From Tubulanus polymorphus (taxonomy: Eukaryota > Animalia > Nemertea), in NCBI RefSeq assembly GCF_964204645.1, contig NC_134028.1, positions 2,852,001 to 2,916,000 on the forward strand: DNA of 64,000 nucleotides, in the 5' to 3' direction. The notes beneath the pieces are model-generated. The model searched no databases, had not been told where the DNA came from, and saw only the letters and a list, made by a program, of their open reading frames with translations. Of this stretch, positions 1 through 64,000 are shown one piece after another. Numbering within the stretch: the first letter of the stretch is position 1; every line of letters begins with the position of its first letter. Both the position numbers and the translations under genes were made by a program.

Positions 1-519
1 TCGAAGCCTAGTAACGAACATGTGAGTACTATTGAGTCATCGTTACACAAGACCCCGCACGTGAGGTGCCCTAATAAAACCGCACAGAAAAACCAACACA
101 GCATATGTGTACGATGTCGCTAGGACAATGCGCTGCAGCGTCATTGACACGGCAACAATAAACGGGCCACTTCTATTCAAATACGCGGCCCACTTCGCTT
201 ACGAGGAAGTGCGGCCCGCCGGAACTTTTTATGCAGCGTGCGCGGGATCGCAGCGATATATATCCGGAAATACACGCTGTGCACCATACGCGTAAACAAC
301 CGTGATGTAATGCGTGTGCCGAGTATTCGAGGCGCACACGCCTCGTGTCCCCGTGTGCCTCGGAGTATTCCGTCGTTGAATAGAAACTCGTAATTAATCG
401 GAAAGTTTCCGCGGCGGTCGCGACTCGCGTCTGACCAAACGCCGACAACGACGATGAATTTGACTAGCGTAAATTCCATAAAGGATTATAAAACGGACCG
501 TAAACAATTTAAACGTAAT

Positions 520-562
520 GCGGTGTGCGTCGCGGTGTGCGTCGCGGTGTGCGTCGCAGTGC
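520..562. repeat. 12-bp tandem repeat (GCGGTGTGCGTC) x3 plus a partial unit
   Basis: Directly visible. Confidence 0.93.
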
Positions 563-3500
563 ATGCCTGTCTGGTTACATTGTATTCACGCTCGTAATGA
601 CGAACAATTATTGAGAAAATCTTATTTCACAAAACTCGGGAAAGACTCTTTGTTTGGAACGAGAATAATCGAATTATTCATCAGTCCTGAAATATGAAAA
701 CCTGCTCGCAATTTCTTGAATACAAATATATTTGCGCCGGCACGAGTGAAATTTCAGTTTGTGACTGCCACAAAATCAGGGGTAGATCTAGGGAATTTTG
801 AATAGGGGGCAAAAAACCTGAGGCCTGGTACATGAACGCGTAGACTCAAAGTCCTTAAGGGGTTTTAGGAGCCCCTCAAGAAAATTTTGAACAAAATGTA
901 TGATGTTCAGAGCAGTGATTCTAGACCAAGTTGACTGGCATTGATTTGCCACTATATGTGTTACTTGTGAATATTTTAGTTCAATAATGAAAATAGCATT
1001 CAATAAATTGAAGATGTTACGATATGCCCTTCCACATCATATATACAACCTTCAGAAAGATGAAGATAATGAAACGCTGGGTGATTCTGTAACCTGGATT
1101 AAGAGTTAATACAGAGGGGTAATCCATCTTGTTCACATGCCACACAATAAACCTGGTTATCCTACACCCATCACATCACAGTCCTAACTCGGCAGGTGTC
1201 TGCAGCCAGGTGATCTCAGACTAGAAAGAGGTCTTTTTATGAGCAAAATTTGGGTCACTTAAATTTTCTATCCATGAAGTATCTAGAATTAATGATATGA
1301 CAAAAAGATATAAGGTTCAAATGCTTTCCAGGGCGGCAACTTTCTGCCATTTTCAAATTTTCCTGAGTTTTCCCTGATTCTTTTCTAGAATGATGAAGAA
1401 TGTGATGAGATACTTGTAGATGAGTTTGATAGAGTCATTCTGAAAGGACTATGAGAGATTGAGTGTTTCATCTAATTCATTGTTGTTACGCGAGAGTCAT
1501 CAATCTTGTTACGCCGTAATGACTGACGAAGTCGTGTCGCGTAATCGAATTATGCGGTTAATAAAAAACGACAAAAAAGTTACGAGCGTCGCGTGGATGA
1601 ATGGTTAGCGATCGGGGCATGTGACTCCACGCCACGCGCGTAGCCGCCCAAAACTAATCAATAATTCATGTCAAATAGAATAATGAACGTCACCATCAAT
1701 AATCAAAACTGAAGAGTCGAACCGACCTCAATAATAACAACAACAAACGCTTCAACGCATCGGGTATAATGAAAAAAGGTCGCAACTTTCCCACATCTCG
1801 ACCACTTCAAACAAAAACACGAGACTCGACCCGCGACTTACACGACACACGCGTCGTGCATAGTCATCGCGGAAGTGTACAAAGTCATGACTCGTCGAGA
1901 TGATTGCGTCCTTCGTCGCGCGGACCGGAAAAAAACCACAGGTGGATCGAGACGAAGCAGATGACGCTGTATGACGACAACAATCACACCGGTTGCCGGT
2001 GAAACGTCCCTAGTAACGGAGACCCGAGTCGGTTGGACGGTCGTATATACGCGTCTCAATTCGAGCAGATGCAATGGTTAATTTGCGGATTGACCCGACC
2101 TCAATGACACGCGTTTTCATTATTATGTAAGCTCGGCTTTGTTGCGTCCCCGGCGAACGTATTAATTCCGTACAATGGACACGGAATCTTTCTCGCCGCA
2201 AAAAATCTGGCATTGTGCTCGAACGAGATTATGAAAATGCAGCCCGCCCCTCGTACGCTCGCACGACTGCCGCACAAAATAAAAAATACGACGATAAAGA
2301 TATCCGTACATCACCTGGCACGAAAAGTTGAAAAGAGCCCAAAACAAAATCTTACGCACAACGTTCGAAACAGTTTGCTTAGTCTGGTCTTAGTCTGGTT
2401 TTTCCCGATCGTAGGACAGAAGACGAACGTATGGAGCCGAAGGACGGAAAATGGGCCGATATTCGCCCCCGCCCAAAGGTAAGCAAAACTTCAGGCTTTT
2501 TTTACCTTCGGGCCGCGTCGATATGGAACGTTGTAATCTTTGAGAAAAGATGAACTGTCATGTCCGATTGTTGTTTACGGCTTTGTTGCAGACTACGAGA
2601 TAGTTATCTTTTCAGATAAAAGAACTGAAATGTTTTCACAAAAAATATTTATCATTTCGAAGGCCATTCGAAAAGAAAAAACTAAAACAACTTGTTGAAA
2701 TGTTTTTTTCAAGCGCAGCGGAAACCGCTGTTCGATGTAGTTCGGAACCGCTGCGCATAAATTCGAATGATTGCCAATGTTTGATAAACTTTTCGTTTAC
2801 ATCACGAGAATCTAATCTTGTAAACGACTTATTGTCTTGACGTGAAACATGTAATAGCGAAGTCTGTAACAAAACGCAACCTTCGGCAAAAAACAACTGC
2901 ACACATGATTCATATGTATATATTACTCCCGCTACAGTTTCCCATAAAGTCATTCGAGGCAACATCGAGGCCTGATGATTTTGTTTTATGGTATGAACCA
3001 GGTATTATCTATTAGACATTGTACTGGAGCAATATTTCATAAATCATAACTCATGTGAAGTTTGGTACAGTTTGGTACTGGGAAAGCCGGCATTGGGAAA
3101 AATACTGCAACCGTCAAGGCCATGAATGTAATGAGTGTCAAACGTATCAATCAATACAGGAGTGGATCCAAGGGGGAGGGTGCAGGGGGTACGTATACCC
3201 CCCCCTCACTAAAAATGTCAAGTTGCCGTGAAATTTTATGGGAAAATGAAATGTTTGAGCGACAAGTACACCAGTGTTATATTTCAATCACATTTGTCAC
3301 TTTCTTCGTTGAAGCAGATATCCAACATGTTTGATATTGTTGTCGCAAAGCAGCAAGTAAGCAGCACACTTAATTTTGAAAATAAACCGTCTGAACGCTT
3401 AGTATTGTACTGAAATCTGCCTGCTTGTATCTCGAGGTCACATAATCTCAAGGTCATCCATGAAAACGATGATTCTCAGAACATATTTTCTAAAGATTTG

Positions 3501-5444
3501 GTGAATGTAATAGGTATATTAGCTATTATATCATGGTTAACTAATGCCATGGCTAGACTAGTAGTGATTCTAATCATATCAACTCATCTGTCACTTTGCA
3601 TATCGAGGCAAATTGATATTGAAAATTTCTCTAATCGAGTTTTGCTTAGTCTACACAATCATTCAATAACATTGTAGCAGACGCTTCTGGTATCAATCAA
3701 TGAAAATGAACTTTTGCCCTCGCGCACCTAACTAATTATACAACAAGTCATACCATACCTGTAAACTGAAAGTGTTAACGCAAACTCAACTTCTCCAAAA
3801 CCTAAAATTATTCATTAGCAAGCTCTTGAACCTAAAACCGATTCCACTGTAAGATATAGTAAGAGCACGGATTGACTAACCTGCAACAACTGGTTGTTGA
3901 AACATAATATGATAAAACCTCCAAACATGAATAATATCCTTGGTCTTCTGAGTAAAATCCATTTTCAGAAAATTCTGACCGGGGATATGTCATCATAAGC
4001 ATTGTGTGGACATCTTATAGTCGAAAATGAGATAAGTTATCAGAAGGACCGATGTGGCTAGTGATTTAGGGCCGACTGGTTGGAAACTGGACGTCTTTAC
4101 GACGCGGTCAAGCTTTAATTGAGAACCGATTTTGTGCGGATACAATTTTTACAAAGAACACGACGAACAAAACACAACACGTGGCAACTAGCGTGTCGAT
4201 TTACCATTTAGTGACCGATGGTCAACTTAATGGCTATCGTTCTATTGTTCGAATGGTCAACCATATCGTTCTTTCCGCTGACCAGTGGTCAATTCCATTA
4301 ATTCACTGAGATAATGACCACCGGTCATCTCGACGCGTGCTTCGCGCGAGTTGATATAATTACTATTAATCGTCTTTATTTCGTGAACTTATCATCGCAT
4401 CTCGAGAGCTTCAGTCGCGCCGTCTCGAAAACCGAGAACCGTATCACGAAAAACATGATCCGACGACGAGTCGAGATTCTTAAAGTGTTCGGTGAATCGT
4501 AGCTAATCCGGCGACACTTGAAAACACGAGACGTGAATCTGATATCGAGATAAGCTACGGAAGTGTTAGAATAATTGCTGCGATTGAAATGTGTATCTCG
4601 GGGTAAACTCGCTAAATTTGTCCGGACCATGGACTCTAAAACGGATCTAGCTCGGATGCTACAGGGGAGATCAAAGGCGGCGTTTTTCGTTTCACGTCCC
4701 TACGTTTTAGAATCCATGGCCCGACCAATAATGCTCGTACGATCATGGCTTAAATAGAGATGAATTGTTCCGAGCACATTGGAATTTCGTCGTAACCGCG
4801 GAAGAAATTAGGGGACGAAAGTCTCTCTAAAACAACAAAAGCTGAACCATACAAATATCGGTGAAACAAGCGGAAATGTTTTGAATACATTTCAATGAAA
4901 TTATGAAAGAAAATGTACCAATAAAAGGAAGCAGTAATCAACGGCTTCACGCTGAATCTTGTTTAAATTTCTGAATATGATGGTTTTTTGGATTTCACAT
5001 TCAACGACCAATGCATCGATTGTCACGTGAACAGACGGCACTATTGAATGCTAAACATATGCTTGTCACTGACCAGATTGAGGGTCATTTCACGAAATCA
5101 GTATTTTACAACCAGACCAGATCCCGCTTTGATAATTTGATAATTACACACCGCGGTTCACGCGATAACACGTGAATTGTTCGAGCAGATCGTACATCAA
5201 GTCGTAGATCGGTGCTAGCCTTTTTGTCCGACTTTTAAATAATAGAAATCTGAGCGCGACGGAATGAAATGAACAGCTACTTCACAGCATCAAACTGATG
5301 ACCAATTAGATAAATAATGTCGAAGATAATATGAGAAAAAAATGAATAGAGGCCATTTCAGTAAGATTGAAATTTAAAAAATCGTTTTTCTCGTTTCACT
5401 GATAATGAAGTTCAGAAACAATCAGAATAAACTTATATCATCAG

Positions 5445-5572
5445 GGCTCAGTTTCACAAAAAAGTTTAACTCAAATTTTTGGTGTAATTGCCATTGGTTA
5501 CTTCATGTTTTCAATGCGGACAACAATTCAAACTTAACCATTTAGGCTAAAACTTTTTCGTGAAACTGAGCC
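5445..5572. mobile_element. 128-bp PIF/Harbinger-like MITE, CAG target duplication
   Basis: TIR GGCTCAGTTTCAC...GTGAAACTGAGCC flanked by CAG/CAG; same-length copy in opposite orientation at 34595-34722. Confidence 0.88.
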
Positions 5573-8500
5573 CAGTTGTGGGTTTTTTACTCATTAACTC
5601 TGAAATACTGCAATCAATATCAATCAGTCTCTATGAGTTATTAGTGTTAACATCCCTCGTTGAAATAAGAACATTTTACTTACGCGGATAGATTCCCTGG
5701 TCGACTAACTCATTGACGGAACGTCTTAGCATCAACTTCCGTTTCAACGCTGAAATGATATAAGAAATTAACGTCAGCAACAGTTATTGAATTCAGAACA
5801 TCTCACGTATCAATCTGATGTAATAATGAATAATGCTAGAAAATGCCAGTATCTTATTCTAATGAGGAATTACCTTTCCCGGCGTAGCCTATGTCAACCA
5901 GGCTTACATTGAACAATTCCACCATTAAAGCAGGCATTATTATCCACTCAACGTTTCTTATACGAATACATATTATGAATCCGATATACTGAAGTGAACG
6001 TACTTAAATGCTACGGATGTGAAAACATAAATTTCAAACATTCGATTTCGTCAGTAAATATCGATAATATCCGGATAGGTTTTGATTTTCTGCTGGTATT
6101 GCCGGGCACTTCCTCTTACTAATTAGTCCATAGTTTTTGACTCTGTATGGTATGTATCGATGAAAATTATATCTAATGCGGTATTTGAAAAAAAAATACG
6201 ATATTTTCACTTGTGTTCTATCGCACGCGCTGGACGTTGTGCTTTCTATGTCAGAGTTCACTATTTCTGTAAGTCCTTATGATTATAACACTCTAGCGAA
6301 GAATGCTGATTTATTATGACTTAATACAGATGTGACAACGTAGAACAAACAATCCAGAAATAGCAGGCATCCGAATCCAATAATTCCAATATATTCTCTA
6401 TGACAGTATGGCCTATGGCCTCACTTGCGTTTATTTCAAAAATGACATTTATCGGTTGGAACATGACTTTCTGAAAACTGAATGAAATGCAATGTATATG
6501 CTAGACTATACGTATAGACAATGCCTGCGAACTTCTGTCATATCCAACAAGGTCGTGTGTATATCTCACAGATAAAAACAGTTAAATATAAGCCCTAATC
6601 ATATTTGGACTACGAGACAAAAACCAATACAGTCACTCAGGTCATGAACGGACTATAGTTTTCATATATAAACGATAATGTCAAATAGGAAGTGTATTGT
6701 TAATATCCTTGAACCAGATCAAGTTGAAATTATAACGGGTTCGAAAACAAGATTAAATTCACAGATTTTAGATATTAAGATTTAGGTTTACTTGAAATTC
6801 ACACGATCAAAAAATCCCATCCATTCCCCTATTCATATTATAAATATCGTAGAGGCAACAGCTTCAAAACCCAGAACAATCGAACCTAGCATTTTGATTA
6901 ATCATGATGTTTGTGATTGCAAGTGGAATCGTCGTCATTCTAACCTTTATTTTTTGGACGGAACATAATTGAATAGAATGGTCGCATTATCTATGAGAAA
7001 TACTTAAAACGCGCGGACGGTAAATTTGAGCAGCTGGTATCGCGTAATTCTAATGACTGATATTTCTAGAGAGCTTTGTGACCACCCGGTGAAAAAAAAA
7101 CCATTATGATTTTTTCGCCGTATCGGTGGCCGACCGCCGAAACATATGTTACATGTTTGCGATCGTATGCTCGAACTCGAACCTCCTCCCGGGGTCTGTC
7201 ATCGTATAACGACTGAGAGTCGAGAAATCATCTCAACAGATGAAATACGATCAACAGGTTCGCGCGGTTCCCGCTTGGGGGCCGTTTACGCTCAGGTGTA
7301 TTCGCATTGTTAAACGTTATAGCCGGTAAAATAGCTGATTAAATCGCGTAGAAATTGGCCGGGTCGTTAAATTGAACCGCGCAGCCGGCCTGACCCAGCA
7401 GGTGATCCGGCCCGGGCTCCGACGAGATGAAACTTTTTGGTTCACCACTTCGTACGAGTAAACAACGGGCAATAATCGCGGCTTCCCGCAACGCACAATA
7501 GAACCGCAACCCGGGTTCACTAGCGCGCGCTGCCGTGATCAAACCCTTCAGGTCATTGTCGTAATAAGATGATGCTTAATTAAACTCGAACACTGTTGCA
7601 TCTTTTCTCTACGGAAAAAAAAACGTTCTTTCTTTCGAGTACGCGCGCTTTATCATGTAAGGTTACGTATAATAGAAATCGTAGCCGAAAGCGTAAACTT
7701 TTTTTTCTCAAAAAAATCTTTTCACGAAAGAATCGCGCGTTTGACAATAGCAACAAAGCCGTTCTAAGAGCGGGGCCGGGTTATTTTCATTTAAGATACG
7801 CCAGTAAGCCGACTGGCGCATTGAGATTTGCTAAAACTCCTCGACAACAAACTTGTGAACTGTAAAATTAAAAACCATAACACTCAAAATAACGGCTTAA
7901 ATGACCGCGAGACATTCATCTCGAGCTCATTGAAACTATTCACAGAAAATTCACACAAAAAAAACAATCGAAAATCTAAAATTTTTAACTGTTAGGAACA
8001 CATTTTTAAACGCAAATATTAGAATAAAGTCTTCATGAATAAAGTCTTCATGTTGCCTCATAACGTCACCTTAATAAACATTCTTATGACAATACATTAT
8101 CTTGAAGAAATCATTGTTATAAGTTTTGAAAGTCGACAGTTTTTTGTTTTGACTCGAGCTAAAAAATGGAAATTAGGAACCTCTTTTGGTGACAAATATT
8201 TGAGGCGACATTACAACTCATTCGTAAATAGCTGAAAGCAAACCTGAAACCTGCGATGACAGCATCGGTTTACAATGAATATCAACACTCTGCTTCATTC
8301 CTGAATAATTTCAAATCAACAAAAAATACATCGTAAATAAACTTATGATCAGAAATGAACAATGTTAAGGAATACAGAACGCAGTCTGTTCCTAGATTCT
8401 ACAAGTTGAATATGTAAGATATGGCATTTCATAGCATTATTCATTTAATATCTGTATAAAATTTGAATTTCAATCTTCCGAGGATCAAACCTCTAAAAGA

Positions 8501-10238
8501 TCTACAAAAAGAAGCTAAATTATGACGCCGGATATGTAATGTGCTGCCCTCTTTTGGTCGAAGCCAGGACTGATTTCGGTAAATAATAATATAATGTGCA
8601 AATACCATTTAAATCAATGGTCAAAACGTGCGGCTGTTTGTAAGGTTTGGTGGTGAATGTTTCCATGCATAGATTATCTGATTTGGTTTCTGGAGTAGTT
8701 ATAGAAGGGAAGGGAACATCCCGACACCACGTTTACCAAATAAACATCAATTTCAGATCAGAGGGGAGGGAGTTCTTACACCATCAGACCACGGTTAGTT
8801 ATGAAGTGACCACCGGACATCATTTGACCACGGCTGGGTAAAATGATACACCGTATGGATAGAAGTGGAAAGCAACTCTAGCAGAATAGACAATAGACCC
8901 ATCATAATGCTACTGATACCTGTGCACCTTTAAAAGGTTACCGCAATCCCCCGAGATATCAGTATCATTATTTCTAAAATATTTCATATATTCTAGTGAA
9001 TTTCTTAGTTTGGTGCGTGTAGGAAAATGGATATTTATGAAAAAAGGTTGAATTTTGATAATTTTATTATCATCATACTAGAAAAATGACTATGGGTTGA
9101 TGATTATGGGGGATTAGTACCTATTTGATTAATATTCACAGGGCATATATGTTATATAGAATTTCATATAGTTACCTTCAGCCGATTGAGTATTCCTTAA
9201 ATAAACATAAAAACAAACAAGAAACGTCATGCAAAATCCAGTACAAAAAAAAATCAAAATGGCCGTGCTTTAAAAAGTGGATGCTGAAAGATTACTGATA
9301 AAACTAATTCAAATATCGGGATTTACGGCAACGAAAATATCTTAAATCCTTTGATCGAAAGAGGTTGGCAAATGATTTTATTAGCGCAGACCTTAGATTT
9401 ATGAAGCAAAGCAAAGAATTTGAATATCAAGCTTCGATTTTAGAAATCTAAAAACTGCAGATGACACGGGCGGGATTTTCAAAACACTTATTTAATTCCG
9501 CCAAAATTTTAACGAAGCGTGAATTTTACTGGTCGGATAGCGAAATATTTGTGAATGAGGAAAAACATTATGTTGGGGTAAGACTAGTAATTCTAACATA
9601 TGTTCGTTAGTAGCTATACTTTTCTCATTATTGAAAGTTAACCCTAAGCACCTGTAACAAGGAAATTGGTGCTGCACGTACGGTTTATCAGAGGTTCACG
9701 TTCAAGTGTACCGTATAGAGATATGGCTTGATAATATACAACATAGCGAGGTCTTAAAAATACCGGAAACGTGGGAATGTTTGATTTTCTGGGCTTGATT
9801 TTCTACCCAAAAATCAAATTCATCCTCGTATTTACAATATTCATCATTCATATACTGTATCACGTTATTTAAAAGAATTTTTTTGAATTCGTTTCGAATA
9901 TTTCGCATAATATTATCCGCTGATTTTTTTTCTGATCGGCATTTCAAACGACTTAATTCAACACCGCATATGTAACTGATATTGCCGCGTAAATGTTGGC
10001 TAAATACAGGGCTGAAAATTTGATTCAACCTTGAAGTAAACTGAATTCAAGATTGATTAAACAAACTAATTTCCAGACCCGCGGTAGTTTAAGCGATGTC
10101 TACATTCCTCTCACTAATTAAAACGGTTAGCAATCTTATATTAATGAATATTTATTTAGATGCTGAACAAACATCGAGTCTCAGCAGTGAAACACTGAAT
10201 ACTACCGACGGTTTGATTCGTGAAGCAAGTCAGTTTCA

Positions 10239-10453
10239 TCACGATAGGTAGAACACAATATCCGTGTTGACGCGATGAGGAGAGAATCCCACAATGATAA
10301 TAAAAAGTCCGAAAATGAAACTTCGAGATAGTAGTTTATTTCAACGTTGCGACTATATCCTAATAGTCATCTTCAGGAATAACGTTGAAATAAACTACTA
10401 TCTCGAAGTTTCATTTTCGGACTTTTTATTATCATTGTGGGATTCTCTCCTCA
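10239..10453. mobile_element. Penelope-like retroelement end fragment forming a perfect 73-bp inverted repeat
   Basis: Arms 10276-10348 and 10381-10453; direct repeat AGTCAGTTTCA at 10228-10238 and 10454-10464; minus strand reads CTGAAGATGACTAT...ATAGTCGCAACGTTGAAATAAA; related sequence at about 52205-52275. Confidence 0.65.
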
Positions 10454-10706
10454 AGTCAGTTTCAGTATGAGCAACTCACGAGTGATATTATCGAAAACTT
10501 TATTTCAATGAGACAGAAGCGACGAGACATTGGCCAGTATTCAAACGATATAGAATGTGTCTAAAGCTACTAGTCGCTGGTGGCGCTGGTTAAAACCATG
10601 CATAATTCATAGAAAAACTAAGCATTTTCTAACTAAACACACGTGATATTTTGAGAGGGATATAAGAGACCAACGGCGTGAATCATCGCATGCGACCGGA
10701 CACTGC

Positions 10707-12464
10707 TCAATCACACTTACATTCTTTGTTTATATCCATGGATGTTTGAAGAGACATTTCTTCAAGTTTCGGGCTCGTAGGTGTGGTGGCGCCACTGGTT
10801 TTCGGGGTGGAAGGCTCGGACGACGATGATGGCGATGATGTAGCTTTATCTTTTTGTTCTTGAGCTTTCCTCTCTTCCATCATTTGACAATCTCGACAGT
10901 AAAACTTATGAATGATATTGATGGTATCGTTGTTTAGTTTACCGGCTGCCGTACCATGCACGCCGGCGAGCCAGTTATTTGTATTGTTCTGTGTGTCTGA
11001 AATGATAGATTACAAAAGAAAATCATAAAAACTCATACGTCTCATACATCTAAATATCTTCATCTTGTGTTACACGACTGCGAAAGTCTTTATGTAACAA
11101 AAAAAGTCAAAAATGAGGTCTACTGGCAAATTTGTTCCCTTAATTATTAAGGCAAAGCTCGCTTCATTTCTCATTCAATATTACTCCCTCTTATCGCGGT
11201 ATTTTGCAAAGAAGTTCGAGATTTCTCTGAACTTTCTTTTCTAATGTCGATTTCTAGTATTTCGATACGAGAGCGATGAACCGCGCTGACAGCAACGCCA
11301 GCTGTCAATCACTAATCATATTTCCAACGTTCATAACAGCAAAATCATTCATCATTACATCTATAATAGTTTCTCCACTTAACAAATGATAACGCGGCAA
11401 AACGCTCATCTATATTGACCTTTTTACATCGTGCCCCGTTAGTACTGGAAGTTGGTACCGAGTTGGAGAGAATGATGAAAGCGCAAGAAGGGGTGAAATT
11501 GGGAACACCTGATCGAAGAGGCAGGTGGCTGGTGCGCCATCGTTAACCTTGACTCTCAGTCAAACATGAAAATACATACATTTACTCACGGAAACAGGCT
11601 TCACCTAAAATTTACCCGACGAAAAAAGAGCGATTTTCCAGGAATTTACTGACAGGTTTTTGCCCGCTGTTCGAACATAAGCATTCATCTTTTTGCGAAA
11701 ACCTCAACAAAGTGTTATTTCACAGCGGGTAAAACCATTGAAATATTACGCTTAGATCAACTGTAAACTACGATACACTACAATAGGTGAAAAGTAAAAT
11801 CTTTAAAGAATAACCGTCTATTTTGCTAAGGCTATGAGCCGCGGTCAGTTCCTCATTCATATTCCAACATATGACCGACTGGTCCTCATTTCAGTGTTTT
11901 CAATATGCTGAAATCTAAAGAGGCTTTTTCATGACATAAAATCGCGGGTACTGAAGTAGCAAGACTTTTGCTCCACTAGAAAATACAGTTTAATGCTTAA
12001 TTCTGGTTTTTCACATTAGCTCGATATATTTCAAAGCAATCATCAGCATTGATAGAATATCGACATTCACTTTGATAGGGGCAGCAAATATCTTATAAGG
12101 GGTGGCTGATCATCAGAGGGGTGGATGTAAAAATGAAAGCGGTGGCCAAACCTCTAAAACCTGTTACAGAAAACGCTGCATTTGAATGGTGGTAGAACTC
12201 GAGTAAGTTAGACCAGTTCATATCCAAGAGCTTGTTCTATACTATACTGCCTACGAGTTGGAAGATCTTTTTACCATTCCCACTTTGGATGTTTTAGCTG
12301 AAAGCGAAAGTCAGTTTATGTCAAAACTACTAAATAAAGAAATGATTAATGGCCGACAGCGTGTGACGTGAGTCAAACGGTAGACATTCCCCTCGTAGAG
12401 AGAGAGAGAGGGGGGGGAGAGAGAGAGAGAGAGAGAGAGAGGGGGAGAGAGAGAGAGAGAGAGG

Positions 12465-12530
<66 letters not shown>

Positions 12531-15500
12531 AAGAGATAGGGTGTTTTTTTAAACAACATATTCTGACGTCATTGAAACGCGGCAGTAAGCCGTGGTGAAT
12601 ATACGCTTCATCGATCAGATAATATATAGTCTATTGATCGCGGTGTAGTAACATCATCATCGATTGAATGTACACCAGACAGGAATGCCATAAAATATAC
12701 TATTACAGTCTAACTGATTAACTTTCCTAACACTTCCGACTGCTTACATATCATAACTTCATTATCTTCAGTTTTATGACTCGAGGCTAGAATTTTAAAG
12801 TCAATACTAAGTCACGAAGAAGAGTCAAGAACTCATTATTGTCCGCTTCAATGGATGAAGGAATCTAGAGTTTAAGTTCTGAGCGGCCAGTCTCTCAATA
12901 ACTGGTGGATAGTTAAAATAGTGACCATTAAAAGTCCTTTGTTACTATGGTATTCATCCGTTGGTTATCTTTAACCAACTTTTGAACAACTGGCTCCAGT
13001 ATTTAAAAAGCATTTAATTCCTGCCCATCACAAGTCTATTTACCCTGCTCTAAGGAGGTCGAAGGTCGACTGTGACATCATTGTCAGTCGCGATGAACTT
13101 CTCAACTTCTCAATTTCGTCAGTTGCAAGACCACATAGGTCAGTTGCAACTGGGAGAGATGCGATCAGTCACGTCGCGTTACAGGAATTAGAATATGTGT
13201 GACTTGTTGCGACTGGCATCGCTGGCAGTCTCCATGACATGTAGATCGATAGGTATGCAACACAATCTGGCAGTCGCAGATAAACGTAACGCAAAAAGTC
13301 CCTGGTAGTCGCAAGGCCGGAGCTGCTTTTTGACCATTCTCTACATTGCTTTTTGATCCGCCTTTGTAGATTCTAGGTAAATGAATTTTCACATTGTCGG
13401 GTCAAAAAATGTTGCTAGCGTATGATTCTGAATTGCATTCATTCCTCAGTATTGGTGAAAGTAAGAATTCCCGTGAAGCCAAACACAATAGTAACATTCC
13501 AATTGTTCGAGATTTCAATCTGATTCACAAGTTTCATGAAATCATTTCAGTGCAAGTAATGTTGATGATGATACCGGAGTTGGGATAATCAGCTGCAAAC
13601 CATCAGCGATTGAAATCTATTGTAATCTTTCGAACAGAACATTTCACCAAGGCTACCAAAACAACGATTAGATCGTTCCAGTTACCGGGTATTACCCACT
13701 TATCAACACCATAGATGATTCCAGAGATTTAGAAATTCTAATAGTTTAACTGTAGTCAAATTCTAACCCGTTGCATCTGTAATCTGAACCAGAAAATCAG
13801 ACCTTCAATTGACACAATTTTCAAATAGACACCATATCAAACGATAATAAGACTACCATACTATACAGAAAACTACTACATTCATTATAAGCTTACTAGA
13901 AAGTAAATATCCATCAAATTGGGAGTAAGGCCACACGCAAGGTTGTAGAATCCTCTCGTATTGAGATAGGTATCCATATGCCATGATGTTGAAGTGAGAA
14001 ATTAACACCACTTCATTAATTAGCACCAAAACAAGTCGCTAATTTCTCGGGAAATCCTTCTACCAGTCTACCAGCCGATCAAATACATAGTATATACGCT
14101 TAATATATTTTTGGGGATGAATTGGACATTGACGACTAGTGCCGATCACAGCTGATCAGCAAATCAGCGTTGAAAAAAGTTCATGACATTTTTATACACG
14201 GCTTCATTGACTAAACAATAGCGCGACCCACGTGCCCAATTCTGGTGAATGTGGCGACCTACCCCGTTCTGATGAACGCGGCTTACCGCGGTTAAAACCA
14301 CGGCGATCAAGGCCTTCTTTATTTTTCAATCATCAATTGACCGGCTTAAGAGTATCGGGCACGCGGGCGCAGAATCGAATCTCGTTGAGACGCCTTCTAT
14401 TCACTGAACAATAATCCCTCTATCACGAATCATGTAAAATCAAATCTCGTTTTAGAGAATAAAGTCAAATTTTAATTATAGCTGTTAAACCAAACGTGCA
14501 TCGCCATTTAACGCATTGATTCCCCGTAAACCATATGAAACATTGAAATAAGTTCATCTGCGTATTAAAGTTAGATTTCTTAACATTGAAAATACACAAA
14601 TTTTAGAGAGAACTCATCAGAGACAATGATTCTTACATCTATAAAGATCCATAGAGTTTTCTTAAACCGTATGAAATATGTTAAGATTAAAAAGAAGTGC
14701 AGGAAAATATTTGCAAGAGAATCTGTTGAAAATCTTTAGAAAGGAATCCAATCTATTCAGCTGTCTTACCTGTTACTGACTATAGACTCAAAATAACAGT
14801 TCATTTTCGATTATCTTTAACTCCTCAAGCCAAATTGAATTCACAACACTTAAAAGTTGTAGTCCGCGCAATTTCACCATCTCAGAATATTTGAATATAT
14901 TTTTAAAGTACACGTAGCACCAAGCGATAAAAACCTAATCGTTGTCTGCGTTGAAATATCAATACGTGCTCCGGAAAGAAAATAGCCACGAATTTCTCGG
15001 TAAAAGCAAAGGAAAACAATAAGAACCAAGCGAAAACATAGAGCAGGTACAACTCAACTAAGACAAGTTGAAAACTGGGGAATTCTTTGAAGATTACACC
15101 GAGAATCTTAAGGGTTTATCAATCATCATCTAACAGTGTGTCTAAGATTGGTCTATACAGTCTTATTTAAGGCAAAAACCTTGTGACAGAATCTTCATTT
15201 TCAAAAAAAATTTGATACTAAAGCCTATCATAAAAGCAATCTAATAGTGCAACTCTCATAATGCGAACAACACGGTAAAAACTGTGCAAGCGGGAAGTGT
15301 AAAAAGTCAAGGTTTTCCTAATCTTGAAGCCGTCCACAAACAACAGCACACATTGTTCTCAATAAATCCAGTTTAATTCGTTCAGTTATGAAAAGATTTT
15401 CTTCCGGTTTCGTAAACAAGCTCTAAAAAAATTAACAAAGGCCGCGTTTTCTTAACATCAGGAATTTTCATTCACGTGACTAGAAAATTTCGAGGCACTT

Positions 15501-18500
15501 TCCGCAAATTTTCGCGATAGAATATAGTTCGGAGCTTCCTTGGTTTATAACGCTTGAAGTCACGCTTGAAGTCATCGGAAAGAGTTCAAAACCCCTGAAG
15601 ACAATATCGACAGAGCCTGCGGTGAAACTTATATCTAGAAATCTAACAACAAGATGCTTTGAATAAGAGAACGGATATCTAAGATAATAGATGAATTAAA
15701 TCACCCGCGATGATTGAACTCTGCAGTTCAAGTGTCCACTTTAATTGAACTGGCGCGCCCGCTCGCCGCTCCGTGGAAATTCCACGGAGCTGCGGCCCCG
15801 ATAATTGGCAATAAGTATGAAAACATGTCCAGTCGTAAAACCCGGCGGGCAAGTTCTCCGGGCACGTGACTATATATATGTGGTACTCGTGTTAATGGTA
15901 TGTTAGGAATGGAGTCTAGTTGACACTGGGCCTCAAGAGTTTCACCGAGGGCTTCATTCATAACAAAGAGTTCAACATTTTCCATTATTGACCACAATAA
16001 CTGACCATAAGGTCATTTAATCGTTCTAGCCATGAATTGATAAATTCCCCCAGGCTAACATATAAAACGCCTTCCCTTTTGGACAATGTGTCCTATTTGA
16101 AATAATGATAAATATTTATTCACCTTATAAATTTAGTAGTAAGCCCAAAAACTTCTTACCCCATCCTCAAATCCTGTGATTTAGGAGTCATTTTTTCGAT
16201 TCAGGAGCCTTTAACACAAGCGTGTGGTGGAAGAATCTAGTTGATTTGGTCATTTCAGAAATGAATTTGACCAACCGCCCTGAAAGTCTCGGGGACGCCC
16301 ATGGGTGAGGTGCTCGAAAAGGAAAAGAAAGGCTGATAGCATTCTCGGAGACGTGGAGTTAATGAAGATGGTGAAAAAGTTCTGTCGCGAGTAGCTTGAC
16401 CTCGATCAGGGTTGAAGTTTAACCCCTGAATCAAGTGTTCTCCAGACTCTTCACTTCTTGCATGAATGATCATCTCCACACAAACAAAGCTACCGTTGAT
16501 TGTTATCGCAATTTTACGATTATTTTACCATTTCCGCAGTAGTCTGAACGGGCGATTAATAAAATCATAAACATCTCAATCCGAAGAAAAGAGTTTTTAT
16601 AACATCAGCAATAATGACACTCGAACTATTGACTAAAAACGGAACAGAACCATAAATAAAATACCCCCTCTTCTGGAACAATCGTTGAAAAGCTGAACAG
16701 TTTTAAGGAACTATATGCTCTGGTCATTAATTACCATCGGTTCATTATCACATCTATTGTCAGGTGCAGTTAGAAATGGGTTCGAAGATCTCTCCACGAC
16801 TAATGTCAATATCATTAGTTAGGATTTGACGACCAGCACATGTTGGTAGACTCCAAAATGGACAGCGTTGCTAGCCACCCGCAATTGAACGGCTTATCCA
16901 GCAACAGTCCATCCATCCATCTATCCATGGCTTCATTGAATCAAAGCATTCATCCACACGTTCAGATCAAACCAAAAGTTTCTTTAAGCGAAATATAAAC
17001 TAGTTTTTTCACATCACTGAATCATTAAAGTACTTTGTAAACAAGCTCAGATTTGAAGAATAGATATCTGTGAGATTGTTGCGCATATGTATGACCTTGA
17101 AAAGATCATATTTTATACTTTCTAAGCCAGACAGACGTCAATGTTTCACTTTCTTGCAGCTTTATCTCAAAATCTGTATTATTTGAGATAGAAATATATC
17201 AACTATATATATCAATGGATACATATTTCAAGGTCTGTATTTAGTATATAAAAATTTGACATAACTATGTAACTGTTTCCTGAAGAGAATTTCACTTGAG
17301 GAAAGTGGGGGGGGGGTGGGGGTGGGGGCGGGGCGCAGTAATAACATGCATTCATGGAGATAAAAATAATGAAGTTTCTAGACTGTTCATTCAAAACAAT
17401 TAAAATCAGCTGAGTGAGGGGTAATAGTGAGGGGTAATAGACACGAAGATCTCTTTAACTAACAAACTGAGGAATCAATCCTCACAGTTACTTCACAAAC
17501 TGAGGAATCAATCCTCACAGTTACTTCACTGTGTTCAGCTGAGAATGATGAGAAATTAACTGATCACTTAAAAACAGCTCTTACCACCGACATACAGGCC
17601 GTTCATTCATATTACTCAATATAACATTCATCACAAATCCTGACATTTACAATCCGATCGAATCTCCGATCGAATCTCTGTGAATAAATCACGAAAAAAA
17701 ATTCATCTAAAATCATCATTAATTTCTCTGTGTGTGAAACATACCGTCTATAGCAACCATACAGCTTTTAATATCTGATGATGATTAGTTTCTATTTCAT
17801 GATTTTTTTCTTCCTGTTGTGAGGAGTAATCATCGCGATAATGACTGGAAACCAGTCAAACGAATGTCTTGTGTAAATAGTACTGGATTCTGACTAATAG
17901 AGATATCATCAATCAGCTGGCCGAGTGGACGCTGGTCACATCGGTCAGCCGATACATTCTAATGGTCAAGACACACGTCGTAGAGCTGGTCGATAAACAT
18001 TCAGATGTCATTGGAGATAAATCTAGATTGATCGCTCGTCTTACGGATAGAGATTATCTACTAATCCATTTAGACAGGTACAAATTGGTGGCACAATGAG
18101 AGAGAGCGCTGTTTCACCAGAGAGAGACTGATAGAGGTCAGCTGACCAGATTACCCGATAATATCTAAGAGTTAAAAATAAAACGTGTTCTTTTCCATTC
18201 AAAACCTTAAGCCTAGCGCACATCGACACTGCGATTGGAGACAACTAGTTGCAAGGCAGTTTTCGGCGCATGAGAGGAACTGGCTGGATACGATCAGTTG
18301 CTTGAATGTGTCGATGTGAGCGAGCTTACGATTGGTAAGCGTCGATCTATCTCCAGTTCCAGCCAGTTGCCCATGTTCTACTTTTGAGCAACTGGTTGTA
18401 CTCAATCGCAGTCATATCCGTCGATGTGCGCGCTCTGGATCTCGACGATCGACACGCGCCATGCAGTTGCTGCAACTGACCGGTCGTAACTAGATTTCGA

Positions 18501-20011
18501 TGTGCACGGGGTTATCGTTCGGTAGCAACTAGTTGTCTCCAATCGCAGTGTCGATGTGCGCTAGGCTTTATCAGGTGCACTTGGAAATTTACTCCTCAGA
18601 ATTTTGCCTCATAGAAGATATTTGAAAGTTTTTGAAGTTGTTTTTCCGCTTTTTTTCGATCGAGAACGGCGTTTCTTAGATTTCTCGCTGGATCTGACAC
18701 TGACCTCAAATGCCAAATATCAAGGATGTGGTTATCAGACAAGTTGTTTGACCAAAACTCTTAAGAATGATGGCTGGCCCATCAATGATGTTAACCTTAT
18801 AATAAACGTCTGACATCAGGTGTTAATAAACGACATAAAAGCATTAAAGAACATGCGATGAGAATTTTTAATTGTAAGCTCCCGCTACGGTACGTACAGT
18901 ACTAGATATATAGACAGATGAATAGTTGATAGTGAATCATTCGTCTATATTCGTACACTAATCTGTTTTGCTGCCACATTTTACACGTTAAGTGAATCAA
19001 CTCCATGAGCAGGCAAACAACTGTACTAGGGTATATACCACAATGTATATACCCTTCAGTGAGCATTAACAACTTTACTGCCATCATTACATAATGCAAT
19101 ACACACACTCATACGCATTCATCATTTCACTTAATTCAAGATAGGTAATCCATCCATCCATCCATTTAGATCTAAAATACTGCTCAACTAATTTCCAGCC
19201 AGCTTATACTCCAGTCAAACCCGCTTATAACGGATTTTGGTCTAATCTGGACAATATTTGCAGTCAGAAAATGAGTTTCAATCCGGATAATTACTATTAT
19301 AAATCTTTATTGTTAAACCTAGCCATAGATTACTAAATCCAGATCAATTTCAGTCCAAGTCAAGGATCATATGTAAGAGCCAAGAATTTTTGCCCAATCT
19401 TATCATTGTACTTTATCCAACTCTTTTTATTTCTAGTTGTTTCCGTCTTAGAAACAGTTCTCATGTTCACCGAGAACTAGATTACGTCAGTTCTTAATAG
19501 CTAGATCATCACTACAAGTACAACCTATAGTCAGATGTAGATTTCTGGATGGCTCAGTCGATTGACTGTAACAGCGGTTCAGCAGTCTCAGAACAATGGA
19601 AAACAATATCGAGATGTTTATCCGATATACATATATCCCAGGGATAGAGCATCGTGTAAGACTAGGGTTCATTACTACCATGGTATTGTATTGCTGAGTC
19701 TGGTAAACTACCGTCCTTCAAATTCGCTCAAGAAATGAAAAAATAACAGCCTTACGCCAGAAGTTGGTAACTAGAAGTTGGTAACCTCAGCTCAAACTCT
19801 TCGGAAACTGGCCAGTGAGATATTCAGTCGGATATCAAATTAACGCCTTCTTGCACTCTGATTAAACTAATTGGTCGAAGGAATTTGAATCTGAATCTAC
19901 GGGATGGACATGTATAAAAGCTCTGCATGAGGTTAATGAAGTGTATAAAACCTTAGATCAGAAACCGGAGCAGAAACAACTGTAATTTTGTAATGTCTAC
20001 ACCTGTGGCAG

Positions 20012-20048
<37 letters not shown>

Positions 20049-21918
20049 CTCTAATCTTAATGAGTTTTACTCTCTGGACTTTTACTATATTGCACTAAAC
20101 TTGACCACTACCCTCTCCGGAAACGGGTTCATTCATTTCGCGAAAGTGAAAGGCATCATTTGTCATTTATGAGTAAAAAACCTCAGCAGTTCTCTGCTGA
20201 TAATGGTGCTGATAACAAAACCGACAACATTTTGCCACATTGAAGAAATGAAAGCATATTCCAGATCCGAGGATCGGACCACAGATAATATACAGAAAGA
20301 CCACCCAACATCTGACCATTTCCGAGAAAATACAGAATTTTATGATTGATTCTAGCGCTGAGTTTACAATCTGTAGGTAAATAGAGGAGGTATAAACAAC
20401 AGCCTAAATACAGAATAAACCCCTAGTATAAACAACCATTCAGATGGGTGTTGTCCATCCGGTTTTTGTTCATCAACTGAGTTATCAGAAAATATCAATA
20501 AACCGATGAATATTACACCTATATCTGCTCACTATCGACAGGGATGGGGCTGCCAGTCATACTCATAGCTTCATATATACTTTCTACAAATATTTTGTCA
20601 AATAATCACCGGTTATACTGCAAGATTTTCTCTCACAACACAAGTTTACGTAACGCTGCGAGTTTCTTGATGTTTTTCCCAACAAGTCAAAGGCCCTAAT
20701 ACATTCCTTGACCTAAATACATTTCCAAACTTGTAACGGCCATGTTTCAATCATGACTAAAGGTTTCACTTCATTAATGCTTCCGCAAGAACAAGAAAAT
20801 CTCAAAATTTTCATTATCCTATTATGAATTAGTAAAGGTCCTAAGTGGCAGAGAGAGTACCACACATCCGCAGAGTTTCTCGTTGTTTTACAGCCATCTC
20901 ATCAAACCTACGGCAAAAACAACATTCAACTTTGTCGTAAAATATAAGAAGCATTTTACGTCTTTTTTATACACAACGCTTGTTTTCCCACGGTTGGTTG
21001 AATTTTATCAGTAATGAACAGGAACGAGATTTCACGATGAAATCATACACTACTTCCGTAATTCCATTTGGTAGTTGAACAGTAGGATGAGCAGCGCATT
21101 GTTTTCAACAATCTCTACGTGGGAAAAAAACAAAACCAATCACCGTTTAACTAGGATCGCTCTGATAGATTTCACCAGGGGTCGGTCTAGATTACGATAA
21201 AGAGGTTATTGAGATCGTCTCCACTTCCACGTAGCGGTCGGTCACCATTCAGAATCAGACGAGTCATGCTAAAAACTATTAGTGTTATTCTACAAAAACA
21301 ACAAGAGTTTGATACGGATCGTGAGGAGGACGAGTTAAATCCGATCATCTTGATAATGACATGCCTCGAAATGATCGTGCAAGGGCTGGTTCCATGATCA
21401 CGGCTTAGACTTAATAGCATCAGTCAAAAACCATCAACGTAAGATCAGATTTAAGTCTTGGATTTCAGTCTCGACTATGGAACCGGCCCCGGAAGTGAAC
21501 AGAACAAAAAAAACATAAGAAATGAATGAAAACAAAATACAGACATTCGTTAAAAAATCAATGAACAATATTTTAGCAATCGTCAAAAACATGTTTAATG
21601 CATACCATAACTGTAGTATTGAGATTAGTCCGGTTTAGTTGTCCATGCCGAGTAATATCTGTATAAGACCTTACCACCGGTTTGTTGCCTATTATGAGTA
21701 TTATTTTGTTGTTGGGGCTGTTGCTGTTGCTGTTGCGGTTGTTGTTGTTGTTGAGTTGTTACCGGTTTCTGGTTGTTGCTCAGTTTACGTTGTAACTCCA
21801 GTTGTTGTTGGCGTTGTTGTTTCTGGCGCTCTTGTTCCTCTTCGAGTTTTTTGCTAGCGGCGCGACGCGATTTTCCGAGCTTAATCAATCTGTTCAGAAC
21901 CTTTTCGCTGACTGGCAT
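10707..21918 (-). CDS. Putative spliced orphan gene: Q-rich N-terminus, CxxC motif, S/T/P-rich tail (177 aa if two exons)
   Basis: Exon 21918-21675 ([19 protein letters not shown]...poly-Q...TG, donor G|GTAAGG, phase 1) joins in frame to exon 10996-10707 (tttcag|, [15 protein letters not shown]...HKFYCRDCQ...KECKCD*). AATAAA about 200 nt past the stop. A GTAAGT at 10720-10715 could instead continue the gene leftwards. No family recognised. Confidence 0.55.
12397..12535. repeat. (GA)n microsatellite with G runs
   Basis: Directly visible, about 140 bp of pure purine on the + strand. Confidence 0.98.
17462..17529. repeat. 33-bp tandem duplication
   Basis: ACAAACTGAGGAATCAATCCTCACAGTTACTTC twice; each unit contains the inverted repeat TGAGGA-atcaa-TCCTCA. 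Confidence 0.93.
18210..18567. mobile_element. 358-bp Tourist/Harbinger-type MITE with perfect 43-bp TIRs
   Basis: AGCCTAGCGCACATCGACACTGCGATTGGAGACAACTAGTTGC at 18210-18252 and its exact complement at 18525-18567; TTA on both flanks; internal TCGATGTG repeats. Confidence 0.93.
20023..20046. repeat. (GCT)n microsatellite
   Basis: Directly visible. Confidence 0.95.
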
Positions 21919-22586
21919 GACTATACTCTACTACGACACTACGCTTGCTTTAAACTGCACTTTTTCTCGTCAAAATCTCCGCTCGGCTTATTATTATTTT
22001 CATGAATTCCGTCGCAACTTTTTGTTTTAAATCTTCCAAGAATGCGCAACGTTTCAAACTTTACTTCCTTTTCGTGAATCGACTGTTTCCCGTTTCTTTA
22101 GAAAGTCAACGATTTCGATTCCGAGACCGAATCAAATTTTATACGAATAATGATGGAATAAAACACTTCATTAGTGGAGCTAATCTACGCATAAATTAAT
22201 AAATTAATCAATAACGAAAACGCTTTTTCCTTTATAGCGATAACACGAGCGTAAATATTTCTAGATATATTAATTCATATTTAAATAAATAAATAAATTA
22301 TATCAACTTATAGTATATAGATATATATAATATATATTCATGATAAACATTAACATTTGACAACGAATAATAAATTAAAGCTTATATTATCACTACGCGT
22401 ATATATTAATATTAATAATAATAATAATAATCATAATTAAATTACTAATTAATAATTTAGAGGTATCATAATATACAGATTTCGCTTATTTTTTTCTATC
22501 TTTTTAATCCAGATTTTGATGGTCGGAGTCCGAACGAAACAACATTCGTCTCGAGATTTTGAGAACGGGCCGATTGCGAAACGCGT

Positions 22587-22606
22587 ACACACACACACAC
22601 ACACAC
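22587..22606. repeat. (AC)10 microsatellite
   Basis: Directly visible next to the putative TSS. Confidence 0.95.
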
Positions 22607-22672
22607 GCTACTGACGGTGGAGAATTTATTATCGAATCCGGCTACTTTATATACGTTAATCCGGTTACGTAA
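22606..22672 (-). promoter_or_regulatory. TATA-type core promoter of the putative orphan gene
   Basis: TATATAAA on the minus strand at 22653-22646, TCAGT at 22614-22610, palindromic bZIP-type TTACGTAA at about 22664-22671; about 700 nt upstream of the ATG. Confidence 0.45.
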
Positions 22673-22859
22673 GAATGAAGAATGCTGAAAAAATGATCGA
22701 AATTGAGATCAGAAGGTTGCAGGAAAAATTCGAGTCGATATTCGACATTAACATGCTGAAGTTTTCAAACGACGGGTCATCATCACAGGATTAGAGACAG
22801 TCGGAAGGGAATATAGATGCATCGATTGACCTGACTCAGCAGTAACGATGCTACAGCGG

Positions 22860-22904
22860 TGAAGAGGAATGAAGAGGAATGAAGAGGAATGAAGAGGAAT
22901 GAAG
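22860..22904. repeat. 10-bp tandem repeat (TGAAGAGGAA) x4.5
   Basis: Directly visible. Confidence 0.95.
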
Positions 22905-25188
22905 GTGTATGTAGGAAGTTGATTACTGTATGAAACATCTATCTCAGCTGTGGGGATAAGGAGCGTTGATAAACTTCTACATCTGCATATATCACTGGTG
23001 GTACGTGCAGCAGCACAGCAGTTCACGTCCTCGCTTATCTTTAGCAACTTTCTTCAGTGTATCAAACATTTAAGGATTGCAGGTCCCCCCCAGAAAATCA
23101 GCCCTAGGCCCAAGAAAAACTTTTTAGAAAAACTTTTGAGAAAAGTTGTGAAAAATCGTAAATCTAATGCAAATATTTGCCTATGCAGGATATAGGTTTT
23201 TATATCTATATGCATGAAATATAAATCACAACTTCTTGGACTCCAGAATTCGGATAGAGATTTCTCTGATTTTCAGATAAGTGACCAAACAATCATCAAT
23301 GAGGTCGTAAGGAAGCCGAGGCCCGTATGAATTTGGAAGAAATATTATCACGAAAAAAACATGCGCGTCCGAAAAACTCGAAAATTATACTTACTGGAAT
23401 GGGTTAAAGCAGATAATCTGGAGAATGTAGTGTGGTCAGAAACACTCAAAACACGCTAACAAGCAGCTGAACTAGTTTTTTGTTTTATACAAGAACGAAC
23501 GGAATGTAAAATCACAAAGACGAGCCACCGCAGTTAAAACAGCAATATACAAAACTACACCGTCATTTCATCTAATATCCGTCTCGACGGTCAAACTACC
23601 GATGTACGTTCACAAACTGGTCCCTCCTGTACAGGCATTACTATTCCTGTATGCATGCATGTAATGAGTCCGTCTCTCTCAACAGCCACACACATACAAA
23701 CAGCATTCACCTTCCAACACACCTCTACTCTACTGCAAACAGTACCACCAGCTCCACCATCATCAGTAAACAACAACTACGAACCATTCGACTTTTTACC
23801 GGAAGCTACCGCAAAAATTCGCTCGTCGGTACCAGCGTCTGACTGATGGTAAACCATCGTTCAATATGGACGATCGTGTGGGCGACGAACCGGAGAAAAA
23901 CAAGTCGAAATCTGCATTTCATTCCTTACTCGCCGTAGCATATACAAAATAGAAGATTCGAAAGTGAAAATCGTACGCTTCGAAAACCAAGATCCTTCGA
24001 CCGCGATAACTAAACTATCTTTCCATTCCTAGAAAACTATATGACAGAGCGAAAATCTTTCCACGAATGGAAATTTATTACCGTGTTTGAATCATTGGAG
24101 AAGCGACCGCAATGTGACGCGACTAATTCCCAAATATTCCTACGATCGAAAAGATAACGACTTTCTCAGCAGAATCTGATCTACATATAGGATTATGTGT
24201 ATACAGCTCCTGAGCAGCACACGATGCAAAAAACAAGTATGTTTGTTACGAAATACAACCTATACCAGCTGATGAAAACTGGGGCAGCAACTGTTAGGAG
24301 AAAATGACTTAAAAACCTCCATAAACATCATATAGATTTTAAAAAATTGTTTCCGCATGTTTCAAGCTATATTTTAGGATGGTAGAAACATTTTACGCCT
24401 GTAGGACCTACACTACTCCAAACCTGGAAAAAATCTCTACATATATATATATATAGGAAATCACGTTTAGTAAGATTTTAGATAGTTTATGGGCATGCAT
24501 CAAAATATGCATGCAGCATAGTTAATGTTATAAACTCTCATACAGAGCTCGGGTGCAATTACCAGTAATCCAATAGAACTTCAGCGCGACTTCGTTACAA
24601 CGCACTTCAGGTGACCAAATAATCTTTTAAGTATGAGTATTAAAATAGTAATATTTGGGATGAAATTCTAGGTTTGTAATAACTGACAAATCGTTCTATC
24701 CCAGGCCGTTATAACCAGGTTCCGCTGTAGTCCGCTTTGCCACTACGATTTTACAGCTTATCGTACATGCACGTAACTATTCAAAAACTCATGAGCCTAA
24801 ACAAAAACTTTTTTTTAGATAATCATGTTCTTCAATAAAATATTCTCCAATTGCTACTAAATCATTAAAGCCATGTTTCCTCGCTCAATGCATGCTGGCG
24901 TTGTTCACTTTTATGAACCTTGGCATTGACCTTTTCGCTACAATTTTTCCCATGAACATTTTCCCCTGTATCATTGATAGACAATCTTCCTGTCTATGTA
25001 CAACCCACACGATGGCAAAAAGCCAAAAATACTATGCAAAAAATACTACTGCCGACTTAATTCTTGGGAGATGAGAGGAGAGAAAAGAACATTCACCGAT
25101 TCACGTCTCTCATGATACCACCAGTTACTTCATATATCATGAAGTTTTGATTTTAAATTGGCTCGGCATGCACCAACTCGAGATAATA

Positions 25189-25425
25189 CAGCGTTATAAC
25201 GACCTCGGTTATGACCATTCATCGGCCAGTGCAAACCAAACAGGACAATCTTCGCAATTTCCTACTGGATATAATGAACAGAATTTCTGGTCCCCTGGGT
25301 CCAGTTTCGTGAATAAGTTACAGTTAAGTTTGAATAGTTGTCCTCAGTGCAAACATAAAATAACCAATAACCAAAAATGTTTAGCGAAACTGAGCCCTGA
25401 AATTCGTTGTAACAAGGTTACACTG
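25189..25425. mobile_element. Tc1/mariner-pogo-like MITE remnant containing a nested Harbinger-like MITE (25298-25396)
   Basis: Outer ends TA|CAG...CGTTATAAC and GTTGTAAC...CACTG|TA; inner element GGTCCAGTTTC...GAAACTGAGCC flanked by CTG/CTG and related to the 128-bp family. Confidence 0.7.
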
Positions 25426-26647
25426 TATAAAGACAATGAAAAACATTTGCCAAACAAAAATACACACGTTTTCTTGGAAGTGTGGCAGGAAAAATCAGAC
25501 AGACGGACAGGTGGTAATAATACAATTGTGTAATATTCATTGTTACATGTATATTATGATGTCACTGACGATAAGTTACCAGTATTTGTAGTGATGTCAT
25601 AACTAACTCACATTTATGATATATAGACACGATGGATTGCTTTCTAATGTATAAATCTTTATATCATTCACCTGTGCATCGCGCAGACTGGTTTTTATCA
25701 TCAGACAATAAACTACAATTTGGTCACATAAGAAAAATCTTTTGCCTTCGATGCGGAAATAAAGAGCTACAACCGAGCAAGTCATACAACAAGAAAACTA
25801 ACTCGAAACTTTAATGATGCCTTGACAAATAACCAAAAAAATCATCCTGACTGACTTTGATTTGAATTTAGTAGGCGGCATGTACAATATGAAGCCCGTG
25901 CATGAAAAGCTCAACAAGATATCATTTTCAGGGATAAACCTGAAAAGAATGATGAATAATATTTATAATTGAAGGTTTTCTTTACTGCCTTGAATGACAT
26001 TGATATTCAAAGAATCTTCAATGGCTATCATTACTACACAAGAATCAGTAGATTCAGTTTCATTTTAAAGATATGAACCAACGATTAGCGGGAAGGAAAT
26101 AGAATACAGTGTACTAACATAGCACATTCCCCTGCGATGAATACTGAAAAAATAATTGTTGTCATTTCTGTAAAAAGGGGGTAAGCCTCATAAATATTTG
26201 ACAGGCTAATTGTCGACTGTTGGCTGAGCAATCGTGCGCTCCTCAACTCAGAACGGACACAGGAACAATAGAGATGGAAAATAAAACCTGCCCGACTGAA
26301 AAACATCTGCTAAACAATACGAAATAGTTCCCCGAGTAAGATGTCGAAAATATAAACGTCTTTGTTGAGTTAGCTGTCAGTGAGCTGTGCAGCATTCTAT
26401 ACATTGTCTCACGTATAACTATTACAGAGGTTCAACTAGAAACTTTTCCGCGCGCTATCAATCGTAACAAAACAACCACGGCAAATAATACATAAATCAG
26501 ATACGTGAACCATTATAAACCAACAATATCAACGATTCGATTGCCCGATTGATAATTTATCAGCGCCGGTATTTTCATCTCGTTTCCTCTACTGATACTA
26601 TCTCTCTCGTTATAATATAGTTTATTAATACAGTCATATAATCGACT

Positions 26648-27163
26648 GCAGTGCAAGGCCATCGATCAGGGCTCACTCTAAGAGGGCGCAGTGCGAGGTT
26701 ATCGATCAGGGCTCACTCTAAGAGGGCGCTGTGCGAGGCCATCGATCAGGGCTCACTCTAAGAGGGCGCAGTGTGAGGCAATCGATCAGGGCTCACTCTA
26801 AGAGGGCGCTGTGCGAGGCCATCGATCAGGGCTCACTCTAAGAGGGCGCAGTGCGAGGCCATCGATCAGGGCTCACTCTAAGAGGGCGCTGTGCGAGGCC
26901 ATCGATCAGGGCTCACTCTAAGAGGGCGCAGTGCGAGGTCATCGATCAGGGCTCACTCTTAGAGGGCGCAGTGCGAGGCCATCGATCAGGGCTCACTCTT
27001 AGAGGGCGCAGTGCGAGGCCATCGATCAGGGCTCACTCTAAGAGGGCGCAGTGCGCGGCCATCGATCAGGGCTCACTCTAAGAGGGCGCAGTGCGAGGCG
27101 CAGTGCGAGTGCAGTGCAAGGCCATCGATCAGGGCTCACTCTAAGAGGGCGCTGTGCGAGGCA
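26648..27163. repeat. 40-bp minisatellite, about 12 full units
   Basis: Unit GCAGTGCGAGGCCATCGATCAGGGCTCACTCTAAGAGGGC, head to tail, no spacers; interrupted at 27088-27110. Confidence 0.97.
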
Positions 27164-30100
27164 ATTTGCTGTAATACTTATGACGATAGTGTATTTACAT
27201 GTTAAGATAATATCTCTTCTATCGCAGTTCAGAACTAAAACTATCTACTATTGCACTAATCTATCTCTCCCAGCTGATGAAATTCATTCAAAAATTCAAT
27301 ATCATTTTCATCATCATCGATCACAAGGCGTCAGTACATATGTACAGCATGTACAGCTCTGTCCAGGTTCCTCTAAACGTCAATTCTTGTTATCATCATT
27401 AAGCATCGTATAAAATTAAATCTCGATGTTGAAAATAACAGAATCTGCGGGCGCAGTGATTGTTTTTCGGTCGCCGAACCTGCTTGTGTACCAGGTGGAA
27501 ATAGCGATCTATATGGGGGCGAGCTGAAGGAAAAACAAGCGAACCGTTCGTTGTAGCAATGGTTTTCCACTTCTTTATCGAGCATCTGCTGCTTTCAAAA
27601 CAAATCACAAAACACTAGACATAAATCATTCGTTTTCTTCCTTCCGCGTCTATTAAGACGTAAACTGGTTTTTCACCGCAATGAACATTAATATCGTTAT
27701 CATTATGCAATGATGTTATTGTTGTTAATTAAATAAGTATCTAAACGACCGCTTCTCGAAACCTCACAGATTACCAGTTCGTCCTCAACATTTTTCCCCT
27801 CCTGTTTTATTTTTCAGGCTGGCGACAAGAGATAAAAGTTCAGGATATGTTGAAAACAAGCGAGCTCGTTATAGACACAACAACAGGAGGAAATGAATAG
27901 ACATTAGACAGTCAAGTGAAGGATAGCGATCATTCAAGTGAATAACAAGTCAGCTAAACAACCAGGGCTTCAACCAGGGACTCATTCAACTATAGTCACG
28001 AGTCGCGGTCTATTTCATACTCTCTATTACGTCACACACACATATATCATTGAACGCTACGCTCCTCATCGGTCATTCACATTAGGCTCATTTCTTCAGT
28101 ACATCTGCACTCTCTCAACGCTCAGATCTGCTCGGGCGGATCCAGGATGCCAACCTCCAGTAATCCCTTTAACTGGAGTTAACTTTGCATTATGAAAAAT
28201 AATAAAGGCCTCGGTAAAAAAGGGGAGCCCACGACCCTCACACCCCTACAAATAAGAGATTCTGATATATTTCAAGGTCGTGCGGATGTAAAACGATAAA
28301 AGCAGATTTGTATGGAATGGAGCGTCTAGATTGATCTGAACCTCACCGATAGTTGCTTGATTTGGTTGACCATTCTCAGTCAATGAGATGGGTGAGAATT
28401 GAGTACTAACACTCACCAGAGAACCAGAGACCGAGCCATTCGACCAGAGCCTCGGAGTGAACTCGCTATAGGCTCACATTTAGCGGAGAGCGATGCTTCA
28501 ATCGCATTCATCAGTGCCTCAATCACACTCAAGCCAGCAGGCACTACCTATCTACATCTCTCACTCTCCCATCCTTCTATTATCACTGAGAAAAATTCTT
28601 ACATAGGCAAAACAAGTATAAAATGTTTGTCAGTAGTCCATATACTCGTGGGTTTGTTCAATAAACAAGTTTCCTCTCTAATGTTCTCCATTATCGTATG
28701 GAGGAAGGCAGTTATAGGTATGTAGAATGTGGGCACAGACATTTACCTACTTGAAAAGGTAGACAGCGAAAAACACTATCTAATCTACACTCGGAAGATA
28801 CATCTTCACAACATTTAAGACCCAATTTTCAGAAATCTCAGAAGTAGGTTTCATAAGTTTCAGCGATAAGCCGCGGTAAAACCTCAATTCCACAGTCAAA
28901 CCGAATGATTTCAATCATTGACAAATCCTAAAATTCTTCCCAAAACTCTTTAAAATAGAGAAGTGAAGAAATAATGACGAACCTTCTTTAAAATCTTAAA
29001 AATAAAATAGAACTGCGAAAAATCATCTTTTCTCGAAAAAGAAATTTGAAATATTTCTTTCAAATCATATTCACCCAGGTAGGTTTTGTCTAAATAAACT
29101 TCTTTAACGACTGCGAAGGAATCTTTTTTCAAAGTCTGTGGATGTATTTTTCTAGCCGGGTGCAAACTGCGTGTTATCGGTATGGCCTGAATCACAAATA
29201 TGCCGCTCATACTGATTTTAGTTGATTTCTAGCAGGCATGCACCCTAGATTTATAGATGCAATAGACTTTATACAGACGCTATACGTATCTGCTGCTTTC
29301 TACCGACAAGATCGGTATGGGCCGATTTGGAATGATGCAGCTGCCTGATTTTCTTCAAACCTTTTTGCAACTCTCGTAGGTTCTCCAGCACCACCACCAG
29401 CACACATTCAATAACAAACTTCATCAGCTCCGTCAAGAGCACGTGTGAAAAAATTGTGTTCGTCTGCTCCGTGAAAAGATGAGTAGAGCGAAAAACGACG
29501 ACTTTGTTTTCATATTTCGGAAATTACGAAAAGGAAAAACGCAACCGGCACCAACAGAAATAATAATCAAGACGAGTTGATTAGCCGGCTAAATTCATCT
29601 CTCATACCTAATCCGCTGTATAACTCAAACCTGGACAAACTCAAGAATCAAGTTTATTTTGGGTTACTTTCTAGGAATTAATGCCGCTGTAGCCTGAAAC
29701 CAAACATTTCAATCATTTTTTTCGTAAGTCAATAATTGTCAACAGTCGTAATGAGCAGCAAATGAATCAGGGATCATTACCAACGTGAAGATAAGCTTTC
29801 TTATCAAAAACATTGGAGAATCATTTCCAATTTCATAAGAAGGCATTCAATCAATTTCAGGGGATGTTCCTGGACAGACTTCTTTTAAAATTACTTGAAG
29901 CACAGATTTTTTCGAGAAAAAGATAAAAGGACTAAGGAATGAATTTTTTTTTTTTTGGCGAAAATCAATGATGACAACATGAAGGAGGACTAAAAAAAAT
30001 ATGTTTTTTGCAGAATTCCTCGTCTTAGTTATCAAGAAGAAAATGCCTCGAGACCAGTCGATCATTTCGATTTTCTTGGTGATTATAAATTCTATTCCGC

Positions 30101-32199
30101 AGACTATGATTGAAATATAAAGTATAAGCACGAGACAACGTCGCATCAAAAACTTGTTATGTTTTCGATTAAAAGCTATTAAAATTCATAGAACACGCGA
30201 CGCCGTGAATACAGAAATAATCCGTATCGGGATTCGAATCATCTTCTCGTTTAAAATCCCTTTCAAAAGCCGCTGAAAGCCGTCGCGCTGCTCGAGATTA
30301 ACCCATCAGCGCGAAGCGAAATTTTAAAACGAATACAAGCCAATTTAAGACGTTCTCGACGGCAACAGGAAGTCGCGGCGACGTTCGAATCAAAAAGCTC
30401 GGATTAACGAAAGTCGCCGGGATCGTGTTCGTTGAATAGCTCGTCCGGAGTGGCAAATATTAGACATAAATGAAGAACATCGTCGCCGTGTTACTCTTCA
30501 TTATCAAGTGACCCGCGCGAGAAACTGTCGCCGAGATATCTGTCACACGTCGTCGGCGGAAAACCCGACGGGGGTCACTCGAAATTGCGTTAATCCATGT
30601 AACGAACTCATCCAAAAAAACATCGGTCACGTATCGTAAAGCGAAGCCCCCTCCCGACGGGTGACGGGGACAAAGCCGCGAGATAATCGCGACGTGTGCG
30701 CGTTCGGTCTCAATCAATCGACTTGACACGAACCATCGGCTCAAGATGTATTCGGAAATTAACTGCGGAGTCAGGAGTCAAAAGTCAGGAGTCAGAAATG
30801 AACTGTTAAATCACTCTAATAGAAACTGTCAGAATAAATTGTTAAATCGTCAACTCTGTTGGTTTTGCTTGACAAAAGTTTCTCTAGTATTGACGAAACA
30901 AAACTCATGATAAACCGTTTCTGTGGGGACCATAAATTACTTTCAAACATCTTCATCATATCTAACAATTATTATCAAAGACAAAAAAACATTTTGTTCG
31001 AATTAAGCAAAGTTTATGTTTACTATTGCTTTTCGTGATAATATTGATGGAGTATGTTTAGGTAAAACTTGATTTATGATTTTCACAGACCAGGCTGCCT
31101 TACATCTTCTAGTTGCAGTAGTTTTCAATTAATATAAAACTTGAAATGAATGAATTAGAAATCATTCTTATTTTGAAAATGTTTCGATAATTTTGGGAGA
31201 AGAGCTCATAGAAAGAGTAGAAACTTCTCTGAAATAGTGGTAGTTGTAATAGTTTCAACTAGTAGTAAATACATATATCTATATATCATGATACGGTATT
31301 CAGGACAATAAATGATGTAAAATTGTCTGGAATGAGACCCACTCACTCACACCACAAACATGTGCCGCCTCTAACTATTAAATACATATGGAATCTAGTT
31401 GTAACCGTAGAGGTAATTACAGGCTACAACCGTAAAATACGTTTAAAAAAAATCCAGATGAAGAAACAAAGTTCGTATTGATACAAGTTCAACGCATTAA
31501 CTGATTTCCATAATGTGAAATGAATTGCACCTGATGATTGTATAATATCGGCATCTTGTCGTTTATCAGAGTCCGGTGATATGTGATACTTCCGCTACTA
31601 CAGAATACTACATCCAATACCTCGAATCAGAATTCATAAATTTAGACCGAGCCGCTAAAATTCAGCTTAAAAAACTCTTCATCCCATACAAGCCTTTCAT
31701 ATATCACATGTGGCAATTACAATCTATAACCCTATTCATCGAATTTTTTTTCTTCAAAATCATATTTCACGAGTCGAACTCCTTAGAACAGAAGACACGC
31801 AGCGCACCTTGAAGAAGTCATTAGAAAGCTTTTGCGGACAATAAACCGTGGTGGATGCGTTTAAGCCCTATTGTTTACGGATGTTACCTCCGCCAACGGA
31901 CAGCTTAAGAAAGCATACATGCACCGGCTTATCGGGTGCACGTGCTCGGTTTTTTAAGAAAGTCATTGTTACCGGTGGCATTGTCGCCATGTTAACAAAC
32001 ACCGTTAAGAACACATCGGTTGTGATGAACCACGTAATAGCTTCTAAAAAGGACAACCACGACAAAAGATCGCACAGGACGACAATGTTCATTTCGCGGC
32101 CCCCCTTAGGACGCACAGTTATTGTCCGAGAAGCTTGTTTGATATTTTAACGAAGTTGTTTCACCCTTTGCCCCTTCATTCGCGCAAATCCCAACCTTT

Positions 32200-32428
32200 A
32201 AGCCGGGATCAAACCGGATTCAAATTTGGCCCGTGTCTAATTAGAGAACGCTTTCATACGTAAACCACTCACTCGATATTAAACAATGCTGTGGCAAGTG
32301 AGGCGAGTCACTACTAGAACCAGTAAGCATTTACACGCCATAATCTGACCCGTGCTAAAATTTGGCACAGGCCTGGTATGGCGCGCTAAATTTGGTCCAG
32401 GTCAAAACTGCTCGTGTGATCTCAGCTT
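32200..32428. mobile_element. Dispersed MITE family, with related copies at about 52692-53000, 54955-55170 (reverse) and 44480-44695 (reverse)
   Basis: Shared blocks caaattt(g)gcccgtg-ctaattag, gtggcaagtgagg-gagt and tgacccgtgctaaaatttggc; imperfect AGCCG-GATCA/TGATC-CAGCT ends. Confidence 0.75.
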
Positions 32429-34594
32429 ATGTAAATCAAACTACAGCACCTAGCTCCCCGCTATGGTCAATGCCCTCTTGTAACTTAAAAAGAACATTCA
32501 GGATATTCTTTTTAAGACAATTCATGTTTTATTATCATATACCGTCATTCATGGCCTTCATCATAGTTTCAGCGCGGTGCCGTACAATATCCTGTTTCAT
32601 CGCTTACAACATTTCTTTCATTGTTATTTCTCACGTGAGTTTCATAGTTAATATTTTTCGAGTGAAGCAAAACATGGGGTGAAAAGTGAGAAAAACCGAC
32701 ACCGCGGAACTCGGTACGGGTGGTATTTTTGCTAATCAGCGCGGCCTACAACAACCTGTATGTTGTAATATTTGTTAAACAGAACAAAAATGTCGATAGA
32801 TAGACAACTCCCGCTAGAATAAAGGTTAAACCGATCACTAGAGAACAATTATGGATTTTTCGCATCGGATACTTAGCCGCAAATTCAACCGTAGATGCTT
32901 CGACTTATTCCACCAGGAAAACGGATTACTGCATTTCAGTACACATTATGAAATGGGCACTTTATTATTTTTCAGGAAAATTTGTTCAAATATTGAACCA
33001 GCCCGCAACAAGGTGGTCATAACCTTATCCTAGCATATATAATTTCTTACGGAAGATTACTACGATGACATTATTGCATTGAAGTTTCAGATTGTCTGCC
33101 AAAAACAACTTACTTATTGTGTCTAAACAAACATTTATGATGGGAGAAAATCCAAGTGCATCGAAGAAAACTGATCGACAACACGAGCAGATGTTCACAG
33201 ATTAAGAATCATCAGGTAGAAGCAACAGATCCTCATTAAAAACACATCGAAATAGATATAAGTACATTACATATACGCAGGTAGATAACACTACGTAATA
33301 AACAACATTTCAGACAGACGAGAGAGAGTCTGTAACCGTTAAAAATTGAAATAATTTTGACTTTAAAATCAAAATTGAACTAACTTCAACTGCGGAGTCC
33401 AATTAAGCACAAACAGTGGAAGTTTTCTGAACTAGACTCACTCATGATGCGGTGACACGCTCAAAATAGCGTTGAAATATTTCATCTTGATAATTTGATT
33501 GGCATGAGTTTTAAGGGTGATATATGCCACGAGCTTTTATGACATCTTCCCTGCTGCTTTACTGTAACAATATGTATCTGTACCTATTGACCTCTTAATC
33601 TCCAAAAATTCATACATGTATACCGGTATTCATACAACTTGTTTTGAGATTCAGTCAAGAAATGAAGTTTATAGAAATGGTAATAATAACAATAATTTGA
33701 AAATGACTTCCAAGTTTAATACGATGAAGTCAAGTTTCTCTAACCATTGAAAATAACACTTTCCACGATGTAGAGGAAATGTCTTACACGTTCATTCAAT
33801 GCCACTTTTCTCTTCACTTCCTAAATTCTAGTGCGGAGGTTAACAACCAATTGAATGCGTACATCGCAAATGCATTAAAACCCACGTATATCAACAGATG
33901 CTAAACATTTTTTAAATGAAATATTCCGAATCATAAACGCGTATTTCAACATATCTTATTTCCATCTAAAATACAACTCGTATGCGACCCATCTATGAAA
34001 ACATCTTTACGAAAATGAAAATATTGAAGAACGATTTTCAAATCAGGGATTGCTATCCAGAAATGAGATTATCATATATAACAATAGCCTAGAAATACAA
34101 TGCAATATAATACAATATAATACAATGCCTTGATGTTTAAAATTTTTTCAATTCAGTCTGCAGAATTATTAGAAAAAAAACAAAACAAAACACTTCTTTT
34201 AGAAATCTTCTGATAAATATTTATTCATTCAGCAGTTAACAGCAGACGTGAGTTGTCAAACATTTCATATAGGCCTACACCAATGGAAACACGTACTCTT
34301 AGAGTAGAAAAAACTAAACATTTGAAAGCCAGGTCAATGACCAAATGAAAAAAGGTAAACTTCCATTACCCTCGCCTCCTTCAGTGCGTTTTCTGAAACT
34401 GATATGAGAAGTACCAGTAAACTGACAATAAGAGCGCCACACTGAAATTGATCCATGAACAGATAAACGGCGCGGCTTGTAATTTTGGCAGTACACCTGT
34501 ATCCCGAGGGTATTAGATATTTGTCAACGAAATAAAAAATTGAAACGTAACTATCCCGACCGGATACAAGAAATCTCTCTGGTTTCACCTCCAG

Positions 34595-34722
34595 GGCCCA
34601 GTTTCACGAAAAAGTTTAAGCCTAAAACGGTTAAGTTTGAATTGTTGTCCTCATTGAAAACATGAAGTAACCAATGGAAATTACACCAAAAATTTGAGTT
34701 AACTTTTTTGTGAAACTGGGCC
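34595..34722. mobile_element. 128-bp PIF/Harbinger-like MITE (second copy)
   Basis: TIR GGCCCAGTTTCAC...GTGAAACTGGGCC, CAG/CAG flanks, interior is the near reverse complement of 5445-5572. Confidence 0.88.
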
Positions 34723-37469
34723 CAGAAGGTGTTTAATTCAATTTTTCCTGTGTTTTCGCGATACCGATAATGGAGGATCTGATATTCAGGGAACATACGA
34801 ATACTAGCCTTGAAACGATCACAATTTTCTAATGTTAAAGACTTCGAAAAAAGCGCGCCATTCGCACCATTGAGGCGCGCATATACGTAAACAATACAAC
34901 AACATAGAGCAGGTTGAGTAGGTGTATGCTGTTTTCTCACACAGGGGGTAAGCGTGTTGTTTAGGGCACTACTGACACGGTAAGATCGTTACCTACGCTT
35001 CACCGATCACAGATATTATCAAAACACATGTATACAGTTACGAACAATGTTACCAAACAATACATCGAACGCTCTTAAGTAAAGCCCTTTGAAACTAAGA
35101 GCCGCGCGATCGGTATCTGCCGAAACGATCTCAGAGTACTGATTAAAACGATAGATGGCAGCAAGGTGAAATAGTTTCAAGACAGAGAGAATGAAGCGAA
35201 GATTGAGTTGATAGTAGACCCGAGGGGGGGGGGGGGTTTATCACTGTCTTATCGTATCCCAAACTACTGACAGACTTCATAATTTTTCATACCATTCAGC
35301 GAAACCTTCCGGGGTTTAAATGAGTTGATTGCCGATTAAATCTATAGAGTTATGGAACTGATTCTGAGAGAGGTTCAACGCTCTGTAACCAAAGGTTACG
35401 GTACACTATGGACTCACGGCTTTTGGATATCAACAGGCAACACTTGCAACCATCACACGTTACCGCAGAAGTTATTGAAGATATATATGAAAAATTACGG
35501 AAGAGACGATGATTGTACAACTCCGGCATAACATGATTGTGTTTATGCAAACATGAATTGTCAGGTTTGTGAAGAATTTACCTGCATGGCTGCATGTTTA
35601 CATAAGAGATAAACATGTTTTCATTAGTAGCAATAACCAAATTCTGATTATATACTATATATATATTTCCAGCATGGAGTGGACTTAACATTTAATCAGA
35701 CATATACCCACTACCACATTCATTCTAAGTAGCCTAGCCCTAGATACTTTACTCTCATTACTTGCCATTGGGGCAGATCAGACTCTGCACATAGTTCCCA
35801 GTTTGATGAATTCAAAATTCCATATTATTTCATGGTAGAGCTTTTAATTTTCCGAATTGGAAATGGGGCCTTTGTAAAAGTGAATTCACACCATCAGTGA
35901 CTGGTTGATAAAGGTGATTTTCAAGAAATATTGCTGAAGAAATTTGCCCTTGCGATTAACATCCCAGAAGTATGCTACGTGAAGCGTAAACTGATTTTCT
36001 CAAATATTTCCCAGATCATCGGAAAATCTATCAAATTCCCAAATATTTAAAATTCTCAAGTTTTTCTAATTTTGCCAGTACTGTAAAAACCATTTCATGA
36101 AAGTCACAAGGAACAGTGACCACGCTCAACATGGTTCATGACATTCATGATTCATTTGTTTCATACATTTTTTTATCTTAATCTATTTCAAATGATAAAG
36201 ATGTCAATCAATCAAGACTGATATCTGTGACCAAATTGATGAAAAATCTGTATGCAATCAATTTCCATATTGCAGACCGTCTAGAAATTGCAAAAAAAAC
36301 CTGCGACCAGAAGGAAGCTATATTAATCTAGGTTACATCTTGACATCTACAAAATCTATTCACTAGATGGCAGCATCATCTAGGATAGAATTTAAACCTC
36401 AGTGTGTCATCATTCTCGCCAGTTACCAGTTCATTATTCAGCACATCGAAATACATGTATTCGCAAAATGCTCGCCGTCAAAAGTCCCAAAATTTGCGAC
36501 ATCAATTAGGGAATCATGAAATAAAATAACGTGGTTTCAAGTTTATTATCGATAAAATCACTCACCTTTATTTCACTTCTTTCCTTAGGCGCTATATCAA
36601 CAAACTTAATAGAATCAGAATATAAACATCAGGATACCAGGTCCCTAGAAAATAACACATATTTCATTAATAATATCATTTCAGCGTAGGCCTGTCCTAA
36701 GGCTTCTCAGTTTCACTTTTGGTTAAAAATCAAGAAAGGAAGTTTTTGACTTAAAAACAGTCATAGGTGTACCTATAGTTATCCTGGTATACGGCAAATA
36801 TGACAATGACACTGATAAAAGACCAATGATTTATCATAATGATTGATAATTATCTTCCTGGAACATGATTTCATAGCAAAACTTCGAACTTGGTCTAGCC
36901 AAAGAACGTACAATAGGCGACGGCGCTAATTTGTACATAACTGTGCAGGATGAAGGGATTTTGAAGTGCATCTTCCATTTTAAAAGTGGCGTAAATGTAT
37001 ACTAAATGGACTGGATGTTCAATACCAGGAATAGCCTACAGTATCAGTACCGTCACTGTCTAAGATTAAGAAGCCCAGTCAGGATCCTCTGCCTGGCAAT
37101 TCAGTTCAGAATTTAATAGGGCATGGCGTTTTTTATCAGGAACAAATTGACACACTTTTCTTTAACTTCTTCTTTTGTAGCATCCCTGAGACACTGTCAA
37201 ATCATCATTTGTCAGAAAATTGGACTTATAAGTTGAATAGCTCTAGAGAATTGATAGACATTTAGTTGCAAATTGTTTTCCTTTTTTACCGCAGAATTAC
37301 GTTTTGTTGCAGAATATCAGTTAAATCAAGGGGGACCTAGCTATACTGGCAAACGGTTTCTATGACGCTGAAATGAAAGAGGCCATTCGTTGGCAGCAGG
37401 AACTTACAGACAAATAAATACTCCCATATATATATATTAGAGAAATGGAGCAATTTGGCAGCCATTACA

Positions 37470-37816
37470 CCATTGACTGACGTCATCGTCTATCGAGAAA
37501 CAACCGGGAAATCCGGAAATGAACGATACATTTTACCATGACAAAATCACAATAGGGATCTCAATTAGGTCTTCCTTTATTTCTTTTCAGTATTTCTAGC
37601 TATCAAAAACTATCATCAAATTTATCTCCGGTGATGATGAAGGTTTATTTTGGTAAATTCGGAAACACCCTTTCGTAGCTCACTAATCGTAACCGTGAGT
37701 AATCCTCAAGGTCACGGCGCGAACCCGAAAATAAAATAAAAGTGTCCGAAAATTACATTCAAAAATTGACCCGGAAACCTCCCTATTTTCGCCGTGTCAC
37801 GCTTAAAGAGGTAATG
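37470..37816 (+). promoter_or_regulatory. Probable POLR3H promoter and non-coding first exon
   Basis: TGACGTCA (about 37478), several CCGGAA ETS-like cores, candidate donor GAG|GTAATG at 37811, and an acceptor at 38203-38204 six nt before the ATG. Confidence 0.5.
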
Positions 37817-38210
37817 CAAATCATAAGACACGTAGAATTTCAAATACAATGATTTTTGTCGATCAATATATTTGTCGTAATCATAGAAAGTGACTAATCG
37901 AGAGTTATTCTTGAGTACTATTTATCGACGGAAACCGTTGGCACACGGACAGAACAGTCGTACGTGTAAGGAATTAATGCCAGTACCGGTATATTGTAAT
38001 GCAGTTGATACCAAGTTTTCATTATGTGCAGATTACTACAAGGGTTAGGCTTTAAATGCAATTGGGTTGTATTTAGGGTACTTTATGTAAATATCCGATT
38101 ATTAAACTTCAAATTCAAATTATGTTATTATTATTAAAGACTTAAACCACTAATATACCTTGGAATCGAACTGCAGTACCATCTTTTTGTATATTGTATT
38201 TTAGGAGAAA

Positions 38211-39379
38211 ATGTTTGTGTTGGCAGAAATGAAAGACACTGTGCGCATAGCACCCTGGCTCTTCAAAATAGGGTTATTAGATGCAATAAAAGAAGCACTT
38301 AATAAGAAATTTGCGAACAAGGTGACAGAAGCGAAATTTGAAATATATTATAGGCACCTACTTTTGTTAATAAACATGTAAATTATGAAATCTCCCCTTG
38401 CAGGTCGTTCATAATGTTGGTTTGTGCATTGCCCTGTGGGACGTAACATATGTAGATGATAGTTATATTTTTCCCGGGGACGGATCGTCTCATACTGTAG
38501 GTACGGTAAAACCATTCAACACCTGCTTATTGTAGAACTGGCTACTCGTCCTTTTCACTTCCTGAAGATAAAACCATTTCATTTCAGTTCATTTTCGCTA
38601 TGTTGTATTCCGTCCGTTCATGGATGAAATTCTAATCGGTAAAATCAAAGGCTGTAGTAAAGAAGGAGTTCATGGTAAAGAATTCTAATTCATGGCTTTC
38701 GAATCTAATAATCAACGTTATTGACTGATTTATTTATTTCATTATTTGTATATTTTTATTTTCAGTGTCACTCGGGTTTTTCGACGATATTCTTATCTCC
38801 TCTGATGCTCTTCAACATCCTTCCAGATTGTATCCTTTTACTGCAGCTATTGTTAATGCTGTCAATATTTAGTAGAATTGATTTAATTTCCTTAATGAAA
38901 TAATCAATTAGCGATGAAAATGAACAACTGTGGGTTTGGGAATATGAAACAGAGGATGGAAAACATGACTTGTTTATGGATGTTGGAGAAGAACTAAGGT
39001 ACACCAGTGGATGACTTCATTCACCGTGCAGTCCTCTGCAAAGATACCTTTCGGAACCATAAGTTTGTTAATAATATATGTATGATATTTGGTACATGTA
39101 TGAATGATAAATTTGTATATTTTAGATTTCGAGTAGTAGATGAGATGTTTGTTGATATCACGCCAACCGGTCCAGAAGGTTCAACTGAGGCTGAATCCTA
39201 CGACTCTGAAATGAAAAAGCCTCCGTATTCAATAGTAGTAAGTACCTAACACATGAGTTGTTTGCTTACAGAAAGCAATATCTGTAACATCATCATATGA
39301 GTTGATATACCAAATATTCTGTTTACAGGGTTCTATTAGTGATCCTGGTTTAGGATTGCTATCATGGTGGAACAGCTGA
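38211..39379 (+). CDS. POLR3H: RNA polymerase III subunit RPC8 (RPC25), 202 aa
   Basis: Exons 38211-38321, 38404-38500, 38588-38674, 38766-38829, 38912-38998, 39126-39237, 39329-39379 total 609 nt in frame: [16 protein letters not shown]...[16 protein letters not shown]...FPGDGSSH...[12 protein letters not shown]...SLGFFDDI...WVWEYETE...[10 protein letters not shown]...[16 protein letters not shown], matching the RPC8 family throughout. Confidence 0.97.
38830..38911 (+). other. U12-type (minor spliceosome) GT-AG intron in POLR3H
   Basis: 5' end GTATCCTTTT; branch box TTTCCTTAAT at 38887-38896; no polypyrimidine tract before the AG; removal restores ...HPSRF-DENEQLW... Confidence 0.93.
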
Positions 39380-42300
39380 AGAGTTTAATTTTGCTTTTAC
39401 TGGCAAAATAAATCTAATGGTGCTAATGGAGGTGATGGTTCAGGCGTAGTGCTGCTCACAGAGAACAGTGACTGTAACTCCTACAGTACTGCCAATGGCT
39501 TCTGTACCTCTAAGCATGGACGTATATACGTCAATACGAAAATGATTTCCTGAGAAACATGCATGCTCTCAATTGGAGGGAGTGATTAAGTCAGTGTGAT
39601 GAAACATTCGACATATTTTATAAAAGATTTCCAATAAAACATTCATAGAAATTCATTGATGAATCATTTTTGTTCATAGTTTATTTCGTAGATGAGGATA
39701 GAGTCATTTTATTTTCAATGCCTATTGACTATCACTAAACTTTCACCTCTTTCTATCTTCTTAAAGCTGAACTGACAAAGAGGAATCCACATATCCACAA
39801 ACCTATCCCTCAACAAACACAGCAGCCAAATAATTAATAGTCCTTTGAGCTCTGATGACATGTGACAGTGAAAAACTAAGATTGAACTTAAAACAAAAAC
39901 TAAAAAATTGAAACAACTGATTTGGCATCTACATTTTTTTTTAATATTTTACTGTGCTTTGATAGAGATTCATACAATACATTTCCATAACAATTCCTTC
40001 TATAACAAATCTTTACATAACAATCTTTTAAATTTTCACCAATGTTTTCACTGACCGATGCATATACCTTAACTATGTCTTGGAACAGACAACAAGTCCT
40101 CAGAAAGAAAAATTGGTCTTAATTAGAGAAATATCTATTCACAAAACTCATTTGACTTCAGTGAAAATTTCGAACCTTTTCATGTACAACCAACCAGTCA
40201 TTTTAACCATAACCAAACTAGATCGGATGTGATAGGGAAAGGAGTACACAACATCAAGGCAAATACAAGCATTGAAAAAAACAACCATTTGTATACTATA
40301 GATCAAATTCCCTGGACTATTCAGTATTAGCTTTTTACCATTATTGCTTGAATGACACATTAATTTTGTGTAGAAATTCCACAAAACATTAATATGAATA
40401 TACATAAGTACTCGTATGAATAATCATCAATGTGACTGGTTCATTTCCATTCAGAGAGTCGGTGATCCAATATGACCTGGCATCTTTATAACCTGACCTA
40501 AGTACAGAGAGCTATTAAGTAACAATTATGCAATAAATATTCAAAATATTCCCAGCAGAATACATCAGTCCAAACATAAATAGGTCATTTTCTTCAAAGT
40601 TCTGTTGAATTCAAAATTTGGACACATAATTTATGATGAAAAGTACTGTTGAACAATCTAACTATTGGGAAGGGCACATATGTCTAGGCCTACTTACAGA
40701 ACCAATTGAAAATGGACGGTTTATCAGTATTTTGCACGGCACGTTTTGGTCGTCAGCAGTTTAGACAATCATAGGCCAGTCAAATATAGTTACATCAATG
40801 ATCTCTATATAAAAAATATACAATTTTGTGTGAAGAAAAATTTCAATTAAGACACATCTCGATAAAAATGATGTACATTTAGACGAGGAATAGGTTTGAT
40901 TTTTGCACCGGACGGTTCTCTATAGATTTGATTTTGATTATCGAAGTACATTTCAGTTCTCCAAATAAAATATTTATCAGCAGTAGAGAAATACAGCAAT
41001 AAACAAATAGATTCATTTGTATGGAAGAAATTGAAGGCATTTGGCATAAATTGATGCCATCAATCACAAGATTTTTAAGCATGGTTAACTGTTCTTTCTG
41101 ACATTGTTTCTGGTAATATTATTCCCAATTGAAATTAACTATTCTTTGTAGGCTACCGACAGAAACAAGGTTCGCCAGAACAAATTATCTAGTACAACTC
41201 TTTATGGTCAATTTCTAGCAAAACCGTTATCCATGACAGCTCAGTTACTTAGTAATTCAAATTTATGTACAAATAAAACATTTTAGTTAAAAAGCCAATT
41301 AATTACAAGCAGAAATACATGATCAGAAAAGAGTATTTCATAATGGACGGAATGTTCTATTATTGATGGCAATGCTATCTTTCATACAGAGATAGGCATT
41401 GATAACCTGAACAAATGATTTTGTGTTACAATATAATTAAAGCAATTTCAATCAGCATTATCTACGAATAAATACAACTGAAATGTTTGCAAAACCATTC
41501 TGCGAATCGAGGGATTTATACCGAAATATAGAATATGAGTACACAGGTTTTAACATAATTTCACGCATAAAAATATAATAATGAACATTGTAATTAAACA
41601 CAGTAGGACTACCTATACATCTGTAATGATAATTTCAGTAAAATAAATGCATTATTTTCAACAGACTAACGTAGAGCAGATATATATGTTCTCTGCGACC
41701 TGAAGATATTAATCACAGTAGACTCAAAAAACAACAAAAGCAAAGCAAATTTCAATTACTGGAAATTGCAATTTCATCTATCAATAATGATACATTACCC
41801 AATGTTAAAATCTTCTCGCCATACTTATATCTTGAGTTATATCTCAAACCAAGACAATTGCACCGATTGCCATTAACCAAAAAGCTACGGGTCACTCATC
41901 ATTGGTAGAAAATATCAATGAATCGGTTACCGTTTTGAATATAACAGATAAAATGCATTTGCCGGTATGTTGTTCACTGAGACTACTAAACGAGGACACA
42001 TTTTAAGAAAAGCGAGAATATATCAAAATATACAAATATATGATAATAATAATCATAATAATAATAATAAGACAATGATTCAAGAACAATAATACTAACA
42101 ATGACAACTAGCTAAGAGTAGTAAAATCTATTCATTATTTCACAGATCGTTTGATATGCTTTCCTGGGCGTGATTAAGAGAATCGTAATATGAATTTTCA
42201 AATTCGAGTTTGATCAAAATTCTTCACAATTCACAGCAATCCAGTTTATAGTGTAAGCGATGGAGACAATCATATATCTATGAGTAGTAAATAGTAAGAT

Positions 42301-42427
42301 GTATGAACAGCAACACACTTATAATAGTTAATGTACAACAGACGTGCTGGCAGTAGAGGTTGTGGTCACAGCAGTTTTTCTACGCAGACGGATTTCGATA
42401 TGATGTATATATTCAGCAGCTCTGTGT

Positions 42428-45400
42428 TTACACATTTGTGGTGTTCATCCTTTCATCCTGAAAAAATATCAAATGATGAAACATTGATTTAATCGATTAA
42501 TACCACAATGAAAATGGTTAAATTTTTTGAGGGGCAATTCTATTCAAATTTTCTATTTCACCGCAAAAAGCACTTTCCTATTGAAAAAGGGCAGATCTAA
42601 AATATAAAGTGCCCGGGTACCTGAATAAATTATTTGAGAATGGATTACTTTTCGTTTTCCAAAAGAAACAACATGAATATTATGTCCAAATTTCTAAAAT
42701 CTTTTTACGCTGACTTTTCGAAGGGCAAAAATTTTAGAGGGTTCGTTTGCTATCCCTGAATCCACCTCGGCATGGGTCTGGTTCACATGATATTCTAGGT
42801 CAAGCTATGATTGACAAGATTTATGGCCAGTCTCGCTAAGACACATTTCAATTCTGGAAAAGGCATTCAGGAAAACATCAGTTAAGGTAAATTCAAGTTT
42901 ACATATTATATGGTGTTCATTCATGGGTAGTAACTTCATCATCTAATGTAACTACATTCTACAAGCAAAGACATGTGAATCTATTGTTTTAAATCTAAGT
43001 AAACTGGTAAAATCAACAATAAAAGACAGGATAAACGCATGCAACTAGTGAAGCTCTATCTAAAACTTTTATGAATTATGAAAACATTACTCAACAAAAT
43101 TGTCTTGTTTTTGAAGAAATGCAATCTATATGGAATCATTACTCAAATTTCTATTGGAAATTCGGATTCATCTTTGACGGCATTTCCTCTGACAAAACTG
43201 AGTTAGAGGTAGGATAATGAAGTTAGAATGATAATTCTAATGTTTGAAGTGCAAATGTCATGCATTACCTCTATTTGTGACCGCTACCATTTATAAGGGG
43301 GTATGTTTACAACTATAAAACATAGAACAACAAATTTCATGAGAGTAAAAACTACTGTATGAACAAATTCATGTGAGATAGTGTCGAGAAAGAAAGATCG
43401 ATTATAAAGTTGGATCAAGAGGTACCAGATTGGATGCAGGAGATTCCTTCTCTTTAAATCTAACATTCACAACACTGATATTTAACCTTCTAACAGCATT
43501 TATGAACTTTCGCAACTCGAATGCAGAATACAACACAAAATAAAACAATGAATGAATCCTAATTACACGACAGACAACGACCACTCACCGGTGTTTGGGC
43601 AGAGCCCTGTCCAGAGCCCGGTCGTGAACCTTGCGATCGTGGTCTCATAGGACCACCTCTTCCAGTGCTGCCGCTAGGTGAACCTCCGCGGGCGCTGTTC
43701 GGACCGATCGACGTTTCCGAATCCCAGCGTTCTAATTCCTCACGTACTAAACGTTCCATTTGTTCGCGTTTGACTTCGTCACTCGTTCCATCGGACTAGA
43801 AAATAACAACATAACATATCAAACTCTGCGTATCATAGCATCATCAGTCAGAAAACTCTCTGAAATCAATTGGTCAGGTTTTCTCGATGTACATCTCAAT
43901 ACAAATACATAGTAAAACATCCCCGATATACCGCCATACTCTCTATACCACCAAAATCATTCTACACTGATGTTGGCTTAGTCTAGTACCTAGCGGTTGT
44001 TCGTTGTAGGGAACCGGTAACAGCGACTGGTATTCAGACTAATGTGGGCAGTATATCGGGGGTGGACTGTATAAGTAGTTCACGAAAAAGAATTTCGATT
44101 TGGTTGATTTGATTCATACCTCTGTGATGCTATCCAGTATTTTTCCCATTGTTTCGCGACGTTTCAGCTTCGCTTTCTCCATCGCCTCTAATTTCACTAA
44201 TACGGCGTCAATTTTCGACACGATGCTGCCGATCGAATGTTCCATACGATCGACGCGTCGCGATAATACCGTAAATTCTTCATACGATACGCCACCTACG
44301 ACTCGTCCGCCTCGTGATGATTTCGTGCCGCTGTCTTCGTCGTCGCTGTCTTCACCGCTGTCTTCGTTTAAACTGCTGCGACTCGGCTGACGGGCTGTAG
44401 CCGGTCGTCCTCCTTTCTCTAGTTCCTCATATTCTTTGTTCAAAGCAACCTGAAACATAAATTGTTAATTATTTGCAGAGACATAAAATCATGCCCAGAA
44501 CAACTGCTCACACAGGTGCCAAATGGACCCATGCCTGTTTGACCGGACCAAAAATGTCCCACCAGCCCCAAGTCAAATCTTAGCATGGGTCGAAAGAATT
44601 GTTTGATGTCCAGTGCGCGAAAAATCAGTCTTGGCATGGGTCGAAGGACAATCAGTCTCTAATTAAGCATGGGCCAAATTTGATCAGGGCTTGAATCGTA
44701 CTGTCTTACTTAGGGCTACACAATTACATGTAATTCATTTCTAAAAATTTCCAGAATCTTCTCCAGACTAATTGAACTTAGATTACCTTTTGTCCCTCAA
44801 GATCTGCTTGCATTTTGCGTTGTTCCTCTTCGTCCAGCACTCGATCGCCATCCAAATCATACTTAGCAAAAACAGCTTCAATTTCTGTATCGGCATACCC
44901 ACGCCTAAAGAGTATCAATAAGAAATCAAAAGTTGAACAGGGTGGCCACTTTTATTTGATTTCCTCTCATCCCCACGTCATTTTCCCAGACTGGGTCTAC
45001 TAAAAATCGAATGAATTAACAGTCAACTATGCAAGACATAGACGGAACTGATCTTACATGCGATCCATAGCCATCTGAACAAATTTCCCCGATTATATCC
45101 TGACTTTTTAGAGAAAAGAAAATTTCCCGCTCTTCCCTGATTTTCAGGTAAGTGGCCACCATGTTTAAGCATATTATTTAATTTTTCAGACATGTATCAT
45201 ACACTTCACATGTTTAGATACTCACGTTTTCAGATCCTGCCTCCATTCTTCGAAGTCGAGTTGCTTATCTTGATTTATATCGGCCGACTGAAGCGCTTTC
45301 TGAATATCAACGATCTTGTCTCGTTTCAGGCTCAGTTTATCGAGCATCTTATTGTAGCCCTGTGAAATAACAAAACAATATGAGATGCTAGTGTATAGTG

Positions 45401-48400
45401 AATAAGCATTTTTTTCACTAAAATATTTTCAATTCCTGAATCCTACTAACCATGAATTTTCAAGAACTAAGTCAAAATAAGAAATTGTGAGGTAGTAAAA
45501 ATTCTCGGTTATGAAACAGACGGATATAAAATCTGTTATCTTGTTTTGAACAGTCACTCATAGTCATATAGTCTTTAGCACCTCCCGGTACATAATGAAA
45601 TAAACTAAACACCAAACTTAACGATAAACAAGTCCACTGTAACTTTCACAAAAAATTTTAACATTTCTACATCGAATCGACTTCAAAATGCTCCTCATCA
45701 TCTTCAGTATCGGTCATTTCTGCGATGCAAATCTCTCTTAATTCATCCATTCTTTCGGCTTGTTTTTTCGCGTACATGTAATACATTTTACGCACACCTT
45801 CCAGCGTAGCCATCTGTAAACGTCTGTTGTGCATAAATGCGCGTGTATTATCCGCACAAGCTCGTTCGAACTGCACGTCCAAATGACGTAATTTCTGATC
45901 GATAACATTCACTTTTTGACACGCTGCTCGAAATTTCTTATCCAAAGCGAGGAATTCTTGTACGGCTGTTGATGACATTTTCAGATATTTCTTTAACCGA
46001 GTCAATGATTTTTCTAATTGACGAAGAGAAGGTTCTCATTGAGCTCTATGAATGAACTGACAGTTATGGCAATTAGGTTTTATACCAACCAGGAGGACAA
46101 CACAAAGCCCAATTTCATCGACCAATCAAAATGTAGCCCTAATTTATTAAGGTGTGAACCAAACAGCTGGGAGGCATAGTACAAATACCCAATAAAAACA
46201 CACTATAGATTGTATAGATTAATCAGACACCAATAATGCAATTAAAATACTATCCTTACTTTGATGGTCAGTAATGATAAAAATCATACTTTACTTAAGT
46301 AATACTTTGTCAATGATTATTGTAAATGCGCAGTTTTTGTTAGATATTGTATTATAATTCTCTTCATGCAGTAAATATAAAGAATTTTGAAAAAAAGAAA
46401 TATTATATCAAAACCTATTTTTCCAACTGATATGAAGTCTATTCTACGTTCTTTTTTTTGAAAAAGATATTTCATCTTTTAGGCCTCGCAGAATCTGATT
46501 AACAACTGGAAAATGTCAGATTATCAGATATCAATCCAACAATAAACTGATGTCTTCGAATCATTGAAATAATCATCACCTGCATCCTGGATATGGGCAC
46601 ACTTCCACCCCGAGGGCCAATATTGATGCTGGACAGAATAACTGAGAGCCAGGTGCCAATAGTGTCAGGTGGCAAACTATGTCAACATAGGATCAGGTGA
46701 CACCAAGTGGCTGAAGTGTGCTAATAAAAAGCAGCTCACATCATTCCCTAATATTTTCCCAGTCTTTGATACTACCACTGATAGACACACAGTTAATCCC
46801 TGATGAATGATTACATGCACTTCACACATTCCAACAGATTTTATCACCATTTACACTTGTCCAAAATCCCTTACAATCTCCCAGATTAAATCAGGGACTT
46901 TACTCCTTCATCAAACCAGATTTCATCACTTTCACCAGTAATCAAAGAGACAGATTACTGTATAATCAGCCAGATCAAATAAACATTACATACAAATCAT
47001 GTATAAATATTATGAATGAATTATCAAATGTTGAATTGCAATAATTCTACTGTATTTTTGAGATGATGACATAAAACCTAAAATATTATGTATAAATCAT
47101 ATGTTCAACTGATACTGGAATATGCGGACATAATATGGCATAATATTCCTAACAACTTAGTCATTGAAATCTTTAAAAAATTCAGCTAAGCACATTTAAG
47201 AGTGATCACTGGTCTACTATGAGAACTGACTGTAAGATTATATACCAGAGGTCAGCTTTCACGTCTACCCAACCACAGACTATTCTATTGCATTATAAAT
47301 CCGATAACCGACAACCTTGAAAGCACTTGCACATGGACGTATAACTAGTCCATGCTTGCACTAACCGTACATGAGAATAATTTGTATAGTATACTATATA
47401 CGCATAGTAAAATATATGGGCAAATACTGAATCGTTTTCAAAATCTTTCATTCCCCAAATAACCAAAGATTGAAAAAAAATTACTGCTTCATGTTAGATG
47501 TGATGACTTTTTTTAAGACTATGATTAAATCAATATCGTTCACCGGTGCAGTACTAGATACTCAAGAAAACTCGAGATATTCTCCTTTGCAGAATGCGAA
47601 TCAAAGCGAGTGACTGAACACTTATCTTCATAATGATTTTATACTAGATGATTACTAGTGCAGCTATGGGAGCATTGAAACTGCTGAATACCTTTTGTAT
47701 TTTCAGAATTTTGAGGCATCCTGCAATTTAATATTTAACGGAATTACCAATCACATTCCTTTTGATGCTATTAATATTGAACTGCTGATCCATGGATCCA
47801 GCCTTTACCATTAGCCATAAACATCATCATTTCAACAGTCGAAAACTTTGTATTAACTCAAAACACTTTGAACAAAACATCTACTTCATAATATACTTTA
47901 ATAAATACTGCATATTTATTCACTAATTCACGTATAATCAATAAAGTCAACTTGGTCATAGTTATATAGTCTATAGCACCTCCCGGTACACAATGAAATA
48001 AATTAAACATCAAAATTAACGATGAATCAAGTCCACTGTAACTTTCACAAAAACATTAACATTTCTTCATCGAATCAACTCGATTGTGCTTCATCTCTCG
48101 TATTGGTCATTTCTGCGGTACAAATATCTCTTAATTCTTCCATTCTATCGCCTAGTTTTTTCACGTACAGGTAATACATTTTACGCACACCTTCCAGCGT
48201 AGCTATCTGTGATTGTCTGTTGTGGATCAAAGCGCGCGAATCATCCGCATAAGCTCGTTCGATCTGCACGTCCAAATGACGTAATCTCTGATCAATAACA
48301 GTCACTTTTTGATACGCTAATTGAAATTTCTTATTCACGACGTAGAATTCTTGTACAGCTGGTGATGACATTTTCTGATATTTCCTTGAACCAGTTAATG

Positions 48401-51400
48401 ATTTATTCCAAGGGGTTTCTAATTGACCAAGAAAGAAGGTTCTCATTGAAGTCTATGAACGAACTGACAGTTATGGCAATTAGGATTTCAACCAGAGGAC
48501 AACACAAAGCCCAATTCCTGTCCAATCAGGACATAGGCATATTTCATTTAGGCATAATCCGCTGGAAGACATAGTACAAATACCCAATAAAAACACTCTA
48601 CAGATTAATCACATACCACCATATACTTACTTATATGCTCAATAATATTTACATAGAAGTTACGTAGGTCTATGATTACTGTATATGAATATATGTGCAA
48701 CTTGTATTAGAATATAATTTTCATAATTCTCTTCATGCAATAAATATAAAGAACCTTCAAACTTTATATCAAAATCATGCATTCTCTTTTTGAATAGAAG
48801 ATATTCAATCTTTTAGGCCTGGCATAATCTGATTAACAATTGGAAAATGTCAGATTATCAGATATCAATCCAACAATTAACTGATGACTTCAAATCATTG
48901 AAATAATCATCACCTGCATCCTGGATATGGGCACACTTCCACCCTGAGGGCCAGTATTGATGCTGGACAGAATAACTGAGAGCCAGGTGCCAATAGTGTC
49001 AGGTGGCAAACTATGTCAACATAGGATCAGGTATCAGCTTGACACCAAGTGACTGAAGTGTGCTTAAAAAGCAGCTCACATCATTCCCTAATATTTTCCC
49101 AGTCTCTGATACTACCACTGATGGACACATAGTTAATCCCTGATGAATAATTACATGCACTTCACACATTCCAACAGATTTTATCACCATTTACACTTGC
49201 CCAAAATCCCTTACAATTCCCCAGATTAAATCAGGGACTTTACTCCTTCATCAAACCAGATTTCATCACTTTCACCAATAAACAAAGAGACAGATTACTG
49301 TATAATCAGCCAGATCAAATAAACATTACATACAAATCATGTATAAATATTATGAATGAATTATTGAATGTTGAATTGCAATAATTCAAATGTATTTGAA
49401 TCCAACTCAGAAGCCATAAGTTGAAATTTGAATCTGACAACTCCTAACTATGGAACAGGATCCAACTGGATTTAAATGAGCTGGCTGACTTTCAGGCAGA
49501 CATAAATTTTACCGATCGTGGAAACATTACTTTGTCAAATAACTAAAATCAATAGATATAGCAAAGACATGTAACTAAGAGATAAACTACTCTATAGCAA
49601 TAAAAGGAAAGGTCATATTGCCCAGAAACCAACTCCAGTGATTGCCTTGCAATAAAGCGATATCATAACTGTTATACAAACAAAAGGAATAAATTATCGA
49701 TTGATCAAAGTAAATGCGTGATCAAAGGATGTTTATGGTGTAATATTGCACCCTTATTGTTCAATTAAACCTAGCAACAGTACAGCACATCTGTTTATAT
49801 TTCATTTCAATTCAAAAGTTTCACACAAAGAAATAATCATTTAGAAATTTCTAGAGATATTATCTACTATTTCAACACCTAAGATTTAGTGAGTTGCTCA
49901 CCTTCTTGAAGTAGTCGGCCATTTCAAATTCATTTTTCTGGTTGGCGATGTCGGCTTTAACTTCAGAGTACGTGTCGTTGATGATGGCCAAGAACATGTT
50001 TATCAAAACGAAGAATACGAAGAAGACGTAAAGCAGGAAATACAACGGACCGAGGATGTAATGTGCGCGTTCCATTTCGTGGAAATCGAAATCACCGAGA
50101 ATGATTCGCAACAGTGTAAACCTGCAATAATATCAACATCAGTAAGTTAGTTGAACATCTAAGGGTGTGGCCACCTAAGAAATCCCTCCCAGTTTTCCCT
50201 GATTTATCCATGTGATTACAAAAAAATCCCTGAGTGAATCAGAGAAATTTCTAGATTTAAAATGTTACAATTCATTCATTTTTCATTGAATCATCTATTG
50301 ATAAAGAAATATGTGGTCAATAACAGTATCCACATTCCCCAAGTTTTCCATCATCTTTTCTAGATTTTTCTGATTCTCTAGAGTTTTCCAGGTCGGTGGC
50401 CATCCTACATGTGCATGTTCAAATTTCGTATCAGTTGTCCAGGAAGGTGACCACAATCACAGTTTTTTTCATAAGAAATTTTAGTAACTTCAAGAACCAA
50501 ATTGAAACAACTTTATCATTTTTTCTTGTCTATAGAACTGACAATGGCCTTGCATTACAGATCCCCCCCTTTTATTTTCAAGTTGACCATGTACATCCAA
50601 CCGTTCTGAAGGTACTTACACAGCGTCGAAGAAGCTCTTGAAATCACGAATCTGCGTACCGAAAATCAGATAACCGAGCTGAGCGAAGGCGAAGAATATG
50701 ATGAAAAACATCACGAAGAATCCGGCTAAATCTTTGGCTGAACGACTGAGGGTTGATGACAGTTGAGTCATTGTCTTGTTGAAACTGATGTACTTGAATA
50801 CCTACAACAGAAATTATACAGAAGTATTTAATGCATTTCAACTATATATGTGTATTTTTCTTTTTGATTTCAACGTATTAAGCAATTTTCATCTTTCATT
50901 TTGGGATTTGGTTATTTCCGTTTTTTGCTTATACCTTGATCCATGAGAAGAAGATGGTGATCGCGACAGCGTTGTTGAATTCGACTTGATAATAGCTCAA
51001 CTTTTCGAAGTCCATGAAAGACTGGCTGTTTTTCAGTAACGTTTCGAGTTTCTGCGTAACGACGAGCGTACGATAGATGTTGAACGCGATACATACAATC
51101 GATATGATAATCACAATCACGTCGAGAATGTTCCAGAAACTCTTGAAGTACGAAAACTTGTGTTTCTTGATCTGTTGAAAATGATATTGAATTTATCGTA
51201 TAGGTTCAAACAACTAAAAAGAATGGAGAATTTTTCTCAGAAAATTGGCGTCTTATTTAGATATAGTTGGATAAATGAACGAGGGTCAAGTCAGCAGGCA
51301 TCTTAATTGAAAATGAACTCGTTTTTGGAGTTGATAGAGAATAATTAGAATGTAACTGGGTCCTAATTTTTGTTGGCGATGAGAAAAGATATCAGAAGTA

Positions 51401-54400
51401 TTGCGATAAATTGTGCAACAAACAGCACAAATCGAAAGGGTGTTTGAAACGCACACCAGAATAATTGCACAATATATTTAACAGAGTTCACTGAATGACA
51501 TCTCAAAACATCACAACAATACTGCCAGTACTTTCACTCGTGTACAATACACACTAGAACAAAATGTATCTGAAAAACAGACACTCAGCAATACACAATG
51601 TACGGACACATGTGTAATGGACTGCACTGCAGCAGCGGTACCACACAATAGAACAGCGTCATAACAGGTGCGAGTTTGTTAGGGATGAAAGAACAAACCT
51701 CGATGAACTCCTCAACCATGTAATACAGTATATACAGACAAAATATACACTCGCAAACAAACACGAAACTATCCGTATTCGTATTATAACGAATCAGTTT
51801 CACAGTACGAAATACGGATGACGTAATCGCCCCACCTGTCGATGGGAACTCCATTACTAGTCTGAAATGGGCGGCGATGCGAGAGAAAAAGAGAATAGAA
51901 AAAAATATTTGATTAGATCGCGCGATTTATATGTATATTATGCGATGACCGATCGACTACAGTTTTGAACCTGAAACACTGGGAAAATAGAGTCCTACAC
52001 CGGAGAGACATTGACCCTGCGAAAATTTTGAGACTCACAGACCCTGCGAAAACCTCAGGGAGTTCGTTTCTATCAAATACTAGATATGGCATACGTCATG
52101 GTGTCAGAAATAAACAAAGGCAATAACTAAGATACAGTAAAATCCCATGATACAAAATGAGTCCCAATCGTTTCCTTGAGCTAGAAGTTTTTCTTCTATT
52201 TCATCTTGATAGTCATCTTCAGAAATACTAATATGGATAATCAAGGTATAATCGAAACGTTGAAAATAAACTACTAGCTTTTCAGACTAGTCGTTCTTTT
52301 TGTATTGCGAGATTCTACTGTATATCATTTCAACATGGTAATAACTAAGGTTATTGTGTAGGGTTCATCATTTTTCCAGTTTAGCAACATCTACTGAAGT
52401 CGCGTGATCAGTCATGCATAATACACTGAAAACTGACCTCGATAATTTCCTCAATCGAGTAGTAGATTATAAACAGAACGAAGATACATTCACAAACGAG
52501 GACAAAGTGGTCCAACGCGGTCGCGTAACGGATCAGTTTCACCGTGCGGAACACAGATGAGGTGATAGCGCCACCTGTTGCCGGGAATTCAAAAACCAAC
52601 CTGTAATTACATCAACAACAACGTGCTCATACAGAAACACACATAACATACACAGAAATGTTTTTTCTCGCAATTAGTAAAAGAAAAACATAAGCCGCGA
52701 TCACACGGGGAAAATCTTTCCCAGGTCAAACCGGCACGGACCAGACCTCAATTCAAATTTGCCCGTGCCTAATTAGCGAGTGCGTTCACACATAAATCAC
52801 TCACTTGTTTCAAAAAAATGCAGTGGCAAGTGAGGTGAGTTACATCCAGAACAAACTACCGGTAGAGCTTTCATACAAAATCATTTGACCCGTGCTAAAA
52901 TTTGGCGCCGACGTGGTCACACATATTTGATCAGGCCAAATTTCAAACAGGCACTGATGTGAACTGGCACTTGTCACAAAACTCTAGTGGGATCGCAGCT
53001 ATGATATAAGACAGTACACTGCAACATAGTGCAAGGTAAAATCAGTGTATTATGCATAGAAATTACATACAATATGAAGAATGACATTTTAATAAAATTT
53101 GACGACTGAGATCAAAACAATGATGCTAGCTCGATTAAGTAGAGATAATTGGATATCTTTTTAATTCTAAGTATTTGATCAAATTTCAATTCTCTACTTC
53201 TATGCAAATACCAATGAATTTAAAAGTTTCATAACACAGCTGCATCAACATACCTCACTACGCAGAATAGATTGATATTAGCATTGTAAACGGTAAAATC
53301 AATGAACACTACTCTCGTGCCTCTGTCCAACCACAGGTTATCTTTCAAAGCTCTGATTATTTCCGTAGATTCGGCTTTGGTCAGTTTCAGATCCTGCACG
53401 TAGCCACCCCCGCCGTACGATGTTATCTGACCCATGTGATTCGAACCGTCCAGGGCCGCCGAAGTCTGATAGCGCCACCTAGAAACGATAGCAGGAATGC
53501 GAATAGGCACATCTCGATACAAATTTTTATCAAAAGATTTTTCCTGGAAATAATTAAAGAGCTCTCATTATTATATTAACAGCTGCACTGAAAAACATTG
53601 ACTTGAGTAATTTCTAGACAATTGATCATACAAACTGCTCGCCCACAAGAACAGCAAACAGACGTGAATTCAACAACTATTCAGAGCTGTTAAACATCGA
53701 TTCTGGCAGGAGCTCTGGTAGAGTGCTATAGGCCATTCACCTGGAGCCGGTTCCACAGTCGTGTAGATGCTAGACTTAGTTAGAGAGTTGGAGTTGACTC
53801 ATTCGATATGAACTCCAAATCCACTCCAACTCATTGTGGTTAAGGATCCAGATCCAAATTTGTGATTTTATTCGGCGGTAATTCATTGAAAATGAACTGT
53901 TTTTAACTCAGGGAGAGTAAACTCTTACAACTGTGGAACTGAATCCTGAACATTTATAGTCTGTTAAGGAGAGGGGGGATATGATTTATTCCTCCCATTT
54001 CCGTAGTGAACGCGATCCTAGAATCAAGGTTATTTCAACCTCCCCGGCAGGGATTCGAACCTGATGGCATCGAGATTACCACGGCATGAAACCCTGCCAT
54101 AATCGACCGTGTGCGCAGATACATGCGCAGTTCAGATGATGTGATTTTTAGCCAATCAGAAATCCCGTTTTATTTTAGCCCGGGTTTTCCCATTTATAGT
54201 TCTTCCTTGAAATTTGCCTCAACGATTATACAACGAGCAATCTGATTGGTGCCGCCAGTTTTCGTTCGGAAAGCTGCGCATGTACCTGTGCACCCGGTCT
54301 ACTGATGCAGGGGTTCGTGCCGTGGCTGAGTGTAGCGATGCCATCAGGTTCGAGTCCCTGCAGAGGGAGGATGGGTTATTTCTCGCTGAAACTTACGCGG

Positions 54401-54889
54401 TGCTCGTGTTGTATTTCTCAAACGGCCCGAATGGAGACTTATCTTCAATGGTTTCCGCGTACGATTCGTAGCATTGTTTGATTTCGTCGGCGAAGTCAGC
54501 GTGAACGATGCACGAATTGTTGCGTACTTTCAGTTGTCGTAGACGCGGAACTCCGAGCAGTTTGTTCTCGTAGTAGATATAATGCAGTTCGTCAGCGCTC
54601 AGGTTTTTACCGTTATACCAATTTTCCCAGTATAGTCCATCGAGGAGTGGTCCTTCAGCGAACTGCAAATAGGTACAAATTGCTTTTTAATGTACAGTTA
54701 AAATCAGGAAAAAATGTTTTTATTTCACCCGATAAGAGCCGCAATAAGCATTTCATAACCAAATATGATAAGTCCCTTCCCACCGGTGCCAAATGGGTAC
54801 AATTAAGCGTCCTGGCTTTTTCAGTGACCACCTCAGTCGGAGAATTAGCGCTTTGAACTTTTTTATGGAAAGGCGCTATAGAAAAACTG

Positions 54890-54942
<53 letters not shown>

Positions 54943-57900
54943 CATTACATGTATGTTTCACACAGATCAAATCTGGTCCAATCAAAATCTGCAGACCAGG
55001 CCTGTGTCAAATTTCAGCACAGGTCAGATTACTGCATGTGAATGCTAACTGATTATTGAAGACCTCACTTGCCACAGCATTGTTCATCATCGAGTGAGTA
55101 GATTTCGCGTGAACGCACTTTCTAATTAAGCGTAGGTCAAATTTGACTCAAAATGACCAAACTTTGGTTCATCTAAATCTATTTTTTTAAGATAATTTTT
55201 GGTAGTTCTTACCCTCCAGAAGTCGGCCATCGTGTTGGAGCCGCGGAATGTGTTTTTTGTGTCGTTAAATTGAGAATCGAGGAACAGTTCACTCATCACT
55301 TTAGTGTAGTAATACATCGTAGTACTCGTCATACAAAACGACACTAAAATAAAAACAACGAATAAAGCAAAATATCAATAACATTATACAACAGCCACAC
55401 TCAGCCGTGGAGAAGTCAAAACCCTACTATATACTGATTATCAAGATTAAAATTCGAAATTTCTCAAAGACAAATTAAAATGAAATTGGACAGGATGTTT
55501 ACCATTATTTACTGACAGAACTTTTTTGAACTCACTGAAACGACAAACTGATGAACGAATGCCGCTAATTGCAGCACCATACGTCAAGAATATTCACTAC
55601 AAGTGAAAGACTGGTCGGAATGGTCCCCACTTAATTGATGATGATCATCATTATCATCATAATCATCATCATGATTCATTTTCACGCTCAAAGATTTTCT
55701 CTAGAGAGAATCCAAAACTTCTTCGTCAACTTATTTTACTAATGGCATATTAAGAATATATTATCATCAGAGATAGTGGGTGACTTTTTTCAGGAATTCT
55801 TTCATTATTTCAATCACTATTGCAAGCGTTTAATTTGTTCAAATTGCAGCCTTCAATATTATTTTTACCAGCCACAAATTTTCAAAATAGCTTTTATGGA
55901 TTAAATCAATTGAACGTGCGATGGTGCCAATCATCGTAAAACAATTTCATATACTGCGCATAAATAAAAAGTGAAAATTTCAGATCGGAAATCTCGTGCT
56001 GGTTGTTTTACTGATAATTTGATAGTGAATGCTTATTGACATACAATACAACAGAACCTGCGCAGGTTCCATTAACGTCTAGTTCACTACCCAACGCTGG
56101 TTCGTTGCCATGGTGAAATAAGATGCTTACTACCGGTTATCAATAATTGATGAAGTGAATTCTCGATAGCACGCCTCACAGGATACGCGCGCGCGCATAT
56201 ATATATACAAAATTTACTATTCAAAATTCGAAATTATTCCGAAATAGGCTTTAGGGCTAGATGTTTTTCTTTGAATTTTAATAAGTTTTACAAAACTTCT
56301 GTCAATGTTACATATACATGTAAATACATCTTCACGTGATACACGCGTCATCAAAAACATTTTCACAAATATTTCTGGAAAATCTTTTACATCCATACTT
56401 TTTTCACGTCATTTCTTAACTACTAAAAAAGCTGCTGTCAGTCTGTGGGCCATTTCATCTATTGATATATTCCCTCTTCAGGGAAGCATTTCGTAAAGTG
56501 CTCTGAGCAGCTTGCTGGATTTAGCACTTTATAAGCCGCATTATAATTATGCACAATGATATAAGCAGATGATGAAAATGTCAATTTGTGAAGAAAAAAA
56601 AATCTCTATTCTTATTTTGAATCGACCGTAAATATAATCTCCGCTCTTTTTTAAATCTTCAGTTTCATCATCAGTTAATTCCTCAATATTGATTATGCTA
56701 TTCAACGACATCAGGTTTTATCGAGGTTTCTATAGTGACGACCGTTTCATGTTGTCATTACGGGAGAAATCGCACGGAATCGTCGTCGCTCCTAAACAGG
56801 ACAATCTCTCCGCACGAACAGTTTAAAACCGCCAATATTGTTTTGACAAACTTTATCATATTTGCTAATATATAAAATCTAACACAATATATTTTCCAAA
56901 ACGATATTTTTTCCACAATTTTTCCCACAATAGCTGTGTCTCTTTGGAACAATATCGATCATACTCTCCGTCTCACACTATTTTTCATTAATCAGAATTG
57001 TGCAATTTTTTTGAAATTTCTCATCTGAAATATATTCAAGCACGTTTCAAAATTCAATTAGATAACAACTACAGATTCTGTGATTACATGACATAATAGA
57101 AATAGCATCTGCAACCAACACAAATGTTCATTTTAACAATGTAAATATCATCGATCAAAGACAGTTTATCTAATGAAAAGCAAATCAGCCCTTATAACAG
57201 GCCTTTAGGCTTATCCAGAAAGTGCCAAAAATTGTTATAGACTGAATCAAAGGGAAAACTGTGACAAGGAAAATATACTTACGAATTCCCAGGATGATCA
57301 AAAATATCAGATAAACGATTAACTCTCGCAATGTTGTCTTGACGTGCAGTTCTCTGTCCTGAGAGGTTTCTTCAGTCTGTCGTGTCGCCCATAACGCTGT
57401 AAAATAGAAAAAATGTTTCGGAATCAGCAAAATGATATCTTAAAACTCAACAATCAGCAGGTCTATACGAGGTTTTATGATTGTCTTTTATGAAAATGGA
57501 CCCAGTTGATGAAATATACCCTAGTCAATATGGTTTTTCTGTTGATGTTGAAGACCATGAACTAAAAAAAACTCTGACAAGACATTTGCGTAGATTTCAT
57601 CCATATCATTTATCAGTAAACATCAATCTAATCAGGTAGCAATTCAATCTGATAGGATCAAGGTCATTAAGATGAAGTTTCACATTCTAAATTGAAGCTA
57701 TGTTTTGAAAAACATTCTTTTGACTGAAACTCTAAATATCATTAATTTTCTCATAAAAATCAATCTTCTAGAAACATTTAAGATGCGTGCGTGTGCATTC
57801 CAACGCACAAAATCTTTTTCTTACGTCAAACGCCGGTTGCCATGACACGTAATCTATTATTGACAACTCGGACGAAAGCGGAACGTGCCACAATTCATCA

Positions 57901-58808
57901 GTGACACGGATAGAAGAGAAACACGACGCAGTAATTCCATGAATTATTTAATTTTCAATTAAATGCTATGCTACCTCATCAATTTTTCAAGTTAACAACC
58001 GTCAAGAGGCTAGTAACACCTGATGAATCTGAAGATTTTATATTCCAGAATTAGGGACCGATAAGATTTATCAATTCCCAATAATACCTTAGGCCTATAT
58101 CAGATTGAAGAATTTCAACTTCCTAAATGCTCAGTAATTTTCTATTTTGGAGGCCTAGGTGTTTATATCTTACGGAGTCTTCCCTTTTTGTCCCTTCCCC
58201 ATATTTTCACCCCTACCCATTTTTTCGATCATGCCCCTTTCCCACTGGGCCCTTTCTTTGTTTTTGATATTTTTTTCCGGTTATTTTCATTATTTGTTTC
58301 TTTCTATTGCCTTCATAAATACTATCAGTACACCCACTGAAATTTCTCTTTTCAAATACGCGTAAAACTTTCGAAACCAAAATCGAAAATTGAAATTCTG
58401 TTTAACCTTTGAAACAAGAAAGTGAGGAATAAGCAGATAAGTCAGAAAAATAGAATCAGCTTCAAAGTTAAATAAAGAATATTACATATCGTGATACTTA
58501 CAACGCAGGCCTCTTTTGAACTTGTACCAGCAGCCGTGAGGTTCTTCTACAACTACCTGTTGATCGGTCGGACCATCCATAACGCGAACGGCCCCATCGA
58601 CGTACATTTCACTTTCCATCGCCGCCGGTTGGTCATCGTACCGCGCCCCGGGATTATCGATACCATCGTCGCTCCACGCGTGACGCGATTGGGCACTGCT
58701 CGGGCGCTGTAGTCGATTCCGCGTGATGCTCCCAGTCGAGCCCATACGATCCATCTCTAGTGAATCGTTCGCCGACAGTCGCTGTGAACTCGTCGGGCGA
58801 CTACTCAT
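42428..58808 (-). CDS. PKD2: Polycystin-2 (TRPP channel), 14 coding exons per transcript, about 887 aa
   Basis: Exons joined in frame with GT-AG ends: 58808-58502, 57396-57283, 55343-55213, 54662-54397, 53478-53254, [52600-52438 or 51861-51699], 51171-50935, 50801-50620, 50121-49902, 45359-45226, 44904-44787, 44449-44120, 43795-43589, probable last exon 42457-42428 (DERMNTTNV*). Hallmark motifs: [45 protein letters not shown], pore [26 protein letters not shown]-hand [14 protein letters not shown], coiled coil [20 protein letters not shown]. The last exon is the least certain. Confidence 0.96.
44938..45163. mobile_element. Degenerate TIR element (hAT-like ends), with a relative at about 50161-50406
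   Basis: CAGGGTGGCCACT...AGTGGCCACCATG ends and internal TTCCCTGA motifs; no clear target duplication. Confidence 0.55.
45667..45978 (-). CDS. Intronless 103-aa predicted coiled-coil protein of unknown function, nested in PKD2 intron 9 (copy 1)
   Basis: AAAATGTC start context; helical periodicity; acidic tail; TATAAAA at 46084-46078, 31 nt upstream of a TCATTC initiator-like motif; CCAAT at about 46122; frame conserved with copy 2. Confidence 0.8.
   Translation of the reverse strand: MSSTAVQEFLALDKKFRAACQKVNVIDQKLRHLDVQFERACADNTRAFMHNRRLQMATLEGVRKMYYMYAKKQAERMDELREICIAEMTDTEDDEEHFEVDSM
48075..48371 (-). CDS. Paralogous 98-aa nested protein (copy 2); TATA box altered, C-terminus changed by an indel
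   Basis: 64 of the first 93 residues identical to copy 1, including [11 protein letters not shown]; AATAAA on the minus strand at about 47915-47920; additional in-frame upstream ATG at 48446. Confidence 0.72.
   Translation of the reverse strand: MSSPAVQEFYVVNKKFQLAYQKVTVIDQRLRHLDVQIERAYADDSRALIHNRQSQIATLEGVRKMYYLYVKKLGDRMEELRDICTAEMTNTRDEAQSS
51699..51861 (-). CDS. PKD2: PKD2 alternative exon 6b, paralogous to 6a
   Basis: 163 nt, strong polypyrimidine tract, tttcag|...|gtttgt, same phases as 6a; encodes [54 protein letters not shown]; no stops. Confidence 0.92.
52438..52600 (-). CDS. PKD2: PKD2 alternative exon 6a (end of TOP domain + S2 helix)
   Basis: 163 nt, ttacag|...|gtcagt, phase 2 in / phase 0 out; encodes [54 protein letters not shown]. 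Confidence 0.93.
53744..53946. mobile_element. Degenerate Harbinger-like MITE, related to about 21383-21489
   Basis: Ends GAGCCGGTTCCACAG...CTGTGGAACTGAATC with CTG/CTG flanks; similar GGTTCCA/TGGAACC ends and TAGACTTA block at 21.4 kb. Confidence 0.6.
54036..54373. mobile_element. 338-bp foldback element with 8-bp target duplication and tRNA-like B-boxes in both arms
   Basis: GGTTATTT at 54028-54035 and 54374-54381; arms CAGGGATTCGAACCTGATGGCATCG / CGATGCCATCAGGTTCGAGTCCCTG, ACATGCGCAG / CTGCGCATGT, CCAATCAGA / TCTGATTGG. Confidence 0.85.
54890..54942. repeat. (ATT)n microsatellite
   Basis: Directly visible in PKD2 intron 3. Confidence 0.98.
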
Positions 58809-59420
58809 TATTGTCTCTGACAATCAGATTTAGTTTACTAATCCTTATTACGACTTCACCAATAACAGTTGACAGAGAGGAAAATGTATGAATCGGTGCT
58901 TTTTTACTGATTTACTCCTTAAATTCCAAATTATTGTTTCACTCCTCGGTCGGTGTAGTAGTAGAAACAATTATCACTGACACTGGTCGGTGCGCTAGAA
59001 TTATTGTGGTTTACGCGTTTGGCTCGTCAGCTGTACTGTTTCATCGATCGATGAAACGCGTTCACTTTCCTCCGATAGAGTGGCGTTCTGCTTCGCTTCA
59101 CTTCGCAGAATTCACTTCCTGGTTCAGTTAACATGGTTTAGTTACAGTCGGGAAAAGTATGGTGACGTCAGAGTTATTGGGCTATCCCGATAGACTGGTT
59201 TCCGCGCTACCTGTCGAGCCCCTGCGTGGTGCATTGGTTTCCAGTAGATAAAATCCAAAATCCGCATGGAAATTAATATTTTGGGGTGAATAGATGTGAA
59301 ATGTCATTAAATGTTTCATTCGTGAAAACAAAAAGTTAAATATTTCAAATTTGTTCAGAATTCGGTCTATCTATTTTGGCGTCACTTGCTATCCATACGA
59401 CTTTTGGCGATCGCGAATTA
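58809..59420. promoter_or_regulatory. Divergent promoter region between PKD2 (-) and the SLC16 gene (+)
   Basis: CpG-rich stretch with ACTTCCTG (ETS-like, about 59114) and GTGACGTCA (CRE, about 59162). The SLC16 coding exon is preceded by an acceptor tttttcag| at about 60512, implying an upstream non-coding exon here. TSSs not located. Confidence 0.5.
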
Positions 59421-60867
59421 AAAAGCTACTCGTTGTTTTTCTGTCAGCTGATAACTGTTTGACAGGTCACAGCCAGTGCTACATTTCAAGAGCGTTTGCT
59501 TCAGTCTAAAGTTGCGCTTTACTTTTAACAGAATATTCATTGCGAATGGCATGATATGAGGTAGGCCTTGATAGCATATAACCGCATATATTGCATGCAT
59601 TTGAATTGCAGTGAGGAGTCAGAAGATCGAATCCAAGATTTTGAAAAATGAAGGTGAAGATTTTCGAAGTACAGAATGGATTCCATATTCCATAATATGC
59701 GGGTTTGATATATTTACTTCTAGTGGGAACAGAAACAGGCTCATTTTAGTTGAAGAAGATGCAAATTTGACCTGTTGACTTTGATGTAAATTGACATGCC
59801 AATGCATGATTAGAACTTGTGCTTCTTCAAGCTCAGTCAGTTTTCTACAGTAAAATCACGAAGCCTTTTTACGGTGGCACAGCCAGAACTTCTATAAGTC
59901 ATACTACAAACTTGTGCAGTTATCTAATAGGATCAACACATTTTCATTACTCAAGCAGATAGCTTAGATTTACCCAGAATTGTAGCCTTTATCTGGTGTT
60001 TATGTTAGGCTATCTGTAGTTCTATCCATTCTAGTGAACTTAAAACTATTAAACATTGATCGTAAACATTAAGGTATGGTTTGATTGAAATATTCATGTT
60101 CTGGAATTTCAATTGACAGCGTTCAATTTATTAAACTATTTAATCGGGCATGTTAGTTTGATGTAGGCCTATGGAGTTTTTACTATAGGCCTATACTGTT
60201 GATTAAGCGATTGTTTAGACTAAATCGTTTTCATATAACGAAGGATTATTTCGTACTTGTAAATAGACAGATGTTTGCATAGATTATTTTATGTAACTGA
60301 AGTCAGCTGTGAACTGTCTAAATTCCTCATTCTAGTTTAAGCTACTTACAGAATATTATGCTTCGATGTATTATTCATGCATTTCTATACTTAACTATTC
60401 TGTTAAATCTTAACCCGGTAGATGCCACCGGTTACAAATGGTTGGTTTAGGAATCCTCACCAATCGGAGCCAATCTTTGCCTTGACAGATTTTTTATGAT
60501 TTAATTTTTCAGGTTCCACCAGCAGAGTTCACTTGAAGCAGCAGCAGCAGCAGCGAGGTTATCGCCGCATTGTTTTCAGTTGGGTACTATGCCAGCCAGA
60601 TATACGATACACCGATCCATGCATAAACAGTCGACATTATATGCAAATATACCGTTCTGTAGTGATTATTTAATGACACAAAAAGTGACTACCAAGTGTT
60701 CGTTAATACGAGAAAACTCTGAGGATTTAAATCACCAAATAACGCTCTTTTCATTCTAATTAGTCAATGTCGTCAGTTTGAATTCAATTCGGGTCATATC
60801 CAAAATTCTAAAATATTAAATTTCCGAATCTTGCCACTGGAGATACAAAGTTTGTTGATTCATCGGA

Positions 60868-63417
60868 ATGCCAAAGTCTGGTCGAAATAGTCGTCATGCG
60901 AGCAAATCATCATCCTCGTCGTCGAGTAGCGACAGCGATTCCGATTCATCGGATTCCTCTACGTCGACTTTACCGATGCCAACGCCGCCCGATGGCGGGT
61001 ACGGATGGATCGTCGTTCTAGCAGCGTTCATCGCGAATCTCCTCGCGGACGGCGTCGCGTTCTCGTTCGGGGTTCTACTCGACGAGTTTCTCGATTATTT
61101 CAATGAATCGAAGAGTAAAACTGCGTGGATCGGTTCGTTGTTTCACGGTATTCCGCTCATCTGCGGCCCGATTTCGTGCGCGTTTATAAACAAGTTCGGC
61201 TGTCGTAAAGTCTGCATCGCCGGAGGCTTCGTATCCAGTATCGGGTTTATTTTGAGTTTTTTCTCGCCGAATATTGATTTCTTATGCTTTTCGTTCGGCA
61301 TACTCGCCGGTTTCGGACTGTCGATGGTTTACACGCCAGCCGTAGTCATCGTCGCGTTTTACTTCGAAAAACGGCGAGCATTCGCATCGGGGCTATCGGT
61401 ATCGGGTAGCGGTATCGGCGCCGTCATCTTCGCGCCCTTATGCGAGAAGCTGATCGAATGGTACGGCTGGCGCGGTACGCTATGGATCATCGGCGGTTTG
61501 ATGTTACATTTCATCATCTGCGGCGCGTTGTATCGACCGCTCGAAACGAAACGCGAACGAAAACGTCGTAAGCTGATGCGATCGTTGGATCGGTTGTCAC
61601 GTTTGCGAAACGAGTCGAGCAACAAATCGGAATCGAGCTCCGAAAGTTTAAACGACGGCAGCTATCATAAGAAAAACCACCGGCGACGATTACTACGTCA
61701 ATTCAGCGAACCTCTACATCATTCCCTTATTACATTTCCGACATTCATGAAGGCGTCTGCTCAAAATCATCCGAAACAATCGAAAAGCGATAACGTCATC
61801 GACGACATGACTTCGAATTCCAAGATACCCGACGGTGAAGATTCGCAAAAATTTTCCGTAAAGGCGAATTCGGTATCGTGTATCGACAATCCTGAAACGA
61901 CGGACACTCCTGAATCGACGTTATCCGATCCGGTCGTCATTCTTATAAATGGTGCTAGAAAACCCGAGGATCAGGCGCTTCCTGACAACGATCTGATGAT
62001 TAACTTTGCGAACAGTAACTCGGATACGGCTGGTCAAACCGTCGATGCGCCCGCAATCGATGAAATAAATACGTTAAACGATGCGACAACGTTACACAAT
62101 AATAAATCTAACGGTCACCATCACCATCGAAAGACAAGCGCGACGAAACGAGATGAGAGTCAATTTTTACCGCTGTACCGTCGAGATATATTCTACCGCG
62201 GTAGTTTACTACGATTGTCATCGATACGCGATCAGGTGACCAGTCACAGCTGTCCGAATGTCTACCAAATGCACGACGATGACTCGTCGTCGAGCGATGA
62301 CAGCAGCGACGGTAAACCGTGTCGATGTCACGGGCGAAAACACATCCGAAACGTCATCCGCGAAATGCTCGATATCACCATCTTAAAGAATCCACTCTAC
62401 TTGTTATTGTTCATTTCGAATTTTATTTTGTATATGTGGTTCGATATTGCCTATTTTTTCTTGCCGAACTACGCGACCGAGCTCGGTGTATCGGACCAGC
62501 GAGCCGCGATGGCGATATCGATAACCGGTATCGCTAATATGTTAGGACAGATCTTTTTCGGGGTGATCGGAGATCGTCCGGAGTTGAACACGGCGTATGT
62601 GTATGGTGCTGCTACCGCTGTCTGCGGTGTCGCCTCGTTATTCGTCCCTTTTTGCCGAGAGTTTATTAGTATTTGGGTATATAGTGCAGTATTCGGCTTC
62701 TTCATCGGAGCCAACTATTCTCTTGTCTCCGTGATTATTGTGAAAGCGCTGCTTTCACTGGAAAAACTAACAAATGCTTATGGCATAATAATGTGCGGTC
62801 AGGGTGTTGCAAATCTAATCGGACCTCCTTTGGCTGGTGAGTGACTTCTTATCCCCGATGCTTTAACCCTTTCGGTGTATCTACTCCGCAGTGCGATGTA
62901 TAAATCAGTGATGGACGTTGCTAGTGCACTGCACCGCTGTTTATTGATGTTATCAGTAATTACATTTTATATACCTGGTATATTGAAAATTGGCAGCACC
63001 TGTCAAACATAGCAAATTGTTGGTAAATAATGATACATGGTATTGCTGTTTAGACGCGTATAGCGGTTGCCCGTTATTCAGCACACAGTACTAAAAGGGT
63101 TAATAGATGTCAGGGATGTAACCATTCAATGCACTTTCCTGTAATCATAAACTGTATACTTTGTTTCAATTTCAGGATACCTGTACGACATCACTGGTAA
63201 CTACACGGCTACGTTTGTCTGCGGTGGAGTATGGATATTCATCTCTGGAGTTATGTTGTTCTTGGTTAAACCGATCAAGATGTGTCAGAAATGTTGCGCG
63301 AAATATCGCTCGAAAGAATCTTCATCGACGATGTCGGGCTCGTCGTCCAGGGAAACAAACTTGCAGACGACTTGTGACATCGAGTTAAAATCTGCGAGTC
63401 GCGGAGTGGCTTTATAA
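60868..63417 (+). CDS. Monocarboxylate transporter (SLC16/MCT family, MFS), 736 aa, large central cytoplasmic loop
   Basis: Exon 60868-62836 (G|gtgagt) + exon 63176-63417; PPDGGYGWIVV signature, [33 protein letters not shown]; two hydrophobic helix bundles. Subfamily not assignable by eye. Confidence 0.95.
62867..63099. mobile_element. piggyBac-type MITE in the SLC16 intron
   Basis: TTAA|CCCTTT...AAAGGG|TTAA. Confidence 0.8.
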
Positions 63418-64000
63418 TTTGACCAGCATGCTTTTAGAGAAGCCTCGCATTGCATAGATGTATCCTGGGTGCATTCATTCCCTTCAAAAAGCCGCACAAA
63501 TATCAAATTTATCTTTTGTGTTTCTGTTTGACTTGCCTAGTTCATAACTTGATTATCATTGAATACATATACATGTGTATATTTATGTATTGTCCTCTCC
63601 TAAAGTTCTGTTGCTCAGGATATTAATAGTTGAGTCGTATTTTTCCTGTTGAAAAACTTCAGGAATTGCATGGTTATGTACTACGTGCAAATGTATATCA
63701 TTGCCAAGAGCATGATTTACAGAATAAGAATAGTTGGACACTCTGTAAATACACTGGAAGCATTTAAGTTGAAAAAAAATTTTCTGAAAGTTCTGAATGA
63801 CCTACAATAAATATTACCGGTGTAGATACGGTTAAAGTTAAAAACTTGATGCCAGAGTCATACACTTATAGAAGAGCAAAAAGTGAAACTAATCTTAAGA
63901 CCTAAAATATGGAAGCTTGTTTTTCTTAATGAAATCTCTATCTTTACATCTTATTTCCACCAACAAAATCTGAAAAAGGAAATAATGTCATTTATTTTGT

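Follow-up and report, generated by a model that had tools for sequence, protein, structure and literature searches.

The closest described system to the locus analysed here is human ATE1, where, in the available passages of Kalinina et al. (PMC7797038), the R3 element, which lies between the duplicated exons 7a and 7b, pairs alternatively with R1 or R4, as proven by compensatory mutation; these elements are conserved, and the elongation rate affects the exon ratio. A two-way central docking site is, on the strength of these passages, already published, and ATE1 is a closer precedent than Drosophila Dscam1, to which an earlier note on this DNA had compared it. At exon 6 of Dscam1, as described in passages of PMC6071210, similar elements compete for one complementary site, the docking site being outside the cluster of 48 exons. 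Bidirectional pairing, with four intronic elements, has been described for exons 4.1/4.2 of the Drosophila gene serpent (srp) (passages of Yue et al., PMC4691838). An intronic stem controls the frameshifting duplicated pairs FGFR2 IIIb/IIIc (IAS2-ISAR) and SCN9A 5a/5b (ISRE1/ISRE2, with Rbfox2), according to parts of PMC12772994, and in OGDH 4a/4b and alpha-tropomyosin a donor-to-branch-point distance below a proposed threshold of about 50 nt prevents exon joining, according to parts of PMC7969005.

In the window (the whole 64,000-nt stretch of Tubulanus polymorphus DNA that was analysed), the gene concerned is a polycystin-2-like gene (PKD2) located on the minus strand, and the RefSeq protein maps onto the window exon by exon. 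The exons are as follows:

53254 to 53478, minus strand: PKD2 coding exon 5, constitutive, upstream, 225 nt
52438 to 52600, minus strand: exon 6a, 163 nt, present in RefSeq X1 and X2
51699 to 51861, minus strand: exon 6b, 163 nt, intact
50935 to 51171, minus strand: PKD2 coding exon 7, constitutive, downstream

Exons 6a and 6b have the same length (163 nt) and phase, AG/GT borders on both copies, two open frames and 41 identical residues out of 54. From their divergence (pS 0.78, which is saturated; pN 0.18), we conclude that they are an old duplication, both copies of which are under coding constraint. The translation of 6a is 100% identical to the RefSeq Tubulanus polymorphus polycystin-2-like X2, and the RefSeq cluster of this protein consists only of X1 and X2, which differ in their C-termini and both carry 6a. 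The 6a/6b segment corresponds to residues 441-494 of human PKD2 (6a being placed through its paralogue 6b), which we take to cover the last part of the extracellular TOP domain plus the S2 helix; if both exons are used, the two channel forms, differing in this segment, could gate differently. As 163 is not a multiple of three, skipping both exons shifts the frame, and inclusion of both leads to a premature stop inside 6b. The 6b acceptor is stronger than that of 6a (pyrimidine fraction 0.77 vs 0.55), and the region upstream of 6b comprises an AG-free zone of 97 nt. We also noticed that a K-L-I stretch (52539-52531 in 6a; 51801-51793 in 6b) is written with the same codons in both copies despite the saturated synonymous sites; either stretch could, by prediction, base-pair with the 6a donor, and the shared codons may reflect codon bias.

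Exon 6b is absent from both RefSeq isoforms (X1 and X2). It was also not found among the 249 exon-6 segments compared (279 proteins were fetched, 252 of them with the motif), where the best match to 6b was 6a itself, nor in a search of short proteins (29-95 residues), and the residues of 6b at four positions are present in none of 163 distinct homologous segments. Two copies of exon 6 occurred in none of the 71 related PKD2 metagenome loci, all 71 having a single copy; 21 of these loci are informative, having an intron on either side as well as the neighbouring exons 5 and 7 (16 distinct exon sequences). Similarly, in 20 protein clusters (two of them represented by 15/30 and 15/40 members), a single exon-6 version was observed per named species among the members listed, apart from differences of one or two residues, and Lineus longissimus likewise has a single version in its two isoforms. 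An ancient duplication of exon 6 is not supported by these data (71/71 single-copy loci; single version per species in 20 clusters), and, as judged from the sequences compared, the exon duplication looks lineage-restricted. It is worth noting that single versions elsewhere do not prove that 6b is absent from those genomes, because the annotation misses 6b in T. polymorphus too. Two database models of PKD2 (P0123 and P0124) each contain two occurrences of the exon-6 motif, at spacings of 162 and 696 residues, and are either larger internal duplications or model artefacts.

The pairing elements and the neighbouring signals are as follows:

53196 to 53222, minus strand: element D, +32 to +58 after exon 5, with a B-like core
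53042 to 53058, minus strand: element C, upstream partner of B (and D), ending 441 nt before the 6a acceptor, with no overlap
52531 to 52539, minus strand: stretch within the exon whose predicted pairing partner is the 6a donor (52438-52430), P 0.69-0.76, as a prediction only
52393 to 52429, minus strand: element B, the docking site, beginning at intron position +9 after the 6a donor
51933 to 51963, minus strand: element A, the partner of B on the downstream side, −102 to −72 relative to the 6b acceptor
51912 to 51916, minus strand: predicted 6b branch-point motif CTAAT, branch A at 51913 (−52), from a consensus scan only

The positions and sequences of A, B and C given in the earlier note all match the DNA, including the start of B at +9 of the intron after 6a. 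As that note had claimed, C (53058-53042) and B (52429-52413) form 17 contiguous bp, 16 of them Watson-Crick followed by a terminal U-G (−24.2 kcal/mol). The 29 bp between A (51963-51933) and B (52426-52393) (−35.2 kcal/mol) show the irregularities it had described (two G-U pairs, one U-U mismatch and bulges of 1 nt and 4 nt). The elements and exons are laid out in the order C, 6a, B, A and 6b, C and A have a common core, and the predicted 6b branch A (51913) follows 19 nt after the end of A. The proposal that C and A compete for the same bases of B holds on a core of 14 nt (52426-52413), to which their overlap is limited, but not elsewhere, where B can accommodate C together with the 5' half of A. 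On this shared core, C is a stronger partner than A (−23.4 vs −13.5), and the 3' 20 nt of B (52412-52393) pair with A only (−14.8), thereby constituting a private toehold for A; in a forced fold, C:B coexists with the toehold half of B:A. In the C:B state, the predicted helix between the exon and the 6a donor abuts C:B. It had further been argued that the wobbles are G-U on the transcribed strand only, as expected if RNA structure is selected; all three wobbles are as stated, but the argument is weak, because three out of three is a 1-in-8 outcome of an even coin and the transcribed strand is the one used to draw the helices. In terms of energy, B:A favours the transcribed strand (−37.5 sense vs −28.4 antisense), and C:B has no strand bias (−25.4 sense vs −26.6 antisense).

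Element D, which is absent from the earlier note, is predicted to pair with C (53063-53037) through a helix of 11 bp and, after a bulge, 5 bp, with two short outer stems in addition. The D:C pairing amounts to −20.2 kcal/mol, a value matched by none of 500 shuffles of the first 179 nt of the intron, and the pairing of D with A is negligible (−5.5). The occurrence of a common core in D, B and the complements of C and A yields the order D-C-(6a)-B-A-(6b), which suggests that a whole stem-loop was duplicated together with the exon. It is the core that points to this origin, since the overall similarity between introns 5 and 6a is not significant (41/300; 6/300 for the first 80 nt; lenient gap costs); the D-C segment as a whole folds at shuffle level (z −0.06). 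A 16-bp perfect match surviving from the duplication would presumably have decayed unless it was maintained. The D-C/B-A layout suggests that a switch can arise when an exon is duplicated together with both stem-loop arms; the duplication model in the available passages of PMC6071210 considers one-arm duplications only.

Comparison with shuffled controls, which the earlier note had called for, places the joint two-way docking above chance. The 16-bp perfect run of C:B was reached by none of 300 dinucleotide shuffles, and the local duplex scores of C:B and B:A were reached by 2/195 and 0/195 shuffles, respectively. When C:B and B:A were required to go through one docking base of B, no shuffle out of 195 attained the observed score (−12.2 vs a mean of −5.2, sd 0.9), a result reproduced under three other settings, namely two other penalties and block shuffling (0/60 each). 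The joint score was also unmatched in 180 real frames of the window (best −11.0 vs −12.2 observed). Single helices this strong are common in these real frames, as found in 17/180 upstream (two of the 17 contain C:B and B:A themselves, roughly at threshold) and 26/180 downstream. A coarser test with 40-nt tiles, which split B:A between tiles, gave 8/60 for C:B, which is unremarkable, and 1/100 for B:A. The window comprises 18 perfect inverted repeats with arms of at least 12 nt located at most 1.5 kb apart, three of which are longer than the C:B run. A duplex score calculated without an extension cost (30, 2 and 6/234) aligned through random sequence (shuffles near −70) and was discarded as non-local. 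No other copy of the 17-mer was found in the 64-kb window with up to three mismatches, none of D, C, B and A overlaps a dispersed repeat within the window, and the Rfam covariance models had no match in 50900-53500 at E up to 1. In the intron after 6b, the best partner for the inter-exon intron is at shuffle level (−7.3 vs −12). What stands out is the coincidence of two helices on B, not either helix alone; the complementary elements surrounding this constrained exon pair are real and statistically unusual.

The locus also contains two repeat-derived stretches, with neither of which D, C, B or A overlaps:

52751 to 52943, no strand assigned: dispersed-repeat insertion between C and 6a, outside the pairing elements (blastn hits at 32218-32377, 55062-55146 and 54969-55029)
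52107 to 52331, no strand assigned: hairpin in the interior of the 6a-6b intron, derived by decay from a copy of the 10276-10453 foldback element

The 6a-6b intron has folding z scores of −4.3 (sense) and −2.9 (antisense), and its interior alone scores −3.1; the score of this intron is partly due to the decayed foldback element inside it. An origin of B and A as the terminal inverted repeats of this inner foldback was rejected, as B and A lie outside it. Other features of the window were noticed in passing. The foldback element at 10276-10453 has perfect 73-bp arms; 18209-18568 contains a perfect 44-bp inverted repeat, 272 nt apart; and intron 4 harbours nested inverted repeats at 54042-54366 (a foldback element), with a folding z of −8.0. 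Intron 9 (49400-45600, minus strand) comprises, by eye, two similar copies of more than 1 kb, with a short coding-like segment at the end of each (about 48370-48075 and about 45990-45665). A long coding-like region divergent from PKD2 occurs at 60860-63400 on the plus strand, and we take it, from its motif, to be a monocarboxylate-type MFS transporter gene.

The folding of growing transcripts was calculated as an ensemble at equilibrium, not as kinetics. With a transcript ending just past B, C:B is predicted to form with P 0.999, a value that falls to 0.62 just before A. With both introns present, the probabilities become 0.012 for C:B, 0.98 for B:A and 0.86 for D:C. Blocking D raises C:B up to 0.09, and blocking the 3' half of A brings C:B back to 0.999. 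Forcing C:B costs about 2.7 kcal/mol compared with B:A, and the toehold helix stays. The two-way switching put forward in the earlier note is thus borne out as a predicted C:B to B:A exchange, and has to be amended in that B:A wins at equilibrium and D competes for C. The geometry assigned to C:B, which loops out 6a, is as claimed (612-nt loop). Because B:A is ahead by about 2.7 kcal/mol at equilibrium, the C:B state would be an early one, reached kinetically. The 6b branch point, as predicted, is 0.7-0.8 unpaired, and its branch A, which falls within the 97-nt AG-free zone, lies about 525 nt from the 6a donor in linear distance and 11 + 19 unpaired nt (about 30) from it across B:A. Dscam exon 17 (Yue et al. 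2013) is reportedly a steric-hindrance pair to which RNA structure is said to contribute.

From these calculations, we propose, tentatively and with a chance that we place a little short of even, that the D:C, C:B and B:A chain operates as a timing-dependent splicing switch, in which the early C:B state would lead to 6b, and the late D:C plus B:A state to 6a. B, once transcribed, would take C from D, thereby placing 6a in a 612-nt loop with its donor paired beside the helix. About 430 nt later, A would land on the free 3' half of B (the toehold), and B would temporarily splint C to A, so that the exon 5 side and the 6b branch point would be about 34 nt apart; the splinted state, if spliced, would yield 5-6b-7. 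A would then displace C over the 14 nt and D would recapture C; the B:A helix, leaving 11 + 19 nt, under the steric limit of about 50 nt, would block 6a-6b joining, and the product would be 5-6a-7. The products with both exons or neither, being frameshifted, would undergo nonsense-mediated decay, which is an established principle. In this model, the sequences, their complementarity, the frame arithmetic and the statistics are observations, from which we infer every effect on splicing. The C:B/B:A layout would likely decide which exon is used, and in the late D:C plus B:A state 6a would become available and its joining to 6b would likely be prevented; the use of 6a in RefSeq agrees loosely with the predicted stable state. 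Several points speak against the switch: 6b was found neither in the two RefSeq isoforms nor in the other proteins compared, single helices of such strength are common in this DNA, C:B lacks a strand bias and was unremarkable in the tile test, the 163-nt length lets decay alone explain the exclusivity of the exons, and, by analogy with the RNA bridges described in passages of PMC10790352, the shortening of an intron by a helix could favour splicing instead of blocking it. A bolder version, rather doubtful as a whole, is that the D-C-B-A relay, generated by duplication of a stem-loop together with its exon, would be a toehold strand-displacement timer, through which the polymerase speed or an RBFOX-type protein would set the outer-domain/S2 segment of the channel.

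Several other readings of these data have to be weighed. B:A alone may matter, as a fixed lock that keeps 6a and 6b from being included together by bringing the intron between them under the steric limit, with C:B and D:C as incidental pairings or minor tuners. The dominance of B:A at equilibrium (0.98-1.0), its strand bias, its greater robustness as a single helix (0/195), its position 11 nt from the 6a donor and 19 nt from branch A, and the folding of the 6a-6b intron (z −4.3 sense, −2.9 antisense) are consistent with such a lock. We regard it as unlikely, for it leaves unexplained both the perfect 16 bp of C:B on the same bases of B (0/300) and the D:C match (0/500), and part of the intron folding is supplied by the foldback remnant. 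B also contains a UGCAUG motif (52418-52413; +20 to +25 of the 6a-6b intron), from which one can envisage that an RBFOX-type protein bound to this site activates 6a, that pairing with C or A hides the site, and that decay clears the errors. UGCAUG occurs in only two of the 13 introns scanned (the 6a-6b intron and the 4.5-kb intron 9; six hits in 12,421 nt), it is buried in both helices, the 1-nt bulge of A falls inside the motif, and Rbfox and RNA structure act together at SCN9A 5a/5b (passages of PMC12772994). Against this competition between protein and pairing, to which we attribute a lower probability than to the fixed lock, a single hexamer has a chance of about 2% of falling in B at the gene's own rate, the 16-nt extension of A onto the 3' half of B is left unexplained, and the RBFOX site in B is a sequence motif only.

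The uniqueness of the 17-mer in the window (up to three mismatches), the lack of any repeat match for D, C, B and A, the joint score unmatched in 180 real frames and the location of the elements next to splice signals all argue against neutral leftovers of foldbacks or inverted micro-duplications, with frameshift and decay alone making the exons exclusive. This neutral reading, which appears improbable, nevertheless draws support from a window rich in foldback elements, one of them inside the 6a-6b intron and another intron reaching z −8.0, from the frequency of strong single helices, from the 163-nt length of both exons, and from the resemblance of D...C and B...A to two elements with related ends. 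Finally, the pairings could be real and act otherwise: the B:A bridge would favour 6b or double inclusion, or the structure would silence a barely used 6b. The first of these outcomes would fit the ability of RNA bridges to promote splicing (passages of PMC10790352), and a barely used 6b would fit its absence from any annotated isoform despite its stronger acceptor (0.77 vs 0.55; 97-nt AG-free zone) and its residues at four positions in 0/163 homologous segments. We consider this very improbable, as 6b keeps an open frame, both splice sites and a low pN in spite of the saturated pS, and double inclusion leads to a premature stop in 6b.

The timing-dependent switch is the reading that we favour. 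No published structure-controlled exon switch of PKD2 was found in the literature searched by title, start of abstract and passages, in agreement with the earlier note, which knew of no such switch for a polycystin/TRPP gene, and a search on the species name gave no splicing paper by title among the matches listed. If true, this switch would add a TRPP channel, and ribbon worms, to the known cases of exon choice governed by RNA structure, and would provide a compact (1.3 kb) model joining the srp loop-out, the OGDH-type steric block and the central docking and elongation dependence of ATE1.

Similarly to srp, as described in passages of PMC4691838, a pairing between the upstream intron and the inter-exon intron loops out the first exon to promote the second, which is what we propose for C:B. 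In srp, the second stem loops out the second exon via the downstream intron, and the two stems described in these passages share no site, whereas the second helix here is inside the inter-exon intron, the best downstream duplex (−7.3) being at shuffle level. Unlike OGDH-type steric pairs (passages of PMC7969005), the donor and the branch point, a predicted one here, are about 525 nt apart in linear distance, and about 30 nt apart only if B:A forms. As in exon 6 of Dscam1 (passages of PMC6071210), similar elements compete with each other, but the docking site is internal and serves two exons. The present locus also resembles SCN9A (passages of PMC12772994) in having UGCAUG, the Rbfox motif, beside the structure; FGFR2 and SCN9A, as presented in these passages, operate with one helix, not with competing helices, and the SCN9A helix is downstream of the second exon.

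The likeness is greatest with ATE1 (PMC7797038, in its available passages), since both loci have a duplicated exon pair with an inter-exon element that pairs with mutually similar elements located upstream of either exon. In ATE1, R1 and R4 overlap and hide the 3' splice sites, whereas C and A lie 441 nt and 72 nt upstream of the acceptors; the ATE1 exons are 129 nt long and in frame, whereas those reported here are 163 nt long and frameshifting. Furthermore, B is beside a donor and is accompanied by D and a toehold, in a locus known from sequence alone. Together, these comparisons indicate, as far as the available passages go, that the general mechanism is already known, and that the variant found at this PKD2 locus consists of elements C and A that are clear of the splice sites, complemented by element D and a toehold.

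Follow-up and report, generated by a model that had tools for sequence, protein, structure and literature searches.

A duplicated exon 6 and a predicted RNA switch in the PKD2 gene of the ribbon worm Tubulanus polymorphus

The PKD2 gene of the ribbon worm Tubulanus polymorphus carries two homologous copies of exon 6, here called 6A and 6B, and judging from the reading frame only one of them at a time can yield a full-length channel. On balance, and as somewhat better than an even bet, we favour the reading that these copies are a live mutually exclusive pair with 6A as the common form and 6B as a minor or regulated one, the choice between them being made by two competing RNA helices predicted in the flanking introns.

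The PKD2 gene and its twin exons

Positions refer throughout to the window, the 64-kb stretch of DNA that was analysed as a whole. The gene lies on the minus strand (full coding span 42428..58808), and its computed splice with 6A gives a protein of 887 aa identical to RefSeq XP_074647869.1 (polycystin-2-like X1, Tubulanus polymorphus). In the spliced model, exons 1-4 (58808-58502, 57396-57283, 55343-55213, and 54662-54397) lead to the constitutive exon 5 (53254..53478), which ends in phase 2 upstream of the twin exons, while the constitutive exon 7 (50935..51171) starts in phase 0 downstream of them and is followed by the remaining exons at 50801-50620, 50121-49902, 45359-45226, 44904-44787, 44449-44120, 43795-43589, and 42457-42428, all on the minus strand. 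The gene encodes a PKD2/TRPP channel, with a TOP domain between S1 and S2, a TRP-type six-helix core, homology to PKD2/PKD2L1, and Pfam matches (PF20519/PF08016) that count toward this assignment. A protein model of the 6A form, built from an alignment of 78 sequences (a single-sequence prediction with pLDDT 41 was left unused), has its best match among human PKD2 structures (6t9n, E 8e-48, 55% identity).

Intron 9 of the gene also holds two paralogous, uninterrupted open reading frames of ~100 aa each on the PKD2 strand (48377-48078 and 45978-45670, minus), which are 67% identical, lie in a tandem duplication of ~2.35 kb, show only sub-threshold Pfam matches (DUF2452, Cor1) and are possibly nested genes. 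About 2 kb upstream of PKD2, and divergent from it, lies a major facilitator superfamily transporter gene (60859-63414, plus strand; Pfam MFS_1), which may resemble the monocarboxylate transporters.

As originally described, 6A (52438..52600) and 6B (51699..51861), both on the minus strand, are each 163 nt long and run from phase 2 to phase 0; they are bounded by AG and GT and separated by 576 nt. Exon 6A encodes residues 349-402, corresponding to human PKD2 441-494, and 6B is its intact paralogue. The coding sequence through exon 5 amounts to 1043 nt (phase 2), and splicing by script of either copy alone returns 887 aa. Joining 6A to 6B leads to a stop within 6B at 51784 (427 aa) and skipping both leads to a stop in exon 7 at 51117 (365 aa), which bears out the frameshift foreseen for both events. 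A profile scan with each of 13 coding exons found a second copy of exon 6 alone. Like tandem duplicated mutually exclusive exons, the two copies are adjacent, homologous, and equal in length and phase.

Both copies are open in frame, with splice signals that appear usable from their sequence. The donors of 6A and 6B match the consensus at 7/9 and 6/9 positions, inside the range of the other exons, and when set against the U12 donor consensus both are ordinary GT sites, so that the pair shows no U2/U12 incompatibility. The 6B acceptor region (51862..51920, minus) has a long pyrimidine tract and an AG-free zone of 93 nt, the longest among the 14 acceptors of the gene. Linear steric exclusion is not found either: within its final 150 nt the 576-nt intron has a single branch-point-like site, at -52 (A at 51913), which in linear distance is 524 nt from the 6A donor.

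According to the protein model, exon 6 encodes the last two strands of the TOP domain, a junction loop, and then helix S2 from residue 376; in human PKD2 the TOP domain is placed at residues 242-468, as against 441-494 for exon 6 (PMC7229662, in the part available). The segment that reads YATALDH in one copy and YNTNTDS in the other had been described as the extracellular pre-S2 linker, and in the model this is apt for its first part, a loop, whereas the rest would form the first turn of S2. The junction codons of 6B (51788-51777) contain a 6-nt tandem repeat, which suggests slippage with the exon length kept.

Predicted helices in the flanking introns and the switch they could form

Three intronic elements on the minus strand form the proposed switch. 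R1 (53042..53058) lies in intron 5, R3 (52393..52429) starts 9 nt past the 6A donor and is the arm common to both helices, and R4 (51933..51963) reaches to 19 nt upstream of the branch point predicted for 6B. A repeat scan detected R1 and R3 as a perfect 16-nt inverted repeat around 6A, and the predicted helix has 16 perfect pairs and one G-U (17 pairs in all, -25.2 kcal/mol), its 612-nt loop enclosing 6A. Folding indicated that R3, the downstream arm of that repeat, also pairs with R4 in a 29-bp helix (-37.5 kcal/mol) which joins both ends of the 6A-6B intron. When the first 50 nt of the intron were paired with its last 120 nt, R3:R4 gave a z of -5.4 (0/300 shuffles), and the other 12 of the 13 introns in this test, which left out one short intron, ranged from -1.1 to +2.1. 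A perfect inverted repeat like that of R1:R3 appeared in 1/1000 shuffles, and its duplex energy was reached in 6/500 with a query chosen after the fact; with the first 50 intron nt as the query the pairing was not significant (38/150 shuffles). Support is thus strong for the predicted R3:R4 helix and moderate for R1:R3.

These helices overlap by 14 nt of R3, which gives a single intronic element two competing partners in the predicted folds, as in the ATE1 type of switch. In folds of the growing transcript R1:R3 has a probability of 0.998 before R4 is transcribed and R3:R4 one of 0.99 afterwards, and forcing R1:R3 in the longer fragment costs 7.5 kcal/mol. Once R4 occupies R3, a further element (X, core 53196..53206, minus) is the predicted hairpin partner of R1. 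With R3:R4 formed, the model leaves 11 + 19 unpaired nt between the 6A donor and the 6B branch point. A position-blind test for competing triples (one element with two partners) was matched by 3/230 shuffles; constitutive exon 4 scored better, probably owing to repeats. Perfect inverted repeats of at least 16 nt also occur in 3/24 other 2.5-kb tiles of the window. No partner of R3 above chance was found downstream of 6B (179/500 shuffles), and there was no Rfam match in 50900-53500.

Structures of this kind have been proposed to arise by the duplication of a hairpin arm (PMC6071210, in the part available). An origin of R3/R4 by duplication of X/R1 is unsupported here (40/1000 and 288/1000 shuffles), an unrelated intron having scored equally. 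A 12-nt element in the 6A-6B intron (52280..52291, minus) is a perfect complement of the 6B acceptor (51867-51856), a match seen at its position in 3/500 shuffles. It sits in a repeat-like, transposon-like hairpin, the pairing does not form in nested folds and would be a pseudoknot with R3:R4, and the element is a weak candidate. The imperfect hairpin at 52125..52330 in the same intron resembles an inverted-repeat element near 10280-10450 and is likely a decayed small transposon. Inverted or dispersed repeats were observed at ~10280-10450, 17900-18300, and 52751-52917, the last of which lies in intron 5 between R1 and 6A and resembles 32218-32377 and 55062-55146.

Taken together, the elements would allow a switch that depends on timing. 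Before R4 is transcribed, R3 would pair with R1, so that 6A is looped out and its donor lies 9 nt from the helix, a state that would favour the splicing of exon 5 to 6B. Once R4 has been made, the stronger R3:R4 would displace R1:R3, free 6A and close the 6A-6B intron. The ~30 unpaired nt then left from the 6A donor to the 6B branch point would block the joining of 6A to 6B and hinder 6B, given a steric limit of ~50 nt between donor and branch point (PMC5740500, PMC7969005, in the parts available). The ratio of 6A to 6B may be set by the speed with which R1:R3 is displaced, through elongation rate or RNA-binding proteins, and the decay of frameshifted transcripts could serve as a back-up. A late R3:R4 state that frees 6A agrees with 6A being the annotated form. 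Provided that 6B is used at all, we consider these helices probably functional, and as predicted competing structures they independently strengthen the case for mutually exclusive splicing under regulation.

The same exon pair could also be live and exclusive through splicing proteins and nonsense-mediated decay, the helices being leftovers of small transposons without a role, an explanation to which we give roughly one chance in a handful. Both aberrant products carry early stops, in 60% of human clusters the length is no multiple of three (PMC5740500, accessible part), inverted-repeat elements are common in the window, with one of them inside the 6A-6B intron, and the competing triple at constitutive exon 4 is stronger. 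However, the 64 kb tested hold no other close copy of R1, R3, or R4, these elements lack a target-site duplication and a common interior, and the R3:R4 arms stand exactly beside the donor and the branch point, a helix seen in none of the other introns tested. Decay was also not the main cause of exclusion for SCN exons 5a/5b, as far as the available part of that report goes (PMC12772994).

Divergence of the two copies and the use of exon 6B

Alignment upholds the count of 13 differing residues out of 54, and 54/163 nt differ between the copies, which rules out an assembly artefact or an allele. Among the 41 identical residues 25 are coded by different codons. The dN/dS comparison that had been suggested for the pair yielded, by the Nei-Gojobori method, a pS of 0.84 and a pN of 0.17 (Fisher p 8e-14), with synonymous sites saturated and replacement sites not. 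The differences number 2 at exon positions 1-25, 4 at 26-31, and 7 at 32-54, while the means between the 114 homologous exons of our panel (thinned from 172) are 6.4, 2.8, and 8.0, respectively. In comparison with orthologues the N-terminal half is therefore more alike, the junction more divergent and S2 ordinary. Gene conversion cannot account for the identity in the N-terminal half, since the synonymous sites there differ.

The differences between 6A and 6B sit on variable columns (permutation p 0.0005), and each copy retains 19/20 of the columns that are 95% conserved in the 114 homologues. The copies also have four rare residues in common, one of them unseen in all 114 homologues, and these are not found in Lineus longissimus. 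Because the differences fall on variable columns, conserved columns are kept and rare residues are common to both, the sequences point to a duplication within the lineage of this worm, after which both copies were long constrained. In simulations of neutral decay at 0.3 substitutions per site or more, at most 0.04% of 5000 runs remained open with at least 41 identical residues, which rules out that 6B has been dead since the duplication. The codon comparison, column conservation, and decay simulation all agree with the original claim of an old duplication with both copies under purifying selection.

On the protein side, the eight differences at positions 31-54 gather on one face of the helix, with the invariant residues, among them the acidic S2 glutamates, on the other (p 0.014). 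In PKD2L1 the S2 glutamates lie near an S4 lysine (PMC5575081, in the part available), and by alignment exon positions 50 and 54 correspond to E369 and E373. We infer from this arrangement that the S2 changes are mostly lipid-facing and mild, with any functional difference residing at the junction and the first turn of S2. Since most S2 changes are at variable columns opposite the invariant acidic face, the sequence suggests that any effect of 6B is subtle, and large gating effects are unsupported; the 6A and 6B proteins would be modestly different, mainly at the TOP-S2 junction and the first S2 turn. No new glycosylation site is present in 6B, and a search on human residues 464-471 returned nothing relevant in the literature on their roles.

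The pair had been proposed to give two PKD2 isoforms. Exclusivity of the full-length products follows from the frame, as set out above, but both RefSeq isoforms of the gene (2/2) use 6A, differing only at the C-terminus, and 6B occurs in neither. None of the 111 proteins of 96-2000 aa that matched a profile of both copies is 6B-like, and no 6B-like short protein of 29-95 aa was found. Even so, we think it likely that 6B is still used, 6A probably being the usual form and 6B probably a minor or regulated one.

An exon that was long functional, lately fell silent and is starting to decay would leave only 6A channels at present, with R3:R4 simply excluding 6B; we rate this as improbable, at about one chance in six. 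The absence of 6B from both isoforms and from the matches of the protein search speaks for it, as does the low profile score of 6B, which is under that of 112/114 homologues (6A lies above 28), and its three residues that are absent from all 114 homologues, which correspond to human positions 466, 471, and 474; at 466 the residue of 6A, a different one, is likewise unseen. The lowest-energy fold favours 6A as well. Of the copies simulated under neutral decay to 0.1 substitutions per site, 58% still look open, with 41/54 residues identical, and a silence of less than ~0.1 substitutions per site may thus be compatible with the simulation; only 2% of copies decayed to that extent, however, hold a profile score as high as that of 6B. 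Furthermore, 6B has no stop or indel, its splice sites and strong acceptor are intact, it keeps as many near-invariant columns as 6A, its unusual residues are clustered at exon positions 26-34 rather than spread over the exon, and the perfect 16-nt R1:R3 match would be useless in a gene that makes only 6A channels. That 6B is a poison exon, spliced in behind 6A so that the frame shifts and PKD2 output falls, irrespective of its protein sequence, is very improbable: the stop of the 6A+6B product inside 6B lies far upstream of the last junction, and R3:R4 brings the 6A donor near the 6B acceptor and could be read as a bridge that aids joining, but selection on 6B is in the PKD2 frame, which an out-of-frame exon would not need, and the spacing left by R3:R4 is under the steric limit.

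Known splicing systems, other animals, and meaning

Exclusion at Dscam exon 17 reportedly depends on steric hindrance plus RNA structure. The closest parallel to the favoured switch is human ATE1 7a/7b, where the order is R1, exon, R3, R4, exon and the structures were validated by mutation and antisense oligonucleotides; breaking one helix there led to more use of the exon that it hides, and breaking both led to double inclusion (PMC7797038, in the part available). As in ATE1, the worm has tandem homologous exons and an inter-exon element complementary to elements upstream of each exon, with helices that exclude each other. In ATE1, however, R1 and R4 are alike and each overlaps an acceptor, whereas the worm R1 lies 441 nt upstream of the 6A acceptor, R4 stops 72 nt short of that of 6B, and the likeness of the two is not above chance (288/1000), so that paralogous partners overlapping the acceptors are lacking; the worm R3 also abuts the 6A donor, unlike its ATE1 counterpart. 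The ATE1 system is conserved among vertebrates and backed by mutational tests, whereas the worm switch is a prediction from one genome. As modelled, the switch works like ATE1 in the order of its elements but is not a copy of the ATE1 design. Related control has been described in the srp, Dscam, and SCN genes (PMC4691838, PMC12772994, accessible parts). In OGDH 4a/4b donor and branch point are likewise kept less than ~50 nt apart (PMC7969005, as available), although in the worm the linear distance is shortened only by the predicted helix.

Among ion channels, the duplicated exons of CACNA1, SCN, and cacophony are comparable in being homologous pairs in a six-helix channel with mostly conservative changes, and independent origins of such exons recur in the voltage-gated channel superfamily, with enrichment and convergence established (PMC9741552, PMC12772994, the former for recurrence; both in the parts available). 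The worm gene differs in belonging to the TRPP family, and its exon spans the polycystin-only TOP domain plus S2. PKD2 is absent from the available text and supplements of PMC9741552, which hold part of the human genes only and have TrpA1 in the fly list, and likewise from the text of PMC5740500 and the entries listed in its supplement and from the text of PMC9013439, as far as these were available. A literature search that took in few subscription journals turned up no report of duplicated alternative exons in PKD2; a crayfish paper in which the relevant terms occur makes no connection between them.

In other animals, no second copy of exon 6 was found at 75 metagenome loci, a set that included no nemertean genomic DNA; at 16 of them (11 distinct peptides) the same 163-nt cassette was present with both neighbouring exons in view. 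Because the cassette is shared by these 16 loci and a second copy was seen at 0/75, the sequences indicate that the borders of exon 6 are old and that the duplication is not general. None of 35 same-species groups of isoforms (proteins of 700-1000 aa only) swaps exon 6, and no exon swap was seen in the isoform pairs of barnacles. In four of the groups, belonging to two Lingula anatina genes and two Branchiostoma species, it is the exon 2 region (pre-S1/S1) that is swapped, and this region is single-copy in the worm gene. The RefSeq isoform pairs concerned differ by 16-22 residues confined to that region, apparently as homologous exon swaps that are already annotated, and the alternative exon 2 form is conserved between the two amphioxus species. 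These PKD2 genes resemble that of the worm in swapping a homologous exon on the sensor side of the channel. No paper on the exon 2 swaps was found in the literature search.

The class of event is well known; what is new is the case in PKD2 exon 6 together with a predicted RNA switch that can be tested. The Lingula and amphioxus swaps suggest that TRPP belongs among the channel families that repeatedly gain alternative exons, and the predicted switch would extend ATE1-like exon choice by RNA structure to a ribbon worm, in a compact unit of 2.5 kb. In polycystin-2, which is mutated in polycystic kidney disease, the way in which TOP couples to the voltage-sensor-like domain is still an open question (PMC7229662, in the part available), and selected variants of the TOP-S2 junction, with the residues of 6B at human 466, 471, and 474, are a ready test of that coupling. 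A broader proposal, which we hold as speculative and put at perhaps one chance in four, is that invertebrate PKD2 has repeatedly gained alternative sensor-side exons and that in the worm a kinetic RNA switch with on-demand steric exclusion picks 6B, whose polar TOP-S2 junction would alter the coupling between the TOP lid and the voltage sensor. If that proposal is true, the exon pair would be a natural two-state probe of polycystin gating.
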